From NCBI GenBank assembly GCA_964643955.1, contig CAZXUO010000001.1:171828-235827 (forward strand): a stretch of DNA of 64,000 nucleotides, read 5' to 3'. Below the pieces are notes generated by a model. That model worked only from the letters and a program-made list of their open reading frames with translations, searched no databases and was not told the DNA's origin. The DNA is from an uncultured Candidatus Saccharibacteria bacterium. GTDB taxonomy: Bacteria > Patescibacteriota > Minisyncoccia > Phycocordibacterales > UBA918. This document shows, in pieces, positions 1 to 64,000 of the stretch; positions within the stretch are counted from its first letter, which is position 1, and each line of letters begins with the position of its first letter. The translations under genes and the position numbers were made by a program.

Positions 1-140
1 CGGTGCGTGACCAGGTCCCCATCGGCACCTTCATGGTCGGTGGCACGGGCGACACGCCGGACGTCGCCGGCAGTCGTCTCGCGGCCTGACGAGCAGTCGG
101 CGGCTTCTCGGCCAATCGGCCGGAAGGCCTCACCAACACC

Positions 141-168
141 GGGGCCGGCGCGCTTGCGCGCCGGCCCC
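141..168 (+). other. Perfect 13-bp GC-only hairpin (ggggccggcgcgc / gcgcgccggcccc) in a high-GC patch
   Basis: Inverted repeat read directly in the sequence. Local GC is far above the window average. Confidence 0.5.
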
Positions 169-175
169 CACTACC

Positions 176-197
176 CCACCTTCACCGGTGGTTTTTT
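176..197 (+). terminator. Rho-independent terminator-like hairpin (ccacc-ttcacc-ggtgg) followed by T6. A near-identical copy lies at 900-920.
   Basis: Stem-loop followed by a T-run. A 21-bp motif, ccaccttcaccggtggttttt, is repeated 720 bp downstream. Confidence 0.45.
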
Positions 198-311
198 GTT
201 TTCAAATCACACGATCGACATTGACCAGTACGAGCCCGTGTCCTAGAGTAAATCTCATTCGAGAGGACCCACAGTGGATGCTTCTCGATCGCTCTTAAGG
301 AGGAACGCATC

Positions 312-482
312 ATGCTGAAGGACAACAACGGCAAGCCGATCGCACCGCGCGACTGCCAAGGCGAGCAGCCGCCATACACCTATCCGGTACTGCGGGAGCT
401 TCCGTCCGACTATCCCGCCGCCAATCCCAGGGAGATCGCACACACGAACGGCGGCACCGTTCCTGTAAAGACGACGCCTTGA
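312..482 (+). CDS. Small hypothetical protein (56 aa, Pro-rich) with a strong Shine-Dalgarno. It falls under the ORF-track length cutoff.
   Basis: An AAGGAGG motif at 297-303 sits 8 nt upstream of the ATG. A tandem terminator follows immediately (491-543). The codon usage is high-GC and atypical for the rest of the window. Confidence 0.4.
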   Translation: MLKDNNGKPIAPRDCQGEQPPYTYPVLRELPSDYPAANPREIAHTNGGTVPVKTTP

Positions 483-490
483 AGCCGAAC

Positions 491-543
491 GGCGGGCGCT
501 CATTTGAGCGCCCGCCGTCACCCACTCATCCGAGTGGTTTTTT
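491..543 (+). terminator. Tandem terminator: an 11-bp GC stem at 491-517, then a ccactc/gagtgg hairpin followed by T6 at 521-543.
   Basis: Inverted repeats with a T-run, located directly after the stop codon of the small ORF. Confidence 0.6.
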
Positions 544-899
544 AATATTCAAATAGTGTATCTGATGCTCGAACATTGACTTTTTATATATCTGTACTAT
601 TATGTCCACCAGTAGTTCCGAATCGATGAGCGACCTAAGTTGCTCATCGAGCAGGAGCATGTGGTATTCAACGGGTATCCCCACCCGTGGTTCAATCTGC
701 CCATCGATCCCCGGGCGCCCCAAGAGCGAATCAAGACTGCCACATGTGCCCTGCACAAGAAGGCGTTAAAGGTCAAAAACCTTTGCGCGATGCTCCCAAA
801 CCTTCGACGCCTTCTGCTAAACGGCCACGAGGTCTACAGCCAATTCGCATGACCCCCCTCAGTGCGAAAAAGCAAGGCCTCGTGGCCGTCCCTACCAAC

Positions 900-920
900 C
901 CACCTTCACCGGTGGTTTTT
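900..920 (+). terminator. Second copy of the ccaccttcaccggtgg-T-run terminator module
   Basis: About 30 bp of similarity to 169-197, including its flanking sequence. Confidence 0.4.
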
Positions 921-1365
921 ATTTTTTTGTACAAGGATTGACAAACTAAAAAAATCGTACTATCGTTGCCTTTAGTCAGTTCCCCTTGGAGGAGACGTGT
1001 GAAACGGGTGCTGCCTTTGCCCCCAGAGCAGTTCACGCCACACTATTCTCCAGGCATGGAGCACCTCGTTGCTTTCAAGCCGCCGCTCGCCCACATGGGT
1101 TGTCTGCGGTCCCCCGACGATGTGTTCCGTGGCGGCGCACGGGAAAGCCATATGCCTCCTCTTGGCAGACCCGTGCGCCGCACCCATCCTTCCTCGCATT
1201 ACCTGCGGGGATTTTCTATACCAAGAACCTAGACGGATGCGCTTTTTTGTAGTACATTGGCCACGTTCCAATTTATTAGTTCTCGGAGCGTATCGAGTAA
1301 TCCCGCGCATATGCGCACGGCCACGAGTATCGGCTGCGCGGAGCGATACGTTTCAGAAAAAAATC

Positions 1366-2508
1366 ATGAACACCACAACAGACGAGCAAATGCTCGCCGC
1401 AGAAGAAGCGTTGGACGCGAAGGAAGAATTAAAGAAGAACAGCCCGATGCATGCACTCGTGGCTGAGAGCCCAATGCCGCCAAAAGTAGGCGACGTTGTC
1501 GAAGGTACCGTCGCAGCCATTGGCCGCGCACGTGTCTTTGTCGATTTGCCACCATTTGGCTCAGGTATTATCTACGGTCGCGAGTACATGAATGCGCGCG
1601 ACATTCTCCGCAAAGTATCGGTTGGAGATACGATTGCCGCAAAGATCGTAGACGCCGGCAATGCCGACGGACATATCGAGCTCTCCCTCAAGGAGGCACG
1701 ACAGGCGCTCATCTGGAGCGATGCTGAAGAGGCTGCAAAGAAGCAGACTGTCCTCAACCTCGCTGTAAAAGAAGCAAACAAGGGTGGTCTCATCCTTATG
1801 TGGCAGGGCGTGTCAGGATTCCTTCCTGCCTCACAGCTTTCCGCAGAACACTACCCACGCGTTGAAGATGGCGACAAGGACAAGATCTTTACCGAACTCC
1901 AGAAGCTCATCGGTACACATCTCAATGTCGTTGTAATCACGGCAGATCAGAAGGAAGGCAAGCTCATCTTCTCTGAAAAGGGTCCGCAGGAAAAAGAAGA
2001 GAAGGAAGAGAAAGTCAGCAAGTACTCAGTGGGTGATGTTCGCGAGGGCACGGTCACCGGCGCTGTCGACTTCGGTATCTTCGTGAAGCTCGAAGAAGGT
2101 CTCGAAGGTCTCGTCCACATCTCTGAACTCGACTGGGGACTCGTCGAAGATACACGCGCACTCTACAAGGTTGGCGACAAGGTAAAAGTGAAGATCATCG
2201 AAGTGAAGGACGACAAGATCTCACTCTCAATCAAGCAACTTGAAGAGAATCCATGGGTGTCAGCAGGCAAGAAGTACAAGAAGGATGAAATCGCACAAGG
2301 CGTTATCATCAAGTACAACAAGCACGGCGCACTCGCCTCAATCGAAGAAGGTGTTGCAGGTCTCGTCCACATTTCTGAGTTTGAATCTGAGCAACAGCTC
2401 AAGAGCACACTCGAACTTGGTAAGAGCTATCCATTCAAGATCACGCTCTTTGAACCAAAAGAACAGCGCATGACGCTCTCATACAAAGAGGCACTCGCTG
2501 CAAAGTAA
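1366..2508 (+). CDS. rpsA: 30S ribosomal protein S1 (short form with four S1 domains)
   Basis: S1-domain repeats are visible (VGDVVEGTV..., GLVHISE twice, VGDKVKVKI). The in-frame region upstream (1069-1365) is non-coding leader. Confidence 0.85.
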   Translation: MNTTTDEQMLAAEEALDAKEELKKNSPMHALVAESPMPPKVGDVVEGTVAAIGRARVFVDLPPFGSGIIYGREYMNARDILRKVSVGDTIAAKIVDAGNADGHIELSLKEARQALIWSDAEEAAKKQTVLNLAVKEANKGGLILMWQGVSGFLPASQLSAEHYPRVEDGDKDKIFTELQKLIGTHLNVVVITADQKEGKLIFSEKGPQEKEEKEEKVSKYSVGDVREGTVTGAVDFGIFVKLEEGLEGLVHISELDWGLVEDTRALYKVGDKVKVKIIEVKDDKISLSIKQLEENPWVSAGKKYKKDEIAQGVIIKYNKHGALASIEEGVAGLVHISEFESEQQLKSTLELGKSYPFKITLFEPKEQRMTLSYKEALAAK

Positions 2509-2523
2509 TCGGAAGTAAAAAAT

Positions 2524-2564
2524 AAAAACCGCGCGCCCCTTTCGGGGCGCGCGGTTTTTATTTT
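2524..2564. terminator. Bidirectional rho-independent terminator (ccgcgcgcccc tttc ggggcgcgcgg, with an A-run on one side and a T-run on the other)
   Basis: Perfect 11-bp stem located between the convergent rpsA and tyrS genes. Confidence 0.8.
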
Positions 2565-2568
2565 CACA

Positions 2569-3840
2569 CTACTCCATCTTCAAGAACGCAGTCTTCTTCC
2601 CTGCGCGCATAAAAAGAATGCCGCGCGTAAATGTATCGGCAGTAACCATGAAGTCAGGTCCGCTCACAGGCACACCATTGACCGACACCGCACCACTCTC
2701 CACGAGCCGTCGCGCTTCGGATTTTGAAGGCGCAAGCCCTGCATGCACGAGTGCGGAAGATATACCAAAGCCCTGTTCAAGCTCCGTGTTCGTAACACTA
2801 TTAGGGCGCAACGAATTGACGAGCGCATGCAAGTCATCATCTGAGAGATCAGTGACAGAGAAATCTCCGCCAAAAATAATATCTGAGATACGCTCCTCCC
2901 TCCCTGCAGCATCCGCACCATGGACGAGTGACGTTACTGCGCGTGCAAGCGCACGCTGGCCGACACGTTTCTGCGGTTCCTTCGCATGCTCAACCATGAT
3001 CTCGGCAATCTCCGTGCGGGACATCAGGGTAAATATGTTGAGGTACTCCTCGAGACCATCGTCGGGCAAGTTAAACCAAAATTGATAGAACGCGAATGGG
3101 GAAGTCTTCTCCGGATCGAGCCAAACCGCATTCCCTTCTGATTTTCCAAATTTCTTCCCTGTCCGTTTATCTTCAATAATCGGCGTCGTAAGCGCGTACG
3201 CAGATGCGCTTTCCTTCCGTCGGATGAGATCAACACCTGAGATGATATTCGCCCACTGATCAGACCCACCGACCTGCAGGTCGACACCTTCAGTTTTGTA
3301 GAGATGAAGAAAATCGTATCCCTGCAAGAGTGAGTACGAAAACTCCGTAAATGAGAGCGCATCTTCTGCCTCAAGGCGCTTCTTGATGATGTCGCGCTTC
3401 ACGAGCTGATTGACCGTGAAGTGTTTTGCAATGTCGCGCAAAAATTCAATGATGCCGAGCTTCGTAAGCCAATCGGCGTTGTTGAAAATCTCGTACTGTT
3501 TATCACCGAAGATGCCGCTCAATTGCTTTTTGATCGCACTCGTATTTTTTGCAACGGTCTCATCATCGAGGAGCACGCGTTCGCCGCTCTCGCGTGGATC
3601 GCCGATCATACCTGTGCCTCCACCAACGATAAACACAATCTCATGCCCCGCGTCTGCAAGGCGCTTCAAGAGTAATACGGGCACGAGATTACCGACCTGA
3701 AGAGAATCTGCAGTTGGATCGATACCGAGGTACGCCTTTCGCTTTTCAGCGAGAAAAGCATTTGCCTCACCACCCCCTTCCTGACTTATGAGACCTCGAT
3801 CACGGAGATCCTGTGCGATATTTTCGACTGACATAGTCAT
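2569..3840 (-). CDS. tyrS: Tyrosyl-tRNA synthetase
   Basis: Class I aaRS with a HIGH-like region, the motif KFGKSEGNAVWLD (the KMSKS equivalent) and a C-terminal S4 domain. The start is probably at MTMSVENIAQDLRDRGL. The ATG at 3864 is an alternative. Confidence 0.85.
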   Translation of the reverse strand: MTMSVENIAQDLRDRGLISQEGGGEANAFLAEKRKAYLGIDPTADSLQVGNLVPVLLLKRLADAGHEIVFIVGGGTGMIGDPRESGERVLLDDETVAKNTSAIKKQLSGIFGDKQYEIFNNADWLTKLGIIEFLRDIAKHFTVNQLVKRDIIKKRLEAEDALSFTEFSYSLLQGYDFLHLYKTEGVDLQVGGSDQWANIISGVDLIRRKESASAYALTTPIIEDKRTGKKFGKSEGNAVWLDPEKTSPFAFYQFWFNLPDDGLEEYLNIFTLMSRTEIAEIMVEHAKEPQKRVGQRALARAVTSLVHGADAAGREERISDIIFGGDFSVTDLSDDDLHALVNSLRPNSVTNTELEQGFGISSALVHAGLAPSKSEARRLVESGAVSVNGVPVSGPDFMVTADTFTRGILFMRAGKKTAFLKME

Positions 3841-3908
3841 ACTATAGAAGATATGCCGCACCACAGCAAGAAATCAGCCAGATGCTCCTGATGGTATAAT
3901 CGAAACCA

Positions 3909-4817
3909 ATGACTGCTTTTGTACGCCCCCTGAAGCTCGGATCGATCCTCCTCCTTGCCGTCCTCACCTTTTTTGCGTGGACGATCTCCGCCGCTGCCGC
4001 AGGCACTGCGCTTGAGGACGCAACCGTCAATCTCTACTGTCAATTCAAAACAGGGAACAAAACCTTTAGTTCAAGCGGCAGCGGCGTCTTTGTAAGCGAG
4101 CGCGGCGTCATCCTCACCAACGCCCATGTTGCAAAATACTTTCTTCTGCAAGGCAAAGAAGGGAAGACAACCGGCACGTGTTCGGTCCGCACCGGCTCTC
4201 CTGCAAAAGCCACCTACACTGCCTCGGTCCTCTACATCTCTCCACAGTGGCTCGCTTCCTCTGCAGCAAAGACAAGCGGCACTGGTGAGCACGACTTCGC
4301 GCTCCTCTATGTCACCGGCACAACAAAGGGCGCACTTCCCTCCTCATTTCCAAAACTTCTGATGGAGCTCTTTTCTGACGCGCGCGAAGGAGAGACGGTC
4401 GCCATCGCCGGATACCCAACCGAAAAGCTCGATTTCAAAAAAGTACAAAACAAGCTCGCATTTGTGACCGCGTCCTCGACCATCACGAGCATCCGCACCT
4501 TTAGCACAAACGCATCCGCTGATGTTCTCAGCATCGCATCGTCCGCTGCAGGAAGCGCCGGTGTCTCAGGCGGACCAATCATCAATAAGGCTTCAGAAAT
4601 CGTCGGCATTGCAACAGCGCTCAGTAGTGGAAAGAAAGATCGCACGCTTCGAGCGATTACGCTGCCGTACATAAATAAGACGATCCAATCAGAGACAGGA
4701 CTCCCCCTCAATCTCATTCTCTGGGGCGACCTCCACACACGCGCGCTAAAAACAAAAGATTCAATTTCGTCCGAAACCCTCAAAACTCTCCGCACCTCCC
4801 TCTTCAAGAAAAAATAA
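3909..4817 (+). CDS. Secreted trypsin-like serine protease (S1 family, Trypsin_2-like)
   Basis: N-terminal signal/TM segment. Catalytic triad contexts are present: TNAHV, DFALL, and SGVSGGPI (a GDSGGP-like motif). Confidence 0.65.
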   Translation: MTAFVRPLKLGSILLLAVLTFFAWTISAAAAGTALEDATVNLYCQFKTGNKTFSSSGSGVFVSERGVILTNAHVAKYFLLQGKEGKTTGTCSVRTGSPAKATYTASVLYISPQWLASSAAKTSGTGEHDFALLYVTGTTKGALPSSFPKLLMELFSDAREGETVAIAGYPTEKLDFKKVQNKLAFVTASSTITSIRTFSTNASADVLSIASSAAGSAGVSGGPIINKASEIVGIATALSSGKKDRTLRAITLPYINKTIQSETGLPLNLILWGDLHTRALKTKDSISSETLKTLRTSLFKKK

Positions 4818-4822
4818 TACGA

Positions 4823-5266
4823 CTAAAAATTCCCAGGAAAATCTTCTGGATTAAAGATCTCTACGAGAGGCGTCATTTGTCCGGCAAGTTTTAGTGTTTT
4901 CAATTCCTCAGGCAAAAAGAATCGAATTTCCGCACACTCCTCAGACGGAGTAAAATCAAGATGTTCAAGCTCAATGCGGTACGCGACCACAAACGAATAA
5001 AACCAATTTTCAGTACGTTCATTTTTATGACTCCACACATATACGGGAGATTTGGACATCTTCACCGTCTGCAAACCCATCTCTTCCTCAGTCTCTCGAT
5101 TAAAACCTTCTCGGATGTCTTCACCAAAATCCAAGCCGCCGCCCGGCAATTCCCACTGGTCCTTACGACGTGTCTCGCGAATCATGAGCAGCTTTCCATT
5201 ACGAACACACAAACCTTTGATAGTCACTCTATAGAAAGCATCAGGAAAGAGAGGTGATTGCGCCAT
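4823..5266 (-). CDS. NUDIX hydrolase
   Basis: Nudix box GGGLDFGEDIREGFNRETEEEMGL. Confidence 0.7.
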   Translation of the reverse strand: MAQSPLFPDAFYRVTIKGLCVRNGKLLMIRETRRKDQWELPGGGLDFGEDIREGFNRETEEEMGLQTVKMSKSPVYVWSHKNERTENWFYSFVVAYRIELEHLDFTPSEECAEIRFFLPEELKTLKLAGQMTPLVEIFNPEDFPGNF

Positions 5267-5271
5267 GAATA

Positions 5272-5847
5272 CTAGTTGAACTGATTCATCGCCTGTACGT
5301 GTCCTTCAGCCATGATGATGTCGATTGCTTCAGTGATCTTTTTTGAAACTTTTTTAAGAACGTCGAGCTCAGCTGTTTTGAAATCTCCCATAAGAAAATC
5401 AAGGATCTTCTGCTCACCTTTTGGCTTGCGGAGTTTCCCTGTCGGCGTCGCCGGACAAATACCCACGCGAATACGCACAAAGTCTTTTGTCTTCAGCGTC
5501 TTGATGATTGACTCCACGCCATTATGACCGCCCGAGCTACGCCCAAACGAAATCTTGATCGAGCCGAGTGGAAGATCCATGTCGTCGTATACGACGACGA
5601 GATTCTTTGCTTTTTTTGCGCTCGTCACTATTTTTGCGACCGCGCTCCCCGACTTATTCATAAATGTTTCAGGGAACATGAGAAAAGCGTCATCAGCTTC
5701 TGAAATAAGTGATACATATTTTGCAGACGCAACAGGCGCGGGCATATCATGCGCCTTGAGGAATGCCGCAAGGACAATCCTGCCGGCATTGTGACGCGTC
5801 ATTTCATATTTTTCTCCTGGATTTCCTAATCCAACGATGTAGTGCAT
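5272..5847 (-). CDS. pth: Peptidyl-tRNA hydrolase
   Basis: MHYIVGLGNPGEKY...HNAG...GGHNGV motifs. The start is set at the internal Met. Confidence 0.85.
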   Translation of the reverse strand: MHYIVGLGNPGEKYEMTRHNAGRIVLAAFLKAHDMPAPVASAKYVSLISEADDAFLMFPETFMNKSGSAVAKIVTSAKKAKNLVVVYDDMDLPLGSIKISFGRSSGGHNGVESIIKTLKTKDFVRIRVGICPATPTGKLRKPKGEQKILDFLMGDFKTAELDVLKKVSKKITEAIDIIMAEGHVQAMNQFN

Positions 5848-5920
5848 ATCCGAAACATTGTACCTCAAATGCCAAAAACTTGTCTCGATCAAAACTTAGG
5901 AATATACTAGTGCCAATCGT

Positions 5921-6559
5921 ATGGATAATCACTTCACATCGTCGCGTGATACCAACGTCCCTCCTCCTTCAGAGTCGCAGCCCGAACCAAAAAACAAGAA
6001 AAACGAAAGCTTCTGGGGCGAGCTCGCACGTTTTGCGATCATTGCTGTGATTGTCGTGTTTCCGATTCGCATGTTTATCGCGCAGCCGTTTATCGTCTCG
6101 GGCGCATCGATGGAGCCAACCTTCCAAAACGGCCAATACCTCATCGTTGATCAGATCAGCTACCGCATGGAAGCACCACAGCGCGGTGACGTCGTCATTT
6201 TCCGCTATCCGCGCGATACCTCAAAGTTTTTCATCAAGCGCATCATCGGCCTCCCGGGAGAAACGATAAAAATAGAAGGGGACAGCATGCTCATTTATAA
6301 TCTCGCGCATCCAAACGGATTTGCTATCGACGAAACGTACGTCGAGCACATGGAAAAAGAATCATTTGTGACCCAGACGCTCGGCCCTGACGAATATTTT
6401 GTGCTCGGCGACAATCGCGACGCGAGCTCGGATTCACGCATCTGGGGCATCTTGCCGCGCGAAAATATCGTCGGTCGCGCATTCATCCGGCTCTTCCCTG
6501 TCTCTGAACTTGAGGTGTTCCCGGGACACATCGTGCCCGAAGAAGTTAATCGCTCTTAG
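5921..6559 (+). CDS. lepB: Signal peptidase I (P-type, Ser/Lys dyad)
   Basis: GASMEPTF, KRIIGLPGE and GDNRDASSDSR boxes. Confidence 0.8.
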   Translation: MDNHFTSSRDTNVPPPSESQPEPKNKKNESFWGELARFAIIAVIVVFPIRMFIAQPFIVSGASMEPTFQNGQYLIVDQISYRMEAPQRGDVVIFRYPRDTSKFFIKRIIGLPGETIKIEGDSMLIYNLAHPNGFAIDETYVEHMEKESFVTQTLGPDEYFVLGDNRDASSDSRIWGILPRENIVGRAFIRLFPVSELEVFPGHIVPEEVNRS

Positions 6560-6571
6560 TTCCTGAAACAC

Positions 6572-7741
6572 ATGTCTACACTTTCTCCCGTCGATTTTCT
6601 TAAGCTTGCACACCAGACCGCATACCATTTTGGATTTACGCACATCCAATCACTCAAAAGTCCTGAGCGTGCAAAGAAAATGGCGCGTATCCCGAAAGTG
6701 GGTATGCAAGAGCGACGCATCGACGCATTTGGCGGAGCGCTTGTGTGTGGTGTGACGAACTACCTCGAGAAAGCACTCCATGCAAGCGAGCCTGCATTTT
6801 TCTTCTCAACACAAGAAATGCCGCGCACGAAAGAAATCGCGCTCAACCTCCAGATTGTCGGCGTTAAAAAGAGTATTGCAGAATCGATTCTCATCCAGAC
6901 CATTAGGTCGCTCATCCGTGACGCAGGGTATCCAAATACCTCTATTCGCATCAATTCTCTCGGCGACAACGACTCGACCACGCGCTACCTCCGCGAGCTT
7001 ACGAGTTTTTTCAAAAAACGGCTCGAAGACATGCCGCCGCACGCGCGCGAACTCATGAAAGAGAGTGTACTCACGACACTTCTATATCTGATCGAACACG
7101 ATCACGAGATTGCCGCAAAGAGCCCGAGCCCGCTCGAGTATCTGAGCGACGCGAGCCGCCGACACTTCCGCGAGATCATCGAGCATCTCGACATGACGGA
7201 AACTCCGTACGAGATTGACACGCGCCTCGTCGGACACAACCACTGCTACTCAGATGCGATCTTCTCGCTCGATGTACGAGATGAGGAAAACAACCCGATT
7301 GCCGAGGCACCATTTACCATCCGCGGCGGACGTATCGACGCATTCACCAAGCGCATCCTCAAAGTCGATGTCCCTGCAACGGGCGCCGTCATCATCTTGA
7401 ATAGCAAGAAAGCGCCTGCCCGTATGCCGCAGCCGAAGATCGCTGCATGCCCTTCGGTATTCCTCGTACAGCTCGGTTTTGGTCCAAAAATACGAAGCCT
7501 AATGCTCGTCGATACGCTCCGGCACGCCGGTATCCGCGCGCACCAGGCCTTTGCGAGCGATTCACTCGGTGAGCAGCTCCGCCAGGCAGAAACCCTCGGC
7601 GTGCCGTATTCTCTCATCCTCGGCCAGAAAGAATACGTCGAAAATAGCGTGATTGTGCGCGATATGACCTCCCGTTCCCAGGAACACGTCCCATTCCCCG
7701 ACCTCGTACCCCACCTCCGCCGCACCCTCAAAATACGCTAG
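6572..7741 (+). CDS. HisRS-like class II aaRS paralog. It has HisRS architecture with an anticodon-binding domain, but its motif 2 is degenerate.
   Basis: IRINSLGD matches the HisRS LELNSLG region. The C-terminal about 100 aa match the class II anticodon-binding fold (VFLVQLGFGPK...GVPYSLILGQKE...VIVRDM). The FRHERPQ.GR motif-2 arginines are replaced (FFFSTQEMPRTKE). Confidence 0.5.
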   Translation: MSTLSPVDFLKLAHQTAYHFGFTHIQSLKSPERAKKMARIPKVGMQERRIDAFGGALVCGVTNYLEKALHASEPAFFFSTQEMPRTKEIALNLQIVGVKKSIAESILIQTIRSLIRDAGYPNTSIRINSLGDNDSTTRYLRELTSFFKKRLEDMPPHARELMKESVLTTLLYLIEHDHEIAAKSPSPLEYLSDASRRHFREIIEHLDMTETPYEIDTRLVGHNHCYSDAIFSLDVRDEENNPIAEAPFTIRGGRIDAFTKRILKVDVPATGAVIILNSKKAPARMPQPKIAACPSVFLVQLGFGPKIRSLMLVDTLRHAGIRAHQAFASDSLGEQLRQAETLGVPYSLILGQKEYVENSVIVRDMTSRSQEHVPFPDLVPHLRRTLKIR

Positions 7742-7800
7742 AAACAGAGCCCTATCCCCGCTTGCAGGAGGCTGTACTTCGTGGTATTCTCGTTGGCACT

Positions 7801-8040
7801 ATGGCTATAAACGTAGAAGTAGCAAAAAACGGATCTGAAAGCACAGCGAACCTCATTCGCCGCTTTACGAAGCGCATGCAAGGCGCTGGTATTGTCCAAA
7901 AAATTCGCGGCGGTCGCTATTTCAAGCGCATCAAGTCTGAAAACGTAAACCGCAAGGCAAAGCTCATCAAGCTTTCAAAGCAGGAGAAATACGAAACACT
8001 CCTCAAGCTCGGCAAGATTCAGGATCCACGCAGTCGCTAG
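7801..8040 (+). CDS. rpsU: 30S ribosomal protein S21
   Basis: A MAINVEV start, then RRFTKR...G...KR..YF.K....R+ in a basic pattern typical of bS21. Confidence 0.65.
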   Translation: MAINVEVAKNGSESTANLIRRFTKRMQGAGIVQKIRGGRYFKRIKSENVNRKAKLIKLSKQEKYETLLKLGKIQDPRSR

Positions 8041-8041
8041 T

Positions 8042-8434
8042 TTGTGTCTCGTGATGCCTGGATTCTCCATCGCACATACGACCCGCAGCTACCCGCGACT
8101 CCCCTACGAAGCAATCAAAAACGACGTCCTCGGGACGTCGTATATGCTTTCTCTCGTCTTCGTCGGTCCACGTCGCGCACAGGCACTCAACAAGCGCACG
8201 CGCAACAAAGACTACGTTCCCAATGTCCTCTCATTTGAGATAGATAGCGATCACGGAGAAATCTATATCACTCCTGCAATTGCAAAAAAAGAAGCGCGTC
8301 TTCGCGGCATGACGGTGCGCGGATACATCGGTTTTTTATTTATCCACGGATTACTTCATTTGAAAGGAATGCCGCACGGAGATAGAATGGATGAAGCCGA
8401 GCAACACTATTGCACTCGGTACAACCTCGCGTAG
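8042..8434 (+). CDS. ybeY: rRNA maturation endoribonuclease YbeY
   Basis: HGLLHLKGMPHGD zinc-binding motif (H..H.....H). The start codon is uncertain (TTG at 8042 or ATG at 8054). Confidence 0.7.
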   Translation: MCLVMPGFSIAHTTRSYPRLPYEAIKNDVLGTSYMLSLVFVGPRRAQALNKRTRNKDYVPNVLSFEIDSDHGEIYITPAIAKKEARLRGMTVRGYIGFLFIHGLLHLKGMPHGDRMDEAEQHYCTRYNLA

Positions 8435-8485
8435 CATCGGCACGAGAGATACACCTCTCGTGCATGCTCGTATGTTCAACATCTC

Positions 8486-9655
8486 ATGGCAGATCGTACC
8501 ATCACAGGCATCGACGTCGGCACCTATCAGGTGAAGGTCGTTATTGCGCGCCACCCAAAAAAGGCGGGGCCGCAATCGCTCCCGCACATCATTGGTACCG
8601 GCTACGCAGAATCACGCGGCATGCGCCACGGGTACATTATTAATGAGAGTGATGTTGTAAAGAGTGTTCGTACCGCAGTCTCTCAAGCAGAAAAAGCCGC
8701 CGGTATCGAGGTGAAGCGCGCCTACCTCTCGATCGGCGGTATCGGACTCGATGAAATCCGTTCATATGGCGAGGTCATCACCTCGCGCGCTGACTCAGAA
8801 ATATCGCCGATCGACGTAGAAAAAGCGATGGCTGACAGTGAGGAGCGCATCCAAGAAAAGATCCCCAATCGTAAGGTCCTCCACGCAATCCCACTTTCCT
8901 TTTCAGTCGACAACGAAAAGGCGCTCGGTCGAGTCGTCGGCCTCAAAGGCACTAAGCTCGAAGTCGAATCACTTTTCATCACCTGTTTCGAGCAGCACTT
9001 GAATGACCTCGTGAGTGCAATCGAGTCGACCGGTATCGCAGTTGACGACGTCATGGCATCGCCACTTGCCGGAAGTCTTGTCATGCTGACCAAGGCTCAG
9101 AAACGTGCCGGCTGCGTACTCGCCAACATCGGCGCAGAGACCGTCTCGATCGTCGTGTTTGAAAACAACACACCGATCTCGATGAAAGTCTTTCCGATCG
9201 GATCAACCGATATCACCAACGACATCGCGCTCGGCCTCAAGATTCCACTCGAAGAAGCAGAGAAGCTGAAGCGCGGACATTCTGCCGGTGTCACCTACTC
9301 AAAGCGCAAACTCGATGAAATCGTCGGTGCGCGCCTTTCAGATATTTTTGAACTCATTGACGCACACCTCAAGAAGATCAAACGTGACGGACTCCTTCCT
9401 GCCGGCATCATCATCACTGGCGGCGGCTCAGGTATCGCCACTATCCAAGACCTTGCAAAAGCATCACTCCGCCTCCCCTCACGTATCGCTACACTCGATC
9501 CCGGACAAAACGGAAAGGTCCGCGATGCTTCATGGGCGGTCGCATACGGACTCTGCATGTGGGGCTTCAGCGGCGAAGAAGAAGAGAGCGGCATCCGCAT
9601 CGCGCGCAACACCGGAAGCTCGATCCTCACGTGGCTCAAGCAATTCCTCCCGTAA
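8486..9655 (+). CDS. ftsA: Cell division protein FtsA
   Basis: Actin-fold motifs ITGIDVGTYQVKVV, SIGGIGL and IITGGGSGIA. Its position immediately upstream of ftsZ supports the call. Confidence 0.85.
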   Translation: MADRTITGIDVGTYQVKVVIARHPKKAGPQSLPHIIGTGYAESRGMRHGYIINESDVVKSVRTAVSQAEKAAGIEVKRAYLSIGGIGLDEIRSYGEVITSRADSEISPIDVEKAMADSEERIQEKIPNRKVLHAIPLSFSVDNEKALGRVVGLKGTKLEVESLFITCFEQHLNDLVSAIESTGIAVDDVMASPLAGSLVMLTKAQKRAGCVLANIGAETVSIVVFENNTPISMKVFPIGSTDITNDIALGLKIPLEEAEKLKRGHSAGVTYSKRKLDEIVGARLSDIFELIDAHLKKIKRDGLLPAGIIITGGGSGIATIQDLAKASLRLPSRIATLDPGQNGKVRDASWAVAYGLCMWGFSGEEEESGIRIARNTGSSILTWLKQFLP

Positions 9656-9800
9656 CTACGCGGTTTTTCTAACACGAAAGCTTTAAAAGGCAAACACACG
9701 GAAGTGGATATCTGTCAACGCCATGACAGATATTTTTTGTTCCTGTATGATAGGCAACGAGACAGATTACGAGCCTTTGCGAGGTATTCTTACGACTTAT

Positions 9801-11030
9801 ATGGAACAGGTAAAATCAGAAGTTGAATCATTCGCACGCATCCGCGTGGTTGGTGTCGGCGGTTCTGGTAACAATGCCGTCAATCACATGATCGCAACAA
9901 AAGTGAGCGGCGTTGAATACATCGCGGTCAACAGCGATGCGCAAGATCTCCACCACTCGCTCGCAAAAAAGAAAATCCATATCGGAAAAAATCTTACCCG
10001 CGGACTTGGTGCTGGCGGCAATCCCGATATGGGACGACGCGCTGCAGATGAGACGCGTGAAGAAATCGCAAACGCGCTCAAAGGTTCTGACATGATTTTC
10101 ATTACCTGCGGCATGGGCGGCGGTACCGGTACTGGTGCAGCTCCTGTTGTTGCAAAGATTGCGCGCGACAGCGGCGCACTCACCGTCGGAGTCGTGACTA
10201 AACCATTCTCCTTTGAAGGACAAGAGCGTATGCGCCTCGCGCTCGCCGGCATCGAACAGCTCAAAGCTGAAGTAGATGCACTCATCACCGTTCCAAACGA
10301 TCGCCTCCTTGCCATCGTCGACAAACAAACGACCGTCCAGAGCGCATTTGCAATGTGTGACGATGTCTTGAAGCAAGCCGTCCAGGGTATCTCTGACCTC
10401 ATCACGATGCCTGGTATCATCAACGTCGACTTTGCCGACATCCGCTCTGTCATGGAAAACGCCGGCTCAGCACTCATGGGCGTCGGTGTTTCCGCAGGCG
10501 ACAAGCGCGCAGAAGAAGCTGCACAAGCTGCGATCAACTCCCCACTTCTTGAAGTATCAATCACTGGCGCAAAGGGCGTACTCTTTGCAATCGCCGGCAA
10601 CGACGACCTCGGCATGCTCGAAATCCAAGACGCTGCCCGCACTATTACTGAGTCGATCGATCCACACGCGAAAGTTATCTTCGGTGCTGTTCGTGACGAA
10701 AAACTCAAGAAAAACGAAGTTAAAGTCACCGTTATTGCAACCGGTTTCCCTGAAGTGGGACCACGCGGCGCGCATCACTCAGTCGTCTCTGCTCCGCACA
10801 TCGAAGAGTCGCCGATCGCTGAAGACGAGCCGGTCCGCGGTCGTATCTTCAATTCCCTTTCACTCCCTCGAAAAGAAGTCCGCGAGCCTGTTGAAGAGCC
10901 TGTCGTAGAAGACAAGCGCCCTCCAGCACCTGCTCCGCAGACCGATTCACGTCCCGTCGATGAGGATGAAGACGATGATGACGACTGGGGCGCCGTTCCT
11001 GCGTTCTTGCGACGATCAAAACTCAAGTAG
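9801..11030 (+). CDS. ftsZ: Cell division GTPase FtsZ
   Basis: [12 protein letters not shown] and [13 protein letters not shown] (tubulin signature) with an acidic C-terminal tail. The upstream ATG at 9723 is an alternative start. Confidence 0.9.
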
Positions 11031-11133
11031 CATTTCCTGATACGCGTCACTCCTTTTCGTGATTATTCACGAAGTATTTCTTTGATGTGGTATTCTGTAC
11101 GCACATCTTTGTTTTATTTATCGACCTTAATAC

Positions 11134-12066
11134 ATGACTGATATGTTGGATCTTATTATCATCGGCGGTGGTCCTGGTGGCGTTGCAGCAGGCGTATACG
11201 CATCGCGCAAGCAGCTCCAGACCGAATTTATTACGAAAGATTGGGGCGGTCAGAGTACCGTCTCAACCGATATCCAAAACTGGATCGGTACGATCTCAAT
11301 AAGCGGCGATGATTTTGCGAAATCACTGAAAGCGCATCTCGAGGCGTACGCAGGAGAATTTGTAAAAATTACTGAAGGCGTCCTCGCAACTAAAGTCGAA
11401 AAGGCCGCAGACGGTTTTACAGTCACGCTCGACAACGGCCAGACGCGCTCTGCGAAGACCGTCCTCATCACGACTGGCTCAGAGCGTCGCAAGCTCACCG
11501 TCCCGGGCGCGGCAGAATTTGATAACAAAGGTCTCACATATTGCGCATCATGTGACGGCCCACTCTTCTCTGGTATGGATGTCGCTGTGATTGGTGGCGG
11601 CAACGCAGGCTTTGAGACCGCCGCACAGCTCCTCGCATACACCAAGAGCGTCACACTCCTCAATCGCGGCGATGCATTTAAGGCAGATCCTTCGACCGTC
11701 GAGAAAGTTCTCTCGCATCCCAACATGAAAGCACTCATGAATGCAGAGCCAACGGCGATTATCGGAGACAAATTTGTATCAACACTCAAATATAAAGATG
11801 CGAGCACAAACGAAGAGAAAGAGCTCGCTGTAAACGGCATCTTCGTTGAGATTGGTCTCGTACCAAACACTGACTTTGTAAAAGACATTGTCAAAGTCGA
11901 TCAGTACGGCCGTATCGAAATTGATCCGTGGACGCAGCAGACGTCAGTACCCGGCATCTGGGCTGCGGGCGACTGTACCAATATCAAGTACCACCAAAAC
12001 AACATCTCTGCAGGAGATTCGGTGAAGGCACTTGAAGACATTTACGTTCATCTCCACGCAAAATAA
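11134..12066 (+). CDS. trxB: Thioredoxin-disulfide reductase-like flavoprotein
   Basis: FAD site GGGPGG, a CASC redox motif (canonical is CATC), NADPH site VIGGGNAG, and GDCT. Confidence 0.75.
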   Translation: MTDMLDLIIIGGGPGGVAAGVYASRKQLQTEFITKDWGGQSTVSTDIQNWIGTISISGDDFAKSLKAHLEAYAGEFVKITEGVLATKVEKAADGFTVTLDNGQTRSAKTVLITTGSERRKLTVPGAAEFDNKGLTYCASCDGPLFSGMDVAVIGGGNAGFETAAQLLAYTKSVTLLNRGDAFKADPSTVEKVLSHPNMKALMNAEPTAIIGDKFVSTLKYKDASTNEEKELAVNGIFVEIGLVPNTDFVKDIVKVDQYGRIEIDPWTQQTSVPGIWAAGDCTNIKYHQNNISAGDSVKALEDIYVHLHAK

Positions 12067-12087
12067 TTTATTGCACAGGGTACACAT

Positions 12088-12118
12088 AAAACCGCTCAAT
12101 TGAGCGGTTTTATGTGTA
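12088..12118 (+). terminator. Rho-independent terminator (aaaaccgctcaattgagcggtttt)
   Basis: Perfect hairpin followed by a T-run, located after trxB. Confidence 0.7.
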
Positions 12119-12205
12119 TAACTATGGGGATAACACTGTGGAAAACCACGGGATATTTCTGTGAATTATCGAAAAATATGATGCTTTTCAACCCTGCTAT
12201 ACTTT

Positions 12206-13015
12206 GTGTACATGAAAATTATCTCGCTTAATACGTGGGGTGGCAGGGGCGGAAAAGAAGGACTCCTCGACTTCTTTAAACATCATCGAGAAGATACTGA
12301 CGTATTTTGTCTGCAAGAAATATGGTCCGCTCCATATAAAGATCATGAGGGTCAGTATGCTGGCGGACGACCGATTGAGCATGCTGAGATACTCATAAAT
12401 GGTGTTCGTGATATTTCAGAAATTCTTTCCGATCACACACCTTTCTTTCACCCTCACTACCTCGACAACTACGGCCTTATGATGCTCGTCAAAAAGGAAT
12501 ACACGATTCGCGAGAGCGGTGACGTATTTGTGTACCACGAGCGCGGCTATATTCCCACGGGAGACGTCGGCAATCATGCGCGCAACATCCAGTATGCCAC
12601 CTGCACCGTGGATGGAAATGACATCACGTTCATCAATTTTCATGGTCTGTGGACCGACAAAGAAGAGGGTCGCGGGAAGCAAGACATTCCCGAGCGTATC
12701 AAACAATCTGAGAACATTCTCGCTTTTACTCGTACACTCAAAAATCCTTTCATACTCTGTGGTGACTTTAATCTCCTTCCGACCACCGAAAGCATCAAAA
12801 AAATTGAAGAAGCGGGTCTAAGAAATCTCATTAAGGAATACAACGTAAGCTCAACGCGCACGAGCCATTACACTAAGCCAGAAAAATTTGCAGACTACGC
12901 ATTTGTTTCTCATGGACTCACCGTCAACGATTTCAAGGTCTTGCCGGATGTTGTCTCAGATCACTCACCGCTCTTCATAGACATCGAATTTCCCAAAGCA
13001 ACTTCCCTTGCGTGA
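12206..13015 (+). CDS. Endonuclease/exonuclease/phosphatase (EEP) family protein
   Basis: Motifs ISLNTWGG, FCLQEI, CGDFN and SDHSPL. Confidence 0.6.
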   Translation: MYMKIISLNTWGGRGGKEGLLDFFKHHREDTDVFCLQEIWSAPYKDHEGQYAGGRPIEHAEILINGVRDISEILSDHTPFFHPHYLDNYGLMMLVKKEYTIRESGDVFVYHERGYIPTGDVGNHARNIQYATCTVDGNDITFINFHGLWTDKEEGRGKQDIPERIKQSENILAFTRTLKNPFILCGDFNLLPTTESIKKIEEAGLRNLIKEYNVSSTRTSHYTKPEKFADYAFVSHGLTVNDFKVLPDVVSDHSPLFIDIEFPKATSLA

Positions 13016-13027
13016 TAGAATCGCAGC

Positions 13028-13831
13028 ATGGCATATATTTTCTTTATTCTCCTTTTCGCGCTTTCATATGCGACAGCAACGCCCGGAGATGCGCCATACG
13101 AAGCACCTCGAGAGGAATCCCGAGAGACCGCTTCACAATCTCACCAAGAAGTATCCGTTAACCCAGTTCGTGAAGAACGTGAGGAGGCACCAGTCCCCAC
13201 TGGAGAGGTGTACGCGGTCATCCGCGCAATCGACGGCGACACCATCGAAGTACTCATCAACGGCGAGAAAAAGACGATTCGGTACATTGGCATCAACACA
13301 CCCGAGACCGTACATCCTTCAAAGCCTGCGGAATGTTTTGGAAAAGAAGCATCTGATAGAAATAAGGCGCTCGTTGAAGGGAAAGCTGTCAGACTTGAAA
13401 AAGATGTAAGCGAAACCGACAAGTACGGCCGGCTTTTGCGGTACGTGTATGTCGGCGACATGATGATAAATGAAGCGCTCGTTGAAGGAGGATACGCATT
13501 TGTCTCTACCTATCCACCAGATGTCGCACACACCGAAACATTTCGTGCAGCTGAAGTACGTGCGCGAGAAGCAGCACGCGGGCTATGGGGTGATACTTGT
13601 ATAGACACAACAACATCGAGCGCGCCGGTAAGCGCGCCCGCTTCAGAAGCAACACCTTCTGGTCAATGTACGATCAAAGGAAATATCAATGCCGAAGATG
13701 AAAAAATCTACCACGTCATCGGATGCCAGTCATACACAAAAACAGTGATCGACGAGAGTACCGGAGAGCAATGGTTTTGTACTGAAAAAGAAGCACTCGA
13801 CGCCGGTTGGCGCAAAGCACTTAATTGTTGA
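13028..13831 (+). CDS. Secreted thermonuclease (SNase-like) with a Cys-containing C-terminal domain
   Basis: Signal peptide. SNase core: IDGDTIEV...RYIGINTPE...YGRLLRYV. The C-terminus reads CTIKGNIN...IYHVIGCQSY...FCTEKEA..AGWR. Confidence 0.7.
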   Translation: MAYIFFILLFALSYATATPGDAPYEAPREESRETASQSHQEVSVNPVREEREEAPVPTGEVYAVIRAIDGDTIEVLINGEKKTIRYIGINTPETVHPSKPAECFGKEASDRNKALVEGKAVRLEKDVSETDKYGRLLRYVYVGDMMINEALVEGGYAFVSTYPPDVAHTETFRAAEVRAREAARGLWGDTCIDTTTSSAPVSAPASEATPSGQCTIKGNINAEDEKIYHVIGCQSYTKTVIDESTGEQWFCTEKEALDAGWRKALNC

Positions 13832-14218
13832 TTGACAAGATATAGGCGCTACTCTAATCTACTCCTGTTCTTTACGTTTATCAAAGAGGAGGCCAGTGTG
13901 ACCAAACACCATCCCTTCCATGAATCTCTCGTCATGGGAATTCACAACCTGAGACAGGAGCTGCCTCGCGATGTCGAGGAAGCACGCGTCTACAAGAAGC
14001 TTCTGGGGTGCACCGCGATTCCGCCTGAACAATTTCGCGTCGTTCGCACTGCACTGGACGACAAGATCAGGGAGCTCAACACCGACGGTGGATCGTTCGC
14101 AACATCAATGCGGATCGAGTTGGTCGGTGCTCGGGACGCGCTCGAGCTACAGATCGGAGAACACAGAATTCGCTACTCCGCTAGCGATCTTTCATGGAAG
14201 GGTCGTGCTGTATCCTAA
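13832..14218 (+). CDS. Hypothetical protein
   Basis: ORF only. A GTG near 13898 preceded by AAGAGGAGG is an alternative start. A hairpin follows the stop. Confidence 0.3.
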   Translation: MTRYRRYSNLLLFFTFIKEEASVTKHHPFHESLVMGIHNLRQELPRDVEEARVYKKLLGCTAIPPEQFRVVRTALDDKIRELNTDGGSFATSMRIELVGARDALELQIGEHRIRYSASDLSWKGRAVS

Positions 14219-14276
14219 GCTTTTCATTTGATGAACGCAGGCCGTCTCGGAACCACTTTTCCGGGGCGGCCTTTGC

Positions 14277-14996
14277 TTATTCACCTCTCATTTCTTCCAT
14301 CTCCAAAATCTCGTGGATTGAACTATTGCGATGAATGATCTCATCATTTCGTACCATACAGAAAAACTCATACTGATTGCGCGGATAGCGACCATACCAT
14401 TCAAGAAACTCACTACTCACCCGTCGATCCTTTAATTTTTCTTCATGCAACTTGAGAAACTCGCTGTATGAATCAAAGGCATGCTGTTCAAAGATATAAT
14501 TAAGCTCAAACGAATAGCGCGGATTGATGAAGTAAAGGATATACGACCACCAGAAATAAAAGAATGCGAAGAGGAGCGGGATGAAAGTGTGTCGAATGAA
14601 GCCTGCCTTCCCTGCTTCTTTCGCAAGATGCGAGATCACGACGACGTGCATGGTCTCATTGTCTTTTGCAAGTCGTGCAAATCGAGAAAGGTTTGAGAGA
14701 TCAATCGCTTTCTCTTCTTTTGTATAGAAAAACGTAAGGAGCGTAAACATCGCCGACTCCCATGAGTGATATGGGACACGCGCGATCACCTCAATAGCGC
14801 GGAATTTCAGATACGTGGGCGCGTGTCCATACACCACATTCCCTGCAGATACCAAAAACTTCCCGAGCATTCGAGGAACAAACGAAATGTGGTAATTGTC
14901 GTATGGCTCTTTGTATGCACGAAGCGCCTCATCGTCACAGAGCGCAGCCGCAAGCTCTTCAAACGCATCCTGATCTCGTCGATGTTCCATACGCAA
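14277..14996 (-). CDS. Alternative-oxidase-like di-iron carboxylate protein (AOX/PTOX family)
   Basis: Four AOX-like motifs appear in order: AIEVIARVP (compare LETVAGVP), DNETMHVV (compare NERMHL), FEQHAFDSY (compare LEEEA.HSY) and RNDEIIHRN (compare RADEAHHRD). Together they give the 2x(E...ExxH) iron ligand pattern. Confidence 0.55.
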   Translation of the reverse strand: MRMEHRRDQDAFEELAAALCDDEALRAYKEPYDNYHISFVPRMLGKFLVSAGNVVYGHAPTYLKFRAIEVIARVPYHSWESAMFTLLTFFYTKEEKAIDLSNLSRFARLAKDNETMHVVVISHLAKEAGKAGFIRHTFIPLLFAFFYFWWSYILYFINPRYSFELNYIFEQHAFDSYSEFLKLHEEKLKDRRVSSEFLEWYGRYPRNQYEFFCMVRNDEIIHRNSSIHEILEMEEMRGE

Positions 14997-15002
14997 AAGA
15001 GA

Positions 15003-15443
15003 CTACGCAGCAGATACTGCGCCACGAGCAGCGTGTACTTTACGCAAATAGATGTGCCCCAAATACGTACCAATAATAAAGACTGGAAGTCCGACGACAC
15101 TAAAGAGATAGTGGTGGCCGATCATGAGATTGTTCATGATGCCAAGGAGCGACAAAATAATACCTACCACAAACGAAAGTCGGTACGCGTGCTCTCGCGC
15201 AAGATATGTGGTTACGCATCCCGCTTTAAATGACCCAAACGCCCATCCCAAAAGAACGAGGATGTACGCAGTCCACGGGAGTGAATTGGTAAACGCCACC
15301 ACTGCATCTCGATCCATCACGTCGAGTCCTTCGGGAATTGGATATAGAAATGAATTTGCGTACTCAAAAACCATCATCACGATAAACGCTGTCAAAAGCC
15401 CGGCTACCACCGGCCACACCTTCCCCGTAAGAAAATTTCTCAT
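15003..15443 (-). CDS. Hypothetical multi-pass membrane protein, co-oriented with the AOX-like gene and ending 7 bp upstream of it
   Basis: Four predicted TM helices. No family recognised. Confidence 0.4.
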   Translation of the reverse strand: MRNFLTGKVWPVVAGLLTAFIVMMVFEYANSFLYPIPEGLDVMDRDAVVAFTNSLPWTAYILVLLGWAFGSFKAGCVTTYLAREHAYRLSFVVGIILSLLGIMNNLMIGHHYLFSVVGLPVFIIGTYLGHIYLRKVHAARGAVSAA

Positions 15444-15479
15444 AGCTTTATGATAGCACTTCAAAAGGATACTTTTACC

Positions 15480-15845
15480 TTAAAATTCTGTATATTTTGC
15501 GTTACTACCTTTTGCTTTCTCAATAGGATATTTCTTAGCACTTTTTTCAAGCTTCTTTTCAAATGACTGTGGGAGATTGATCTCCAAATCATGAGCCATA
15601 AGCAATACCCAGTACAAAACATCAGCAAGTTCATCGGCGATATCCTCTCGATGTGTACCAATATGTGCCTGCATCTCCACTTCGGACTTAAACAAAAAGT
15701 GCTCCATAACCTCGGCAGCTTCGAGAGCTAAACCTATAGAAGAGTCTTTTGGGTTATGAAATTTTTTCCAGTCTCTTTCCTCTCTAAACTTCAAAACCAT
15801 CTGTAATAAATCATCGAGTGTTTTGTGTTCTTTTGGTGTACCCAT
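15480..15845 (-). CDS. MazG-like nucleotide pyrophosphohydrolase
   Basis: EAAEVMEHF...EDIADELADVLYWVL motifs. Confidence 0.7.
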   Translation of the reverse strand: MGTPKEHKTLDDLLQMVLKFREERDWKKFHNPKDSSIGLALEAAEVMEHFLFKSEVEMQAHIGTHREDIADELADVLYWVLLMAHDLEINLPQSFEKKLEKSAKKYPIEKAKGSNAKYTEF

Positions 15846-15859
15846 ATCTTATTTTTATG

Positions 15860-15946
15860 CGGAGGAGGAGGGATTTGAACCCTCGATACGGTTTCCCGTA
15901 TGCCGGTTTTCGAAACCGGTGCCTTCAACCACTCAGCCACTCCTCC
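15860..15946 (-). tRNA. tRNA-Ser (anticodon CGA) with a long variable arm
   Basis: Acceptor GGAGGAG/CTCCTCC. D-arm GCTGAGTGGTTGAAGGC. Anticodon loop TTCGAAA. T-loop TTCAAAT. Confidence 0.8.
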
Positions 15947-16023
15947 CTTGGTTTGTAGACCCTAATAACCTAGCATTTTTGCGACTTTTTCGGTAGTATA
16001 GCAAGGTCCGAAAGGACTGTTTT

Positions 16024-16095
16024 GGCCCTATCGTCTAACGGTTAGGACGGAGGCTTTTCAAGCCTTAAATCGGGGTTCGATTCCCCGTAGGGTCA
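16024..16095 (+). tRNA. tRNA-Glu (anticodon TTC)
   Basis: D-loop TCGTCTAACGG (typical of Glu). Anticodon loop TTTTCAA. T-arm GGGGTTCGATTCCCC. Confidence 0.85.
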
Positions 16096-16106
16096 TGGGT
16101 TTAGGA

Positions 16107-16146
16107 AAATAGCTCTCAAACGTTTTGTTTGGGAGCTATTTTCGTA
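16107..16146 (+). terminator. Hairpin terminator after tRNA-Glu (aaaatagctc...gagctatttt)
   Basis: 10-bp outer stem with an inner caaac/gtttg stem, followed by a T-run. Confidence 0.55.
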
Positions 16147-16240
16147 GACCCAACTATGATGCCTGGGAGGCAAATCGAACGGCCGGAGGAGACTTGCTTT
16201 CCGAGGCGGGCTCGCGACCGAGCGAAGCGAGAGTTGTGAG

Positions 16241-16259
16241 TCGATTCCCCGTAGGGTCA
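16241..16259 (+). repeat. Perfect 19-bp direct repeat of the tRNA-Glu 3' end (tcgattccccgtagggtca; original at 16077-16095)
   Basis: Exact match. No cloverleaf can be folded around the copy. Confidence 0.8.
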
Positions 16260-16265
16260 CATGAG

Positions 16266-16300
16266 ACAAACAGACACTCCCTGCGGAGTGTCTGTTTGCG
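16266..16300 (+). terminator. Strong terminator hairpin (acaaacagacactcc ctgc ggagtgtctgtttg)
   Basis: 14-bp perfect stem. Confidence 0.7.
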
Positions 16301-16425
16301 TATGTGAAGGCGGAGCCATGTCGCTTCGCGACAGGCGAGCCGAGATCGACAAGTACTTAGTTAAAATCTGCCGGAGGACTGATTTTACTTAGTAACTTGT
16401 GACCACAAGGACAGCTGGAGAAAGC

Positions 16426-16443
16426 TTTTGTTATAATCAATCC
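16426..16443 (+). promoter_or_regulatory. Extended -10 promoter (TGtTATAAT) directly abutting the ATG at 16444, implying a leaderless transcript
   Basis: TATAAT at 16432-16437 with TGn immediately upstream. There are 6 nt between the -10 element and the start codon. Confidence 0.45.
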
Positions 16444-16974
16444 ATGAACTTTGAAAACCCCTCGGAAAGCATCCGTTTCCCAAAAATTGCACAGGAGCTA
16501 CAAGAGATGGTGACTGTTGATCAAGACATGCGCAAGCGCAGTCTTACTGAAGACTACTGGGACGAAACTGTTGATGCGAGGAACACCGAGCGGATGAAAG
16601 AAATAATCGCAGAGATTGGGTGGCCAACAGCATCAAAAGTCGGACCGCAAGGAGTAAGTGATGCATGGCTCTTAGTGCAGCACGCTGACCATGATGTCGA
16701 TTTTCAGGAACGATGTTTAGAATTGATGAAAAAAGCACCTGCGGGTGAGATCGATATGATTGATGTTGCCTACCTGACAGACCGAATACGTGTAAATCAA
16801 GGCAAAGGACAATTATACGGTACGCAATTCACGCAGGAAGACGGAAAGCACATCCCGCGGACAATCGAAGATGAAGCAAACATAGACGCGCGAAGGGCTG
16901 AAATGGGGATGGGTCCTTTATCGGAACAAGTACAGCTCATGTACGATCGGTACCCATTTGAGAAAGAGGTATGA
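16444..16974 (+). CDS. Hypothetical protein (176 aa)
   Basis: ORF with a leaderless-type start. The upstream ATG at 16399 is an alternative. No family recognised. Confidence 0.4.
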   Translation: MNFENPSESIRFPKIAQELQEMVTVDQDMRKRSLTEDYWDETVDARNTERMKEIIAEIGWPTASKVGPQGVSDAWLLVQHADHDVDFQERCLELMKKAPAGEIDMIDVAYLTDRIRVNQGKGQLYGTQFTQEDGKHIPRTIEDEANIDARRAEMGMGPLSEQVQLMYDRYPFEKEV

Positions 16975-17031
16975 TCCGTCGCTACGTGAGCCGCGAAACC
17001 AAATGGGCGTCTCCGTAGTTTCTATCGGTGT

Positions 17032-17586
17032 ATGCTAAAAAATAACTTTGTTCGAATCGCCATCGGAACGGTGCTTTTATTACTTATTCCCCTCGTACTC
17101 ACTCTCACCGGCAGCGGTGTAGACGGGATCGGCTGGCACTGGACCCTCATGGACTTTGTTTTTATGTTCGTGCTCATTTTCGGCACCGGATCGCTCTTTG
17201 AGCTTGCACGGACGCACTACACGGGAAACAGCACCTACACCATCGCCGCCGGCCTCGCGCTCGCAGACACCTTCCTACTCGTGTGGATCAATGCCGCAGT
17301 CGGCATCATTGGTGACAGTGACATTAATGCTCTCTATTGGCTTGTCGTAATTACGCTTTTTCTCGGAGGCGCTGCATCGCGCTTCAAGCCACAAGGCCTC
17401 TCCCTAACCCTCTTCGCTGCAGCGGGGGTACAAATGCTCATTCCCGTCATCGCATTCATCATCAACCAACCCGATTTCTCACCGGGAGTTGTACACGTAT
17501 TCATGATCAATGCGACCTTTGCTGCAGTCTTCATTGCGTCAGGACTTCTCTTTCGAGCACGTGCACAGGCACCGAAGATCGCATAG
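17032..17586 (+). CDS. Hypothetical integral membrane protein
   Basis: 5-6 hydrophobic helices. Confidence 0.4.
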   Translation: MLKNNFVRIAIGTVLLLLIPLVLTLTGSGVDGIGWHWTLMDFVFMFVLIFGTGSLFELARTHYTGNSTYTIAAGLALADTFLLVWINAAVGIIGDSDINALYWLVVITLFLGGAASRFKPQGLSLTLFAAAGVQMLIPVIAFIINQPDFSPGVVHVFMINATFAAVFIASGLLFRARAQAPKIA

Positions 17587-17631
17587 CAAATAGAATGTCG
17601 GCTCCACACCGATGCGCTACACTAGGGAGGT

Positions 17632-18135
17632 ATGGGAAAAATCATCGTTGTCCGCGACAGCATCCAAAAGGGATATCAGTACGAGCTTGCGGAGCCTATA
17701 GGAAAGCATTTTGATCCCAGCTTCAAGCCACAGCTTACTCCGAAAGAAATGCTCAAACTCGGTGTCTTCGATGGCCTCTACCTCAACGACTGCACCGACG
17801 AGTTTCCTGAAGACTGGTTTACCCACGCAAAACTTGCTGACGGAAAACCAGATCCCTCGCTCAACTATTTCGGCATCCACGCATCCCAACCGCTTTCCGT
17901 ATGGCAGAAAAATGGATGGATTCATCGCGATGATCCCCGCGGGTGGTTTCAGTGGTATTGCCGATATTATCTAGGGCGAAGACACAGCGATGATGAGCGA
18001 CAAATAAAACGCTGGCGCGCAATCCATCGCCACATCGCACAGATCATCAACAACTGCATGAAAGCGGATCTCACCTGTCGACCGCGCCAGCGACAAGCGG
18101 TCTTGCACTGGGCGTACGATAGTCGGAAGTTCTAG
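17632..18135 (+). CDS. Conserved hypothetical protein containing a GWFQWYCRYYLGRR motif
   Basis: ORF with a Trp/Tyr-rich conserved-looking block. Family not recognised with confidence. Confidence 0.4.
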   Translation: MGKIIVVRDSIQKGYQYELAEPIGKHFDPSFKPQLTPKEMLKLGVFDGLYLNDCTDEFPEDWFTHAKLADGKPDPSLNYFGIHASQPLSVWQKNGWIHRDDPRGWFQWYCRYYLGRRHSDDERQIKRWRAIHRHIAQIINNCMKADLTCRPRQRQAVLHWAYDSRKF

Positions 18136-18185
18136 CTCCACAGCCTCCCCTTTTATCACGCGCGTGAGTGATATGATGTACGCAT

Positions 18186-18845
18186 ATGCCAATAGCAGCA
18201 GATGAACAAAAAAACGTAGCGACGAGTAGCACACCAAATGGTGCGCCCATGAAAAGTATATTATTCGGTGTAATAGGTGTCCTCATCCTCGCAGGTATTG
18301 CGTTCTATTTTACAAGCATGAAAAATGACGGATCACCACTCATGCCAGGTGGCGGCTCCGAGGTCGTAGACGAAAATCAGAATGATCACATCATACTCGG
18401 ACAAACATTTGAAGGTCCCGTCGCGACAGTTGCGAAAGCCGAATTTCCCCGACCCGGCTTCGTCGTCATTTATCGACTCGACAATGACGGCGTCATCTAC
18501 CTCTCAGGCCGCTCGGACCTCCTCGATGTAGGTACTCACCAAAACATCATCATCCCGCTCAACCAGCCACTCACTGACGGCGAGTCAGTCGGCGCAGTAC
18601 CACACCTTGACGATGGTAATAGTGAATTTGAATTTCCCGGCAATGATCGTCCCGCTGCGATCGATGGCGCTGATATCTATGACATCAGTATCGTGAATGC
18701 CGCAGACGACATGGGCGATATGACCTTTGCGATGACACTCGAAGCATTCCTCGCTACCGGCGCACCGATCGATACCTCAATACAAGAAAATATGACCGCA
18801 GAAGAAGGAACTGAAGTCGACATGAGTAATGACATGATTGAGTAA
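18186..18845 (+). CDS. Hypothetical membrane-anchored acidic protein
   Basis: An N-terminal TM segment (MKSILFGVIGVLILAGIAF) and an Asp-rich C-terminus. The start may be the Met at 18249. Confidence 0.4.
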   Translation: MPIAADEQKNVATSSTPNGAPMKSILFGVIGVLILAGIAFYFTSMKNDGSPLMPGGGSEVVDENQNDHIILGQTFEGPVATVAKAEFPRPGFVVIYRLDNDGVIYLSGRSDLLDVGTHQNIIIPLNQPLTDGESVGAVPHLDDGNSEFEFPGNDRPAAIDGADIYDISIVNAADDMGDMTFAMTLEAFLATGAPIDTSIQENMTAEEGTEVDMSNDMIE

Positions 18846-18851
18846 TACTGA

Positions 18852-18890
18852 ATACAAAAAGAAAAAGCGCCGGCCTCTGGCCGGCGCTTT
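18852..18890. terminator. Bidirectional terminator (aaaaagcgccggcc tctg gccggcgcttttt)
   Basis: Perfect 11-bp stem located between convergent genes. Confidence 0.8.
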
Positions 18891-18903
18891 TTCTTTCCCC
18901 TCT

Positions 18904-20679
18904 TTACTCCTCCTGCAAAAATCCTCCCGCCTGATGCTGCCAAAGTCGGGCATACAATCCCTCAGACTTAAGAAGCTCATCGTGCGTTCCGTCCTCGACG
19001 ATCACTCCTTTATCGAGCACGATGATACGATCCATTTCGCGGAGCGTTGAGAGTCTATGCGCGATCGCAACCACTGTCTTACCCTCCATGAGCACCCGAA
19101 GTGCCTTCTGAATAGCGACCTCGCTCTCGCTATCGAGTGCTGAAGTCGCCTCGTCGAGGACAAGTATCGGAGCATCTTTCAGCATGGCTCGCGCGATTGC
19201 TATGCGCTGTCGCTGCCCGCCTGAGAGCTTCACACCGCGCTCGCCCACGAGCGTCTCATACCCCTCCGGCAGTGTCGTGACGAAGTCATGTATTTGTGCC
19301 ATCGCGGCAGCACGTTCAATTTCTTCCAATGTTGCATCCGGCTTTCCATACGCAATATTTTCTCGAATGGTGCGGTGAAAGAGCATCGGCTCCTGCGGCA
19401 CAATAGTGATTGCTTCGCGGAGCGAGTCCTGCGTAACTTCTGCAATATTTTGTCCGTCAATCTCAATCACTCCTCCATTGAGATCATGCTGACGCAACAT
19501 AAGCGAAACAAACGTCGTCTTACCTGCACCACTTGGGCCCACAAGCCCCACCCGCTGCCCTGCAGGAATCTGGAGCGAGAAATCTCGAAAGACATCTGCT
19601 TCACCGTATTTAAACACCACATCCTTCCATTTGACCTCACCACCTGAAGCCTGAAGCTTCTGCGCTCCAGCAACTTCTGTAATCTCGTGTGACGAAAGGA
19701 GGGCCTCAAGACCTTCTTTCATTTCACCATATGACTCCGCCGTACTGTTGAACGCTTGCGATATAAAGATAAGTGTTCCAGCGAGATTGGCGACGAGCGA
19801 AAGCACAAGTACAAACTGACCTGTTGAAATACTACCGGCACTCCATCCTGTAATAAGGAAATAGAGCATTCCTGAAGTAAAAAGAAAGAGCATTGTACAG
19901 TTTATAAAAAGCATGTACTCCGAATAGCGCCAGTTCATTTGTTGACGCTTTTTTCTATATTCAATACGTTCCTTTATCGCTGCAAATTCGCGCCCGCGCA
20001 TACTAAATTGTCTGACGGCGGACATGTTTGTGAGCACGTCGACCGTATGTCCGCGCAGTGCCGTCACCGCTGCAGCACTTTTTTCAGAAAGCCGTCGTTT
20101 TTGTGGGACTAAGTAGGTGTTCAATACCAGCAATACACCGATAAAGACCAAGAAGGTCAGGCCGACGCGCGTATCTACACTCATCAAAAGTCCACACGTC
20201 ACGACAAGCGAAACAATCGTCGAGAGATGAGTCCACAGATAATTCTCAACAAAACTGCCGGTGCTATCTATGACATTATTCATATTGCTCAACAGCGATC
20301 CTGCAAATCTGTTTGCAAAAAAATTATGGCTGTGGTCCAAAAGATATTTTGTAAGTTCTTCAGTCACATACGCCCTACTCGTCGTAGACCACCGCATACC
20401 CAAGAGACCCGACACACGCCAGAGAAGCTGGATAAAATAGACGACGAGCGGATAGCCGATTCCGAGAAGTATCACCAACGTCGTATTTCCGGTTCCGGCA
20501 GCATCAATGATTTTTTGAAAAATAATGTAGGAAAGTTGTCCTAGAGTCTCTGCGAGCACCACCACAAACGTCGCAAAAACTGCCCACCATTTAGCAGGTC
20601 CTGCCGCATAGAAAAAGAAGCCGAGCGGCTTCTTCGGCATTTCTCCTATCTGCTGTTTTGGAGGCATTTCTTTAGCCAT
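18904..20679 (-). CDS. ABC transporter, fused permease and ATP-binding protein (MsbA-like exporter)
   Basis: Six-TM N-terminal domain. Walker A GPSGAGKT. Signature LSGGQRQRIAIARA. Walker B ILVLDEATSALD. Confidence 0.85.
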   Translation of the reverse strand: MAKEMPPKQQIGEMPKKPLGFFFYAAGPAKWWAVFATFVVVLAETLGQLSYIIFQKIIDAAGTGNTTLVILLGIGYPLVVYFIQLLWRVSGLLGMRWSTTSRAYVTEELTKYLLDHSHNFFANRFAGSLLSNMNNVIDSTGSFVENYLWTHLSTIVSLVVTCGLLMSVDTRVGLTFLVFIGVLLVLNTYLVPQKRRLSEKSAAAVTALRGHTVDVLTNMSAVRQFSMRGREFAAIKERIEYRKKRQQMNWRYSEYMLFINCTMLFLFTSGMLYFLITGWSAGSISTGQFVLVLSLVANLAGTLIFISQAFNSTAESYGEMKEGLEALLSSHEITEVAGAQKLQASGGEVKWKDVVFKYGEADVFRDFSLQIPAGQRVGLVGPSGAGKTTFVSLMLRQHDLNGGVIEIDGQNIAEVTQDSLREAITIVPQEPMLFHRTIRENIAYGKPDATLEEIERAAAMAQIHDFVTTLPEGYETLVGERGVKLSGGQRQRIAIARAMLKDAPILVLDEATSALDSESEVAIQKALRVLMEGKTVVAIAHRLSTLREMDRIIVLDKGVIVEDGTHDELLKSEGLYARLWQHQAGGFLQEE

Positions 20680-20788
20680 TCTTCATGAAGACGTGCGGAT
20701 AGCTCAAACCTTTCTAAGCCTTAAACTAAGGGCTTGACTTTGTATATAAAATATATTATAGTTTTAACTGGTCTTAAAAGGAAGAGCA

Positions 20789-21007
20789 ATGAACGCTCAT
20801 CTGCTTCGGGAGCAATTCGCGGCCGAGATGGCCGCCATTTTCATCCTCAACCAAGAGCTGAAAGGGGCAGAGAAACTCCGCATATTCGAAACTGAAGAGT
20901 TCAAGCGAATCCTGGCGGCCATCAGAGCCGTGGATCGGCACGCACCGAAACTAACGGTGCTAAAGTTCATTCTAAGAGAGTACAGTGACATGCTTCGGCA
21001 TGTCTAA
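20789..21007 (+). CDS. Small hypothetical protein (72 aa)
   Basis: An AAGGAAG motif 7 nt upstream of the ATG. Confidence 0.35.
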   Translation: MNAHLLREQFAAEMAAIFILNQELKGAEKLRIFETEEFKRILAAIRAVDRHAPKLTVLKFILREYSDMLRHV

Positions 21008-21022
21008 GGGGGTGCCAGTTAC

Positions 21023-21811
21023 TTACTTGGCATCCCCTTTTGCGTTTTGTATCTGCTCAATTTCATCGATCTGACTATGGAGATTTACACTCACTGCCCA
21101 ATCTTGTATGAGACGTCGATCCGAAAGAAAACGTGGCGAAAATGTAATAAATGTTTTTGAACTAGCGCTTGGCATCGAAGTATCCTGACTTGGAAACCAC
21201 GCATACGCAGAAAAACCATCAAGTAAATCTTCTTTTTTAATCCACTCTAACGTCTGCGCATATACATTGAGCGACTCGATCAAACCATCGTGCGCCGTGC
21301 GCCGCCGTCGATCAATTTCTCCAATCTTTTCAGAAAATTCTTGAGGGTCCATTCGACTACGCCTTTGCGCAAGTGCATGAAATTGCGACAGGAGACCAAC
21401 GTACCGACGCACCGCGAGAGATATTTCTCGCCCACGAGAAGAAAGGAGGGCTAACTTCTTTGAAACTTCTTGTTTATATTCATCATCAAGTCCCTCAAGC
21501 TCTTTTTCTACAGATTGCCGCACGACTAAAATAGTTGCATCAATATCTGCAACCACTACTCCGCGATGCTCATGGATATGGTTGTACATTTCTGAAACTT
21601 CCGTCTCGCCCACGAGTGCATGCAGTGTCGATGGCTCCACTGGTACTGTATCAGGATGTGTCTTATGAAGCATGTGTATCTCATTAATTTTTGAGACCAC
21701 TTCTTCAACTGGCTTTAAACCCTTGCCTTCAGCCACCTCCTTCTGATCAGCCGGTACTGAAAAATTTTCATTCATATTCTCTATGATACGGCTCGAGACT
21801 CGACAGCTCAA
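21023..21811 (-). CDS. Hypothetical protein
   Basis: ORF only. The internal Met at 21775 is an alternative start. Confidence 0.4.
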   Translation of the reverse strand: MSCRVSSRIIENMNENFSVPADQKEVAEGKGLKPVEEVVSKINEIHMLHKTHPDTVPVEPSTLHALVGETEVSEMYNHIHEHRGVVVADIDATILVVRQSVEKELEGLDDEYKQEVSKKLALLSSRGREISLAVRRYVGLLSQFHALAQRRSRMDPQEFSEKIGEIDRRRRTAHDGLIESLNVYAQTLEWIKKEDLLDGFSAYAWFPSQDTSMPSASSKTFITFSPRFLSDRRLIQDWAVSVNLHSQIDEIEQIQNAKGDAK

Positions 21812-21856
21812 GACGGTGACTCGGGCAACTTTTTTTGATACTATGCGATTCTTAAT

Positions 21857-21932
21857 GCGCGGTTAGCTCAGCTGGTAGAGCATTACATTGACATTGTAAA
21901 GGCCATAGGTTCAAGTCCTATACCGCGCACCA
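21857..21932 (+). tRNA. tRNA-Val (anticodon GAC), CCA encoded
   Basis: GCGCGGT acceptor. TAGCTCAGCTGGTAGAGCA D-arm. Anticodon loop TTGACAT. GGTTCAAGTCC T-arm. Confidence 0.9.
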
Positions 21933-21992
21933 TTTAAATCCTAGCTTCGCTAGAATTTTGTACACAACACACTTACTCGTGAAATAAAAGCG

Positions 21993-22024
21993 AACCCCGA
22001 CGCTGGAAAGCGTCGGGGTTTCAG
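21993..22024. terminator. Hairpin terminator (ccccgacgc tggaaa gcgtcgggg ttt)
   Basis: 9-bp perfect stem followed by a T-run. Confidence 0.7.
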
Positions 22025-22038
22025 TTTGAGAGACAGAA

Positions 22039-22356
22039 TCATGGGCGGCGCAGTGCCCTCACGAGGCCAAGTGTCGTATAGCGGACTGCTTGGAGCGCAG
22101 TCTGTACTACGACCACGCCTTCGAGCAGGATCATTGCGCGATCGGCCATGAGGCCACCACGGAGCGCCGACTCGACGCGCGCTGCGTCTTGCGGCGAAAG
22201 GAAACTGCTGAGCCATTTGATGGCCCGTAGATTCCAGTCGAAGACCTCGACCAGCGTCTGCGGGTGGTAAAACCACGCGTAGACGACAACCACGATACCG
22301 ATGATGTTCACGAGGACAGTCCCCGTGAATTTGCCGACAAACTTTAAAAAGTTCAT
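22039..22356 (-). CDS. Small hypothetical membrane protein
   Basis: Two hydrophobic helices. Confidence 0.3.
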   Translation of the reverse strand: MNFLKFVGKFTGTVLVNIIGIVVVVYAWFYHPQTLVEVFDWNLRAIKWLSSFLSPQDAARVESALRGGLMADRAMILLEGVVVVQTALQAVRYTTLGLVRALRRP

Positions 22357-22448
22357 CCTGCGCCTCCTCTTATCCTGTATGTATTATGACATATTTTTTA
22401 CTCTAAATCAACTATCATTGCGTAGGGCTGTCGCGCATGTTTTGATAC

Positions 22449-23636
22449 GTGTGCATGATCATACTTTCTATCGAGACAAGCTGTGACGAGACCGCTGTGA
22501 GCATCGTGCGCGCCACGGGCGATTTCCCGCATGCCACATACGAGGTGCTCGGCAACGCCCTCTTCTCCCAGATCGACATCCATCGCGAGTTTGGCGGTGT
22601 CTTCCCTGCTGTCGCTAAGCGCGAGCACGCGAAGACCCTCGTCCCCATGCTCGAGCGCGCCCTCGAAGAATCAAAGCTCGAGTATCATCCTTCATCTCTT
22701 TCAGAATCGAAGACCGCGCTTCTTGAAGAAATCCTCTACCGCGAACCCGGTCTCACCGAAGCACTCCTCACTTTTTTAGGTAAACAAGGGACACCAGCTA
22801 TTGATCTCATCGCCGTTACCTCAGGACCCGGACTTGAGCCCGCGCTCTGGGTTGGTATCAATTTTGCAAAAGCACTCGCAGTCGCATGGGACATATCGCT
22901 TGCACCAATCAACCACATGGAGGGTCATATTTTTTCTTCACTGTTTGATGGAGAGCGATTTGGTCCACTCAAGTTTCCTGCGCTCGCACTCCTCATCTCA
23001 GGCGGCCACACTGAACTCGTCTTGATGCGCGACTGGTGCCAATACGAGCTCGTCGGACAGACCCGCGACGACGCAGTCGGCGAAGCCTTTGATAAAGTCG
23101 CGCGAACACTCGGACTGCCGTACCCAGGCGGCCCTGAAGTGTCAAAACTGGCCGAGGCGGGGCGCAGTGACGGGCTCGTGCCTTCGCTCACGCTCCCCAG
23201 ACCCATGCTCGCTACCGAGAGCTGTGACTTCTCTTTTTCTGGCATCAAAACCGCCGTGCTCACGGCAGTAAAAAAAGCAGAGGAACAGGGTGTGCCGCTC
23301 GAAAAGACCGCGCCTGAAGTTGCGCTTGATTTTGAAAATGCAGTTACTGAAGTACTGATTGCAAAAACAAAGCGCGCAATGGATCTCCATGATGTACAGA
23401 CCGTCATACTCGGTGGCGGCGTGTCAGCAAACACCAACATCCGCCGAGCTTTTAGAGAACTTTTTGAAACCGAATATCAGGATCGGGCGCTCTACCTCCC
23501 AGAACCAAAATTCACCACCGACAACGCCGTGATGATTGCACTTGCTGCACACGCACGCTTCTCGGTACTCAAAGAAGATGCGGTTGACGAGACACGTTCC
23601 TTCCGTGCCGACGGCAATCTCTCACTTCACTCGTAA
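22449..23636 (+). CDS. tsaD: tRNA N6-adenosine threonylcarbamoyltransferase
   Basis: LSIETSCDETAVS, NHMEGHI and GGGVSAN motifs (Kae1/TsaD family). Confidence 0.85.
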   Translation: MCMIILSIETSCDETAVSIVRATGDFPHATYEVLGNALFSQIDIHREFGGVFPAVAKREHAKTLVPMLERALEESKLEYHPSSLSESKTALLEEILYREPGLTEALLTFLGKQGTPAIDLIAVTSGPGLEPALWVGINFAKALAVAWDISLAPINHMEGHIFSSLFDGERFGPLKFPALALLISGGHTELVLMRDWCQYELVGQTRDDAVGEAFDKVARTLGLPYPGGPEVSKLAEAGRSDGLVPSLTLPRPMLATESCDFSFSGIKTAVLTAVKKAEEQGVPLEKTAPEVALDFENAVTEVLIAKTKRAMDLHDVQTVILGGGVSANTNIRRAFRELFETEYQDRALYLPEPKFTTDNAVMIALAAHARFSVLKEDAVDETRSFRADGNLSLHS

Positions 23637-23727
23637 ATTAGACAAAAGCTAGTCCGCTGCGAATTCCTGCTTTACATATTTAAGATTAATGTTATAGTGC
23701 CCGCGCATCTATTTTTTAAAATTTCTC

Positions 23728-24672
23728 ATGAAAGACCTCCAATCTGTGGCTTATTCTGTCGTAGTTCCTATATATAATGAGGAAGGCAATGTTGCTGAAC
23801 TCCATAACCGTATTAAGACAGCCTGCACTGCGCTAAATAAACCTTTCGAAATCATCTTTGTTGATGATGGTTCTACGGACAATACCCTTGCTGCATGTCG
23901 TGATCTCTCGCCTCTTGTACTTATTGAGCTGCGCAAAAATTTTGGCCAAACAGCGGCATTTGATGCAGGACTTAAACAAGCGCAAGGTGAAATTATTATC
24001 ACCCTTGATGGAGACCTCCAAAATGACCCCGCTGACATCCCACTCCTGCTCAAGAAACTGGACGAAGGATATGACGTGGTTTCAGGTTGGCGCTTTGACC
24101 GAAAGGATTCTCTGGGTAAACACATATCTTCCCGCATTGCGAATATGCTTCGCAAACTCCTTTTCAAAGATTCCATTCATGACTCTGGATGTGCGCTTAA
24201 AGCCTACCGACGTGAGTGTTTCGAATTTCTTGATTTGTACGGAGAAATGCATCGCTTCATCCCTGCACTCCTTGCGATTCAAGGTTTCAAAATCGGAGAA
24301 GTAAAAGTGAGTCATCACCCACGTACCCGCGGAAAGAGTAAATATAATTGGCGCCGTTATCTCAAAAGCATCGTCGATATGATATCGGTGTGGTTTTGGG
24401 GAAATTTCTCTCATCGACCACTCCACCTTTTTGGTAGTGCCGGATTTGTACTTATCGGCATCGGAGGAACATTTATTCTATGGATGGCGATCGAAAAAAT
24501 ATTTTTAGGTACTGAGCTTGCAAGTAAAATTTGGCCACTCATGGGAGTATTTATGGTAGTTGCAGGTCTTCAGCTCTTTACGGTGGGTATTATTACCGAT
24601 ATCCTGGTAAAGACATATTATCGTGGTCATAACCGGATGAACTACTCCGTCCGCACCACGAAAAACCAGTAA
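23728..24672 (+). CDS. GT2 polyprenol-phosphate glycosyltransferase (GtrB/ArnC-like)
   Basis: VVVPIYNEEGN, IIFVDDGSTDNT and DGDLQNDP motifs, plus two C-terminal TM helices. Confidence 0.8.
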   Translation: MKDLQSVAYSVVVPIYNEEGNVAELHNRIKTACTALNKPFEIIFVDDGSTDNTLAACRDLSPLVLIELRKNFGQTAAFDAGLKQAQGEIIITLDGDLQNDPADIPLLLKKLDEGYDVVSGWRFDRKDSLGKHISSRIANMLRKLLFKDSIHDSGCALKAYRRECFEFLDLYGEMHRFIPALLAIQGFKIGEVKVSHHPRTRGKSKYNWRRYLKSIVDMISVWFWGNFSHRPLHLFGSAGFVLIGIGGTFILWMAIEKIFLGTELASKIWPLMGVFMVVAGLQLFTVGIITDILVKTYYRGHNRMNYSVRTTKNQ

Positions 24673-24680
24673 AATATCAT

Positions 24681-24974
24681 ATGGAATTTGTAGTCAAAGT
24701 TTTTGCTGCGTTCCTTGATCCCTGGGTAATCTTTGGATTTGCTGCACAGTTTATATTCTTCGGCCGCTTTGTCATTCAATGGCTTGCGTCTGAACGAACA
24801 GGTGTCGTGACCATTCCTCGATCTTTTTGGCACCTCTCCATCGTCGGTGCCATCATGATTCTGATATACGCCATACACAGGGAGGATATCGTCTTTATAG
24901 CGGGCCAGCTTATTGCACTTGCAATTTACCTACGCAATCTCGTACTCGACAAAAAGCGCTCAAAATCTGTTTAG
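24681..24974 (+). CDS. Small membrane protein of the lipid-A-disaccharide-synthase N-terminal-like type (partner of GtrB-like GT2)
   Basis: 97 aa with three TM helices. It sits immediately downstream of the GT2, a common two-gene arrangement. Confidence 0.45.
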   Translation: MEFVVKVFAAFLDPWVIFGFAAQFIFFGRFVIQWLASERTGVVTIPRSFWHLSIVGAIMILIYAIHREDIVFIAGQLIALAIYLRNLVLDKKRSKSV

Positions 24975-25127
24975 ACCACAAAACTTTACGAGTATTGAAT
25001 AATGTGCTATAGTCACTCTCGTAAGAAAGCTCTGGTCACTGAACGACTCCAGCGTTGTTAAGCCTCACAAGCCCTAAACCCTGGAGTGCTTTTTTTTGTA
25101 AAAAAAGAAGAATTAAATAATTACAAT

Positions 25128-26339
25128 ATGAAGAAGTACACCCGCATACTCACCATACTTGTTGCAATCATAATATTTGTAGGAATAGTATTTTCTGCAT
25201 GGCTTTTCGTGTTCAAAGACGAGCGAAACTACTCATCGATATTTCTCAACACATACCGAGCTGCAGTAATTGACTCAATCTGGGTAGCGTATCGAGAAAC
25301 CATTCAGGAAGATGGGCGTACGATCGATCGTGGGCGAAATTACCTCACCACATCAGAAGGACAATCATATTCACTGCTTCGATCTGTCTGGATGGATGAC
25401 CGAGATACATTTGAACAGGTGTTAAAATGGACAAAGCATAATCTTCAAAAACGCGAAGAAGACCAACTTTTTGCTTGGCTGTGGGGACAGCAATCAAATG
25501 GTCGATGGGATATCATCACCGAAGAAGGCGGACGAAACAGTGCTTCAGATGCTGATCAAGATATTGCGCTCGCACTTATTTTCGCAGCTGTACGCTGGAA
25601 TGATAGTTACTATCTTGATGAGGCAAACGAAATTCTTGATGACATATGGCGACAGGAAGTTGTCCATATAGGAAATCGTCCGTATCTTGTTGCGGGTAAC
25701 TGGGCACGCGATGAGATTCGCCCAACGATAAATCCATCATATCTTTCTCCAGCATGGTATGAGATTTTTGCGCGCGTAGACACCGAGCATGACTGGCTCG
25801 CAGTCAAGGATACTTCGTATGAGGTATTAAACCGCGCTACATGGAATGAACTCGATCGCGGAACCGCAGTTGGACTTCCTCCTGACTGGGTCTCGATCGA
25901 TCGAACGACAGGCGCCATTGTCCCATCGATGCATGCAGACAAAACGACTAATTTCTCTGACGACGCATTTCGTACTTTTTGGCGAGTCGGCCTCGACTGG
26001 GAATGGCATCAAGATGAGCGCGCATACGAATATCTCAACCGCATAACATTTCTTAAGGATGAATGGGAAAAACGAGGACTTGTGTACGGAACATATGGTC
26101 ATGACGGCTCGCTCACAAAAACCGAGGAGAGCAGCTCTCTCTACGGAGTTTTACTTGCATATTTCTCAATCGTAGATAAGGAAATAGCACAAGAAATATA
26201 CGATAAAAAAATAGCAGAGTACTACGACACCGATACGGAGAATCTAAAAGACTATCTTGGATACTACCCACAAAACTGGGTATGGTTCGGCATGGCCTTT
26301 TACAATGACCGACTCCCCAACTTAGCGGATCCTGATTAA
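25128..26339 (+). CDS. Glycoside hydrolase family 8 (BcsZ-like endoglucanase), membrane-anchored
   Basis: TTSEGQSYSL and ASDADQDIALAL (GH8 catalytic region), with an N-terminal TM anchor. Confidence 0.65.
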   Translation: MKKYTRILTILVAIIIFVGIVFSAWLFVFKDERNYSSIFLNTYRAAVIDSIWVAYRETIQEDGRTIDRGRNYLTTSEGQSYSLLRSVWMDDRDTFEQVLKWTKHNLQKREEDQLFAWLWGQQSNGRWDIITEEGGRNSASDADQDIALALIFAAVRWNDSYYLDEANEILDDIWRQEVVHIGNRPYLVAGNWARDEIRPTINPSYLSPAWYEIFARVDTEHDWLAVKDTSYEVLNRATWNELDRGTAVGLPPDWVSIDRTTGAIVPSMHADKTTNFSDDAFRTFWRVGLDWEWHQDERAYEYLNRITFLKDEWEKRGLVYGTYGHDGSLTKTEESSSLYGVLLAYFSIVDKEIAQEIYDKKIAEYYDTDTENLKDYLGYYPQNWVWFGMAFYNDRLPNLADPD

Positions 26340-26347
26340 ACATACGT

Positions 26348-27940
26348 ATGGACGATTCGCGAACGACAAACATGTACTACATAAGCGCACAGGTGCCGCG
26401 AGTTCTTATACTTATCGCTGCTGCACTTTCGCTCTGGTACCTTACCTGGTGGTTTGACTTTTCTCGCGCGGGATCGATTACGTTGTTTGTACTCCTCTTT
26501 ATTGGTGAAATCTACCATGTATGGCAATCACTCGGTTTCCTCCATACCGTTTGGGATATGAAGAAAGTCGAACACAAAGTGAGCGTTACGAATCCTCTCG
26601 TCGATATTTTCATTACCGTCTGTGGTGAACCAGTTGATATTGTCGAGCAGACCGTACGTGGCGCACTTGCCATTAACTACCCAAATTTTACCGTTCACAT
26701 TCTTAACGATGGAAAAGTTGCTCGGAAAGAAAATTGGGAGGAAATTATCACGCTCGGAAAATCACTCGGGGTCAACGTTATTACACGCGAGATCCCTGGC
26801 GGTGCGAAAGCCGGAAATATCAACCACGCACTCAAGCTAACGTCAGCGCCATTTTTTGCGCTATTTGATGCTGACCACGTACCACACCCTGAGTTTCTTG
26901 AGCGCACCATGGGCCACCTTGAGGACCCAAAAATGGCTATCGTCCAATCGCCTCAATATTATATAAACAAGGGTGAAAATTTCTTGACGCGTGCGTCATG
27001 GGAACAGCAAGAACTTTTCTTTGGACCAATCTGTATTGGAAAGAATCGTCATAACGCTACCTTTTGGTGTGGCACCAATGCAGTCGTTCGTCGCACAGCC
27101 ATCGAAAGTATCGGAGGCGTTCCTGAGGACAATATTGCTGAAGATTTCTGCGCTTCGCTTTTCATTCATCAACGCGGATGGAAAACGCTTTTTATACCCG
27201 AGATCCTTGCAAAAGGCCTTGGTCCAACGGATCTAAAATCATTCTTCAATCAGCAATTCCGCTGGGCACGCGGATCTTTGGAGCTTGTATTTCGCTATAA
27301 CCCATTCTTTCGCAAAGGACTTACGTTTGCTCAGCGTTCACAATATCTCTACTCTGCCGGCTACTACCTAAGCGGCCTAATCATTTTGATCGATGCGGTC
27401 GTACCTCTCGTAGTACTTCTTACCGGTATTCGTCCTGTCGAAGACTCAACAGGAAACTTTATCATTTATTTCTTTCCATTCATCTTCATCACGCTCTATG
27501 TACTCATGCGTGCGACAAACTATTCGATAACATTCCGAGCTGTTCAGCTTTCAATGAGCTCGTTCTTCATCTTTATTCTTGCAGCTATCTCAACAATCAC
27601 TGGAAAAAAGTCTGCATTTAAAGTTACTGACAAACGTGCAGCGCAAGGAAACTACCTCATGTACGCACTCCCTAATATTATCTATACCGTTGCTACAGTA
27701 TTGATAATTGCATTTGCCCTATACATGCACGGACCAACTCCGCACGTCATCACAAACGCAGCGTGGGCAATCTTCAACGTTGTATTCTTCTTCCCATTCA
27801 TTGTTGTTGCGTATCCATGGCGAACTGAAGCAAACCACCTTTTGGAAAAAGCGAATCACCGCATAAACAGCACGACATTTGGTAAGTATGTAAATACTCA
27901 CACGATGATAATGCTCAATTCAGTAAAAAAACTATGGTAA
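26348..27940 (+). CDS. Cellulose-synthase-like processive GT2 (BcsA-like) with no recognisable PilZ domain
   Basis: D, DAD (FDADHVP), ED (NIAED) and QQFRWARG (QxxRW) motifs are present. The C-terminus is multi-TM and lacks the RxxxR/DxSxxG PilZ signature. Confidence 0.7.
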   Translation: MDDSRTTNMYYISAQVPRVLILIAAALSLWYLTWWFDFSRAGSITLFVLLFIGEIYHVWQSLGFLHTVWDMKKVEHKVSVTNPLVDIFITVCGEPVDIVEQTVRGALAINYPNFTVHILNDGKVARKENWEEIITLGKSLGVNVITREIPGGAKAGNINHALKLTSAPFFALFDADHVPHPEFLERTMGHLEDPKMAIVQSPQYYINKGENFLTRASWEQQELFFGPICIGKNRHNATFWCGTNAVVRRTAIESIGGVPEDNIAEDFCASLFIHQRGWKTLFIPEILAKGLGPTDLKSFFNQQFRWARGSLELVFRYNPFFRKGLTFAQRSQYLYSAGYYLSGLIILIDAVVPLVVLLTGIRPVEDSTGNFIIYFFPFIFITLYVLMRATNYSITFRAVQLSMSSFFIFILAAISTITGKKSAFKVTDKRAAQGNYLMYALPNIIYTVATVLIIAFALYMHGPTPHVITNAAWAIFNVVFFFPFIVVAYPWRTEANHLLEKANHRINSTTFGKYVNTHTMIMLNSVKKLW

Positions 27941-29676
27941 ACCTTCGTAACAACGCGCATTTCGCTTTTGCTTTTGCGGCCATCATACTCATTGGTATTT
28001 CCGTCCGACTTATCGGCATTTCTACCGAAAGTCTTCGTCTTGATGAGGCACAGAGTATTTGGCAAGCTTCTCATTCGATGGAGTTCATTCGGCAATACAT
28101 GCTGAAGAACGTGCACCTACCCCTCCACAACACACTTCTCCATGTATGGATGCAGTTCTTTGGCACAAGTGAAGCTTCGGTGCGCATGCTCGCGGCAATT
28201 CCAGGGATACTCTTTTTGCCTGCAATCTATCTCCTTGCTCGTGAATTTATGGCTCGACACTGGGCACTTGTTGCAATGACACTTGCCTCGATCGCCCCAA
28301 TCTTCGTTTGGTACAGTCGCGAAATTCGCATGTACTCTTTGCTTATCCTTATTGCTACCCTCTCGTTCTATCTCTATATCCGCATCCTTCGAGAGCCACG
28401 CATGCAATGGTATCTTCTCTACACAGCAGTAAACCTCATCGGCATTTACACACACTATTTCTTTATTTGGACACTTGTTGTTCAGCTCATTTTCTTTTTC
28501 GCAACGTGGAATATCGATTTTACGTCACACATTAAGAAAACGAAACGCCAGATCTTTATTGGACTTTCTGTTGTGGCAGGACTGCTCCTTATTGCATTTA
28601 GTCCGTGGCTTTATGGACTTTTTAGCAGCCACGGCTCCGGTTCGCTTGCTCCTGTCTTTGGTGCACCAAACAGCTTCAACATGGCGCTCACGCTGTTTGA
28701 ATTTCTGTTCGGTTTTCAGCCAGACATAATTACCGGAGGACTCTTTGCGCTCTGGCCACTTATTACGCTCTTTGGGTTTATTTTCCTCGCAAAACGAACT
28801 CCTATACCGCCCCTTGTATGGCTCCTTGTTATCGGTATCTTTCTACCCATAACGCTCACGTTCATCATTAGCGTTACAATCAAGCCGCTTTACCTCACAC
28901 GATATTTGATGATTGCCGCACCACTGGTCTTCGTGTTTATTACGTGGTTTATCAGCGAACTCCCTAAGTATCGAGTATTTTTTACTTTGGCTATTGCCAC
29001 AGTACTTGTATGTACCCTTTACACACAACAGTTCCATCCTGAAAGCCCCGCTAAAGAAAACTACCGCGATGTTGCAACATACATTAACGCAGAAGTCACC
29101 TCACGCGATATTGTTGTTCTTGCGCCTCCCTATCTTATTTACCCGTTCCAATACTATTACACGGGACAAGCTCATACGACGAGTATGCCTATTTGGGATA
29201 AACGCGAAGGCGCAATCCCGGTAATCACACCTGAACTTCTCGCGCGCGACGCCGAAATAATCAAAGGGAGTAGAAAGCGCATATTTCTTATCGTAGGATC
29301 AGATCTTGTTGGTGCAAACGAAGCAAAAGACTACTTTGACAGCAATCTTACAAAGATTGATAAAAAACAGTTTTCCAAAAATCTTTGGCTTCACGTCTAT
29401 CAAGCTGAATACCTCACCGATAATCAGGATGTTGTCACTATCCCGCCACCATCACCGTCATCAACACCTGTGCCCACCTCAGAACACACCACACAAACAC
29501 CTTCTAATTCTGTTTCAAACATCTCTGGAACATATGTTATTCAACAGGGAGACACACTAACTTCAATCTCGAAGAAGATTTATGGAGACTCGAGCAAATA
29601 CCTGTACATTGCTGAATTAAATGGCATAGTAGACCCCAACACCATTATTTTAGGCCGTACTTTGCTGACCCCGTAG
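27934..29676 (+). CDS. GT-C fold membrane glycosyltransferase (PMT_2/ArnT-like) with a C-terminal LysM domain
   Basis: N-terminus RLDEAQSIW...FGTSEASVRMLAAIPG matches the ArnT/PMT_2 signature. At least 10 TM helices. The C-terminus YVIQQGDTLTSISKKIYGD...IAELNGI is a LysM domain. Confidence 0.55.
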   Translation: MVNLRNNAHFAFAFAAIILIGISVRLIGISTESLRLDEAQSIWQASHSMEFIRQYMLKNVHLPLHNTLLHVWMQFFGTSEASVRMLAAIPGILFLPAIYLLAREFMARHWALVAMTLASIAPIFVWYSREIRMYSLLILIATLSFYLYIRILREPRMQWYLLYTAVNLIGIYTHYFFIWTLVVQLIFFFATWNIDFTSHIKKTKRQIFIGLSVVAGLLLIAFSPWLYGLFSSHGSGSLAPVFGAPNSFNMALTLFEFLFGFQPDIITGGLFALWPLITLFGFIFLAKRTPIPPLVWLLVIGIFLPITLTFIISVTIKPLYLTRYLMIAAPLVFVFITWFISELPKYRVFFTLAIATVLVCTLYTQQFHPESPAKENYRDVATYINAEVTSRDIVVLAPPYLIYPFQYYYTGQAHTTSMPIWDKREGAIPVITPELLARDAEIIKGSRKRIFLIVGSDLVGANEAKDYFDSNLTKIDKKQFSKNLWLHVYQAEYLTDNQDVVTIPPPSPSSTPVPTSEHTTQTPSNSVSNISGTYVIQQGDTLTSISKKIYGDSSKYLYIAELNGIVDPNTIILGRTLLTP

Positions 29677-29709
29677 AGACTACTTCGTTGCAGTGGTACC
29701 ATTGTCCGG

Positions 29710-31302
29710 ATGAGGAATACTCTTCTCTTTCTTGGACTTATATTCATTGGAACAATTTTTTATGCAGCACATACGTATGCGAATACTCAAAATGATCTAG
29801 GTGCGCTCTACAATGAATGGAAGGAAGAATTTGTCACGCATGAAGGTGCAGGTGGCCATGCGCGCGTACTTCAAAACAAGGATCGTCAAACCACCGTATC
29901 AGAAGGACAGGGATACGGAATGCTTCTTGCAATTTACAACAATGATCCAGAAACATTTGATAAGTTGTGGAAGTATACGAAACAGTACCTCAACGATCGC
30001 GGACTCATGCACTGGCAAATTGACAAGACGGGTGCTGTCATCGGCAGAAACGGTGCAACTGACGGCGATGAGGATATAGCCTTCGCATTACTCGCAGCAT
30101 ACAAACAATGGGGTATGTACGAGGAGGATGCTCGTGCCTATATCGATGCGATTTTTACTCACGAAGTTGAAGCGGAGACATACGTACTTAAGCCGGGTGA
30201 TGTATGGGGCGGCTCTCGCATTACAAATCCGTCATATTGTGCTCCTGCATATTACCGTGAATTCGCAGAATTTACCGGTGAGGAAAACTGGCTTCGTGTA
30301 CTCGACACTTGCTATTCAATTATTAAAAAAGCACGCAATATCAATACAGGTTTGTTACCTGAATGGACAACCATTGACGGCGGCATCGCGTACGATCTTA
30401 CACATAACAAGAATCGCGATAATTTTTCTTACAATGCAATTCGAGTACCTTGGCGTATCTCAGTTGATTGGGTATGGAACCGCGATCCCCGAGCATACTC
30501 AATCAACGACCGCATGACCAACTTTTTCGACAATGAACGAAAATTATATAGCGGGTACACGCTCTCAGGAAAACCAATTGTTATATACTTTGATGCAACG
30601 TTCGCTGCAGGAATTGCTGCAGGATCACTTGCTTCAGATAATACTAAGTTCAGGGAGGAGATGACCGAACGATTGATACAAACAACATCAAATAGCTACT
30701 ATGGTGCGACACTACGCTTGCTGTCACTCATGCTTGTCATGGAGAAATTTCCAAATCTTGCAATCGCGCCTGAAGCACCTCCTGAAAATGAGGAGGAGCA
30801 CAGCACGACTACACCTGAAGTAATCCCATCAGCTCCGCAAGAGCAAGAAATTATTCCCGATTCAGATTCTGTAGAAACAGAACCCATCCCCCAAGAAGAC
30901 CTTGCCGGAGAGGAAGCGAACGTCGGTTCGACAACTCCCGAGATACTCCCTCCTGAAGAACTAGAGGTACCTGAAATTGAGACATCCGTCATCGTTGAAC
31001 CTGAAGAAAATCATACGATAATAATCGACAGTCCTGAAGATAGCGCTACACTTTCTGGAGAGAAGAAGATTAAGGCATATATTGAGAATCTATCACTCGA
31101 CAGCTATACAATGATTTATTCTGTTGATGACAAAATGGAAGACCACATGCATGACGCCGCGGGAATGTTTAAGCAGGCAAAAATCCAATTCGATTCATGG
31201 ACATGGAATGAGAGCGGCCCCTACCGTGTCGACATCACTGCATATGATCTTTCAGGAAATACTCTTGCTACGACTCACATAGAAATCTACGTAAAACACT
31301 AG
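29710..31302 (+). CDS. Second GH8 glycoside hydrolase with an acidic linker and a C-terminal Ig-like domain
   Basis: TVSEGQGYGM and ATDGDEDIAFAL motifs. The C-terminal linker is Glu/Pro-rich. Confidence 0.65.
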   Translation: MRNTLLFLGLIFIGTIFYAAHTYANTQNDLGALYNEWKEEFVTHEGAGGHARVLQNKDRQTTVSEGQGYGMLLAIYNNDPETFDKLWKYTKQYLNDRGLMHWQIDKTGAVIGRNGATDGDEDIAFALLAAYKQWGMYEEDARAYIDAIFTHEVEAETYVLKPGDVWGGSRITNPSYCAPAYYREFAEFTGEENWLRVLDTCYSIIKKARNINTGLLPEWTTIDGGIAYDLTHNKNRDNFSYNAIRVPWRISVDWVWNRDPRAYSINDRMTNFFDNERKLYSGYTLSGKPIVIYFDATFAAGIAAGSLASDNTKFREEMTERLIQTTSNSYYGATLRLLSLMLVMEKFPNLAIAPEAPPENEEEHSTTTPEVIPSAPQEQEIIPDSDSVETEPIPQEDLAGEEANVGSTTPEILPPEELEVPEIETSVIVEPEENHTIIIDSPEDSATLSGEKKIKAYIENLSLDSYTMIYSVDDKMEDHMHDAAGMFKQAKIQFDSWTWNESGPYRVDITAYDLSGNTLATTHIEIYVKH

Positions 31303-31316
31303 CACTTGTTTTTTGT

Positions 31317-32537
31317 TTACCGCAACTCAACATCTTCCTCGATCTCTTCGTCATCACGTGACGGCATAAAAAGCAAATGTGAAATAAAGAACCAAATGAC
31401 AGAAAGAATTGTGGCAATCAACATCGGGAGGAAAAGACAATCGTACCAGAAGAAATATGAGAGTACCGCAACGACTGCATACCAACCCATATGCCAGTAG
31501 TGGTACGCCGACGGATTCCATGGGCGCATATCATGGTATCGCTCGCGGAAATCGAAGAAGAACCAGCCGATCATAAAGAGAAGTGCGAGGAGCCACCAGT
31601 CGCACAAGAGTAATAACTTATTGAGGAGCACCAGCACCACAACCATGAGTGCGGCAAAAATCGAGTTGCGTGAAAATGCACGGCGAGAGCCATACACTTC
31701 GTTTCGCAATCGCAGATCACGGATGAGAACCCAGCCATAAAAGATACCGAGCACGATGAGAAGTATCGGCATCACGCAGGCACAGTCAACCGAGATAATG
31801 TCAGAAACTCCTGCGACGATTCCGTCTGGCAACGTCGTGCTCCCTGTGCCCGTTGCTTCACCGAGCACCTGCGGCTCACCCGCACCTTCTGCTCCTGCTA
31901 CGCTTCCTGAAGGGACAAGTGGAACTGCAAACGGAAATCCGCCGCCAGTACCGAAGTCTTCAGGAGTTCCCGTGTCACCATCCCCGTCACCATCGCCGTC
32001 CCCGCTTGAGCGCGAACCACCGCCCCCTGTACTACCCCCTCCGTCACCATCCCCATCTCCGTCGCCATCACCACCCGAAGTTTCGCCATCGTCACATTCA
32101 AAATTCCCACCTGCAAACCCTATACAAAGATCAAACGAGAGCGATGCATACTGGTATTCATTTCCCGATTCAGGGAAGAATGTCATGCGATAGGTATAGA
32201 CCGTCGATGCGCCGTTTGAAAGTGTACTGAGCCCTACTTTTCCTGCTGTATCGAAATCGACAAATGATCCCGTGAAAAAATCTCCATTGTTGATGATGAC
32301 TCCCATTGCGTCGCCGAGTCCGTCGTCGTCAACCACATTGATAAGTTCGGTATATACACTCTTATCTTCACCGCTATTATTGGTGACCGTCACCGTCTTT
32401 GTGATGGTATCGCCCGGAAGAAAATTAGACTCACCGAAAAGCGGTACGGTCTCGAACTGCACCTCAAGTGGCGCGGCCTGCACACTGCCCGCAAAAAAGA
32501 AGAGTGAGACTGCGCAGATTGTAAGAAAATATTTCAT
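31317..32537 (-). CDS. Secreted and membrane-anchored protein: signal peptide, beta-rich domain, (GD)n linkers, an EPQVLGE motif and a C-terminal multi-TM domain
   Basis: GDGDGDGDGDGGG and GDGDGDGDGDTG low-complexity linkers. At least 5 C-terminal TM helices. Confidence 0.4.
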   Translation of the reverse strand: MKYFLTICAVSLFFFAGSVQAAPLEVQFETVPLFGESNFLPGDTITKTVTVTNNSGEDKSVYTELINVVDDDGLGDAMGVIINNGDFFTGSFVDFDTAGKVGLSTLSNGASTVYTYRMTFFPESGNEYQYASLSFDLCIGFAGGNFECDDGETSGGDGDGDGDGDGGGSTGGGGSRSSGDGDGDGDGDTGTPEDFGTGGGFPFAVPLVPSGSVAGAEGAGEPQVLGEATGTGSTTLPDGIVAGVSDIISVDCACVMPILLIVLGIFYGWVLIRDLRLRNEVYGSRRAFSRNSIFAALMVVVLVLLNKLLLLCDWWLLALLFMIGWFFFDFRERYHDMRPWNPSAYHYWHMGWYAVVAVLSYFFWYDCLFLPMLIATILSVIWFFISHLLFMPSRDDEEIEEDVELR

Positions 32538-32548
32538 AAATAAAATAA

Positions 32549-34633
32549 TTATTCGACCGGTGGCTCTGGCTCCGTCGTAGGTTCAGGCTCTGCGGGCGTC
32601 TCCTCTTCAGCAGGCGCTTCTTCGACTTCTTCTACAACATCTTCAACGACCATAAGATCATCTTCTGGCTGGACCTCGACAATTGGTTCTTCCTGCTCTT
32701 GCTCAACGGGTTCTACCACTGGCTCCGGCGGAAGAATATCTTCTTCACGCACGTCTCCAAGATCAGTAGAGCCGCCGGTCGATTGCTCATCGGTAGGTGG
32801 TGTCGCTTCAAGCACCGGCGCTGTCGACGATGCAGTTGAAGATGCCGTCGGCGTGACCGGTGCAATCTCCGGCGTAATCACTTCCTCTTCTGCAATGAGA
32901 AGCGCTTCAATTTCAGCATCAGTCATTTCAGGAAGTTCCTCAAGTCCTTCTGATATAGGAGCGACCTCAACACCTTCCATAGTGAAGCGAAGAATCTCGA
33001 TATCGTCTGATCCCGGATTGGTACCTGGATTTGGTGTCGCATTGAAAATCCAATCAGAAGCCGCGTCAGTGTCCCAGCCTTTCACCACGCGCGCGATCGA
33101 CTTGCCATCGAGTCCCGTGATGCCGACCGAAGGATTAAGCGCGACGGTATCGGTACCATAGCTTACTTGATCGACGACGACATCAGCGCCATCGCGGAGA
33201 ATCACGCGATCACCACCATCAGCGAGCCCATTGCCGAGCGATACGCCGAGCGCGATTTTAACCGCTGAAGCTGGGATGTCAGTCCAGTGGAGCGCAAATG
33301 TACTCGAGGCATTCGTGACGACCGCAAATCCATATGCAGGGATCGGTGTCGTAAGAAGCGGAATCATGTCGCAGCTCGTATTGTCACAAATATCCCATCC
33401 CGAAATATCAATCGGTGCAGCCGTCGGATTGTAAAGCTCTACCCACTCATTGTTTGTATCAGAGCCATGACCCGAATCTACATCATAGAAAACCTCGTTC
33501 ACGACCATGTGCGTGGTTGGTGCGACCGGCGCATCGATCGCCACCTCGAGGACTGGTCGTACATCGCTCTGACTTTGGTGCTCTGAGCTGCGGAACTTTC
33601 CCGAGCGGCTTCCGCTCTCAGGAAGCGCGTCGACATCCGCAAGCTTCCATCCATAGTTTGAGAAACTTCCATTTACAAAACCTGCGACATCACTCGTGAC
33701 ATCCCAGGACATCCACTTCGCATTCCCATCACCCGTACTCTCAGTGTCGGTCGGCGCAACCACCGCAGGCTTGCTATTCCACGTCACACTTCCCTCGCTC
33801 CACACTGCTGTCGCACGCGAGACTGCGTAATTGGTATTTGGCGTTGGTGCGGTGTAAAGATACGCCTTTAATTGTGCATCAGTGATGATCGAGCCGGGAG
33901 GAAGTGCGAAGTTGAATCCAACGAGCGCCTCAGAGTCCTTCGCACCAGACTGTCGACGAAGCTCAAGCTGCTGACTCGTGCCATTGTTGGTATTTGGCTG
34001 CTGCTCGTTTACATCAGTATCCATAATCGCTGCGATGTCAATCGTCGAAGTGCTTGTGTCGGACATGTTTTCCCACTGCGCTGTGGTGACGGCAAACGAT
34101 TCAGTCTCGACATCGTGATATGCCTTTCCTGAAGCAAAGCCAAACTGCCAACCATCAAACGTAATATCAAAATCGCAGGTCAGATTTGCGTATGAGCTGT
34201 CGACCGGCGGAAGCGAGGTGATGAAATCCCATGAGTTACCATCACCGGGGAAACTTGAGGTGCTGTGTGAGAAGCTTGCGAGCGGCCCCGTGTACACCGT
34301 GCTCGTTGCACGTTTTGCTTCGAGATTGAGTACGCCACAGAGTGGGCTCGTCGTCGCTGAAGTGAAAACGCGATATTCAAATGGCAATGAGTCGGTCGTG
34401 GTCGAAAGCGAGACAGGAAATGCCGGTGCACTGTTTTCAGGTGTGAGTCCGATGAATTCAGTCGTTGTGGTTGCGAGCATAAAATCAAGCTCTGCAGCAT
34501 CAAAAGAATTCTCTTCAGAAATTTCCGTATCGCTATAGTACGCCTGTGTGACACCCACTTGTGCGCAGCCGACCGTCGCAATGAGCGCGAATGCGAGTAC
34601 TTTTATTCCAAATTTATTTCTGAAGTTATGCAT
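32549..34633 (-). CDS. Large secreted protein (694 aa) with a SipW-cognate (TasA/camelysin-type) N-terminal signal
   Basis: The N-terminus ...GVTQAYYSDTEISEENSFDAAELDF matches the A[FY][FY]SDTE..(x)N.F.AG.LDL signature of SipW substrates. The C-terminal tail is Glu/Pro/Thr-rich. Confidence 0.55.
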   Translation of the reverse strand: MHNFRNKFGIKVLAFALIATVGCAQVGVTQAYYSDTEISEENSFDAAELDFMLATTTTEFIGLTPENSAPAFPVSLSTTTDSLPFEYRVFTSATTSPLCGVLNLEAKRATSTVYTGPLASFSHSTSSFPGDGNSWDFITSLPPVDSSYANLTCDFDITFDGWQFGFASGKAYHDVETESFAVTTAQWENMSDTSTSTIDIAAIMDTDVNEQQPNTNNGTSQQLELRRQSGAKDSEALVGFNFALPPGSIITDAQLKAYLYTAPTPNTNYAVSRATAVWSEGSVTWNSKPAVVAPTDTESTGDGNAKWMSWDVTSDVAGFVNGSFSNYGWKLADVDALPESGSRSGKFRSSEHQSQSDVRPVLEVAIDAPVAPTTHMVVNEVFYDVDSGHGSDTNNEWVELYNPTAAPIDISGWDICDNTSCDMIPLLTTPIPAYGFAVVTNASSTFALHWTDIPASAVKIALGVSLGNGLADGGDRVILRDGADVVVDQVSYGTDTVALNPSVGITGLDGKSIARVVKGWDTDAASDWIFNATPNPGTNPGSDDIEILRFTMEGVEVAPISEGLEELPEMTDAEIEALLIAEEEVITPEIAPVTPTASSTASSTAPVLEATPPTDEQSTGGSTDLGDVREEDILPPEPVVEPVEQEQEEPIVEVQPEDDLMVVEDVVEEVEEAPAEEETPAEPEPTTEPEPPVE

Positions 34634-35186
34634 GCGTATCAGTCTTTTCTGGTTCCTCTTTTGCTTCTTTTTTTGTTCGCAACTTTCTCAATTCATTCCA
34701 GAGTGCGACTCCCTCATCAAAAAGGACAAATCCTGCGGGAATGCCGATGAGTAATACGAAACCGAGCGGCTTCTTAGCAAAATCGAGGATGAATCCCATG
34801 TACGGAATCGAGAAGAAGACTTCTCCAAGTACCTGAGTACGCGGTATCGGCCGCGGATCAGGCGCGTTGTTGGCATCGCCTTTCGTGAGATACGAGATGC
34901 CACGACCGATCTCATCTACCTCGACGATGCGGTGCGTCGTCGGCACCTGATCGCCACGTTCAAAGTAGAAGGTGATGATATCACCCACTTGATAATCACC
35001 CGTTGGTCGCATCACAATGAGCGAGCCCGTCTTGATCTCAGGCTCCATCGAGCCGGACTGCACAATCTTTACTTCGAAGTTGCCTGGTACGGGCACGAGC
35101 GGCATGAGCAGCAGAAGACCAAGGAGAACCACTCCCACGATGAGTCCGTAATAGAGAATTGCGAAGAACTTTCCGATCATAAGCAT
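34626..35186 (-). CDS. sipW: Signal peptidase I, ER/archaeal type (SipW)
   Basis: SGSMEP box, a His-containing TTHRIV box (no Lys general base) and a TKGDANNAPD box. This differs from the P-type lepB at 5921. Confidence 0.75.
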   Translation of the reverse strand: MLMIGKFFAILYYGLIVGVVLLGLLLLMPLVPVPGNFEVKIVQSGSMEPEIKTGSLIVMRPTGDYQVGDIITFYFERGDQVPTTHRIVEVDEIGRGISYLTKGDANNAPDPRPIPRTQVLGEVFFSIPYMGFILDFAKKPLGFVLLIGIPAGFVLFDEGVALWNELRKLRTKKEAKEEPEKTDTHA

Positions 35187-35270
35187 ATCGAGGCTTAAAG
35201 ACTTAAGGCCTCATCCCTCCCCGCGATACTTCGCAGGGAGGGTGAGCCATCAAGACTTTAAAGAATTTCT

Positions 35271-37145
35271 TTAAAAGCCGAGAACGTCTCCGTTCAACAT
35301 GACGTCATCTACTTCAACAACCTGAGCTTTGTTGTACGTACCCATTCCTACTGATATACCGACAACTTTTGCTCCTGGATAAGCCGCAGCAAGCTGCTGA
35401 AGTGTGAAGTTGGTTGCGTATGCGCCACCTCCACCACTCACTCCGGCAGCTGTGGTAACTCCACTTGCCCACCACTTACCTTTTGTTTGATCGGCGCTCC
35501 ATGTCTGCTCAACACCAGTCATGATTGATGGTGGGTTGAGGTCATTGTGAGCGAAGATGTTGTAGTACGGTTCAAAGGTGATGTCCTTTGTAGTCGTACC
35601 CACACCATCTCCGTCGAGGTCAACAATGAGGCGAAGGCTCGCGTTTCCGTTTATAGGATCAAACGCTGAAACTTGCTTTGAGTCATACCTCACCATCGTG
35701 ACATCCTCTACATCGATATCTACACCGTAGTTGGTATAGCGAACGCGTGAGTTTACATCATCTGCAGTAACGAGCGTGATGAATCCATCCTCAACAACCA
35801 CATCTCCACCAGCTGATGATGTCTCAATCCACTCGTCCTCTTCTTCACCACCACCATTGTATTCTGCGATCACATCGGCGCATGAGAAGTCTGCGTTGTT
35901 GCGCTGCTGTACTGCGTATGCAGTGATGTCCGCAATGAGTGAGTCTGACTGTGATGCGTTGTCTACCGTAGAGCCATCACATTCGATCTCTCCATCATTG
36001 TTTGTCTGTGTACCTGCGCACCATGCGAGACCGAGGTATGCAGTTGTTGATGCAGTAAGACTGATCTCTTCTGGATTCCATGCATCTGCAAATGATGCGC
36101 CAGGACCAGCAATCACCGTCTCATCTCCTGCATCATATTCTCCATCTCCATTATCAACCCACGCGAAGAATTCAAGGACGCTGCCGAGCTCTCCAGTTGT
36201 AAGTCCATCTTCATCATCCTGTGATTCTGGCTCCGTCTGTGTATTGTCATCTTCCTCAATGTTATATGGGAAGACACACGCAAACGCATCATTGTCGAAC
36301 ACATGGAGTGAAATCACGTTTGTACCCCAGTCACCCGGCTTAATGTCGTTGAAGTTGAAGAACTTGTCTCCATCCGCAAGATCTTTTTCAGCCCAAAGGC
36401 GGCACATATTTTGGAAGTCTGTATCTGCAGCACATTCCTGTTCTGGACGTTCAATATTCAATTTGAACATCAAGCCTGCAGGGTTTGCTTCTGGTGTGCC
36501 GCCCTGTACTGCTTTGTTGCGAACGGTGATTTCAAGCACGTTCTCGCCAGTCTGTACCTCGGCCTGAAGTGCAGCTTGGAATGGCGCAGTATTTACAAGG
36601 TCGCCATAATTAAATTCAGTACCAAGATTGTTCACAATTTCTGTACCGTTGAGGACAATCTTGTAACCATTGTCAGCCGCAAGCGCAAGCGTAAGCGAGA
36701 TACCCGAAACGCCGCCATTCCACTGAAACTTGTTTTGGAATGTGTACTCTGCGTCTGTTGTGGTATCTGCCTGAAGCACTGGATTGGTTACCCAAATCCA
36801 CTGAGCAGGTGCAGCAGAAGCCTCTGGCTCCCATGCAGGGTGAACAAAACTCAACTCGACTGCATCCGTAGGAATTGGTCCTGCGTATGCACCATTGTCT
36901 GCAACAACGTCAGTACTTGCAGCAGACGAAAATACCGTCACGCTACATGTCTCACAGTCTGCGCCATTATACGTTTGCATTGCATGGTCTACCTTAAGAT
37001 CAATCGATCCAGCGGTAAACACGTTTCCTGCTGATGTCTCTGTATCACTGAAGAATGCGCCCGTTCCTGAGATCACAATCGCTGCGATTGCAGTGATGAG
37101 TCCGAGGCTCAAGAGCACTCGCTTTGTGTTAATAACTCCTGTCAT
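35271..37145 (-). CDS. Large secreted protein (624 aa) with a SipW-cognate signal (TasA-like)
   Basis: N-terminus ISGTGAFFSDTETSAGNVFTAGSIDLKVD is a near-canonical match to the SipW-cognate class. Confidence 0.6.
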   Translation of the reverse strand: MTGVINTKRVLLSLGLITAIAAIVISGTGAFFSDTETSAGNVFTAGSIDLKVDHAMQTYNGADCETCSVTVFSSAASTDVVADNGAYAGPIPTDAVELSFVHPAWEPEASAAPAQWIWVTNPVLQADTTTDAEYTFQNKFQWNGGVSGISLTLALAADNGYKIVLNGTEIVNNLGTEFNYGDLVNTAPFQAALQAEVQTGENVLEITVRNKAVQGGTPEANPAGLMFKLNIERPEQECAADTDFQNMCRLWAEKDLADGDKFFNFNDIKPGDWGTNVISLHVFDNDAFACVFPYNIEEDDNTQTEPESQDDEDGLTTGELGSVLEFFAWVDNGDGEYDAGDETVIAGPGASFADAWNPEEISLTASTTAYLGLAWCAGTQTNNDGEIECDGSTVDNASQSDSLIADITAYAVQQRNNADFSCADVIAEYNGGGEEEDEWIETSSAGGDVVVEDGFITLVTADDVNSRVRYTNYGVDIDVEDVTMVRYDSKQVSAFDPINGNASLRLIVDLDGDGVGTTTKDITFEPYYNIFAHNDLNPPSIMTGVEQTWSADQTKGKWWASGVTTAAGVSGGGGAYATNFTLQQLAAAYPGAKVVGISVGMGTYNKAQVVEVDDVMLNGDVLGF

Positions 37146-37214
37146 AACAGTTTGTAAAATTAATCTTTAAATAAATTTGATAAACCCACGCGCAGCTCTG
37201 GTGCTGAGCTGGTC

Positions 37215-37262
37215 TGGGTATAGAAAAAACGCCCCGCGCACGAATTACGTGCGAGAGGCGTT
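37215..37262. terminator. Long imperfect hairpin terminator (aacgccccgcgcacg aatta cgtgcgagaggcgtt) with A- and T-runs, embedded in a longer imperfect palindrome
   Basis: Located downstream of the sortase gene and upstream of the 624-aa gene. Confidence 0.55.
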
Positions 37263-37389
37263 TTTCCATACATCCAAACCAGACCAGCAGTACTTCAGAG
37301 TCATTATCATAGCTGTGGTAATCGCATACTAGCGCACCGCAACCGAATGTACATATTGACGTGTGGACTAGTTTGTATCGTGCCGCTCT

Positions 37390-38022
37390 TTATTTATCCT
37401 TGAGCGCCGCGTAAACAACCAGATTATGGCTGTATCGCTGCACGCCACGATCAAACGTACCCGTGCAGGTCACGAGGCGCAAACCCGCATGGTCGATGTC
37501 TCCATAGACTAATTGTGTCGGAAAATTTTCCTGCGCATATCGCTCCAGCGCAGTGACTTCAAATACTGCAATACTGCCGTCCTCTCGCACAATCTCAATC
37601 TCATCGCCGAGCGAGAGTTGTCCGAGTGAATAAAAGACTGCAGGACCCGCAACTGAGTCCACGTGCCCGAGCACAACCGCAGGACCAAGCTCACCGGGCG
37701 TCGGACCATGTTTGTACCATCCGACTTCCTCATAGCCTTTTGGCACTTCCACTTCACCATTTTCTGAGAGGCCGAGCGGGTCGGTAAATGATGCATCGAG
37801 ATCAATCGCAGGAATACGCAATTGAACTGGGAGAGACTCCTCGAGGTACGCGGCACTCGAAGATGCATATGGATCACCCATCTGTTCAGGTGAATACGCT
37901 GGCGCAGGGAGAAAAAGGTACATCACCAATGCGCCTATTACGAGGCCACATACGGCATACGCCGCCACGGTACCGTGGCGGCGTATGCATGATCCGAGTC
38001 GTTGTCTTGGATCAATACTCAT
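37390..38022 (-). CDS. Sortase (class E/F-like transpeptidase)
   Basis: An N-terminal TM anchor, a VVLGHVD His motif and an LVTCTG catalytic Cys motif (TLxTC). Confidence 0.7.
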   Translation of the reverse strand: MSIDPRQRLGSCIRRHGTVAAYAVCGLVIGALVMYLFLPAPAYSPEQMGDPYASSSAAYLEESLPVQLRIPAIDLDASFTDPLGLSENGEVEVPKGYEEVGWYKHGPTPGELGPAVVLGHVDSVAGPAVFYSLGQLSLGDEIEIVREDGSIAVFEVTALERYAQENFPTQLVYGDIDHAGLRLVTCTGTFDRGVQRYSHNLVVYAALKDK

Positions 38023-38027
38023 AAGTC

Positions 38028-39815
38028 CTAGTTGGCGAATCGTCGGAGTGCGAAGCCTGCGCCAAGAATTGCGAGGAGTGCGAAGACTGATACAAGTGAT
38101 GTATCACCTGAAGTGCCTCCTGCACCCGCATTTGGTGCGCCAATCGGCATAATTTCCGTCTGCACGCCGAGAACCTGCGGTACTGGCTCGTCATCGTCAG
38201 AGCTTGAAGACGAGCGACGTGAACCTCCACCCCCACCTCCTCCGCCGCCACCTGAGTCATTGAGACCAAAGTGTGCAACGAGGTCAATATTTCCGCTCAT
38301 AACCACCGTACATGGCGTCGTATTGCCGATGCAGGTACCTGAGCCCGTTGTCCAGCTATTATCGAAGTTTGAGCCTTCGTTTGGAGTCACCACAAGCGTA
38401 ACTTCGGTTCCTTCTGGGTATGTTTCAGAGCAGTCATTCTCTTCATTTTCGCCCGTAAGACAGAAGATTGTCGTCGTCGCCACTTCGGTCTCATTACCCT
38501 CGATTTTTCCGTGACCATCGCCCGTTGTCGTAATCGTGAGTGTATAGCGACCATCACCGTCTCCATCACCGTCTCCATCTCCGTCGCCACCACCGTTTGT
38601 TGGCACCTCAGTACAGTCTACTTCGGTATTGCCGGTAAGTGTCATCTTGTAGAGGAGACCTGCTGGATTTGATTCAGTTGTCCCCCCTTCAAGCGCCCAG
38701 TTTTTCACTTCGATTGAGAGCGTATTTTCGCCCATAATTATTTCGCCACCAAATCCAGTGTAATTGGTCGATGTTCCGAAGTTATCTTCAACGCCACTCG
38801 ATGCAATCTCTGTACCATTAAGCTTCACCGAGTATGAGTTGTCAGCTGCTATATCGAGCACAGAGGCTGTCACGGGACCGTTCCAATCGAAGGTTTTCGT
38901 AAATGTCTGAATCGTCTCGTTGACCGGATCGACAACGGGATCATCACCCCAGATCCATGATGCACCATCGATTACTGCGTCCCATGCATCGTGGATGAAT
39001 GAAACAAGTACTGCCGCAGCACCATCTTCAGTATTTGTCGTGTCACTCACGATCGTGACCGAACACATCTGTGGTTCTGGATCGGTGTCATCAGGCTGTG
39101 CAATGAGACAAAGTTCGACATGATCAAGCAATGTACCCGATGCATTTGATACACCCTGATCCTCAAACGCGATCTCAGTTGACAAGCCGTCAGCAACAAA
39201 CGTCTCCTCATAGAATGACCAATCTGTATCAGAATTACCGGTACCGTCTGCTGTTATTGAGTTTTTCTCAATACCATCTATAAATACACCGAGAATGTTT
39301 TCACTCTCATCCGTTCCGGGTAGTGGAGAAAAAAAGAATTTCAATGCATACGTACCACCCAAAATCGTAGGGACGTCTTGCATAATTCGAACCGATGGCT
39401 GCTCATTCGGACCGTCATCAATACCGGGACCACTCCAATCTGAATCAAGTTCAGTGTAGTAATCACCATGATATGCGCTCCACCAACCTGTATTCCCATT
39501 GTCGATCTCAATATTTGCGGTCTCCGGTGCGCCATCAACATCATGCACCCATCCTGCCTCCCACTCGACACCGTTAGTACCTGATGGTATTACCTCCCAC
39601 TCCTCAATCAAAATATCATCGTCATCAAATGTCTGATCTTCAAAAGAACCGTTTTTGATAAGATTCTCTCCATACACGAGACACTGTGTGCCTTCGGTCT
39701 CGTGCTGCACGCCGGCGTAAACCGGATTAGAGAAAGTACCAGAAAAGACCATCGCAGATACCAGTAAAAATACTCCTACCTTCCGGACTCCAGAGGAAAT
39801 CATAACCGTATTCAT
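38028..39815 (-). CDS. Cell-surface protein (595 aa) carrying a (GD)n linker, a poly-Gly/Ser tract, a PQVLG motif, and a C-terminal hydrophobic anchor followed by a basic RRFAN tail
   Basis: The C-terminal architecture (hydrophobic segment followed by RR) resembles a sortase sorting signal, but no canonical LPXTG is present. Confidence 0.5.
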   Translation of the reverse strand: MNTVMISSGVRKVGVFLLVSAMVFSGTFSNPVYAGVQHETEGTQCLVYGENLIKNGSFEDQTFDDDDILIEEWEVIPSGTNGVEWEAGWVHDVDGAPETANIEIDNGNTGWWSAYHGDYYTELDSDWSGPGIDDGPNEQPSVRIMQDVPTILGGTYALKFFFSPLPGTDESENILGVFIDGIEKNSITADGTGNSDTDWSFYEETFVADGLSTEIAFEDQGVSNASGTLLDHVELCLIAQPDDTDPEPQMCSVTIVSDTTNTEDGAAAVLVSFIHDAWDAVIDGASWIWGDDPVVDPVNETIQTFTKTFDWNGPVTASVLDIAADNSYSVKLNGTEIASSGVEDNFGTSTNYTGFGGEIIMGENTLSIEVKNWALEGGTTESNPAGLLYKMTLTGNTEVDCTEVPTNGGGDGDGDGDGDGDGRYTLTITTTGDGHGKIEGNETEVATTTIFCLTGENEENDCSETYPEGTEVTLVVTPNEGSNFDNSWTTGSGTCIGNTTPCTVVMSGNIDLVAHFGLNDSGGGGGGGGGGSRRSSSSSDDDEPVPQVLGVQTEIMPIGAPNAGAGGTSGDTSLVSVFALLAILGAGFALRRFAN

Positions 39816-39891
39816 ACAGAAATATTATAAGTGGTTAACCCAAACGTGACGCCGTTCTAGCATATTTTGGGTTAACCCGCAACACCAAGGA

Positions 39892-41292
39892 TCAGATGTC
39901 GAAAAGACGCTCGACCAAACCGCGATTTGAAAGCGACACGAGGTATACAGTATCAGGATCAACAAAAATACCCGCTAGACCCATGTATTGCCAGCGATAC
40001 GAATCTTGGATGGTACGACGCATGGTAATTGAACTACGGGTAAGGTCGTAGACAATCAGGCCAGTTGGCGCCGTCGCTTGTACGACCGTTGAGCCACGTA
40101 CAACTGAGTCTGATTCCCGCACAATAGAGGGAAGATCAGTACGCGCTACGATGGTGCTTCCCGAATTATTTATTACATACCCGAAACCACCACCTGCTGC
40201 GTATGATCCCTGCACAAAAAATGCATCGATACCAGGGACGTACGCGACGTTATAAGTGTAATACTTCACTCCCGAAGTAATCTTTGTTGGAGCTTTTGTA
40301 AGCATACCGGTTGCAGGATCAAGTGCTGCAACATAGAGATCAACTGCAGTCGACCCAGGGACGAATCGTTGCCAGACAAGTAGGGCAGTTTGAGGTGATC
40401 CTGCAACAACAGGCCACCAATCACGTTCGTTACCAACAGAAACATTCACGGTGCGCTCAAGAGAACCATCGTTCTTTATGATTGCCGCATAGACGTCGTC
40501 TCCTGAACCGAGCCCATCGACACCTCCACCATCTACCCATCCTTCAGAGAAAAATACGACAAATTTATTACCGACTGCAGAGACGTGCCCCGAATGACCT
40601 CCCTCCATTACTGTTTGCGGGTATGATTTACGTACTCCAAGTTCCGAATCAAAAACCGCGTATCGTTGAGAAACTTCATACGAAGTATCCCACCCATCTT
40701 CGGTTGTAACGAGAATATTCCCATTTTGTGCAATGGCTGCGCTTGCTGGCTCCTGTGCTTCAGGCTTTGAGATGAGTGTTTGGGGAATAATTACTGGAGC
40801 ACGAGGATCAATAATGGACGCGTATATATCGTGAGTCCAATTCCAATCCTGTTTCGGATCTGCTCCTTTCGGAGGATTCCCCGAACTCGACCAAATGAGA
40901 TAGTGAGTTCCATCTGATCGAGGAAGAAAAGAAATTCCATGCTGAAACTCTCGAAGATCATCAGATGAAGGAGCGTCTTTTGCATTGTTGTAATAAGAAC
41001 TATTGTTACTGAGCTTTACCGAGATATGTGAGCCTGCAGCATCGGGCATGACATTAGGCGCAGCTTCTTCGGTATCTGATGTTTCCGTCATAATAACTTC
41101 CGTAGGATTCTCTACATTTTCCTCGACCTCAGTTTCAATCTCGCTCTCTGGAAGAATCGGTACAACCACAGACAAATCTTCTGCCGTATCTACATACTCC
41201 TCTCCCGGTGCATTCAATCTCTCATAATATGCAAAGGCACCCACCAAAACAGTGGATGCCAATACAATGCCGAGTGCTGCTTTTCGTACCAT
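39892..41292 (-). CDS. Hypothetical secreted or membrane-anchored protein (466 aa)
   Basis: An N-terminal TM segment with a Gly/Ser/Thr-rich body. No family recognised. Confidence 0.4.
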   Translation of the reverse strand: MVRKAALGIVLASTVLVGAFAYYERLNAPGEEYVDTAEDLSVVVPILPESEIETEVEENVENPTEVIMTETSDTEEAAPNVMPDAAGSHISVKLSNNSSYYNNAKDAPSSDDLREFQHGISFLPRSDGTHYLIWSSSGNPPKGADPKQDWNWTHDIYASIIDPRAPVIIPQTLISKPEAQEPASAAIAQNGNILVTTEDGWDTSYEVSQRYAVFDSELGVRKSYPQTVMEGGHSGHVSAVGNKFVVFFSEGWVDGGGVDGLGSGDDVYAAIIKNDGSLERTVNVSVGNERDWWPVVAGSPQTALLVWQRFVPGSTAVDLYVAALDPATGMLTKAPTKITSGVKYYTYNVAYVPGIDAFFVQGSYAAGGGFGYVINNSGSTIVARTDLPSIVRESDSVVRGSTVVQATAPTGLIVYDLTRSSITMRRTIQDSYRWQYMGLAGIFVDPDTVYLVSLSNRGLVERLFDI

Positions 41293-41339
41293 GAGTACTT
41301 ACGATACCGCACCTGTAGGTATCGTCAACGGAGTAGGTC

Positions 41340-43286
41340 CTATTCAACAAACATTTCCACACCATCAATATACGCATGCCCAACTGAACCTGCAGTGAGG
41401 TACACCTGGAGGGAAGCCTGAGTGACTTCTGCAGATGTCGGAGTATACACGTACGATTCATCAATGGTGAAACTGGTGCCTGTCTGACCGAGCCATTTTC
41501 CAGAAATCCAGTTGTCGTCCATATCGTATTCATCCATGTAGAATCCGAGTTCTCCTGACGTAAGATCGTTTGCGTTCGTGACGAAACGGACACCGTAGCG
41601 CGTGTTGAAGTCAACATCAATCTTCTTGCCGAAGACATGCGTCGCAGCATCATTACCTGTCATTTTTAATGCTGCATCCGGAGTTGGATATGCACCATTG
41701 CGTCCCATATCTATTTCAGCAAAATCAGCGTCACTCACCATCCATGAATCAGAGAGTCCATCCTCAAAACTTCCGTTCTCTACCATATTTGACCCAAACT
41801 CAAGCATCTCCTTCACTGTCTTTGCCTTAATACCGCGTGCTTCAAAAGCCTCCATGAGTGTCTCGAGCTTCTCAGTCGTCCATACATACTCGTATAGATT
41901 CTCCTCAGGAACAGTCACCGCAAATTCATGGAAGACAAGGACGAGCCAATGATCATTCTCAACGGCCGCATCAATGTGTACTTCAATCTCTTCAACTGTC
42001 GTACTGGTATGTACAGGGACAACATGGAGAAGATACTTATTGAACGGCCATTTGTTGAGGGAAACATGATTGAACGTTCGGTGGGAGTTGAAATTCTTTA
42101 TGACTTCAGCGAGCACATTTATGTCATATGCCCCATATGGTGAAGCGAAATTTTCTCCCAAAAATCCGTGATCTTCAAGATCCTCAATACTTTGCTCAAG
42201 TTCCTGGGTCACCTCTTCGGGCGATAGTGTCGGCAATTCCGCATGGGTGACGGTATGTGCACCCATTTCGACGTCAATCATGTGGAGACTGTCGAGGTCT
42301 GCCCATGTCATATGCCCTTCGGTACCGATTTGGCCTGTTGGAACATAAAGTGTCGCCTTCTGCTTGAACTGCTGAAGAACCGGAGCTGCGTACAGATATT
42401 GCGAAATGACCGCATCGTCGAACGTCAATGTGACGCCACCCTTTACAAACGGATTCTCAACAGGATCTACGTCAGGCGTATTGTCGAACGTAAGTGTAAC
42501 AATAGACGTCGTTGCCACATTAAGCGCATGATCGATTGCTGAAGCGTAAATAGTGTACTCACCGTCCGCAAAGAAAGCGGTATCAAGCGAAACGCTTGAT
42601 GGAGACGTGGTAGCAGCATCCCCAAAAGTAACTCCACCGACGAAGAATTGAATCTCTTTAAGGCCGCTCGTCACCTGACCAAGTACCACTGGATCAGTCG
42701 AAGACGCTTCGAGCGAAATAACTCCCGAGACCGTAGCACTTACCGAAGGAGCGATAAGTGTAATGATAGGTGTGGTCGTATCAGCATCATCAGTAGGGAC
42801 AGGCTCTTCTTCACCGCCAGAGTCAGTTGTTGTGCCGGTATTAACCTCTTCATTTGAACTTGAGCCACCACCTCCACCCGAACGTCGGCGCGGCTTCTTT
42901 TCCCCGGTCGTATCATCAGAAGTATCACCCGCATCCGCTACTGTCGTTGTTCCTGCAACCGTAGGAACGGGAGAATTCGCAAAAAAATCAAAAGGTTCTT
43001 CAAAAAGTGGACCATTCAATAGCGTAGACGAAACGTCAGACGGATTTGAAGACTCTTGTTCTTCTTCCACATCTTCATCGTCTGTTTCTTCTGAAGCTGG
43101 ATCTACATCGTTAACATCTGAAAATTCAACTGAAGCAGTCTGATCATCCGACCTCTCGAACATACCTGCATTAAGAAACAGGAAACCTACAAAAAACAGT
43201 ATCGCGACAGAGAGTGCTCCTGCCGTATACCACAACTTCTTATTATCTTCTTTTTTAAAAATATTATTCATAGCTTCTTTGTACAC
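41340..43286 (-). CDS. Polysaccharide deacetylase (CE4, NodB homology; IcaB/PgaB-like) with an N-terminal TM segment and a C-terminal beta-sandwich domain
   Basis: NodB motifs TLTFDDA, HTVTHAEL and ASPYG. The acidic linker near the N-terminus is rich in Asp and Thr. Confidence 0.7.
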   Translation of the reverse strand: MYKEAMNNIFKKEDNKKLWYTAGALSVAILFFVGFLFLNAGMFERSDDQTASVEFSDVNDVDPASEETDDEDVEEEQESSNPSDVSSTLLNGPLFEEPFDFFANSPVPTVAGTTTVADAGDTSDDTTGEKKPRRRSGGGGGSSSNEEVNTGTTTDSGGEEEPVPTDDADTTTPIITLIAPSVSATVSGVISLEASSTDPVVLGQVTSGLKEIQFFVGGVTFGDAATTSPSSVSLDTAFFADGEYTIYASAIDHALNVATTSIVTLTFDNTPDVDPVENPFVKGGVTLTFDDAVISQYLYAAPVLQQFKQKATLYVPTGQIGTEGHMTWADLDSLHMIDVEMGAHTVTHAELPTLSPEEVTQELEQSIEDLEDHGFLGENFASPYGAYDINVLAEVIKNFNSHRTFNHVSLNKWPFNKYLLHVVPVHTSTTVEEIEVHIDAAVENDHWLVLVFHEFAVTVPEENLYEYVWTTEKLETLMEAFEARGIKAKTVKEMLEFGSNMVENGSFEDGLSDSWMVSDADFAEIDMGRNGAYPTPDAALKMTGNDAATHVFGKKIDVDFNTRYGVRFVTNANDLTSGELGFYMDEYDMDDNWISGKWLGQTGTSFTIDESYVYTPTSAEVTQASLQVYLTAGSVGHAYIDGVEMFVE

Positions 43287-43295
43287 TTGGTAATG

Positions 43296-43538
43296 TTATT
43301 GATTTATCTGTAAACCCAGGTCGTGTATGCTCACCTGACGCAACGCACCCTTATATTTCCTGAGATTTATAAAAAATCTGATGAGCATGAGTACTGAGAG
43401 CCCAAACGAGATTATTGTAAAGATTAGAAATATCCGTGCCAAAATGATATTGCCGGAAGAGTTTAGCAAAAAAGCCGTCGCGACCGCGAGCGGCATCGAT
43501 GACAAAGTTGAGATCACTGTCCCTCCGTGCAGATTCAT
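43296..43538 (-). CDS. Small two-TM membrane protein, positioned like IcaD/PgaD
   Basis: 80 aa with two hydrophobic helices, lying between the processive GT2 and the CE4 deacetylase. Confidence 0.35.
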   Translation of the reverse strand: MNLHGGTVISTLSSMPLAVATAFLLNSSGNIILARIFLIFTIISFGLSVLMLIRFFINLRKYKGALRQVSIHDLGLQINQ

Positions 43539-43607
43539 AGTCGTACCGAATTACTACACGACCTGTGTATCATGCTTTCTTGGCTTTGGCAAGTTTTAGA
43601 AAGTATT

Positions 43608-44846
43608 TTACCCACTTCGTGTGCCCCATCCTTTTGTATATCCCACTTTAAGGAACATCTTCCTAAGACCACGCATAAATGACGTATCCGGGATTGATAC
43701 GCTCACTACATTAAACAACCAAAATAGATATGACCCCAGTAACACAAGCGTTAATAAATTCGCATATATAAATTCCGGCACGAGTGATATTCGAAGCAAC
43801 CAATCTATACGATCCTTATCAGCATAAAACTTCATGAGCCAAAGCTGGAAACTATACCAAAGAATAACTTGAGCGAGTGAGAGCGCAATAATACATTGAA
43901 ATATCACATGTGACATCACCCCTCTTTCTGCAAACATATACGACACGATAATAAGAAAGAGTGTCCCCACAAACATGACATGCCCGATAATATCCTGGAT
44001 GATACCCGGTGCGAACTTCATCTCCGACACAACGGTTACACCTCCATAGACCCATCGTGTGCGTTGTCTCCATAGATGGGAAAATCTTGCAGGCACTTCA
44101 GTCCATGCGTATGCATGTGGCGCAAGGCGGACATGCCAACCGAGAGACTTAATACGAGAAGTAATCTCATAATCCTCGATAAGGTGCCCTTCTTTAAAGC
44201 CTCCGACCGCATAGAGCACGTCCGCACGAAATGCCGTAAGCATACCGTGCATAACGAGCGGACCATAAAAAAATCCTTCGTCGGCAAGGCGTGTTGCGTT
44301 AAAACCAAGGTATTCAAGCCCCTGAAGGCGGGTCAAGAAATTAGCATTCTTATTGAGCACGCGACATTGCGAACATGCTGCGCCGATACGCTCATCGGAA
44401 AGCACGCCATGTACGAGTGCCTTCACTGTGTTTCTATCGACAACGACATCATCATCGAGTGTAAGAATAATATCGGGACGCACGCCGGCATCTCGCATAG
44501 AAAAAAGTGCATAATTTATTGCACCTGCCTTCATCTTATTAACAGGAGTCCGAAGCAATGTCACCCGATCCGACATCTTTGCTATTGAAGCAAAATAAGC
44601 GTACTCATGTTCATACGACTCTGGAGTACAGTCATCAACAACGTAAATGCACAATTCGTCGTTCCAACGAAGAAGGTCAGAAACGAGCTTTACAGTGAGT
44701 GGACCGGGCTTAAATGAAGGAATGATGGCGACAACAGCACAAGGATGTGATGTTGCTGACTGCACCTTGTTTTGAAATCGGTGAGGAACAACAAAACTCG
44801 CAATATGCTGCATTGACGAAATTGAGTTTTGTGAAAAATCACCCAT
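43608..44846 (-). CDS. Processive GT2 polysaccharide synthase (IcaA/PgaC/NodC-like)
   Basis: VVDDC, LDDDVVV, EDYEIT and RQRTRW (QxxRW-type) motifs, plus C-terminal TM helices. Confidence 0.7.
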   Translation of the reverse strand: MGDFSQNSISSMQHIASFVVPHRFQNKVQSATSHPCAVVAIIPSFKPGPLTVKLVSDLLRWNDELCIYVVDDCTPESYEHEYAYFASIAKMSDRVTLLRTPVNKMKAGAINYALFSMRDAGVRPDIILTLDDDVVVDRNTVKALVHGVLSDERIGAACSQCRVLNKNANFLTRLQGLEYLGFNATRLADEGFFYGPLVMHGMLTAFRADVLYAVGGFKEGHLIEDYEITSRIKSLGWHVRLAPHAYAWTEVPARFSHLWRQRTRWVYGGVTVVSEMKFAPGIIQDIIGHVMFVGTLFLIIVSYMFAERGVMSHVIFQCIIALSLAQVILWYSFQLWLMKFYADKDRIDWLLRISLVPEFIYANLLTLVLLGSYLFWLFNVVSVSIPDTSFMRGLRKMFLKVGYTKGWGTRSG

Positions 44847-44966
44847 ATAAATATAGATAAAAGAAAGATTGGCTTCGACACGACGGTACAGATTTTTTTG
44901 TAAAAGTCAAGAGACGGTGTCGGAAAATACTGACAAATTGGCGCTCATACAAAGAGCGAAGGAGGT

Positions 44967-47210
44967 ATGCTACTATCGAGAAATATGGACGAAAAAAATA
45001 CGCTGGCAACTCCGCCAATCCCCGAAGAATTCCTCAAACCGTACGATGCACGTGCGCTTGAAGATGCCACCTATGTTGCATGGGAAGAGAGCGGGTACTT
45101 CAACCCTGATATTTGTATTGAAAAAGGCGTGACAAAGCCCGACGCCGAGCCATTTGCGATTGTCCTCCCTCCTCCAAATGTCACTGGAATCCTCCACATG
45201 GGACATGCAGCGATGCTCGCGGTCGAAGATATTTTCATCCGTTTCGCGCGCATGCAGGGTAAGCGCACGCTCTGGATTCCTGGTACCGACTCCGCGGCAA
45301 TCGCTACCCAGTCGAAAGTTGAAAGCATCATATATAAAGAGGAAAACAAGACCCGCTACGATTACGGTCGCGAGGAATTTCTCAAGAAAGTAAATGCTTT
45401 TGCGCTCGAAAGCCAGAGTATGATCTTGAGCCAGCTCCGCAAGATGGGCTCATCGCTTGATTGGTCGCGCCTCGCGTACACACTTGACGACACCCGCTAC
45501 AAAGCGGTAATGGAGGCGTTTGTTCGAATGTACAACGCCGGGCTCATCTACCGCGGCATGCGCATCGTCAACTGGGATCCAAAAATGCAAACGACCGTCT
45601 CTGACGATGAGGTTGATCATGAGGAAGTCACTGAGTCCCTCTACTATCTAAAATACGGACCATTTACGATCGCGACCGCGCGACCTGAAACAAAGTTTGG
45701 AGACAAGTATGTCGTGATGCACCCAGAGGACGAGCGCTATAACGCATGGGAGCATGGCCAAAAAATAGAACTCGAGTGGATTAACGGCCCCATTACCGCA
45801 ACCGTCATAAAAGACGCGGCGATTGATATGGAATTTGGTACGGGCGTCATGACGATCACCCCTTGGCACGACCTCGCTGACTTTGAAATTGCTGAACGTC
45901 ACAAACTTGAAAAAGAGCAGGTGATCGACTACAACGGCAAGCTGCTTCCCATTGCAGGAGAAGAATTTGCAGGGCTCCACATCAAGAAAGCGCGGCCACT
46001 CATTGTCGAAAAGCTCAAGGAAAAAGGCCTCGTTGAGAAAATCGATGAGAAATACACGCACAACGTAGCGACCAACAGTCGCGGCGGTGGCATGATCGAA
46101 CCACAAATCAAAATGCAGTGGTTTGTTGCGGTTGATAAAGAGTTCACTATTCCCCATTCTGAAATCGCAGGAATCGAGAGTGGTTCGATGACCACACTCA
46201 AGCGCCTCATGCGCGCTGCAGTAGAAGGGGGACAAGTAAAAATCACGCCGGACAATTTTGAAAAAATCTACTATCACTGGATAGAAAACCTGCACGACTG
46301 GTGCATCTCACGCCAGATTTGGTTTGGACACCGCATCCCGGTGTGGTATCGCGGTGATGAGATCTTCTGCGGAACAGGAGCGCCCGATGGCGACGGATGG
46401 GAGCAAGACTCCGACACGCTCGATACGTGGTTCTCCTCTGGTCTTTGGACATTCTCGACACTCGGCTGGCCAGAAAAAACACTTGATCTTGAGACCTATC
46501 ACCCGACCGCGATCCTTGAGACCGGCCACGATATTCTTTTCTTCTGGGTTGCACGCATGGTCCTTATGTCGGGCTTTCACCTTGGTACCGTACCGTTTAA
46601 AGATGTGTACCTCCACGGCATGGTGCGCGACGGACAAGGACGCAAGATGTCGAAATCCCTCGGTAACATCATCGACCCTGTCGATATGATCACAAAGTAT
46701 GGCGCTGACGCGACCCGCCTCTCGCTCATTATTGGCGCGACGCCCGGCACGGACATCAAACTTTCTGAAGACAAAGTCCGCGGCTACAAACATTTTGCAA
46801 ACAAGCTCTGGAATATCACACGCTTTGTTCTCACCAATACCGCCGGTGCCTCACTTCAAAAACCTGCGGCACTTCCGGCACGCGATGAAGAAATACTTGC
46901 GACACTTGGCGCAACAGTTGCTGAAATCACTAAAGACATCGAGGAATATCGCCTCTACATGGCAGGAGAAAAAGCGTATCACTATGTCTGGCACGAATTT
47001 GCCGACATCATCCTCGAAGAATCAAAGGCGATCCTTCAGAGCGAAGATGCAAATGCAAAAGCTGCGCGCCAGTATGTGCTCTACACATGTCTTACCACCT
47101 CACTCAAACTCCTCCACCCTTTCATGCCGTTTGTGACCGAAGCAATCTGGCAACGACTTCCCAAAAAAGACGCCGACATGCTCATTGTTGCGCCGTGGCC
47201 AAAAGCCTAG
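44967..47210 (+). CDS. valS: Valyl-tRNA synthetase (short form, lacking the C-terminal coiled-coil)
   Basis: PPPNVTGILHMGHA (HIGH) and RKMSKSLGN (KMSKS) motifs. The CP1 insertion between the two motifs has typical ValRS length. Confidence 0.75.
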   Translation: MLLSRNMDEKNTLATPPIPEEFLKPYDARALEDATYVAWEESGYFNPDICIEKGVTKPDAEPFAIVLPPPNVTGILHMGHAAMLAVEDIFIRFARMQGKRTLWIPGTDSAAIATQSKVESIIYKEENKTRYDYGREEFLKKVNAFALESQSMILSQLRKMGSSLDWSRLAYTLDDTRYKAVMEAFVRMYNAGLIYRGMRIVNWDPKMQTTVSDDEVDHEEVTESLYYLKYGPFTIATARPETKFGDKYVVMHPEDERYNAWEHGQKIELEWINGPITATVIKDAAIDMEFGTGVMTITPWHDLADFEIAERHKLEKEQVIDYNGKLLPIAGEEFAGLHIKKARPLIVEKLKEKGLVEKIDEKYTHNVATNSRGGGMIEPQIKMQWFVAVDKEFTIPHSEIAGIESGSMTTLKRLMRAAVEGGQVKITPDNFEKIYYHWIENLHDWCISRQIWFGHRIPVWYRGDEIFCGTGAPDGDGWEQDSDTLDTWFSSGLWTFSTLGWPEKTLDLETYHPTAILETGHDILFFWVARMVLMSGFHLGTVPFKDVYLHGMVRDGQGRKMSKSLGNIIDPVDMITKYGADATRLSLIIGATPGTDIKLSEDKVRGYKHFANKLWNITRFVLTNTAGASLQKPAALPARDEEILATLGATVAEITKDIEEYRLYMAGEKAYHYVWHEFADIILEESKAILQSEDANAKAARQYVLYTCLTTSLKLLHPFMPFVTEAIWQRLPKKDADMLIVAPWPKA

Positions 47211-47265
47211 GGATATCCTCCATTGATCCATATCCCGCACAAACCCTCTGCTACAATACTAGTGC

Positions 47266-47949
47266 ATGGACTGGTTCTATATCTCAATTGCACTTGCTGC
47301 AGGTTTAGTTCCTGCGCTTTTTTGGCTCTGGTTTTGGCTTCGTGAAGATAAAGCACGACCCGAGCCGCGCACACTCATTATTTCCTCATTCCTCGCAGGC
47401 ATGCTCGTCGTTCCTGCAGTGTTGCCACTACAAAAATTTGCCACACAACGTTTCTCGGGTGACGAACTGATTTTTGTATGGGTCGTTATCGAAGAAGTGC
47501 TGAAATACAGCGCAGCGCTCATTGTTGTGCTTTGGAACAAAGCGGTCGATGAGCCAATCGACGCAATTATCTACATGATTACGATTGCACTCGGCTTCTC
47601 TGCACTTGAGAATGCGCTCTTCATTTTCAATCCATTGGTCGCCGGACAATTTATCGAGTCAATCATCACCGGACATTTCCGTTTTCTTGGTGCAACTTTG
47701 CTTCACGTACTCGCATCCGGCACCGTTGGTGTGTTGATGGCATTTGCATTTTATAAACGAAAAGCGGTGCGTATTGCGTATGCAACGTTTGGGTTATTCA
47801 TAGCCATTGCATTGCATGCGCTATTCAACTTTTCTATAATGGGAGCACGCGGAGAGACTATACTTTCGGTCTTCCTACTTGTCTGGATTGGCATCATCAT
47901 ACTCTTCCTTATTTTTGAAAAAGTTAAGCGCATCGCGCGACCTCGATAA
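47266..47949 (+). CDS. PrsW-family intramembrane protease-like protein
   Basis: A multi-TM protein with an EEVLKY (EExxK) motif and a conserved His-containing helix. Confidence 0.45.
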   Translation: MDWFYISIALAAGLVPALFWLWFWLREDKARPEPRTLIISSFLAGMLVVPAVLPLQKFATQRFSGDELIFVWVVIEEVLKYSAALIVVLWNKAVDEPIDAIIYMITIALGFSALENALFIFNPLVAGQFIESIITGHFRFLGATLLHVLASGTVGVLMAFAFYKRKAVRIAYATFGLFIAIALHALFNFSIMGARGETILSVFLLVWIGIIILFLIFEKVKRIARPR

Positions 47950-47956
47950 CATAGCT

Positions 47957-48442
47957 ATGGCTCGAAAACCTTCATTCATCCAACGTCTCACTGGTGCAGT
48001 GTCTATTCGTGAATATGACGATGAGATAGAAGATGACCTCGATGAGGATATGCGCGACGATGACGCGCGCGAAAGTGCATGGCAAGAGCCTGCACAAGTC
48101 CAAGAAGAAGGTGAACTCCCTATCGATATGTACCAGACCGGAGAAAAGATTGTCATTCGCGCACTCATTGCCGGTGTAAGTCCAGATGACCTCGATATAG
48201 CGATCACACGCGACATGGTGACTATCAAAGGAGGACGCGAGGAAAACCGCGAGGCACCGGACGAAGACTATTACCATCGCGAGCTCTACTGGGGTGGATT
48301 TTCACGCACCATTCTCCTTCCCGAAGAGATTTTGATTGACGAAGCAGAAGCAAAAGAGAAGCACGGTATGCTCGAAATTATTTTGCCAAAAGTAGACAAG
48401 GACCGCAGTACGAGACTCAAGGTAAAGACAAAGGCGGGATAA
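47957..48442 (+). CDS. Hsp20/alpha-crystallin small heat-shock protein
   Basis: Alpha-crystallin domain (DMYQTGEKIVIRA...GMLEIILPK) with an acidic N-terminus. Confidence 0.8.
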   Translation: MARKPSFIQRLTGAVSIREYDDEIEDDLDEDMRDDDARESAWQEPAQVQEEGELPIDMYQTGEKIVIRALIAGVSPDDLDIAITRDMVTIKGGREENREAPDEDYYHRELYWGGFSRTILLPEEILIDEAEAKEKHGMLEIILPKVDKDRSTRLKVKTKAG

Positions 48443-48447
48443 GAAAT

Positions 48448-48482
48448 AATAAAACCGCCGGCCTAAAGGCCGGCGGTTTTTT
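48448..48482 (+). terminator. Terminator (aaaaccgccggcc taaa ggccggcggtttttt)
   Basis: Perfect 11-bp stem. Confidence 0.8.
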
Positions 48483-48483
48483 G

Positions 48484-48502
48484 GTGCTTGGGGCCGGGTT
48501 CG
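48484..48502 (-). repeat. 19-bp direct copy of the tRNA-Phe 3' end (gtgcttggggccgggttcg; original at 48670-48688)
   Basis: Exact repeat lying 168 bp beyond the tRNA 3' end. Confidence 0.8.
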
Positions 48503-48670
48503 GTCACGAATCACTAAGTCTTTTGTTCACTTCGTTCCAAAAGACTAAGTGTTCGCGACCCCACCTTGGCGCTTCATCCCGCAACGCGGGCGCACCTCCG
48601 GCTTTCTCACCCAGCCAGCAATACATGAGAATAAAAAAGGCCTGCTCGAAGCAGGTCTTTTTTATTCTTG

Positions 48671-48743
48671 TGCTTGGGGCCGGGTTCGAACCGGCGACCC
48701 CTTCCTCTTCAGGGAAGTGCTCTACCAACTGAGCTACCCAAGC
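48671..48743 (-). tRNA. tRNA-Phe (anticodon GAA)
   Basis: Reverse complement is GCTTGGGTAGCTCAGTTGGTAGAGC...CTGAAGA...GGTTCGAACCCGGCCCCAAGCA. Confidence 0.85.
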
Positions 48744-48796
48744 GTCGCTCTATGCTATCGCAAAAAGAGCCTCTAAACAAGGCAAAAAAGCCTTAT

Positions 48797-49087
48797 TTAC
48801 TCCATCATCGAGTCAAAAGCCTTGAACCCCGGCAATTCCCCTATTCCGAGACGAAACTGCTCGTACGAGCCTCCAAAGGCCTCAAAATAGGGCTCAAGGA
48901 CGTAGAAGTAGACTGCAAATGGCAGACCGATGAGGAGCGCAAACCAGATGATCCTGATCCAAAAATCAATAATGCTATTACGGTAGAGTTTCTTAACGAG
49001 AGCAGTGTTCTCGCGCACCAAATCGCTGTTCTCCTTGATTAAACGACCAAGCTCACTGTGAATATCAGATTCCATAGTGCTATTCAT
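48797..49087 (-). CDS. Small hypothetical membrane protein
   Basis: ORF with two TM helices. Confidence 0.3.
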   Translation of the reverse strand: MNSTMESDIHSELGRLIKENSDLVRENTALVKKLYRNSIIDFWIRIIWFALLIGLPFAVYFYVLEPYFEAFGGSYEQFRLGIGELPGFKAFDSMME

Positions 49088-49217
49088 TATATCAAAGCAG
49101 CTCTCATTTAAGCCAAAAGTTGTTCAGTAGCATTGTTAAAAAGCAGATACTTGACTTTTCTTGAAATTTATAGTTAAATCCTCGACAGGAAACGCACCTA
49201 TACACGGAGGATCTCGC

Positions 49218-49916
49218 GTGGAAACATCACGCATCTATGGGTCGAAGAGCAATCTGCGACCCATCTACGTCATGCATGAGGAGGGTCTGGAGTCATCACA
49301 TCTCCAGGCCGTCCTCGATGGTGTCTCTGCGGTCTGCAGGATCGCGGGCGTCGCCGACAAGGTCGGGATCCACAATCTCGGCGCTTGGAGGGGTTCCGGT
49401 TGGCGCGCGGGCAACACGCTCACCAGCTGGAACAGCATCGACTGGTATCTTGCGCATACGCGCAACGCCAGTCGGAACGACCGCCAGCTCCACGGCGGCC
49501 ATCTCATGCAACTGCTCTACAACGAGCCGTGGCAGGAGCTTGCGCCGCACTACGATATCGTGGTGACCCATTCGGATCTGTACGACGACGGGTGCAACTT
49601 CTGCATCGGTCTCGCGATCCGTGGGCTCGGCACGGTCATCTCGACCAACCGGTTCATGGGGCTGGATGCCCGCGCCGCGCGCGAGTGCATCATCACAGAG
49701 ACAATGCACGAGGTCGGTCACGTCTTCGGGCTCGTTCCCGAAGATCGCACCGACAACGTGGAGATGTCGCTTGGGTTGCACTGCACCAACCGGTGCATCA
49801 TGCGGCAGGGGCTCTCGGTGCCCCATGACTGGGTCACGATTACGAACGATCGGCTTGCGGGACATGAGTTCTGCTCGACCTGTCGTCGTGATCTCCGTCG
49901 TTTCTTCTGTACCTAG
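49218..49916 (+). CDS. Archaemetzincin-like zinc metallopeptidase (M54-like), high-GC
   Basis: HEVGHVFG, then GLHCTNRCIM (GxHCxxxCxM), then CSTC about 23 aa later. Upstream is CNFCIGLAIRGLGTVISTNRF. A GTG start is preceded by GGAGGA. Local GC is about 65% against about 48% for the flanks. Confidence 0.55.
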   Translation: METSRIYGSKSNLRPIYVMHEEGLESSHLQAVLDGVSAVCRIAGVADKVGIHNLGAWRGSGWRAGNTLTSWNSIDWYLAHTRNASRNDRQLHGGHLMQLLYNEPWQELAPHYDIVVTHSDLYDDGCNFCIGLAIRGLGTVISTNRFMGLDARAARECIITETMHEVGHVFGLVPEDRTDNVEMSLGLHCTNRCIMRQGLSVPHDWVTITNDRLAGHEFCSTCRRDLRRFFCT

Positions 49917-49974
49917 CGAGCTTCGGCTCAACCCGCTACGTCTTCGGACCTCTGGCGGGCTTTCTTTTGTCTTA

Positions 49975-49996
49975 GTGCCCTCGGCAGGAATCGAAC
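49975..49996 (-). repeat. 22-bp direct copy of the tRNA-Arg 3' end (gtgccctcggcaggaatcgaac; original at 50116-50137)
   Basis: Exact repeat lying 118 bp beyond the tRNA 3' end. Confidence 0.8.
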
Positions 49997-50113
49997 ATTA
50001 CATGTTCAGTACAGGTTGCCGATAATTTTTTCACACGTTCAAAATTATCTGGCAACCTTTTCGATTCCGTGCGACCAACACAAAAAGCCGGACGGGAGTC
50101 CGACTCTTTATGT

Positions 50114-50188
50114 TGGTGCCCTCGGCAGGAATCGAACCTACATCTTTCCCTTAGGACGGGACTGCTCTATCCATTGAGCTACGAAGGC
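50114..50188 (-). tRNA. tRNA-Arg (anticodon CCT), CCA encoded
   Basis: Acceptor GCCTTCG/CGAGGGC with one G-U pair. D-arm GCTCAATGGATAGAGC. Anticodon loop GTCCTAA. T-arm GTAGGTTCGATTCCTGC. The anticodon stem has one mismatch. Confidence 0.7.
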
Positions 50189-50221
50189 AAAACATCGCTC
50201 GGTGGTTCGTTCAAGCGTACT

Positions 50222-50262
50222 TTAGCACAAAACCGCCTCGCGGATGCGAGGCGGTTTTGTGC
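50222..50262. terminator. Bidirectional terminator (aaaaccgcctcgc ggat gcgaggcggtttt)
   Basis: Perfect stem. Confidence 0.8.
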
Positions 50263-50267
50263 GTACC

Positions 50268-50504
50268 TTATGCCATTCCGAGCAGCTCTTTTACCTTTCC
50301 CTGATCAAAACCAACCACCACATCATCACCAATCTTGATGACGGGTACGCCCATTTGTCCGGTCATCTCGATCATCTCCTTTCGTTTTTCAAGATCCGAA
50401 GCAACATCGAAATCCTGAAATGATACGTTATTTTCGGTGAAAAATTCTTTAGCAGCGTGGCAGAAGTGACAAGATGGCGTGCTGTAGATAGTTACTTGTT
50501 CCAT
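50268..50504 (-). CDS. Glutaredoxin-like protein (NrdH/thioredoxin fold, CHFC active site)
   Basis: TIYSTPSCHFCHAAKEFF...GVPVIKIGD motifs. Confidence 0.65.
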   Translation of the reverse strand: MEQVTIYSTPSCHFCHAAKEFFTENNVSFQDFDVASDLEKRKEMIEMTGQMGVPVIKIGDDVVVGFDQGKVKELLGMA

Positions 50505-50585
50505 ATGATGTGGGCTAAAACTCGTAAGTGCACCGTAGTATACCAAATGAATGCACGCTGGGAAATAAAATGTAGGGCTGCGTTT

Positions 50586-50945
50586 TCACGCAGCCCTGTC
50601 GAAAAACATTTTTGCATGCGGTCCATTGATGAGCATGCCGCGACGCCCCTCCCAGTATCCTGGGATCACTGCCCACATGACTATCGCGATCGGAATCGCT
50701 CCGTGTCGCTCCACATTCAGAACCTCAACTTCAAGACGCGTATCGGGGTAGCAAATGAATAGGTCGGCGCCGCGAGTCTCAAAGAGCACTCTCTGTAGGA
50801 GTGTAGACTTTCGGCGAAACCAAAAAGCCCACACTGATTGCCGCTTCTGCATCTCCGTTTCAAACGCCATGTATTCACGCACGCGCCATTCTGGCTGCGG
50901 TGCTGCACGACGGATGAATGGTTCATCCGTAAAAATGTCATTCAT
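50586..50945 (-). CDS. Hypothetical protein
   Basis: ORF only. Confidence 0.3.
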   Translation of the reverse strand: MNDIFTDEPFIRRAAPQPEWRVREYMAFETEMQKRQSVWAFWFRRKSTLLQRVLFETRGADLFICYPDTRLEVEVLNVERHGAIPIAIVMWAVIPGYWEGRRGMLINGPHAKMFFDRAA

Positions 50946-51029
50946 TCTCTCCTCCCGAGAACAGATCAAAGCATACTATTGCACGGAATATATCGGTATT
51001 CAATATATGTCACGCACAAAATGTCTGCC

Positions 51030-51413
51030 CTACCGCCAAAAAAGTAAACGTGAGAAAAAACCTCGTTCCTCTTCTGGTGGCGGCGGGAGCGGAGTGGTTG
51101 TCGCCTTCTCTTCATCCATAATAATGACTGCACGCTCGCCTTCCTTTACGACATCATACCGATGCCGAATCTCGTCTTCGATGCCGCGCGTACTTTGCAT
51201 GTATGCAACCTTCGTCTCAAGTGCCGCGGCGCGCGCATTGAGCTCAACGAGCTCAGCCGAACGTTCAGCGTACTTCACCGCCGTCTCTCGCTCCTTCTGA
51301 TACCGCTCAAATACACTTACACTCAAAAGTCCTGACGCGACGAGGAGAAGCGCAATCGAGGTGCGCGAAAACAACCAACTCTTAATTTTTCTTTTTTCGT
51401 GAAAGTCGAACAC
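51030..51413 (-). CDS. Septum-formation-initiator-like protein (FtsB/DivIC-type: TM segment plus coiled coil)
   Basis: An N-terminal TM segment is followed by a coiled coil (ELNARAAALETKVAYMQ). Confidence 0.45.
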   Translation of the reverse strand: MFDFHEKRKIKSWLFSRTSIALLLVASGLLSVSVFERYQKERETAVKYAERSAELVELNARAAALETKVAYMQSTRGIEDEIRHRYDVVKEGERAVIIMDEEKATTTPLPPPPEEERGFFSRLLFWR

Positions 51414-51579
51414 GTATGATATTATAGCCCCTGAAACGGCCCCTCAGGCCTTGTCCATAATACCAACGCACTATGCTTTTTCATAAAAACACCAAGACTG
51501 CCGTGAAGTGGATCTGGATTATCCTTTCAATCCTGATCATCATCAGTATGGTCTTTGCGTACTCCGCAGGCTACTAGCG

Positions 51580-53376
51580 CTATTCTGAGCGCACCATCTT
51601 CATAAAGACATCCTGCGGGATGTTTACCTTTCCCATTTCTTTCATACGCTTCTTTCCTTTCTTCTGCTTTTCACGGAGTTTCATTTTTCGCGTAATATCG
51701 CCGCCGTAGAGATAGCCGGTCACATCCTTTTTAAGCGCAGAAAGCGTGCGTGAGGAAATAATGCGACCACGCGCTCTTCCTTGAATCTTTGTAACAAACA
51801 TCTGACGAGGGAGAATGGTATAAAGCTTTTCAACCACCGCTTGTGCCTCGAGCTCCGTGCGGCGCGCACCAACAACACGCGCAAACGCAGGGACGATCTC
51901 GTCAGCAACAAGTATGTCGAGTCGCTCCACGTCCGCAGGACGCATACCGGTAATCTCATACGAAAGCGAAGCATACCCTGAGGTCGCATTTTTGAGCTTA
52001 TCGAAAAATGTACGCATGAGTTCACGGAGTGGCATGTCGACATGAAGCAAAGTACGTCCGTCGCCAAACACTTCTGTGTTGGTGATCTCTCCTTCGTGGT
52101 CATAGAGAAGCGTCATGGTCGGACCGAGATAATCCGGTGGAACAATGATCTGCACATCGACCCACGGCTCACGCACCGATGTGGCTGCGCCATGATCAGG
52201 AAAACGCGACGGCGCATAGATGAGCTCGGTATTGCCCTGCGGCCACGTGACCTCGTACGCGATCGATGGCGAGGTGATCACAAGCTCAATATCAAACTCA
52301 CGCTTCAGACGCTCGGTAATAATCTCGAGGTGGAGCATACCGAGGAAACCGCAGCGGAAGCCACGCCCGAGTACACCCGAAGATTCTTCTTCATATGAGA
52401 GCGAAGAATCAGAGAGCTTGAGACGATCGAGCGCTTGGCGGAGCATCGTAAAATCATCCTGACTCTCAGGAAAGACTGACGCCCACACCACGGGCTTCGG
52501 TTCGAAATATCCTGCGAGCGCTTCGGAGCCGCTCTTCGTGCCGATGAGCGTGTCTCCGACTGAGGCAACGCCCGGCTCTTTGATACCCGTCACAATGTAC
52601 CCGATCTCTCCTGCGCCGAGCTTTGGTACCGGATTTTCTTCGGGCGAAAGCATGCCCACTTCAAGCGCGGTAAATGATTTCTTCGCAGCGGCGAACGAAA
52701 GCTGATCACCTTTTTTCACTGCGCCATCAAACACGCGCAAGAACACGATAATGCCGCGATGATTTGAATATTGAAAATCAAAAATGAGACCTCGAAATGC
52801 GTCAACACTCGGCGCGCGTGGCGGCGGAATGGTCGCGCAGATATAATCCAAAAGTTCTGAGACGCCCTCGCCTGTTTTTCCCGACACGCGGCGGACATCT
52901 TCTTTTGCACATCCAAGCAGCGTCACGAGCTCACTCGTCACCTCGTCAATGCGCGCATGCGGCACATCAATTTTTGAAAGCACCGGGATGATCGTGAGGC
53001 CTTCGTCACGTGCCATCTGGAGCGTGGTGAGTGTCTGTGCCTGCACGCCTTGCGTAGAGTCAACGAGCAGGATCACGCCCTCGACAGCTTTGAGTGCACG
53101 CGAAACCTCGTAGGAGAAATCGATGTGTCCCGGCGTGTCGATGAGATTGAGTTCATACTCACCTTTTGCCATAGAGCCCACGGGCGTATACCGCATACGA
53201 ACCGGCTGCATCTTGATCGTGATGCCGCGTTCGCGCTCGAGCTCCATAGAGTCGAGCACCTGCTCTTTCATCTTGCGCGCCTCGACAGTCTTTGTGACCT
53301 CAAGCATGCGGTCAGCCAAGGTCGACTTGCCGTGGTCGATGTGCGCAATAATACTGAAATTACGAATGTGTTCCAT
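51580..53376 (-). CDS. lepA: Elongation factor 4 (LepA)
   Basis: NFSIIAHIDHGKSTLADR, DTPGHIDF and the C-terminal LepA domain. Confidence 0.9.
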   Translation of the reverse strand: MEHIRNFSIIAHIDHGKSTLADRMLEVTKTVEARKMKEQVLDSMELERERGITIKMQPVRMRYTPVGSMAKGEYELNLIDTPGHIDFSYEVSRALKAVEGVILLVDSTQGVQAQTLTTLQMARDEGLTIIPVLSKIDVPHARIDEVTSELVTLLGCAKEDVRRVSGKTGEGVSELLDYICATIPPPRAPSVDAFRGLIFDFQYSNHRGIIVFLRVFDGAVKKGDQLSFAAAKKSFTALEVGMLSPEENPVPKLGAGEIGYIVTGIKEPGVASVGDTLIGTKSGSEALAGYFEPKPVVWASVFPESQDDFTMLRQALDRLKLSDSSLSYEEESSGVLGRGFRCGFLGMLHLEIITERLKREFDIELVITSPSIAYEVTWPQGNTELIYAPSRFPDHGAATSVREPWVDVQIIVPPDYLGPTMTLLYDHEGEITNTEVFGDGRTLLHVDMPLRELMRTFFDKLKNATSGYASLSYEITGMRPADVERLDILVADEIVPAFARVVGARRTELEAQAVVEKLYTILPRQMFVTKIQGRARGRIISSRTLSALKKDVTGYLYGGDITRKMKLREKQKKGKKRMKEMGKVNIPQDVFMKMVRSE

Positions 53377-53430
53377 AGATACGATAGGTACCCACTGTAC
53401 CGAAAAGAACGCCTCTTTACCAGCGTCGAG

Positions 53431-55104
53431 CTATTCGGTCTCCTGTGGAGCGATCGGACGACTCTTCCAAAATCGATGATGAAGTGAGGTGCTTACTTCC
53501 GTCAATTCTGGGCTTCGCGCACTTGCGAGGAATGCAATTCCGGCAGCAATTCCGATAAGTCCTGCAATCACTCCCTGCATAAAGATACCCATGAAGGTCT
53601 CTACACGGAAACCATCAACGAGTGCGTTGAGTGCGATATATGCTGCGGCAGACGCGGTGATTGCGCCACCCACTGAGCGCAAAAATACACCACCGAGATC
53701 GCTCGCGATGCCACGCCCGTACTGATATACAAAAAGACCCGTAAGCACAAATCCATGGATAAGGAATACTGAAGAAAATGCGAGCGGAATGATAAGAATT
53801 TCTGTTCCGGCAACATCCTCAACACGGAAGAAGTCACTGAGGAAGCGTGCAAATGCCGGATGTTGTTCGTAGAAAATAAAGAGGTACCCTGCAAGGAAAA
53901 TAGTGAGTGTCGAAGAAAGCGCGGTTACTAAAAGTGGTGTACGCGTATTGCCTGCCGCGTAGTATGCGCGCACCACAAGTAGATGAACCGCTTGAGACGC
54001 GAGCGCGACGATGAAGAGCGCAAGCGCAGCAGCAGTGAGGCGCGTATCATCCCAATCAAATGCGCCTGAGCCAAGCACGACGCGCACGAGCTGTGCGCGC
54101 AGTACAACGACGAGCGCAAGCGCAGGAATTGACCAAAAGATAATGTGCCTAAGTGCCGTGTAGACGTGCTGCACAAACGCAACACGATCTCCTTCAGAAA
54201 AAAGTCGCGCGAGCGTAGGGAACGCCGCAACTGAGTACGACACGCCGATGATTGCGAGCGGCACAGATTGTAGATTGTACGCAAACTGCATGACCGCGAC
54301 CGAGCCGGTCGCCATAAATGTCGCGAGGCCCGTGAGCGCAAGCAGTACGAATTGCTGCAGCATGAGCGTGAGTGCACGCGGCACCGACACCTTGAGAATC
54401 CTGCCGAGAAGCTCGGTATCAATCTGCATAAGCAAGCGTGGCGAAAGTCCGCTGTGGTGTACAAATGGAATCTGCACGGCCATGTGTGCGAATGCACCAG
54501 CTACCACACCGATTGCCAATCCTTGAATACCCCAAATCGGATAGAGCCACGCGATTCCGACAATAATACCGACGTTGTAGAGGAGCGGACTGATCGCGTA
54601 CAGTACAAACTTTCTATGGAGCTGGGTCACGACACCAAACAAGCTCGAGAGGCTGAGCAGGAATGGCTGTATAAGCATGATGCGCATCATGCTTACGAGG
54701 TGTTGTTGCTCAAGCGGCGAAAAGCCCGGAAAGAACACGTGGCTGATGAGCGGCGCAAACATAAAGATAACGAGTGCAACCGTTGCGTACCAAATGAGAA
54801 ACCACGTGAAGACCGTCGAGATCAGCTCGCGCGCACGCTCAGTGCCTTCGAGGATTCGATCGGCAACAAACGGAATCAATACGTACACCGAGAGCATCGA
54901 CGCAAACGCAACAAACAAAAGATCAGGAATGCGAAACGCAGCGTAGTACACGTCGAGCGTCGCATCAGCACCAAACTGATGCGCCATCAATCGATCTCGA
55001 ATGAGCGCGAGGATTTGAGATCCAAATGCAAAGAGTGCCAAGATATACGCTGCCTCATGGAGGCCACGTATTTCTCGGTACAACACTTGCAGTACGCCGC
55101 GCAC
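53431..55104 (-). CDS. murJ: Lipid II flippase MurJ (MviN)
   Basis: 14-TM MOP-family protein whose N-terminus is conserved with MurJ. Confidence 0.8.
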   Translation of the reverse strand: MRGVLQVLYREIRGLHEAAYILALFAFGSQILALIRDRLMAHQFGADATLDVYYAAFRIPDLLFVAFASMLSVYVLIPFVADRILEGTERARELISTVFTWFLIWYATVALVIFMFAPLISHVFFPGFSPLEQQHLVSMMRIMLIQPFLLSLSSLFGVVTQLHRKFVLYAISPLLYNVGIIVGIAWLYPIWGIQGLAIGVVAGAFAHMAVQIPFVHHSGLSPRLLMQIDTELLGRILKVSVPRALTLMLQQFVLLALTGLATFMATGSVAVMQFAYNLQSVPLAIIGVSYSVAAFPTLARLFSEGDRVAFVQHVYTALRHIIFWSIPALALVVVLRAQLVRVVLGSGAFDWDDTRLTAAALALFIVALASQAVHLLVVRAYYAAGNTRTPLLVTALSSTLTIFLAGYLFIFYEQHPAFARFLSDFFRVEDVAGTEILIIPLAFSSVFLIHGFVLTGLFVYQYGRGIASDLGGVFLRSVGGAITASAAAYIALNALVDGFRVETFMGIFMQGVIAGLIGIAAGIAFLASARSPELTEVSTSLHHRFWKSRPIAPQETE

Positions 55105-55115
55105 GGTATGGATGA

Positions 55116-57587
55116 TTATTCGACCGGAGCTCCTTCACTCGGTGTATTTACGGGTGTAACGAGCGGCGTGTCGGTATCTTCATCGGTCGTGACTGATCCA
55201 TTCTCTTCGCTGACCTGTGGTTCTTCTGGTACTGCTTGCACTGCAGTATCCACGGTATTTACCAGACGTTCACCACGATCAAGTTTGCCGAGTAGCTCCG
55301 TTACGAGCGCATTGTCAGAATTTGTTTCAAGAAGCGTATTGAGCTCAGCGCGTGCGTCTCCCGCTCTATTGAGCTCACTATAGGTGAGTGCAAGGTAGTA
55401 ACGCGCATTTGCATACTGTGCATCAAGCGCTAGTGCCTGCTCAAGATTGGCTGCTGCATCAGCATATCGACGATCCGAGAACTGGAGGAGTCCGAGCTGG
55501 AAAAAGCGAAGCGGATTTTGCGGCTCAAGAATAGTGATTGCGCGCGCTGCATCAATCGCTCCAGCAATATTTCCCGCATCGACATCGAGCTGTGCGAGGA
55601 AGAATATCGCGTCGCTGTAGTTACGCTTCATCGCAAGTGATTCTTCAGTAAACGGACGCGCCTCGTCTTTTCGATCAGCAGCAAACGCGAGCTGTCCGAG
55701 TGAGAGTACTCGGAGCGGATTGTGTGGATCAAACTCGCGTGCCTTATCGAGCGCTTCACGCGCACGATCGTACGAACCCTCTACTTTTGCAGGCACGAGC
55801 GCAGCGTACATATTTGCAAGTACATTCCAGTTGCGCGGATCAGTCTTGTCGGCATTCACTGCTACCTGCGCTGCGTTGATACCGGTGCTAAATGCGTTGC
55901 TAAATTGCTGGCGTTGCTCTTCGGTTGGCTCAGGCACACCCATGAGCGCCTCCATGCGCGCGACTTGATATTCGGCGAGCCGTCGAGCAAAAAGATCATC
56001 GCGAGAAAACTCAAACGCTGCGACTGCTTTTTGCTCAACTTGTTCGAGCGAGCCACCGCTCACCATCGCAACTAATCCCTGATTGAAGGTGTACACGCCT
56101 ACGTAGTGTCGTCCTACAGTATAGAGCGTAAACACTGAGCCTAAGATCAGCACGAGAAATCCCACGACAAAGACAAATGCCATGCGACGATTACCACGCG
56201 TAGCCAGCTCACGCACGCGCTGCGGCATCAAGACATGCGACGACGCAGCAACGAGTCCTGTACAGAGCGCGGCCGTAAGCAGCAGTACCGCACCCGGAAC
56301 ATACACCACCGTCATACACCATATATAGAAGCCTCCGACAAAAGATGCAGTACCAATGAAATACCACGTACGGTCCGTCATGGTCGTACGCAACAGCATA
56401 CGTAATCCCGTAAAGAGATACATGCCAAAAAATACAAGCCACATGATGCCTCCCAAGATGCCGGTGGTCACGAAGAATGTCGGTACGTACCCGAAACCTG
56501 AAGGAAAGTCAGTTGCCCAGAAAATACTATCGTTGATTGAGGCATCCTTGTGAAGTCGCCACGCGTCAGTAAATCGATTTGGTCCGATACCAAAGAGTGC
56601 TTCTGAAGCGTACACGTTGCGTGTGATATCAACCGTTGCTGTAAAGGAAGGACGGACTTCGGTATACGTAATGCCCGTCATGCGCGAGACAGCACCACCA
56701 ATCGTTGCTCCACCGAGCACAAAGACGATCGACGCAACGAGTACTGCGAGCGAGATACCGATAGAGACACCTGAGACAGCCGGACGCATCTCAGTATGTG
56801 CTGCGGCAAATCGATCTTTCGTGAGGCCATAAATAAGTACCGCAAGCGAGATGAGTCCGAGGATGACCCATACTGCAAAAAAATTGATTACAGCAAGCAT
56901 GATGAGCGCGACCGCTACAACGAGACCGAAAAGCGTTTTACCAACCGTTGTAAGTCGTAGTTGCTCAAGCGCAACAAGCGAGAGGATGATGACGAGACCG
57001 AAGAAAATACCGAGGTCATTCCAGCTGCCAAGTGGTGAGAGAAGCGCACTTCCGTCAAAGACACCAAACGAGAGAAATCCTTGACCAAAGACGAGTCGCA
57101 ACACATGGAAGAATGAGAGTACGAAGGTGCTGAGCGCGAGCACAATGAAAAGGTGCATGATTGCTGCGCGGTTATCAACAAGATATGTCCATGCAGATGC
57201 TGCGAGCGCCATGAGCGCAAGAAACGCCACCGTATGTACCTCAAAAGCTTCTCCGACGAGCGCATCACGTATATCACCCGAGAGGAGTGCTGAGACAAGT
57301 GCAATAAATGTCGTCATCCAAAGCGTGACCGGAAGCCATGAAAACCACAACCGCACATTCCCACTCCGAAGTAGTGCAAAACCTGAAAGGAAGAGCGCTG
57401 CAAAGACACCGATGACCACCAAAAATATCTTTGAGTAAATAAACGGCGCAGCGGCAGTTGGGATGAAAAATACTGGGAGGAGACCAAAGACTCCGACAAG
57501 CACGTACTGAGCGATTAATGTAAACTTTGCGCCAAGCGCATCAGCAGCAGCTCCACGTTCGTGTGATGACATATGCAATGAACCCAC
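55116..57587 (-). CDS. O-antigen-ligase-like polytopic membrane protein with C-terminal TPR repeats
   Basis: At least 12 TM helices, a Wzy_C-like loop, and about 6 TPR-like repeats (ALDAQYANARYYLALTY...). Confidence 0.5.
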   Translation of the reverse strand: MGSLHMSSHERGAAADALGAKFTLIAQYVLVGVFGLLPVFFIPTAAAPFIYSKIFLVVIGVFAALFLSGFALLRSGNVRLWFSWLPVTLWMTTFIALVSALLSGDIRDALVGEAFEVHTVAFLALMALAASAWTYLVDNRAAIMHLFIVLALSTFVLSFFHVLRLVFGQGFLSFGVFDGSALLSPLGSWNDLGIFFGLVIILSLVALEQLRLTTVGKTLFGLVVAVALIMLAVINFFAVWVILGLISLAVLIYGLTKDRFAAAHTEMRPAVSGVSIGISLAVLVASIVFVLGGATIGGAVSRMTGITYTEVRPSFTATVDITRNVYASEALFGIGPNRFTDAWRLHKDASINDSIFWATDFPSGFGYVPTFFVTTGILGGIMWLVFFGMYLFTGLRMLLRTTMTDRTWYFIGTASFVGGFYIWCMTVVYVPGAVLLLTAALCTGLVAASSHVLMPQRVRELATRGNRRMAFVFVVGFLVLILGSVFTLYTVGRHYVGVYTFNQGLVAMVSGGSLEQVEQKAVAAFEFSRDDLFARRLAEYQVARMEALMGVPEPTEEQRQQFSNAFSTGINAAQVAVNADKTDPRNWNVLANMYAALVPAKVEGSYDRAREALDKAREFDPHNPLRVLSLGQLAFAADRKDEARPFTEESLAMKRNYSDAIFFLAQLDVDAGNIAGAIDAARAITILEPQNPLRFFQLGLLQFSDRRYADAAANLEQALALDAQYANARYYLALTYSELNRAGDARAELNTLLETNSDNALVTELLGKLDRGERLVNTVDTAVQAVPEEPQVSEENGSVTTDEDTDTPLVTPVNTPSEGAPVE

Positions 57588-58042
57588 TTCGATTACTTAT
57601 ACCTCGTAATACATATCAGCATATCATGAACGAACAACAGCCCCCGAAGGGGCTGTTGTTTTCTGGTGCCGATAAGCCGAATTCTGTACGCAGATATACT
57701 CTGCGTGATAGTCATTTATCTGGGATGATTGTTACCAATCACCTCAAGCGGCACTTCTTTTGTAGGCATATGCTGCTACAAAAGACACGGCCTTGCGCGC
57801 AGGTAGGAATTTAGCCGTTTCACCTCGCACGTCGCCATGCAAGCTCATCTCATCATTGCTGATGAGATGCTCTCATCCTTTCGTAGAGAGCGTCTCTGCT
57901 CGCATCCCGAAGATTTCTCTCGATGGGCGTTACCCACTACCGTCCTCCTCTATTGCTAGAGGGCGTGTTCGGACTTTCCTCCCGCACCCATATTAGGTAC
58001 GAGCGACTATCTGGCACAACAATATTATACAATACGAAACAA

Positions 58043-58531
58043 TTATCGCAAGTCTTCAGGAATGAGGTACTGCGGAAGAGTAAGCGTATCCCCTATCTTA
58101 ATTCCAAATGATTCTGCGTACGTGCCGTTGGTCTCAATCACGAAGCGTGCGGGTGTGCGCGGCTCAAATGCTTGTGGAAATGTATCAGGACGCATCTCGC
58201 TTTTTATATCAACCACTTTGAAATTTTCATCAATCCAAATAACATCAATCACGATCAGCATGTCTTTCATCCAGATGCGATGATAATCGCTTTCATCAAA
58301 AATAAAGAGCATGCCCTCAGTCGGTCCGAGCGCTGTGCGGCCACTAAGACCTTGCGCACGCAACTCAGGTGTATCAGCAATCGATACTCGTATCGGAACA
58401 TTCTCAATACGAATCACTGGATTTTCACTATTTGAAGGAGGTGTCACAAACGGTATTGTCCCACCAGAAAAATAAACAAACGCACCACCAATAACAACTA
58501 AAACGACGACGAGAATAAGTGCCTTCTGCAT
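58043..58531 (-). CDS. DUF192 family protein (COG1430)
   Basis: GLSGR...GMLFIFD...IWMKDMLIVIDVIWID signature. The Met at 58579 falls inside the terminator hairpin, so the internal Met is used as the start. Confidence 0.6.
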   Translation of the reverse strand: MQKALILVVVLVVIGGAFVYFSGGTIPFVTPPSNSENPVIRIENVPIRVSIADTPELRAQGLSGRTALGPTEGMLFIFDESDYHRIWMKDMLIVIDVIWIDENFKVVDIKSEMRPDTFPQAFEPRTPARFVIETNGTYAESFGIKIGDTLTLPQYLIPEDLR

Positions 58532-58575
58532 ACCCCTCAATAATAGCACGTGTATTTTGGTGGTGCGCAAACTAT

Positions 58576-58608
58576 ACACAAAAGCGCCCGTACGGGCGCT
58601 TTTGTGTA
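58576..58608. terminator. Terminator (acacaaaagcgcccg tac gggcgcttttgtgt)
   Basis: Perfect 15-bp stem. Confidence 0.8.
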
Positions 58609-58622
58609 TCTACGCATCAAAC

Positions 58623-61600
58623 CTACGGACACGAGTACGAGAAGGTCGACCCTGCAAACGCTTCGTGTACAAGGTTGTAGAGATTAAGATCGTATTGCTG
58701 CAACTCGGACTTTGTATTTACGTAATTGTGAATACCATTTGGATTTGTTGCTTGGAGATTTGTGTTGAAGTACGACTGCACACCCTCTGCCCAATATTCT
58801 TCGTGATTAGTGCGTGCGTACGTATTTGCCCACAAGCCTGCTGACATTGCTACCTGGTATGCCTGCTGTACTCGACCGACAAATGATCCATCGAGACCGA
58901 GATTGAGAATTGAGTGTGCAAATTCGTGCACAAAGACGCTCTCTCCGCGGTATCGATCAGCGGTATAACAGAGGAGATTTTCTTCAGCTGCTGTTGAGTA
59001 CGGCATAAACGTGGTGCCGCCGAGACCACGTGCGCGGTTGTCCCAATCCGTTCCTGGGAACTGCGAGTAGAGATTGCGGTGCTCTGGAATATCAGTCGTC
59101 ACTTCATTCTTTGACATGATACCCACGCGATGTCCGTTTCCGTTCATCGTGACAAATACATCAGCGCGCTTCTCGAGCATACGTGACGCAAGTCGAGCGG
59201 CTTCAGCAACCGCAGCATTTGGCGTAGCCGAAGATGCGGCAAAACGCATACCCTTATAATCGCAATACTTGTCGTACCACGGATCAAGTCCGAGACCCTG
59301 TGCTTCACTATCACTAATCGTTCTCACCGTACACACTGCTGATGCCTGCGGTGTCTGTGGTTGCGTCGGAGTGGTTGGTGTCGTTGGTTGTGTTGGTACC
59401 GTCGGCTGCGTGACCACGGGTGCAGTTACCTTAAACGAGATCGAGCTACAGTTATTATTTTCGTTTGACTCTCCGACAAGATTGGTCACATCTGCGCAGA
59501 AATAGACGCGATGATCTCCAGCGGTCGGCGACCATACGATAGACACCGGTGCCGAGAGACCTCCTGCGGTAATTCCGGTTACAAGCGGATCAATTCCACC
59601 AATACGACCACTCGAAGATGTACATGATTCATTGTTGAGACAGAACCGTGTGTAGAAGACATCCGCAATACCCCCTGTGTTACGCACATTCGCCATAAAT
59701 GTGATTGGCGTACCTGCAACGAGCGTGTTCGTGAGTCGTGTAAGACCTTCAGGACGAAGTTCTGGCAATACTGGTGCCTGAACGGGTGGTACATAGATTG
59801 GCTGCTGCGGCGTCTGCGGTTGTTGTGGTGCTGATGGCGCTCCTACTCCCGTACCATTTCCTGAAAGATAATTCATGACCGGCGTGTACGCAGGCTTTCG
59901 TGAATCACCTCCCTGACGCACCAGACCAAAACTATTTTCGGTGGTCTCAAAGTCAGCATTACCAATACCCGACCAATCAGAATCACGATATTCGTATACA
60001 AGCACTGGCGAGATACCAACTGCTGAGATTGCCTGCACTGACTTCAAGATAATGTCAGTCTGCTGCGATTCACTTCTTCCTGGACCTTGTGATGCCATTC
60101 CCGTCTCAGCGGTGTAGATACGCTTTTCAGGATAGCGATTCTTTAGTTGGCCAAAGAATGACGGAATCTGATCGAATGCGCGCTGATAGTTTGCGTCAAT
60201 TCCCTGCCCAGGCAGATACACGTCCATACCGATCCAGTCGATTGAAGGACGTACTGCGTCAATAAATGCGAAGAGTCGATTGAGATTTTGTGCGGTCATT
60301 GCCTCAGTGACGCCAGGTGCGCCTGAGATAGACATCGTGATTGGCGCACTGCTGTGAGCGCGGATAGCCGAGCGAGCAACCGCCATCGTCTCACCAAGCT
60401 CTGAGAGATACGACGTGCGCATCGCGAGCGTGTCGGCAGAATCCCAATTTGAGAAGGTGCGATTTGCGAGTGCACCAGGACGGAGATCAGGGAGTGTCCA
60501 ATTTGGCTCCCACAGATGATTACCCGTTCGATAGTCGGTGATGTTTGCTTCGTTGGTCACCTGCCAGAGATCGACATTGCCCGCAAACTGTCGCGCGAGG
60601 TAGTCCATGTGTGTACGCGTGAGTTCAAGATATTCACTATGAGTGAATTGTTGTGAACGCGCATTCAAACGCGGAATAAGGTTGAGCTGTACTTTAAGTC
60701 CTTTTGATTTTGCGTACGCAACGGCTTCCTTGTATCGATCGATGTGCGCTTGATTGAAGGTGATGTTTGTTGGACTTGCGATGTTGAGCATCGTGTCCCA
60801 CTCCTGTACATAGAGACGCACCCACGCAACCTCACCTGCGATATCATCGATTGCGCGCTTGAAGTCAGCAAGTACGGGGCCGTCTGCGGTATTACTTGAG
60901 CCTTGCATCTGTACTGTAAATCCAAATTCTGCGCTACCTCCAACAACCGGAGGAATCACCGGCTCAACAGGAACAACCGGTACTACAGGCACGACAGGAG
61001 GAACGACAGCTCCTGAGACCTCAAGCTCGATTGAAGCGCAGTTATTGTCTCGATTTACCTCAGGCACATCATCGTCTGTGTTTACACAGAAATAAAGTGT
61101 GTGGTCTCCCGCTTCTGCAGTCCATGTGCGCGATACTGGCAACGACGTCTCTCCTGACTGGAGTGGCAAACCTTGTGCAGAGACACGATGACCCGGATTA
61201 AGTCGGCCATTTGCATTCGTCAAACAATTTGGATTGTCGATACAGAAACGCGCCCATGAGTCTGGTGCAGGAGCATTACCGATATTTCGAATGTACGCGA
61301 TAAATGTCACGTACGAACCTGTCGTGATTGGCCCCGTGCCAATACGAGCAACTCCTGTTGGTACAAGATCGTGCTGGCCTATCGGCGTTGGAATGATTGG
61401 TGTTTCAATATCAGGAACTTCTATCGGATACGTAGGGACGACTGGGACCGTCGGCGTCACGGGTACGATCGGCACTTGAGCAGCAGTTCCCTCCACATAC
61501 ACCGGAAATGAGGTGCAGTTGTTGTCTTCGTTTGATTCAGTGACTGCCCTGCTTACATCTGCACAGAAATAAATCGTATGTGTACCTCCGGTCGCAGTCC

Positions 61601-63953
61601 ACGTGGCTGCAACCGGAGTTGAGACGGTGTTTTGACTCATTATTCCGATCGTATGGCTTGAACCGATCGTACCTGCTGAACTATCGAGACACTCGTCGTT
61701 GTCAACGCAAAAACGTGCCTGCGATGTACCTGCGACGCCGCCGAGATTGCGCACATTTGAGAGAAATGTCACGGGATCGCCTGCGCGAATAATGCCTGTG
61801 CCTAGGCGTGTGAAATTGACTGGATTGAGATCAGGCTGGATGGTAGTAACCGGAGGTACTACCTGTGTTTGAGAGACAACCGTAACAGTAACGTGCGCGC
61901 AGTTGTTATTTTCGTTTGATTCACTAAGTGCTCGAGTAACATCGGTACAGAAATATACCGTGTACGTTCCTGCGCTCGAAGGGACCCAGCTACGAGTTAC
62001 GAGGCCATGAGTCTGAGATTGCTGGAGTGATGGGATGCTCTGATCAGTACCAAGACGTCCAGACGTACTTGTCGTGCAGTTTTCATTATCAACGCATATA
62101 CGTGCGAATGATGAATTTGCAACTCCACCAGCATTCCCGACATATCCCATCACACTAATCGGTGTACCGAGGTACACCGCACCCGCAGGTGACGCAGAGA
62201 ATCCAGAAACATAGAGATCGGGCTGGATCGTCGTTACCGGAGGTACGATAGGCTCAGAAACAGTCGCCGCGTTTACACTAAAAGTGAGTGACGTACAGTT
62301 GTTGTCTTCGTTTGATTCAGTCACCTGTGCACTTGGACTTGGATCTGCGCAGAAATAAATCGTGTGCGTACCCGCGGTCGCAGCCCACGTACTTGAAGTC
62401 ATCGTGCGACTCGTTTGATTGCTTCCGAGCGATCCACCTGAAGTCGAGAGTCGATGTCCGTCGCCAAGTCGCGTATTTGCCGAACCATAGCAATCTCCTT
62501 CCCCTCGACTATCGATACAAAAGCGCGCCCACGAGTCAGGGGCTGTTGCATTACCGTAGTTGCGGACTGCAGCAGAAAATACGACCGGCTGCCCCGCAGT
62601 AATTGCTCCCGATGGCGAACGCATGAGGTTGATCGGAATAAGATCCGCACGCAATGTCGGCGCTTCTACCGGCGCATTCACGCTGAAAGAAAGTGACGTA
62701 CAGTTGTTTGAAAGGGATCCTTCTGCTACGCGCGGGTTACCAGTATTGGCACACATATAGACCGTGTGATTGCCTGCGACTGCTGTCCACGTGCGTGCTT
62801 GTGACGCAGAACTATTTGGATCGAGCGCGGGAATAGTCTGATCTGAACCGATGTACCCTGCGTCATTGTTAAGACAATCTGCATTGTTGAGACAGAAACG
62901 CACCCACGGCCCACCCACCGAACGAGTCGCGCCTACGTTGCGCACTGAACCAGAGAAGGTCATGAGCTGGCCAGCGGTTATCGTCCCTGATGGCGAACGC
63001 GTGAGATTGATCGCAGAAAAATCAGCAGGAGTTGCGACAGGTGCAGTGCCTACGCTAAACGTCATTGACGTACAGTTGTTACTTTCGTTTGACTCATTGA
63101 CCTGCGGACTTGGACTTGGGTCTGCACAGAAATAAATCGTGTGCGTGCCTTGCGTTGCGGTCCATGTACGTGATGCAGACGAGGACGTCTGACCTGCGGG
63201 GAGCGGACTTCCCGATTCAGAAAGTCGATGACCAGGATCGAGACGGCCGTTTGTTGACGTGAGACAGCTTGAATTATCGATACAGAAGCGTGCCCATGAG
63301 TCGGGTGCTTCTGCGGTACCTTGGTTGCGCACCGCCGCGGTAAAGGTTACTTCTGTACCCGCAGTCAATGTGCCTGATGGTGAGCGCGAGAGACCAACAG
63401 GAATGAGGTCTGCACGCGCTGAAGAAGACGTATCGGTTGCTGCATTCACGGTAAACGTGAGCGAAGCACAGTTGTTGTTGAGTGTACTTTCTGGTACAGG
63501 AGGGTTACCAGTGTTTACACAAAAGTATGCCGTATGAGTACCGGCAGTCGCATTCCATGCACGCGTGTATGTATCTGACACCTGATCAGCATTGAGTGCC
63601 GTTGTCGACGGATCAAAACCTATGTGACCCGTATCGCTCGTCAAACAATTTGGATTATCGATACAGAAGCGTGCCCATGGTGCGTATGGATTGTCACCAC
63701 CTTGATTGCGTACTGCCGCAGAAAAATAAACCTGCGACCCTTCAGTGATCGTGCCCGAAGGATTGCGTGAGAAGTTTGCAGGCACAAGATCAGGTGTACC
63801 TGATGTCTGCGCCACCATACTTCCCTGCAACAGCTGCACCAAACGCTCAAGAAGCGACACCTGCGTCACGAGTGACGACGATGTCTGTGCGAACGCAGGC
63901 ATTGCGATAGCAAAAGCGAGTGTGAGCGAAAGGATTCCGGTAGTTAATCTCAT
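58623..63953 (-). CDS. Giant secreted surface protein (1776 aa): signal peptide, about 10 CARDB-like repeat domains, a clan GH-A-like glycoside hydrolase domain, further CARDB repeats and a C-terminal HEFAH zincin-like domain
   Basis: The repeated unit reads DL.P.....P.G.I..G..V.F...VRN.G...A.....ARFC.DN..C...(T/S)G..TIYFC.D....V.ES.E.NNC. The GH domain contains WQVTNEAN. The zincin-like motif is VHEFAHSIL. Confidence 0.7.
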   Translation of the reverse strand: MRLTTGILSLTLAFAIAMPAFAQTSSSLVTQVSLLERLVQLLQGSMVAQTSGTPDLVPANFSRNPSGTITEGSQVYFSAAVRNQGGDNPYAPWARFCIDNPNCLTSDTGHIGFDPSTTALNADQVSDTYTRAWNATAGTHTAYFCVNTGNPPVPESTLNNNCASLTFTVNAATDTSSSARADLIPVGLSRSPSGTLTAGTEVTFTAAVRNQGTAEAPDSWARFCIDNSSCLTSTNGRLDPGHRLSESGSPLPAGQTSSSASRTWTATQGTHTIYFCADPSPSPQVNESNESNNCTSMTFSVGTAPVATPADFSAINLTRSPSGTITAGQLMTFSGSVRNVGATRSVGGPWVRFCLNNADCLNNDAGYIGSDQTIPALDPNSSASQARTWTAVAGNHTVYMCANTGNPRVAEGSLSNNCTSLSFSVNAPVEAPTLRADLIPINLMRSPSGAITAGQPVVFSAAVRNYGNATAPDSWARFCIDSRGEGDCYGSANTRLGDGHRLSTSGGSLGSNQTSRTMTSSTWAATAGTHTIYFCADPSPSAQVTESNEDNNCTSLTFSVNAATVSEPIVPPVTTIQPDLYVSGFSASPAGAVYLGTPISVMGYVGNAGGVANSSFARICVDNENCTTSTSGRLGTDQSIPSLQQSQTHGLVTRSWVPSSAGTYTVYFCTDVTRALSESNENNNCAHVTVTVVSQTQVVPPVTTIQPDLNPVNFTRLGTGIIRAGDPVTFLSNVRNLGGVAGTSQARFCVDNDECLDSSAGTIGSSHTIGIMSQNTVSTPVAATWTATGGTHTIYFCADVSRAVTESNEDNNCTSFPVYVEGTAAQVPIVPVTPTVPVVPTYPIEVPDIETPIIPTPIGQHDLVPTGVARIGTGPITTGSYVTFIAYIRNIGNAPAPDSWARFCIDNPNCLTNANGRLNPGHRVSAQGLPLQSGETSLPVSRTWTAEAGDHTLYFCVNTDDDVPEVNRDNNCASIELEVSGAVVPPVVPVVPVVPVEPVIPPVVGGSAEFGFTVQMQGSSNTADGPVLADFKRAIDDIAGEVAWVRLYVQEWDTMLNIASPTNITFNQAHIDRYKEAVAYAKSKGLKVQLNLIPRLNARSQQFTHSEYLELTRTHMDYLARQFAGNVDLWQVTNEANITDYRTGNHLWEPNWTLPDLRPGALANRTFSNWDSADTLAMRTSYLSELGETMAVARSAIRAHSSAPITMSISGAPGVTEAMTAQNLNRLFAFIDAVRPSIDWIGMDVYLPGQGIDANYQRAFDQIPSFFGQLKNRYPEKRIYTAETGMASQGPGRSESQQTDIILKSVQAISAVGISPVLVYEYRDSDWSGIGNADFETTENSFGLVRQGGDSRKPAYTPVMNYLSGNGTGVGAPSAPQQPQTPQQPIYVPPVQAPVLPELRPEGLTRLTNTLVAGTPITFMANVRNTGGIADVFYTRFCLNNESCTSSSGRIGGIDPLVTGITAGGLSAPVSIVWSPTAGDHRVYFCADVTNLVGESNENNNCSSISFKVTAPVVTQPTVPTQPTTPTTPTQPQTPQASAVCTVRTISDSEAQGLGLDPWYDKYCDYKGMRFAASSATPNAAVAEAARLASRMLEKRADVFVTMNGNGHRVGIMSKNEVTTDIPEHRNLYSQFPGTDWDNRARGLGGTTFMPYSTAAEENLLCYTADRYRGESVFVHEFAHSILNLGLDGSFVGRVQQAYQVAMSAGLWANTYARTNHEEYWAEGVQSYFNTNLQATNPNGIHNYVNTKSELQQYDLNLYNLVHEAFAGSTFSYSCP

Positions 63954-64000
63954 ACGAAAATTATTAAATGGTTATGCTGATCATGTATCTTCTTCTACTT

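Follow-up and report, generated by a model that had tools for sequence, protein, structure and literature searches.

The tRNA-Arg(CCT) element

The window (the whole stretch of 64,000 nt that was analysed) has the ordinary housekeeping gene content of a small genome, with TyrRS, ValRS, FtsA/FtsZ, Pth, LepA, MurJ and RNase P RNA (bacterial class A, 57657-58022, minus strand, 134 bits). One very large ORF of 1776 aa is located at 58623-63953 (minus strand). Five tRNA genes were identified in the window, with agreement between ARAGORN and Rfam. The gene of tRNA-Arg(CCT) and the element that follows it comprise these features:

50114-50188, minus strand: intact tRNA-Arg(CCT) with encoded CCA (ARAGORN; Rfam tRNA, 59.7 bits)
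50116-50137, minus strand: proximal copy of the repeat, which is the 3' part of tRNA-Arg (repeat mapping)
50077-50107, minus strand: intrinsic terminator, first part of the insert, AGAGTCGGAC-TCCC-GTCCGGCT plus a T run (sequence)
50060-50076, minus strand: antisense copy of the tRNA-Arg 3' region, 5' strand of the closing helix P1 (minimum-energy fold, z = -5.5)
50014-50057, minus strand: long hairpin P3, 16 bp with a 1-nt bulge, loop GAACGTGTGAA (sequence, fold, covariation)
49993-50013, minus strand: type-B signature (type-B alignment)
50006-50013, minus strand: type-B junction UGUACUGA (sequence)
49993-50007, minus strand: type-B small hairpin GAACA-UGUAA-UGUUC (sequence)
49975-49996, minus strand: distal direct copy (tRNA-Arg positions 52-73), forming the 3' strand of P1 and the att-like far boundary (repeat mapping)

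The 22-mer GTGCCCTCGGCAGGAATCGAAC was found at exactly two sites of the window (50116-50137 and 49975-49996), even at 3 mismatches, and gave 0 matches in 100 dinucleotide shuffles. In the tRNA it spans positions 52-73, beginning in the T-stem and ending at the discriminator plus 1. The 118-nt spacer, which is the insert, contains no ORF. ARAGORN, Rfam, repeat mapping and the shuffles thus confirmed what an earlier note on this DNA had reported, namely tRNA-Arg(CCT) with an exact 22-nt copy 118 nt downstream. The 16-bp hairpin and the terminator described there for the spacer are both present, the former at 50014-50057 (with the 1-nt bulge) and the latter at 50077-50107, directly 3' of the tRNA gene. 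The 22-nt repeat forms the far limit of a small module, and this module is joined to the tRNA-Arg gene at C56 of the T-loop.

Within the antisense segment, GGAATCGAA is the exact complement of TTCGATTCC, with imperfect pairing of the flanking bases. At the distal end, the 3' strand of the UGUAA hairpin continues into the T-loop copy. A second tRNA or a tmRNA was not called at this element by ARAGORN or Rfam. One archaemetzincin-like Peptidase_M54 gene (49161-49916, plus strand) converges on the element; its stretch has a G+C content slightly above that of the surroundings, and its neighbourhood is not kept in relatives.

Sister elements in the window

Two further tRNA genes of the window, tRNA-Phe(GAA) and tRNA-Glu(TTC), are followed by sister elements:

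48670-48743, minus strand: tRNA-Phe(GAA) (ARAGORN, Rfam)
48484-48669, minus strand: type-A sister element after tRNA-Phe(GAA) (covariance model, 94.8 bits)
48630-48666, minus strand: terminator of the Phe element
48606-48621, minus strand: antisense segment of the Phe element
48563-48602, minus strand: P2 of the Phe element
48502-48560, minus strand: P3 of the Phe element
48484-48502, minus strand: distal 19-nt copy of the Phe element, 167 nt downstream of tRNA-Phe
16023-16096, plus strand: tRNA-Glu(TTC) (ARAGORN, Rfam)
16097-16259, plus strand: type-A variant sister element after tRNA-Glu(TTC) (repeat mapping, fold)
16104-16143, plus strand: terminator of the Glu element
16147-16179, plus strand: antisense segment of the Glu element
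16180-16240, plus strand: core of the Glu element
16241-16259, plus strand: distal 19-nt copy of the Glu element, 144 nt downstream of tRNA-Glu
16302-16406, plus strand: second type-A core, in tandem with the Glu element and downstream of it (covariance model R1, 61 bits, E = 1e-12)

The distal copy of the Phe element is followed by CCA and by a second terminator at 48448-48482. The tandem core behind the Glu element has a terminator in front (16265-16299), a closing helix cut down to GTG/CAC and a C(UUCG)G loop in P2. This core is absent from the earlier note. Downstream of tRNA-Val and tRNA-Ser of the window no copy of at least 12 nt of their own 3' part was found; at this cut-off the pattern is therefore present at three of the five tRNAs (Arg, Phe and Glu), as had been stated. 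The three footprints had also been described as near-identical, and this did not hold: the spacers share their architecture, not their sequence, and fall into two subtypes. Inside each spacer there is, in addition, an inverted copy of the tRNA 3' end, overlooked before, which pairs with the downstream repeat. This inverted copy is the key to the anatomy of the elements. At the gathering score, Rfam 15 recognised only tRNA and RNase P in the window, and a search of the three elements at E up to 10 returned nothing meaningful.

Recurrence in related genomes

Relatives of the window's ValRS were found only in metagenome-assembled genomes of Patescibacteria (candidate phyla radiation) of the Paceibacteria type (Kaiserbacteria, Lloydbacteria, Campbellbacteria), with 93% identity for the best match and 77-79% for the next ones. 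The comparison loci (referred to below by L numbers), 80 from species-representative genomes and 80 from metagenomes, had a flank of at most 10 kb each, and the total searched, window included, amounted to 2.1 Mb with 340 tRNA genes. An exact direct copy of at least 14 nt of the tRNA 3' part within 600 nt downstream was used as the criterion. Such a copy was detected at 20 of the 188 tRNAs of the first set, versus 3 upstream, and at 20 of 151 in the second set, again versus 3 upstream. For both sets pooled (160 loci) this makes 40/339 tRNAs with a downstream copy versus 6 with an upstream one, whereas the chance expectation for such downstream copies is about 0.05 cases in all.

The elements were present at genes of tRNA-Phe, -Val, -Glu, -Gly, -Arg and -Ser, and in a diverged form at tRNA-Leu; an element follows about 1 in 5 of the Phe, Arg, Glu, Val and Gly genes in the sample. 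The spacing between repeat and tRNA is narrow (mostly 105-220 nt) and the orientation of the element is always that of the tRNA. In 17 of the 32 distinct elements the repeat starts exactly at the T-loop C56, most of the others starting within one to three bases of it, and in 21 of the 32 it ends at the tRNA end. Five elements have direct repeats that overshoot the tRNA end by 23-47 nt, into trailer and terminator, and reach 43-66 nt in total. These long repeats count against the reading as an insertion module that is favoured below, since they are not predicted by simple att recombination with a foreign element.

Short-motif regex scans were too noisy, and a covariance model was used instead. 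The model of the type-A core (R1) gave 50 matches at E < 1 in the 2.1 Mb, 42 of which lie within 360 nt downstream of a tRNA on the same strand and 5 near locus ends. The type-B signature was found in 11 distinct instances downstream of tRNAs. The suggestion of a systematic family of miniature elements linked to tRNAs, made from the three cases of the window, was supported by their recurrence in two independent sets of related genomes, with the C56 junction and with folded cores. The other outcome that had been envisaged, no enrichment beyond the window and a single segmental duplication within it, was not what was found: the enrichment is strong, and the differences in sequence and subtype between the three spacers led to the rejection of a segmental duplication. 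In Paceibacteria-type Patescibacteria, modules of this kind form a widespread family that is structured and under constraint.

Anatomy of the elements and folded cores

Read in the direction of the tRNA, the order of the parts is terminator, inverted copy of the tRNA 3' end, conserved core and direct copy; at two loci, cargo genes of ~3 kb stand in place of the terminator. The inverted segment is the reverse complement of the T-loop, the 3' strand of the T-stem and the 3' strand of the acceptor. It reaches a perfect reverse complement of 18-21 nt, is exact in L061 even at the G-U pairs of the tRNA's own T-stem, and extends through 7 nt of the trailer in L079, L081 and L091. The exact complement and the trailer bases indicate that this segment was templated in inverted orientation by the 3' end of the gene and is no tRNA 5' half. 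Pairing is predicted between the inverted and the direct copy, by which the core becomes enclosed in a single fold of the tRNA-sense strand. The minimum-energy folds had z-scores of -4.7 to -6.7 for four elements and of -2.1 for the Glu element of the window.

The conserved core measures ~60-110 nt and occurs in two subtypes. Type A (Phe and Glu in the window) forms a three-way junction with P2 and P3, in which P2 contains a GGAG/CGAG tandem-GA internal loop and P3 is a long hairpin with a conserved G-U pair at its base, ending in ...YGUGAC directly before C56. Type B (Arg in the window) consists of one long hairpin, the invariant junction UGUACUGA and a small hairpin with a UGUAA loop. In a MAFFT alignment of ten type-A cores, 90% of the cells pair, and double changes were observed in 14 of 20 pairs, versus 7.2 +/- 1.7 in shuffles (0 of 500 reached 14); sliding the partners, used as control, lowered the pairing to 25-43%. 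For type B, the six aligned elements have compensatory changes in 13 of 19 pairs: GUAC and UGUAA are invariant, the stem of the small hairpin covaries, and the base of the P3 stem covaries between GGUU/AACC and CCUU/AAGG.

Of the two strands, the tRNA-sense strand gave the better fold in 27 of 32 elements; this bias was seen with RNA parameters (p = 1e-5; mean difference of 7.6 kcal/mol) as well as with DNA parameters that exclude G-T pairs (p = 5e-6). Purine-rich loop motifs are one-sided as well (sense versus complement: CGAAG, 19 versus 2; GCGAAGC, 6 versus 0). One small hairpin of conserved sequence, AGCAAACUGCUUUGCU, is located between terminator and inverted copy in L039, L017, L007, L052, L095, L124 and L151. 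It was found at different tRNAs and in different genomes, and often interrupts the inverted copy where acceptor and T-stem meet.

Conservation, turnover and cargo

The core of the Phe element is identical at 98 of 103 positions (95%) between the window and L001, its closest relative, and the terminator at 93%. Third codon positions of the same pair are 58-67% identical in ValRS, PrsW and Hsp20, and 80% in a small neighbouring ORF. Such conservation above that of the third codon positions indicates that the core is constrained or was recently exchanged, and is not a decaying scar. Hence, the proposal of integration followed by decay was not sustained, given this identity and the compensatory changes in the cores. 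The strong conservation of the core fits a host function as well as mobility. The distal copy of the Phe element is identical at 15 of 19 positions in L001, the spacer behind it is 71% identical with indels, and the distal copy has been lost in L079, L005 and L081.

Empty sites exist at the same tRNA in related genomes, and the subtype can switch at one tRNA: the Glu element is of type A in the window and of type B in L002, and the Arg element is of type B in the window and of type A in L082. Tandem modules were observed in the window and in L002, L059, L091 and L151. The modules of L091 (16060-16410, minus strand) are nested, with the second core flanked by an 18-nt direct repeat, TAACTCGTGACCGAGCCT. 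This repeat spans the junction between the first core and the tRNA copy, so that the duplication in L091 is not anchored at C56 and counts against an insertion module. Apart from the orthologous pair of the window and L001, the best pairs of cores are 60-74% identical, the nearest relatives cross tRNA types and genomes, and near-identical copies of an element within one genome were not found. Cores so diverged give no sign of recent transposition or bursts, which also counts against an insertion module.

Two islands with cargo were found, each with a tRNA-Ser gene on one side of the cargo and the inverted copy, core and direct copy on the other. The island at tRNA-Ser(GCT) in L023 (3600-7020, minus strand; 3.3 kb) contains a co-oriented HNH homing endonuclease gene (Pfam HNH_repeat and HNH) and unknown ORFs, and the island at tRNA-Ser(CGA) in L102 (957-3960, plus strand; 2.8 kb) contains four co-oriented unknown ORFs. 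The ORFs of the two islands other than the endonuclease gene have no Pfam match.

A proposed insertion module anchored at the T-loop

The explanation that we favour, with a probability of roughly 0.55, is a site-specific insertion module anchored at the T-loop, in which the working structure would be formed by the folding of inverted copy, core and direct copy together. The module would arrive by site-specific insertion at the T-loop, which is universally conserved in tRNA genes, and would regenerate an intact tRNA gene. Tandem modules would then result when a regenerated site is used again. The functional substrate or product of the insertion would be the closed fold (inverted copy, core and direct copy), which could act as RNA or as single-stranded DNA, the sequence alone fitting either. 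The enzyme would act in trans, since neither the element nor the window was found to encode one.

Among 45 of the 51 largest ORFs of the window there was no Pfam match to an integrase, transposase or other recombinase, and no integrase or recombinase was found in the islands of L023 and L102 or in the element-rich locus L151; this absence counts against the insertion module. An excised or circular form of the element was not seen either. Searches of the IMG/VR viral contigs with three narrow core patterns found no copy of the element: one pattern gave 0 matches, another gave 39, which are conserved phage coding sequence with neither a match to the model nor a tRNA nearby, and the remaining one gave 3 unrelated matches. 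Strain-level relatives were not found in metagenomes, where the best was only 79% identical in ValRS; at this distance the flanks cannot be aligned for a comparison of empty and occupied alleles. A full-text search of the literature found no description of the element family.

The elements are best regarded as tRNA-targeting integrative elements that form a structured family not described previously, and there is a fair chance that a new recombination mechanism underlies them. Going further, one may speculate, as a tentative and rather unlikely proposal, that Patescibacteria have a cassette-type recombination system with an attachment site at T55/C56 of the T-loop and a folded single strand as the mobile partner, either with an integron- or CTXphi-like platform that uses tRNA promoters or RNA-guided, the enzyme being encoded elsewhere. 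Patescibacteria have tiny genomes; to our knowledge few mobile elements have been recognised in them, and their gene gain and loss are poorly understood. A conserved, folded insertion module would provide this large group with a new route of gene capture through one sequence common to all tRNA genes, and could carry cargo without its own recombinase. It would also lead to a candidate recombinase or RNA-protein system with a simple, universal target site. The minimum gain is a new family of structured elements, with two subtypes, for annotation.

Comparison with known systems

The attachment site of P4-type tyrosine integrases is a direct repeat from the T-loop to the tRNA 3' end. As in P4-like islands, the last ~20 nt of the tRNA are directly repeated here at the boundary of the insert (22/22 nt at tRNA-Arg), the insert supplies a replacement 3' end that leaves the tRNA intact, and one tRNA can be occupied in tandem. 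Unlike those islands, the inserts go down to 105-190 bp, no integrase was found even in the 3-kb versions, an inverted att copy and a conserved folded core adjoin the distal repeat, and one core family serves seven or more tRNA species.

The integrated phage CTXphi recombines as a folded single strand with a host recombinase (XerCD at dif). Its order of target, body, inverted copy, ~90-100 nt and direct copy recurs here in more than 30 elements and 2 islands, in which the inverted and direct copies could likewise pair as a forked hairpin that mimics the duplex target, with no integrase in the element. In contrast to CTXphi, the target is the T-loop of a tRNA and not dif, no phage genes were found, and the intervening ~100 nt are themselves conserved and structured; the use of single-stranded DNA is here only presumed.

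The attC cassettes of integrons also recombine as folded single strands. The elements may resemble them as imperfectly palindromic, strand-specifically folded sites of ~60-140 nt that lie 3' of promoterless co-oriented cargo (in the two cargo cases), in the occurrence of empty or tandem cassettes, and in a recombinase located outside the cassette. However, the GTTRRRY/RYYYAAC core of attC is missing: the T-loop GTTCGAT differs at position 4, and the junction motif, GTT|CGA(T/A/G), has C at the first R position of GTTRRRY. Nor is there an intI or attI; the platform is a tRNA gene, and the repeat measures 19-22 nt instead of 7 nt. The likenesses to CTXphi and to integrons are best regarded as functional analogies, membership in either failing on defining sequence features.

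With MITE-like repeats (Correia/NEMIS, REP/BIME) the elements share a size of 100-200 bp, the lack of coding sequence, the formation of hairpins and the presence of several copies per genome. They differ in that the 'terminal inverted repeats' are copies of the target and insertion is at one nucleotide position of the tRNA gene, and also in that the copies are highly diverged and the duplication measures 19-22 nt, up to 66 nt, versus a short fixed length in MITEs. What sets the elements apart from a tRNA-like structure, a tmRNA or a tRNA pseudogene is the 5' strand of the helix, which is truly the reverse complement, T-loop and trailer bases included.

Some other candidates were rejected. A primer-binding site for a tRNA does not agree with the antisense segment, which follows the genomic trailer instead of CCA. 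Analogies with hammerhead, group II intron, IS200/IS605, TnpB-guide and IS91 fail in core motifs, size or logic; a nuclease guide of the TnpB type or the like would cut its own locus, since the target site is regenerated.

Alternative explanations

The main rival to the insertion module is a resident structured non-coding RNA gene tied to tRNA genes, whose core would be transcribed with or after the tRNA and whose repeat would be a part of the RNA, not an insertion scar. Its closing helix would copy the acceptor and T region of the neighbouring tRNA, and it could act in cis or in trans, in trailer processing, in the control of read-through or as a decoy for tRNA-binding proteins. Such a gene would account for the compensatory changes in P2, P3 and P4, for the conserved G-U pair at the base of P3, the tandem-GA internal loop and the C(UUCG)G loop of the second core, for the better folding of the tRNA-sense strand, for an orientation that never departs from that of the tRNA, and for a core 95% identical where third codon positions are at ~60%. 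However, a strong intrinsic terminator separates the tRNA from the core, and no sigma-70-like promoter was found on the element strand. The closing helix can pass the discriminator base and 7 nt of trailer, so that no tRNA-like free NCCA is left, and the distal copy is the least conserved part of the element (15/19 in L001, and lost in three loci). Furthermore, each genome has many divergent, patchy copies and not one conserved gene, and the motifs enriched on the sense strand are typical of stable DNA mini-hairpins (GCGAAGC, 6 versus 0). Taken together, a resident RNA gene is possible, if on balance doubtful.

The reading as decayed scars of integrase-mediated islands or prophages at tRNA genes, with attL and attR left after internal deletion, is largely refuted, and we consider it improbable. 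In its favour, a direct repeat of 19-22 nt that covers the tRNA from T-loop to 3' end is what the att sites of tRNA-integrating elements classically look like, and islands of ~3 kb with the same ends do exist. Decay does not agree, however, with the tight size range over about 30 independent cases, with covarying cores common to unrelated tRNAs and genomes, or with a core better conserved than the adjacent third codon positions; no integrase remnant was found, 3-kb islands included.

Equally improbable is RNA-guided recombination or targeting, in which the core would be a protein-binding scaffold and the antisense and sense segments would guide to both strands of the tRNA gene, like the bridge RNAs of IS110 or the dual-spacer guides of TIGR-Tas. 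The element does match both strands of one target, beside a scaffold with a k-turn-like GA loop, and TIGR-Tas systems, in which both DNA strands are targeted, are present in Patescibacteria (PMC12045711). However, the two 'guides' are mutually complementary and predicted to pair, no promoter is evident, and no Tas, Nop-domain, IS110-type or other effector gene was found nearby. The elements also differ from TIGR-Tas in unit size, array form and gene linkage: they are single units of 100-150 nt, or 2-3 dissimilar units in tandem, and not 36-nt arrays or CRISPR-like guide arrays.

A local rearrangement with no element at all, in which template switching at the terminator hairpin would produce the inverted duplication and slippage the direct copy, agrees with an inverted repeat centred on the terminator that takes in trailer bases and with direct repeats that sometimes include trailer and terminator, but it leaves unexplained both the fixed C56 junction and the homologous core at Phe, Val, Gly, Glu, Arg, Ser and Leu genes, and is very improbable; the shared core refutes it as a complete explanation, leaving it as a possible secondary process, and template switching may keep the inverted copy perfect.

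Other observations at tRNA genes

Direct copies of the tRNA 5' end were observed 70-165 nt upstream of tRNA-Val in L007 (201-276; 24 nt), tRNA-Ser in L023 (6933-7020; 18 nt) and tRNA-Val in L017 (8421-8493; 13 nt). These copies may represent a separate phenomenon of the 5' side.

Behind tRNA-Phe in L136 (15020-15364, minus strand; identical in L137 and L138) lie fragments that resemble a D-arm and an anticodon arm, as well as the type-B motif and 34 nt that copy the T-arm and acceptor end in full. An element may have disrupted a second tRNA-Phe gene at this locus. Two 3' fragments of tRNA-Val lie downstream of tRNA-Val in L150 (2717-2960, plus strand) and differ from the resident gene at paired positions; their resemblance to the tRNA-Val of other lineages suggests a horizontal origin. 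Scaffold gaps of 100 N were present in or beside elements in L009 (after tRNA-Phe 7639) and in L037 (after tRNA-Phe 10398), and the repeats of the elements seem to break metagenome assemblies at tRNA genes.
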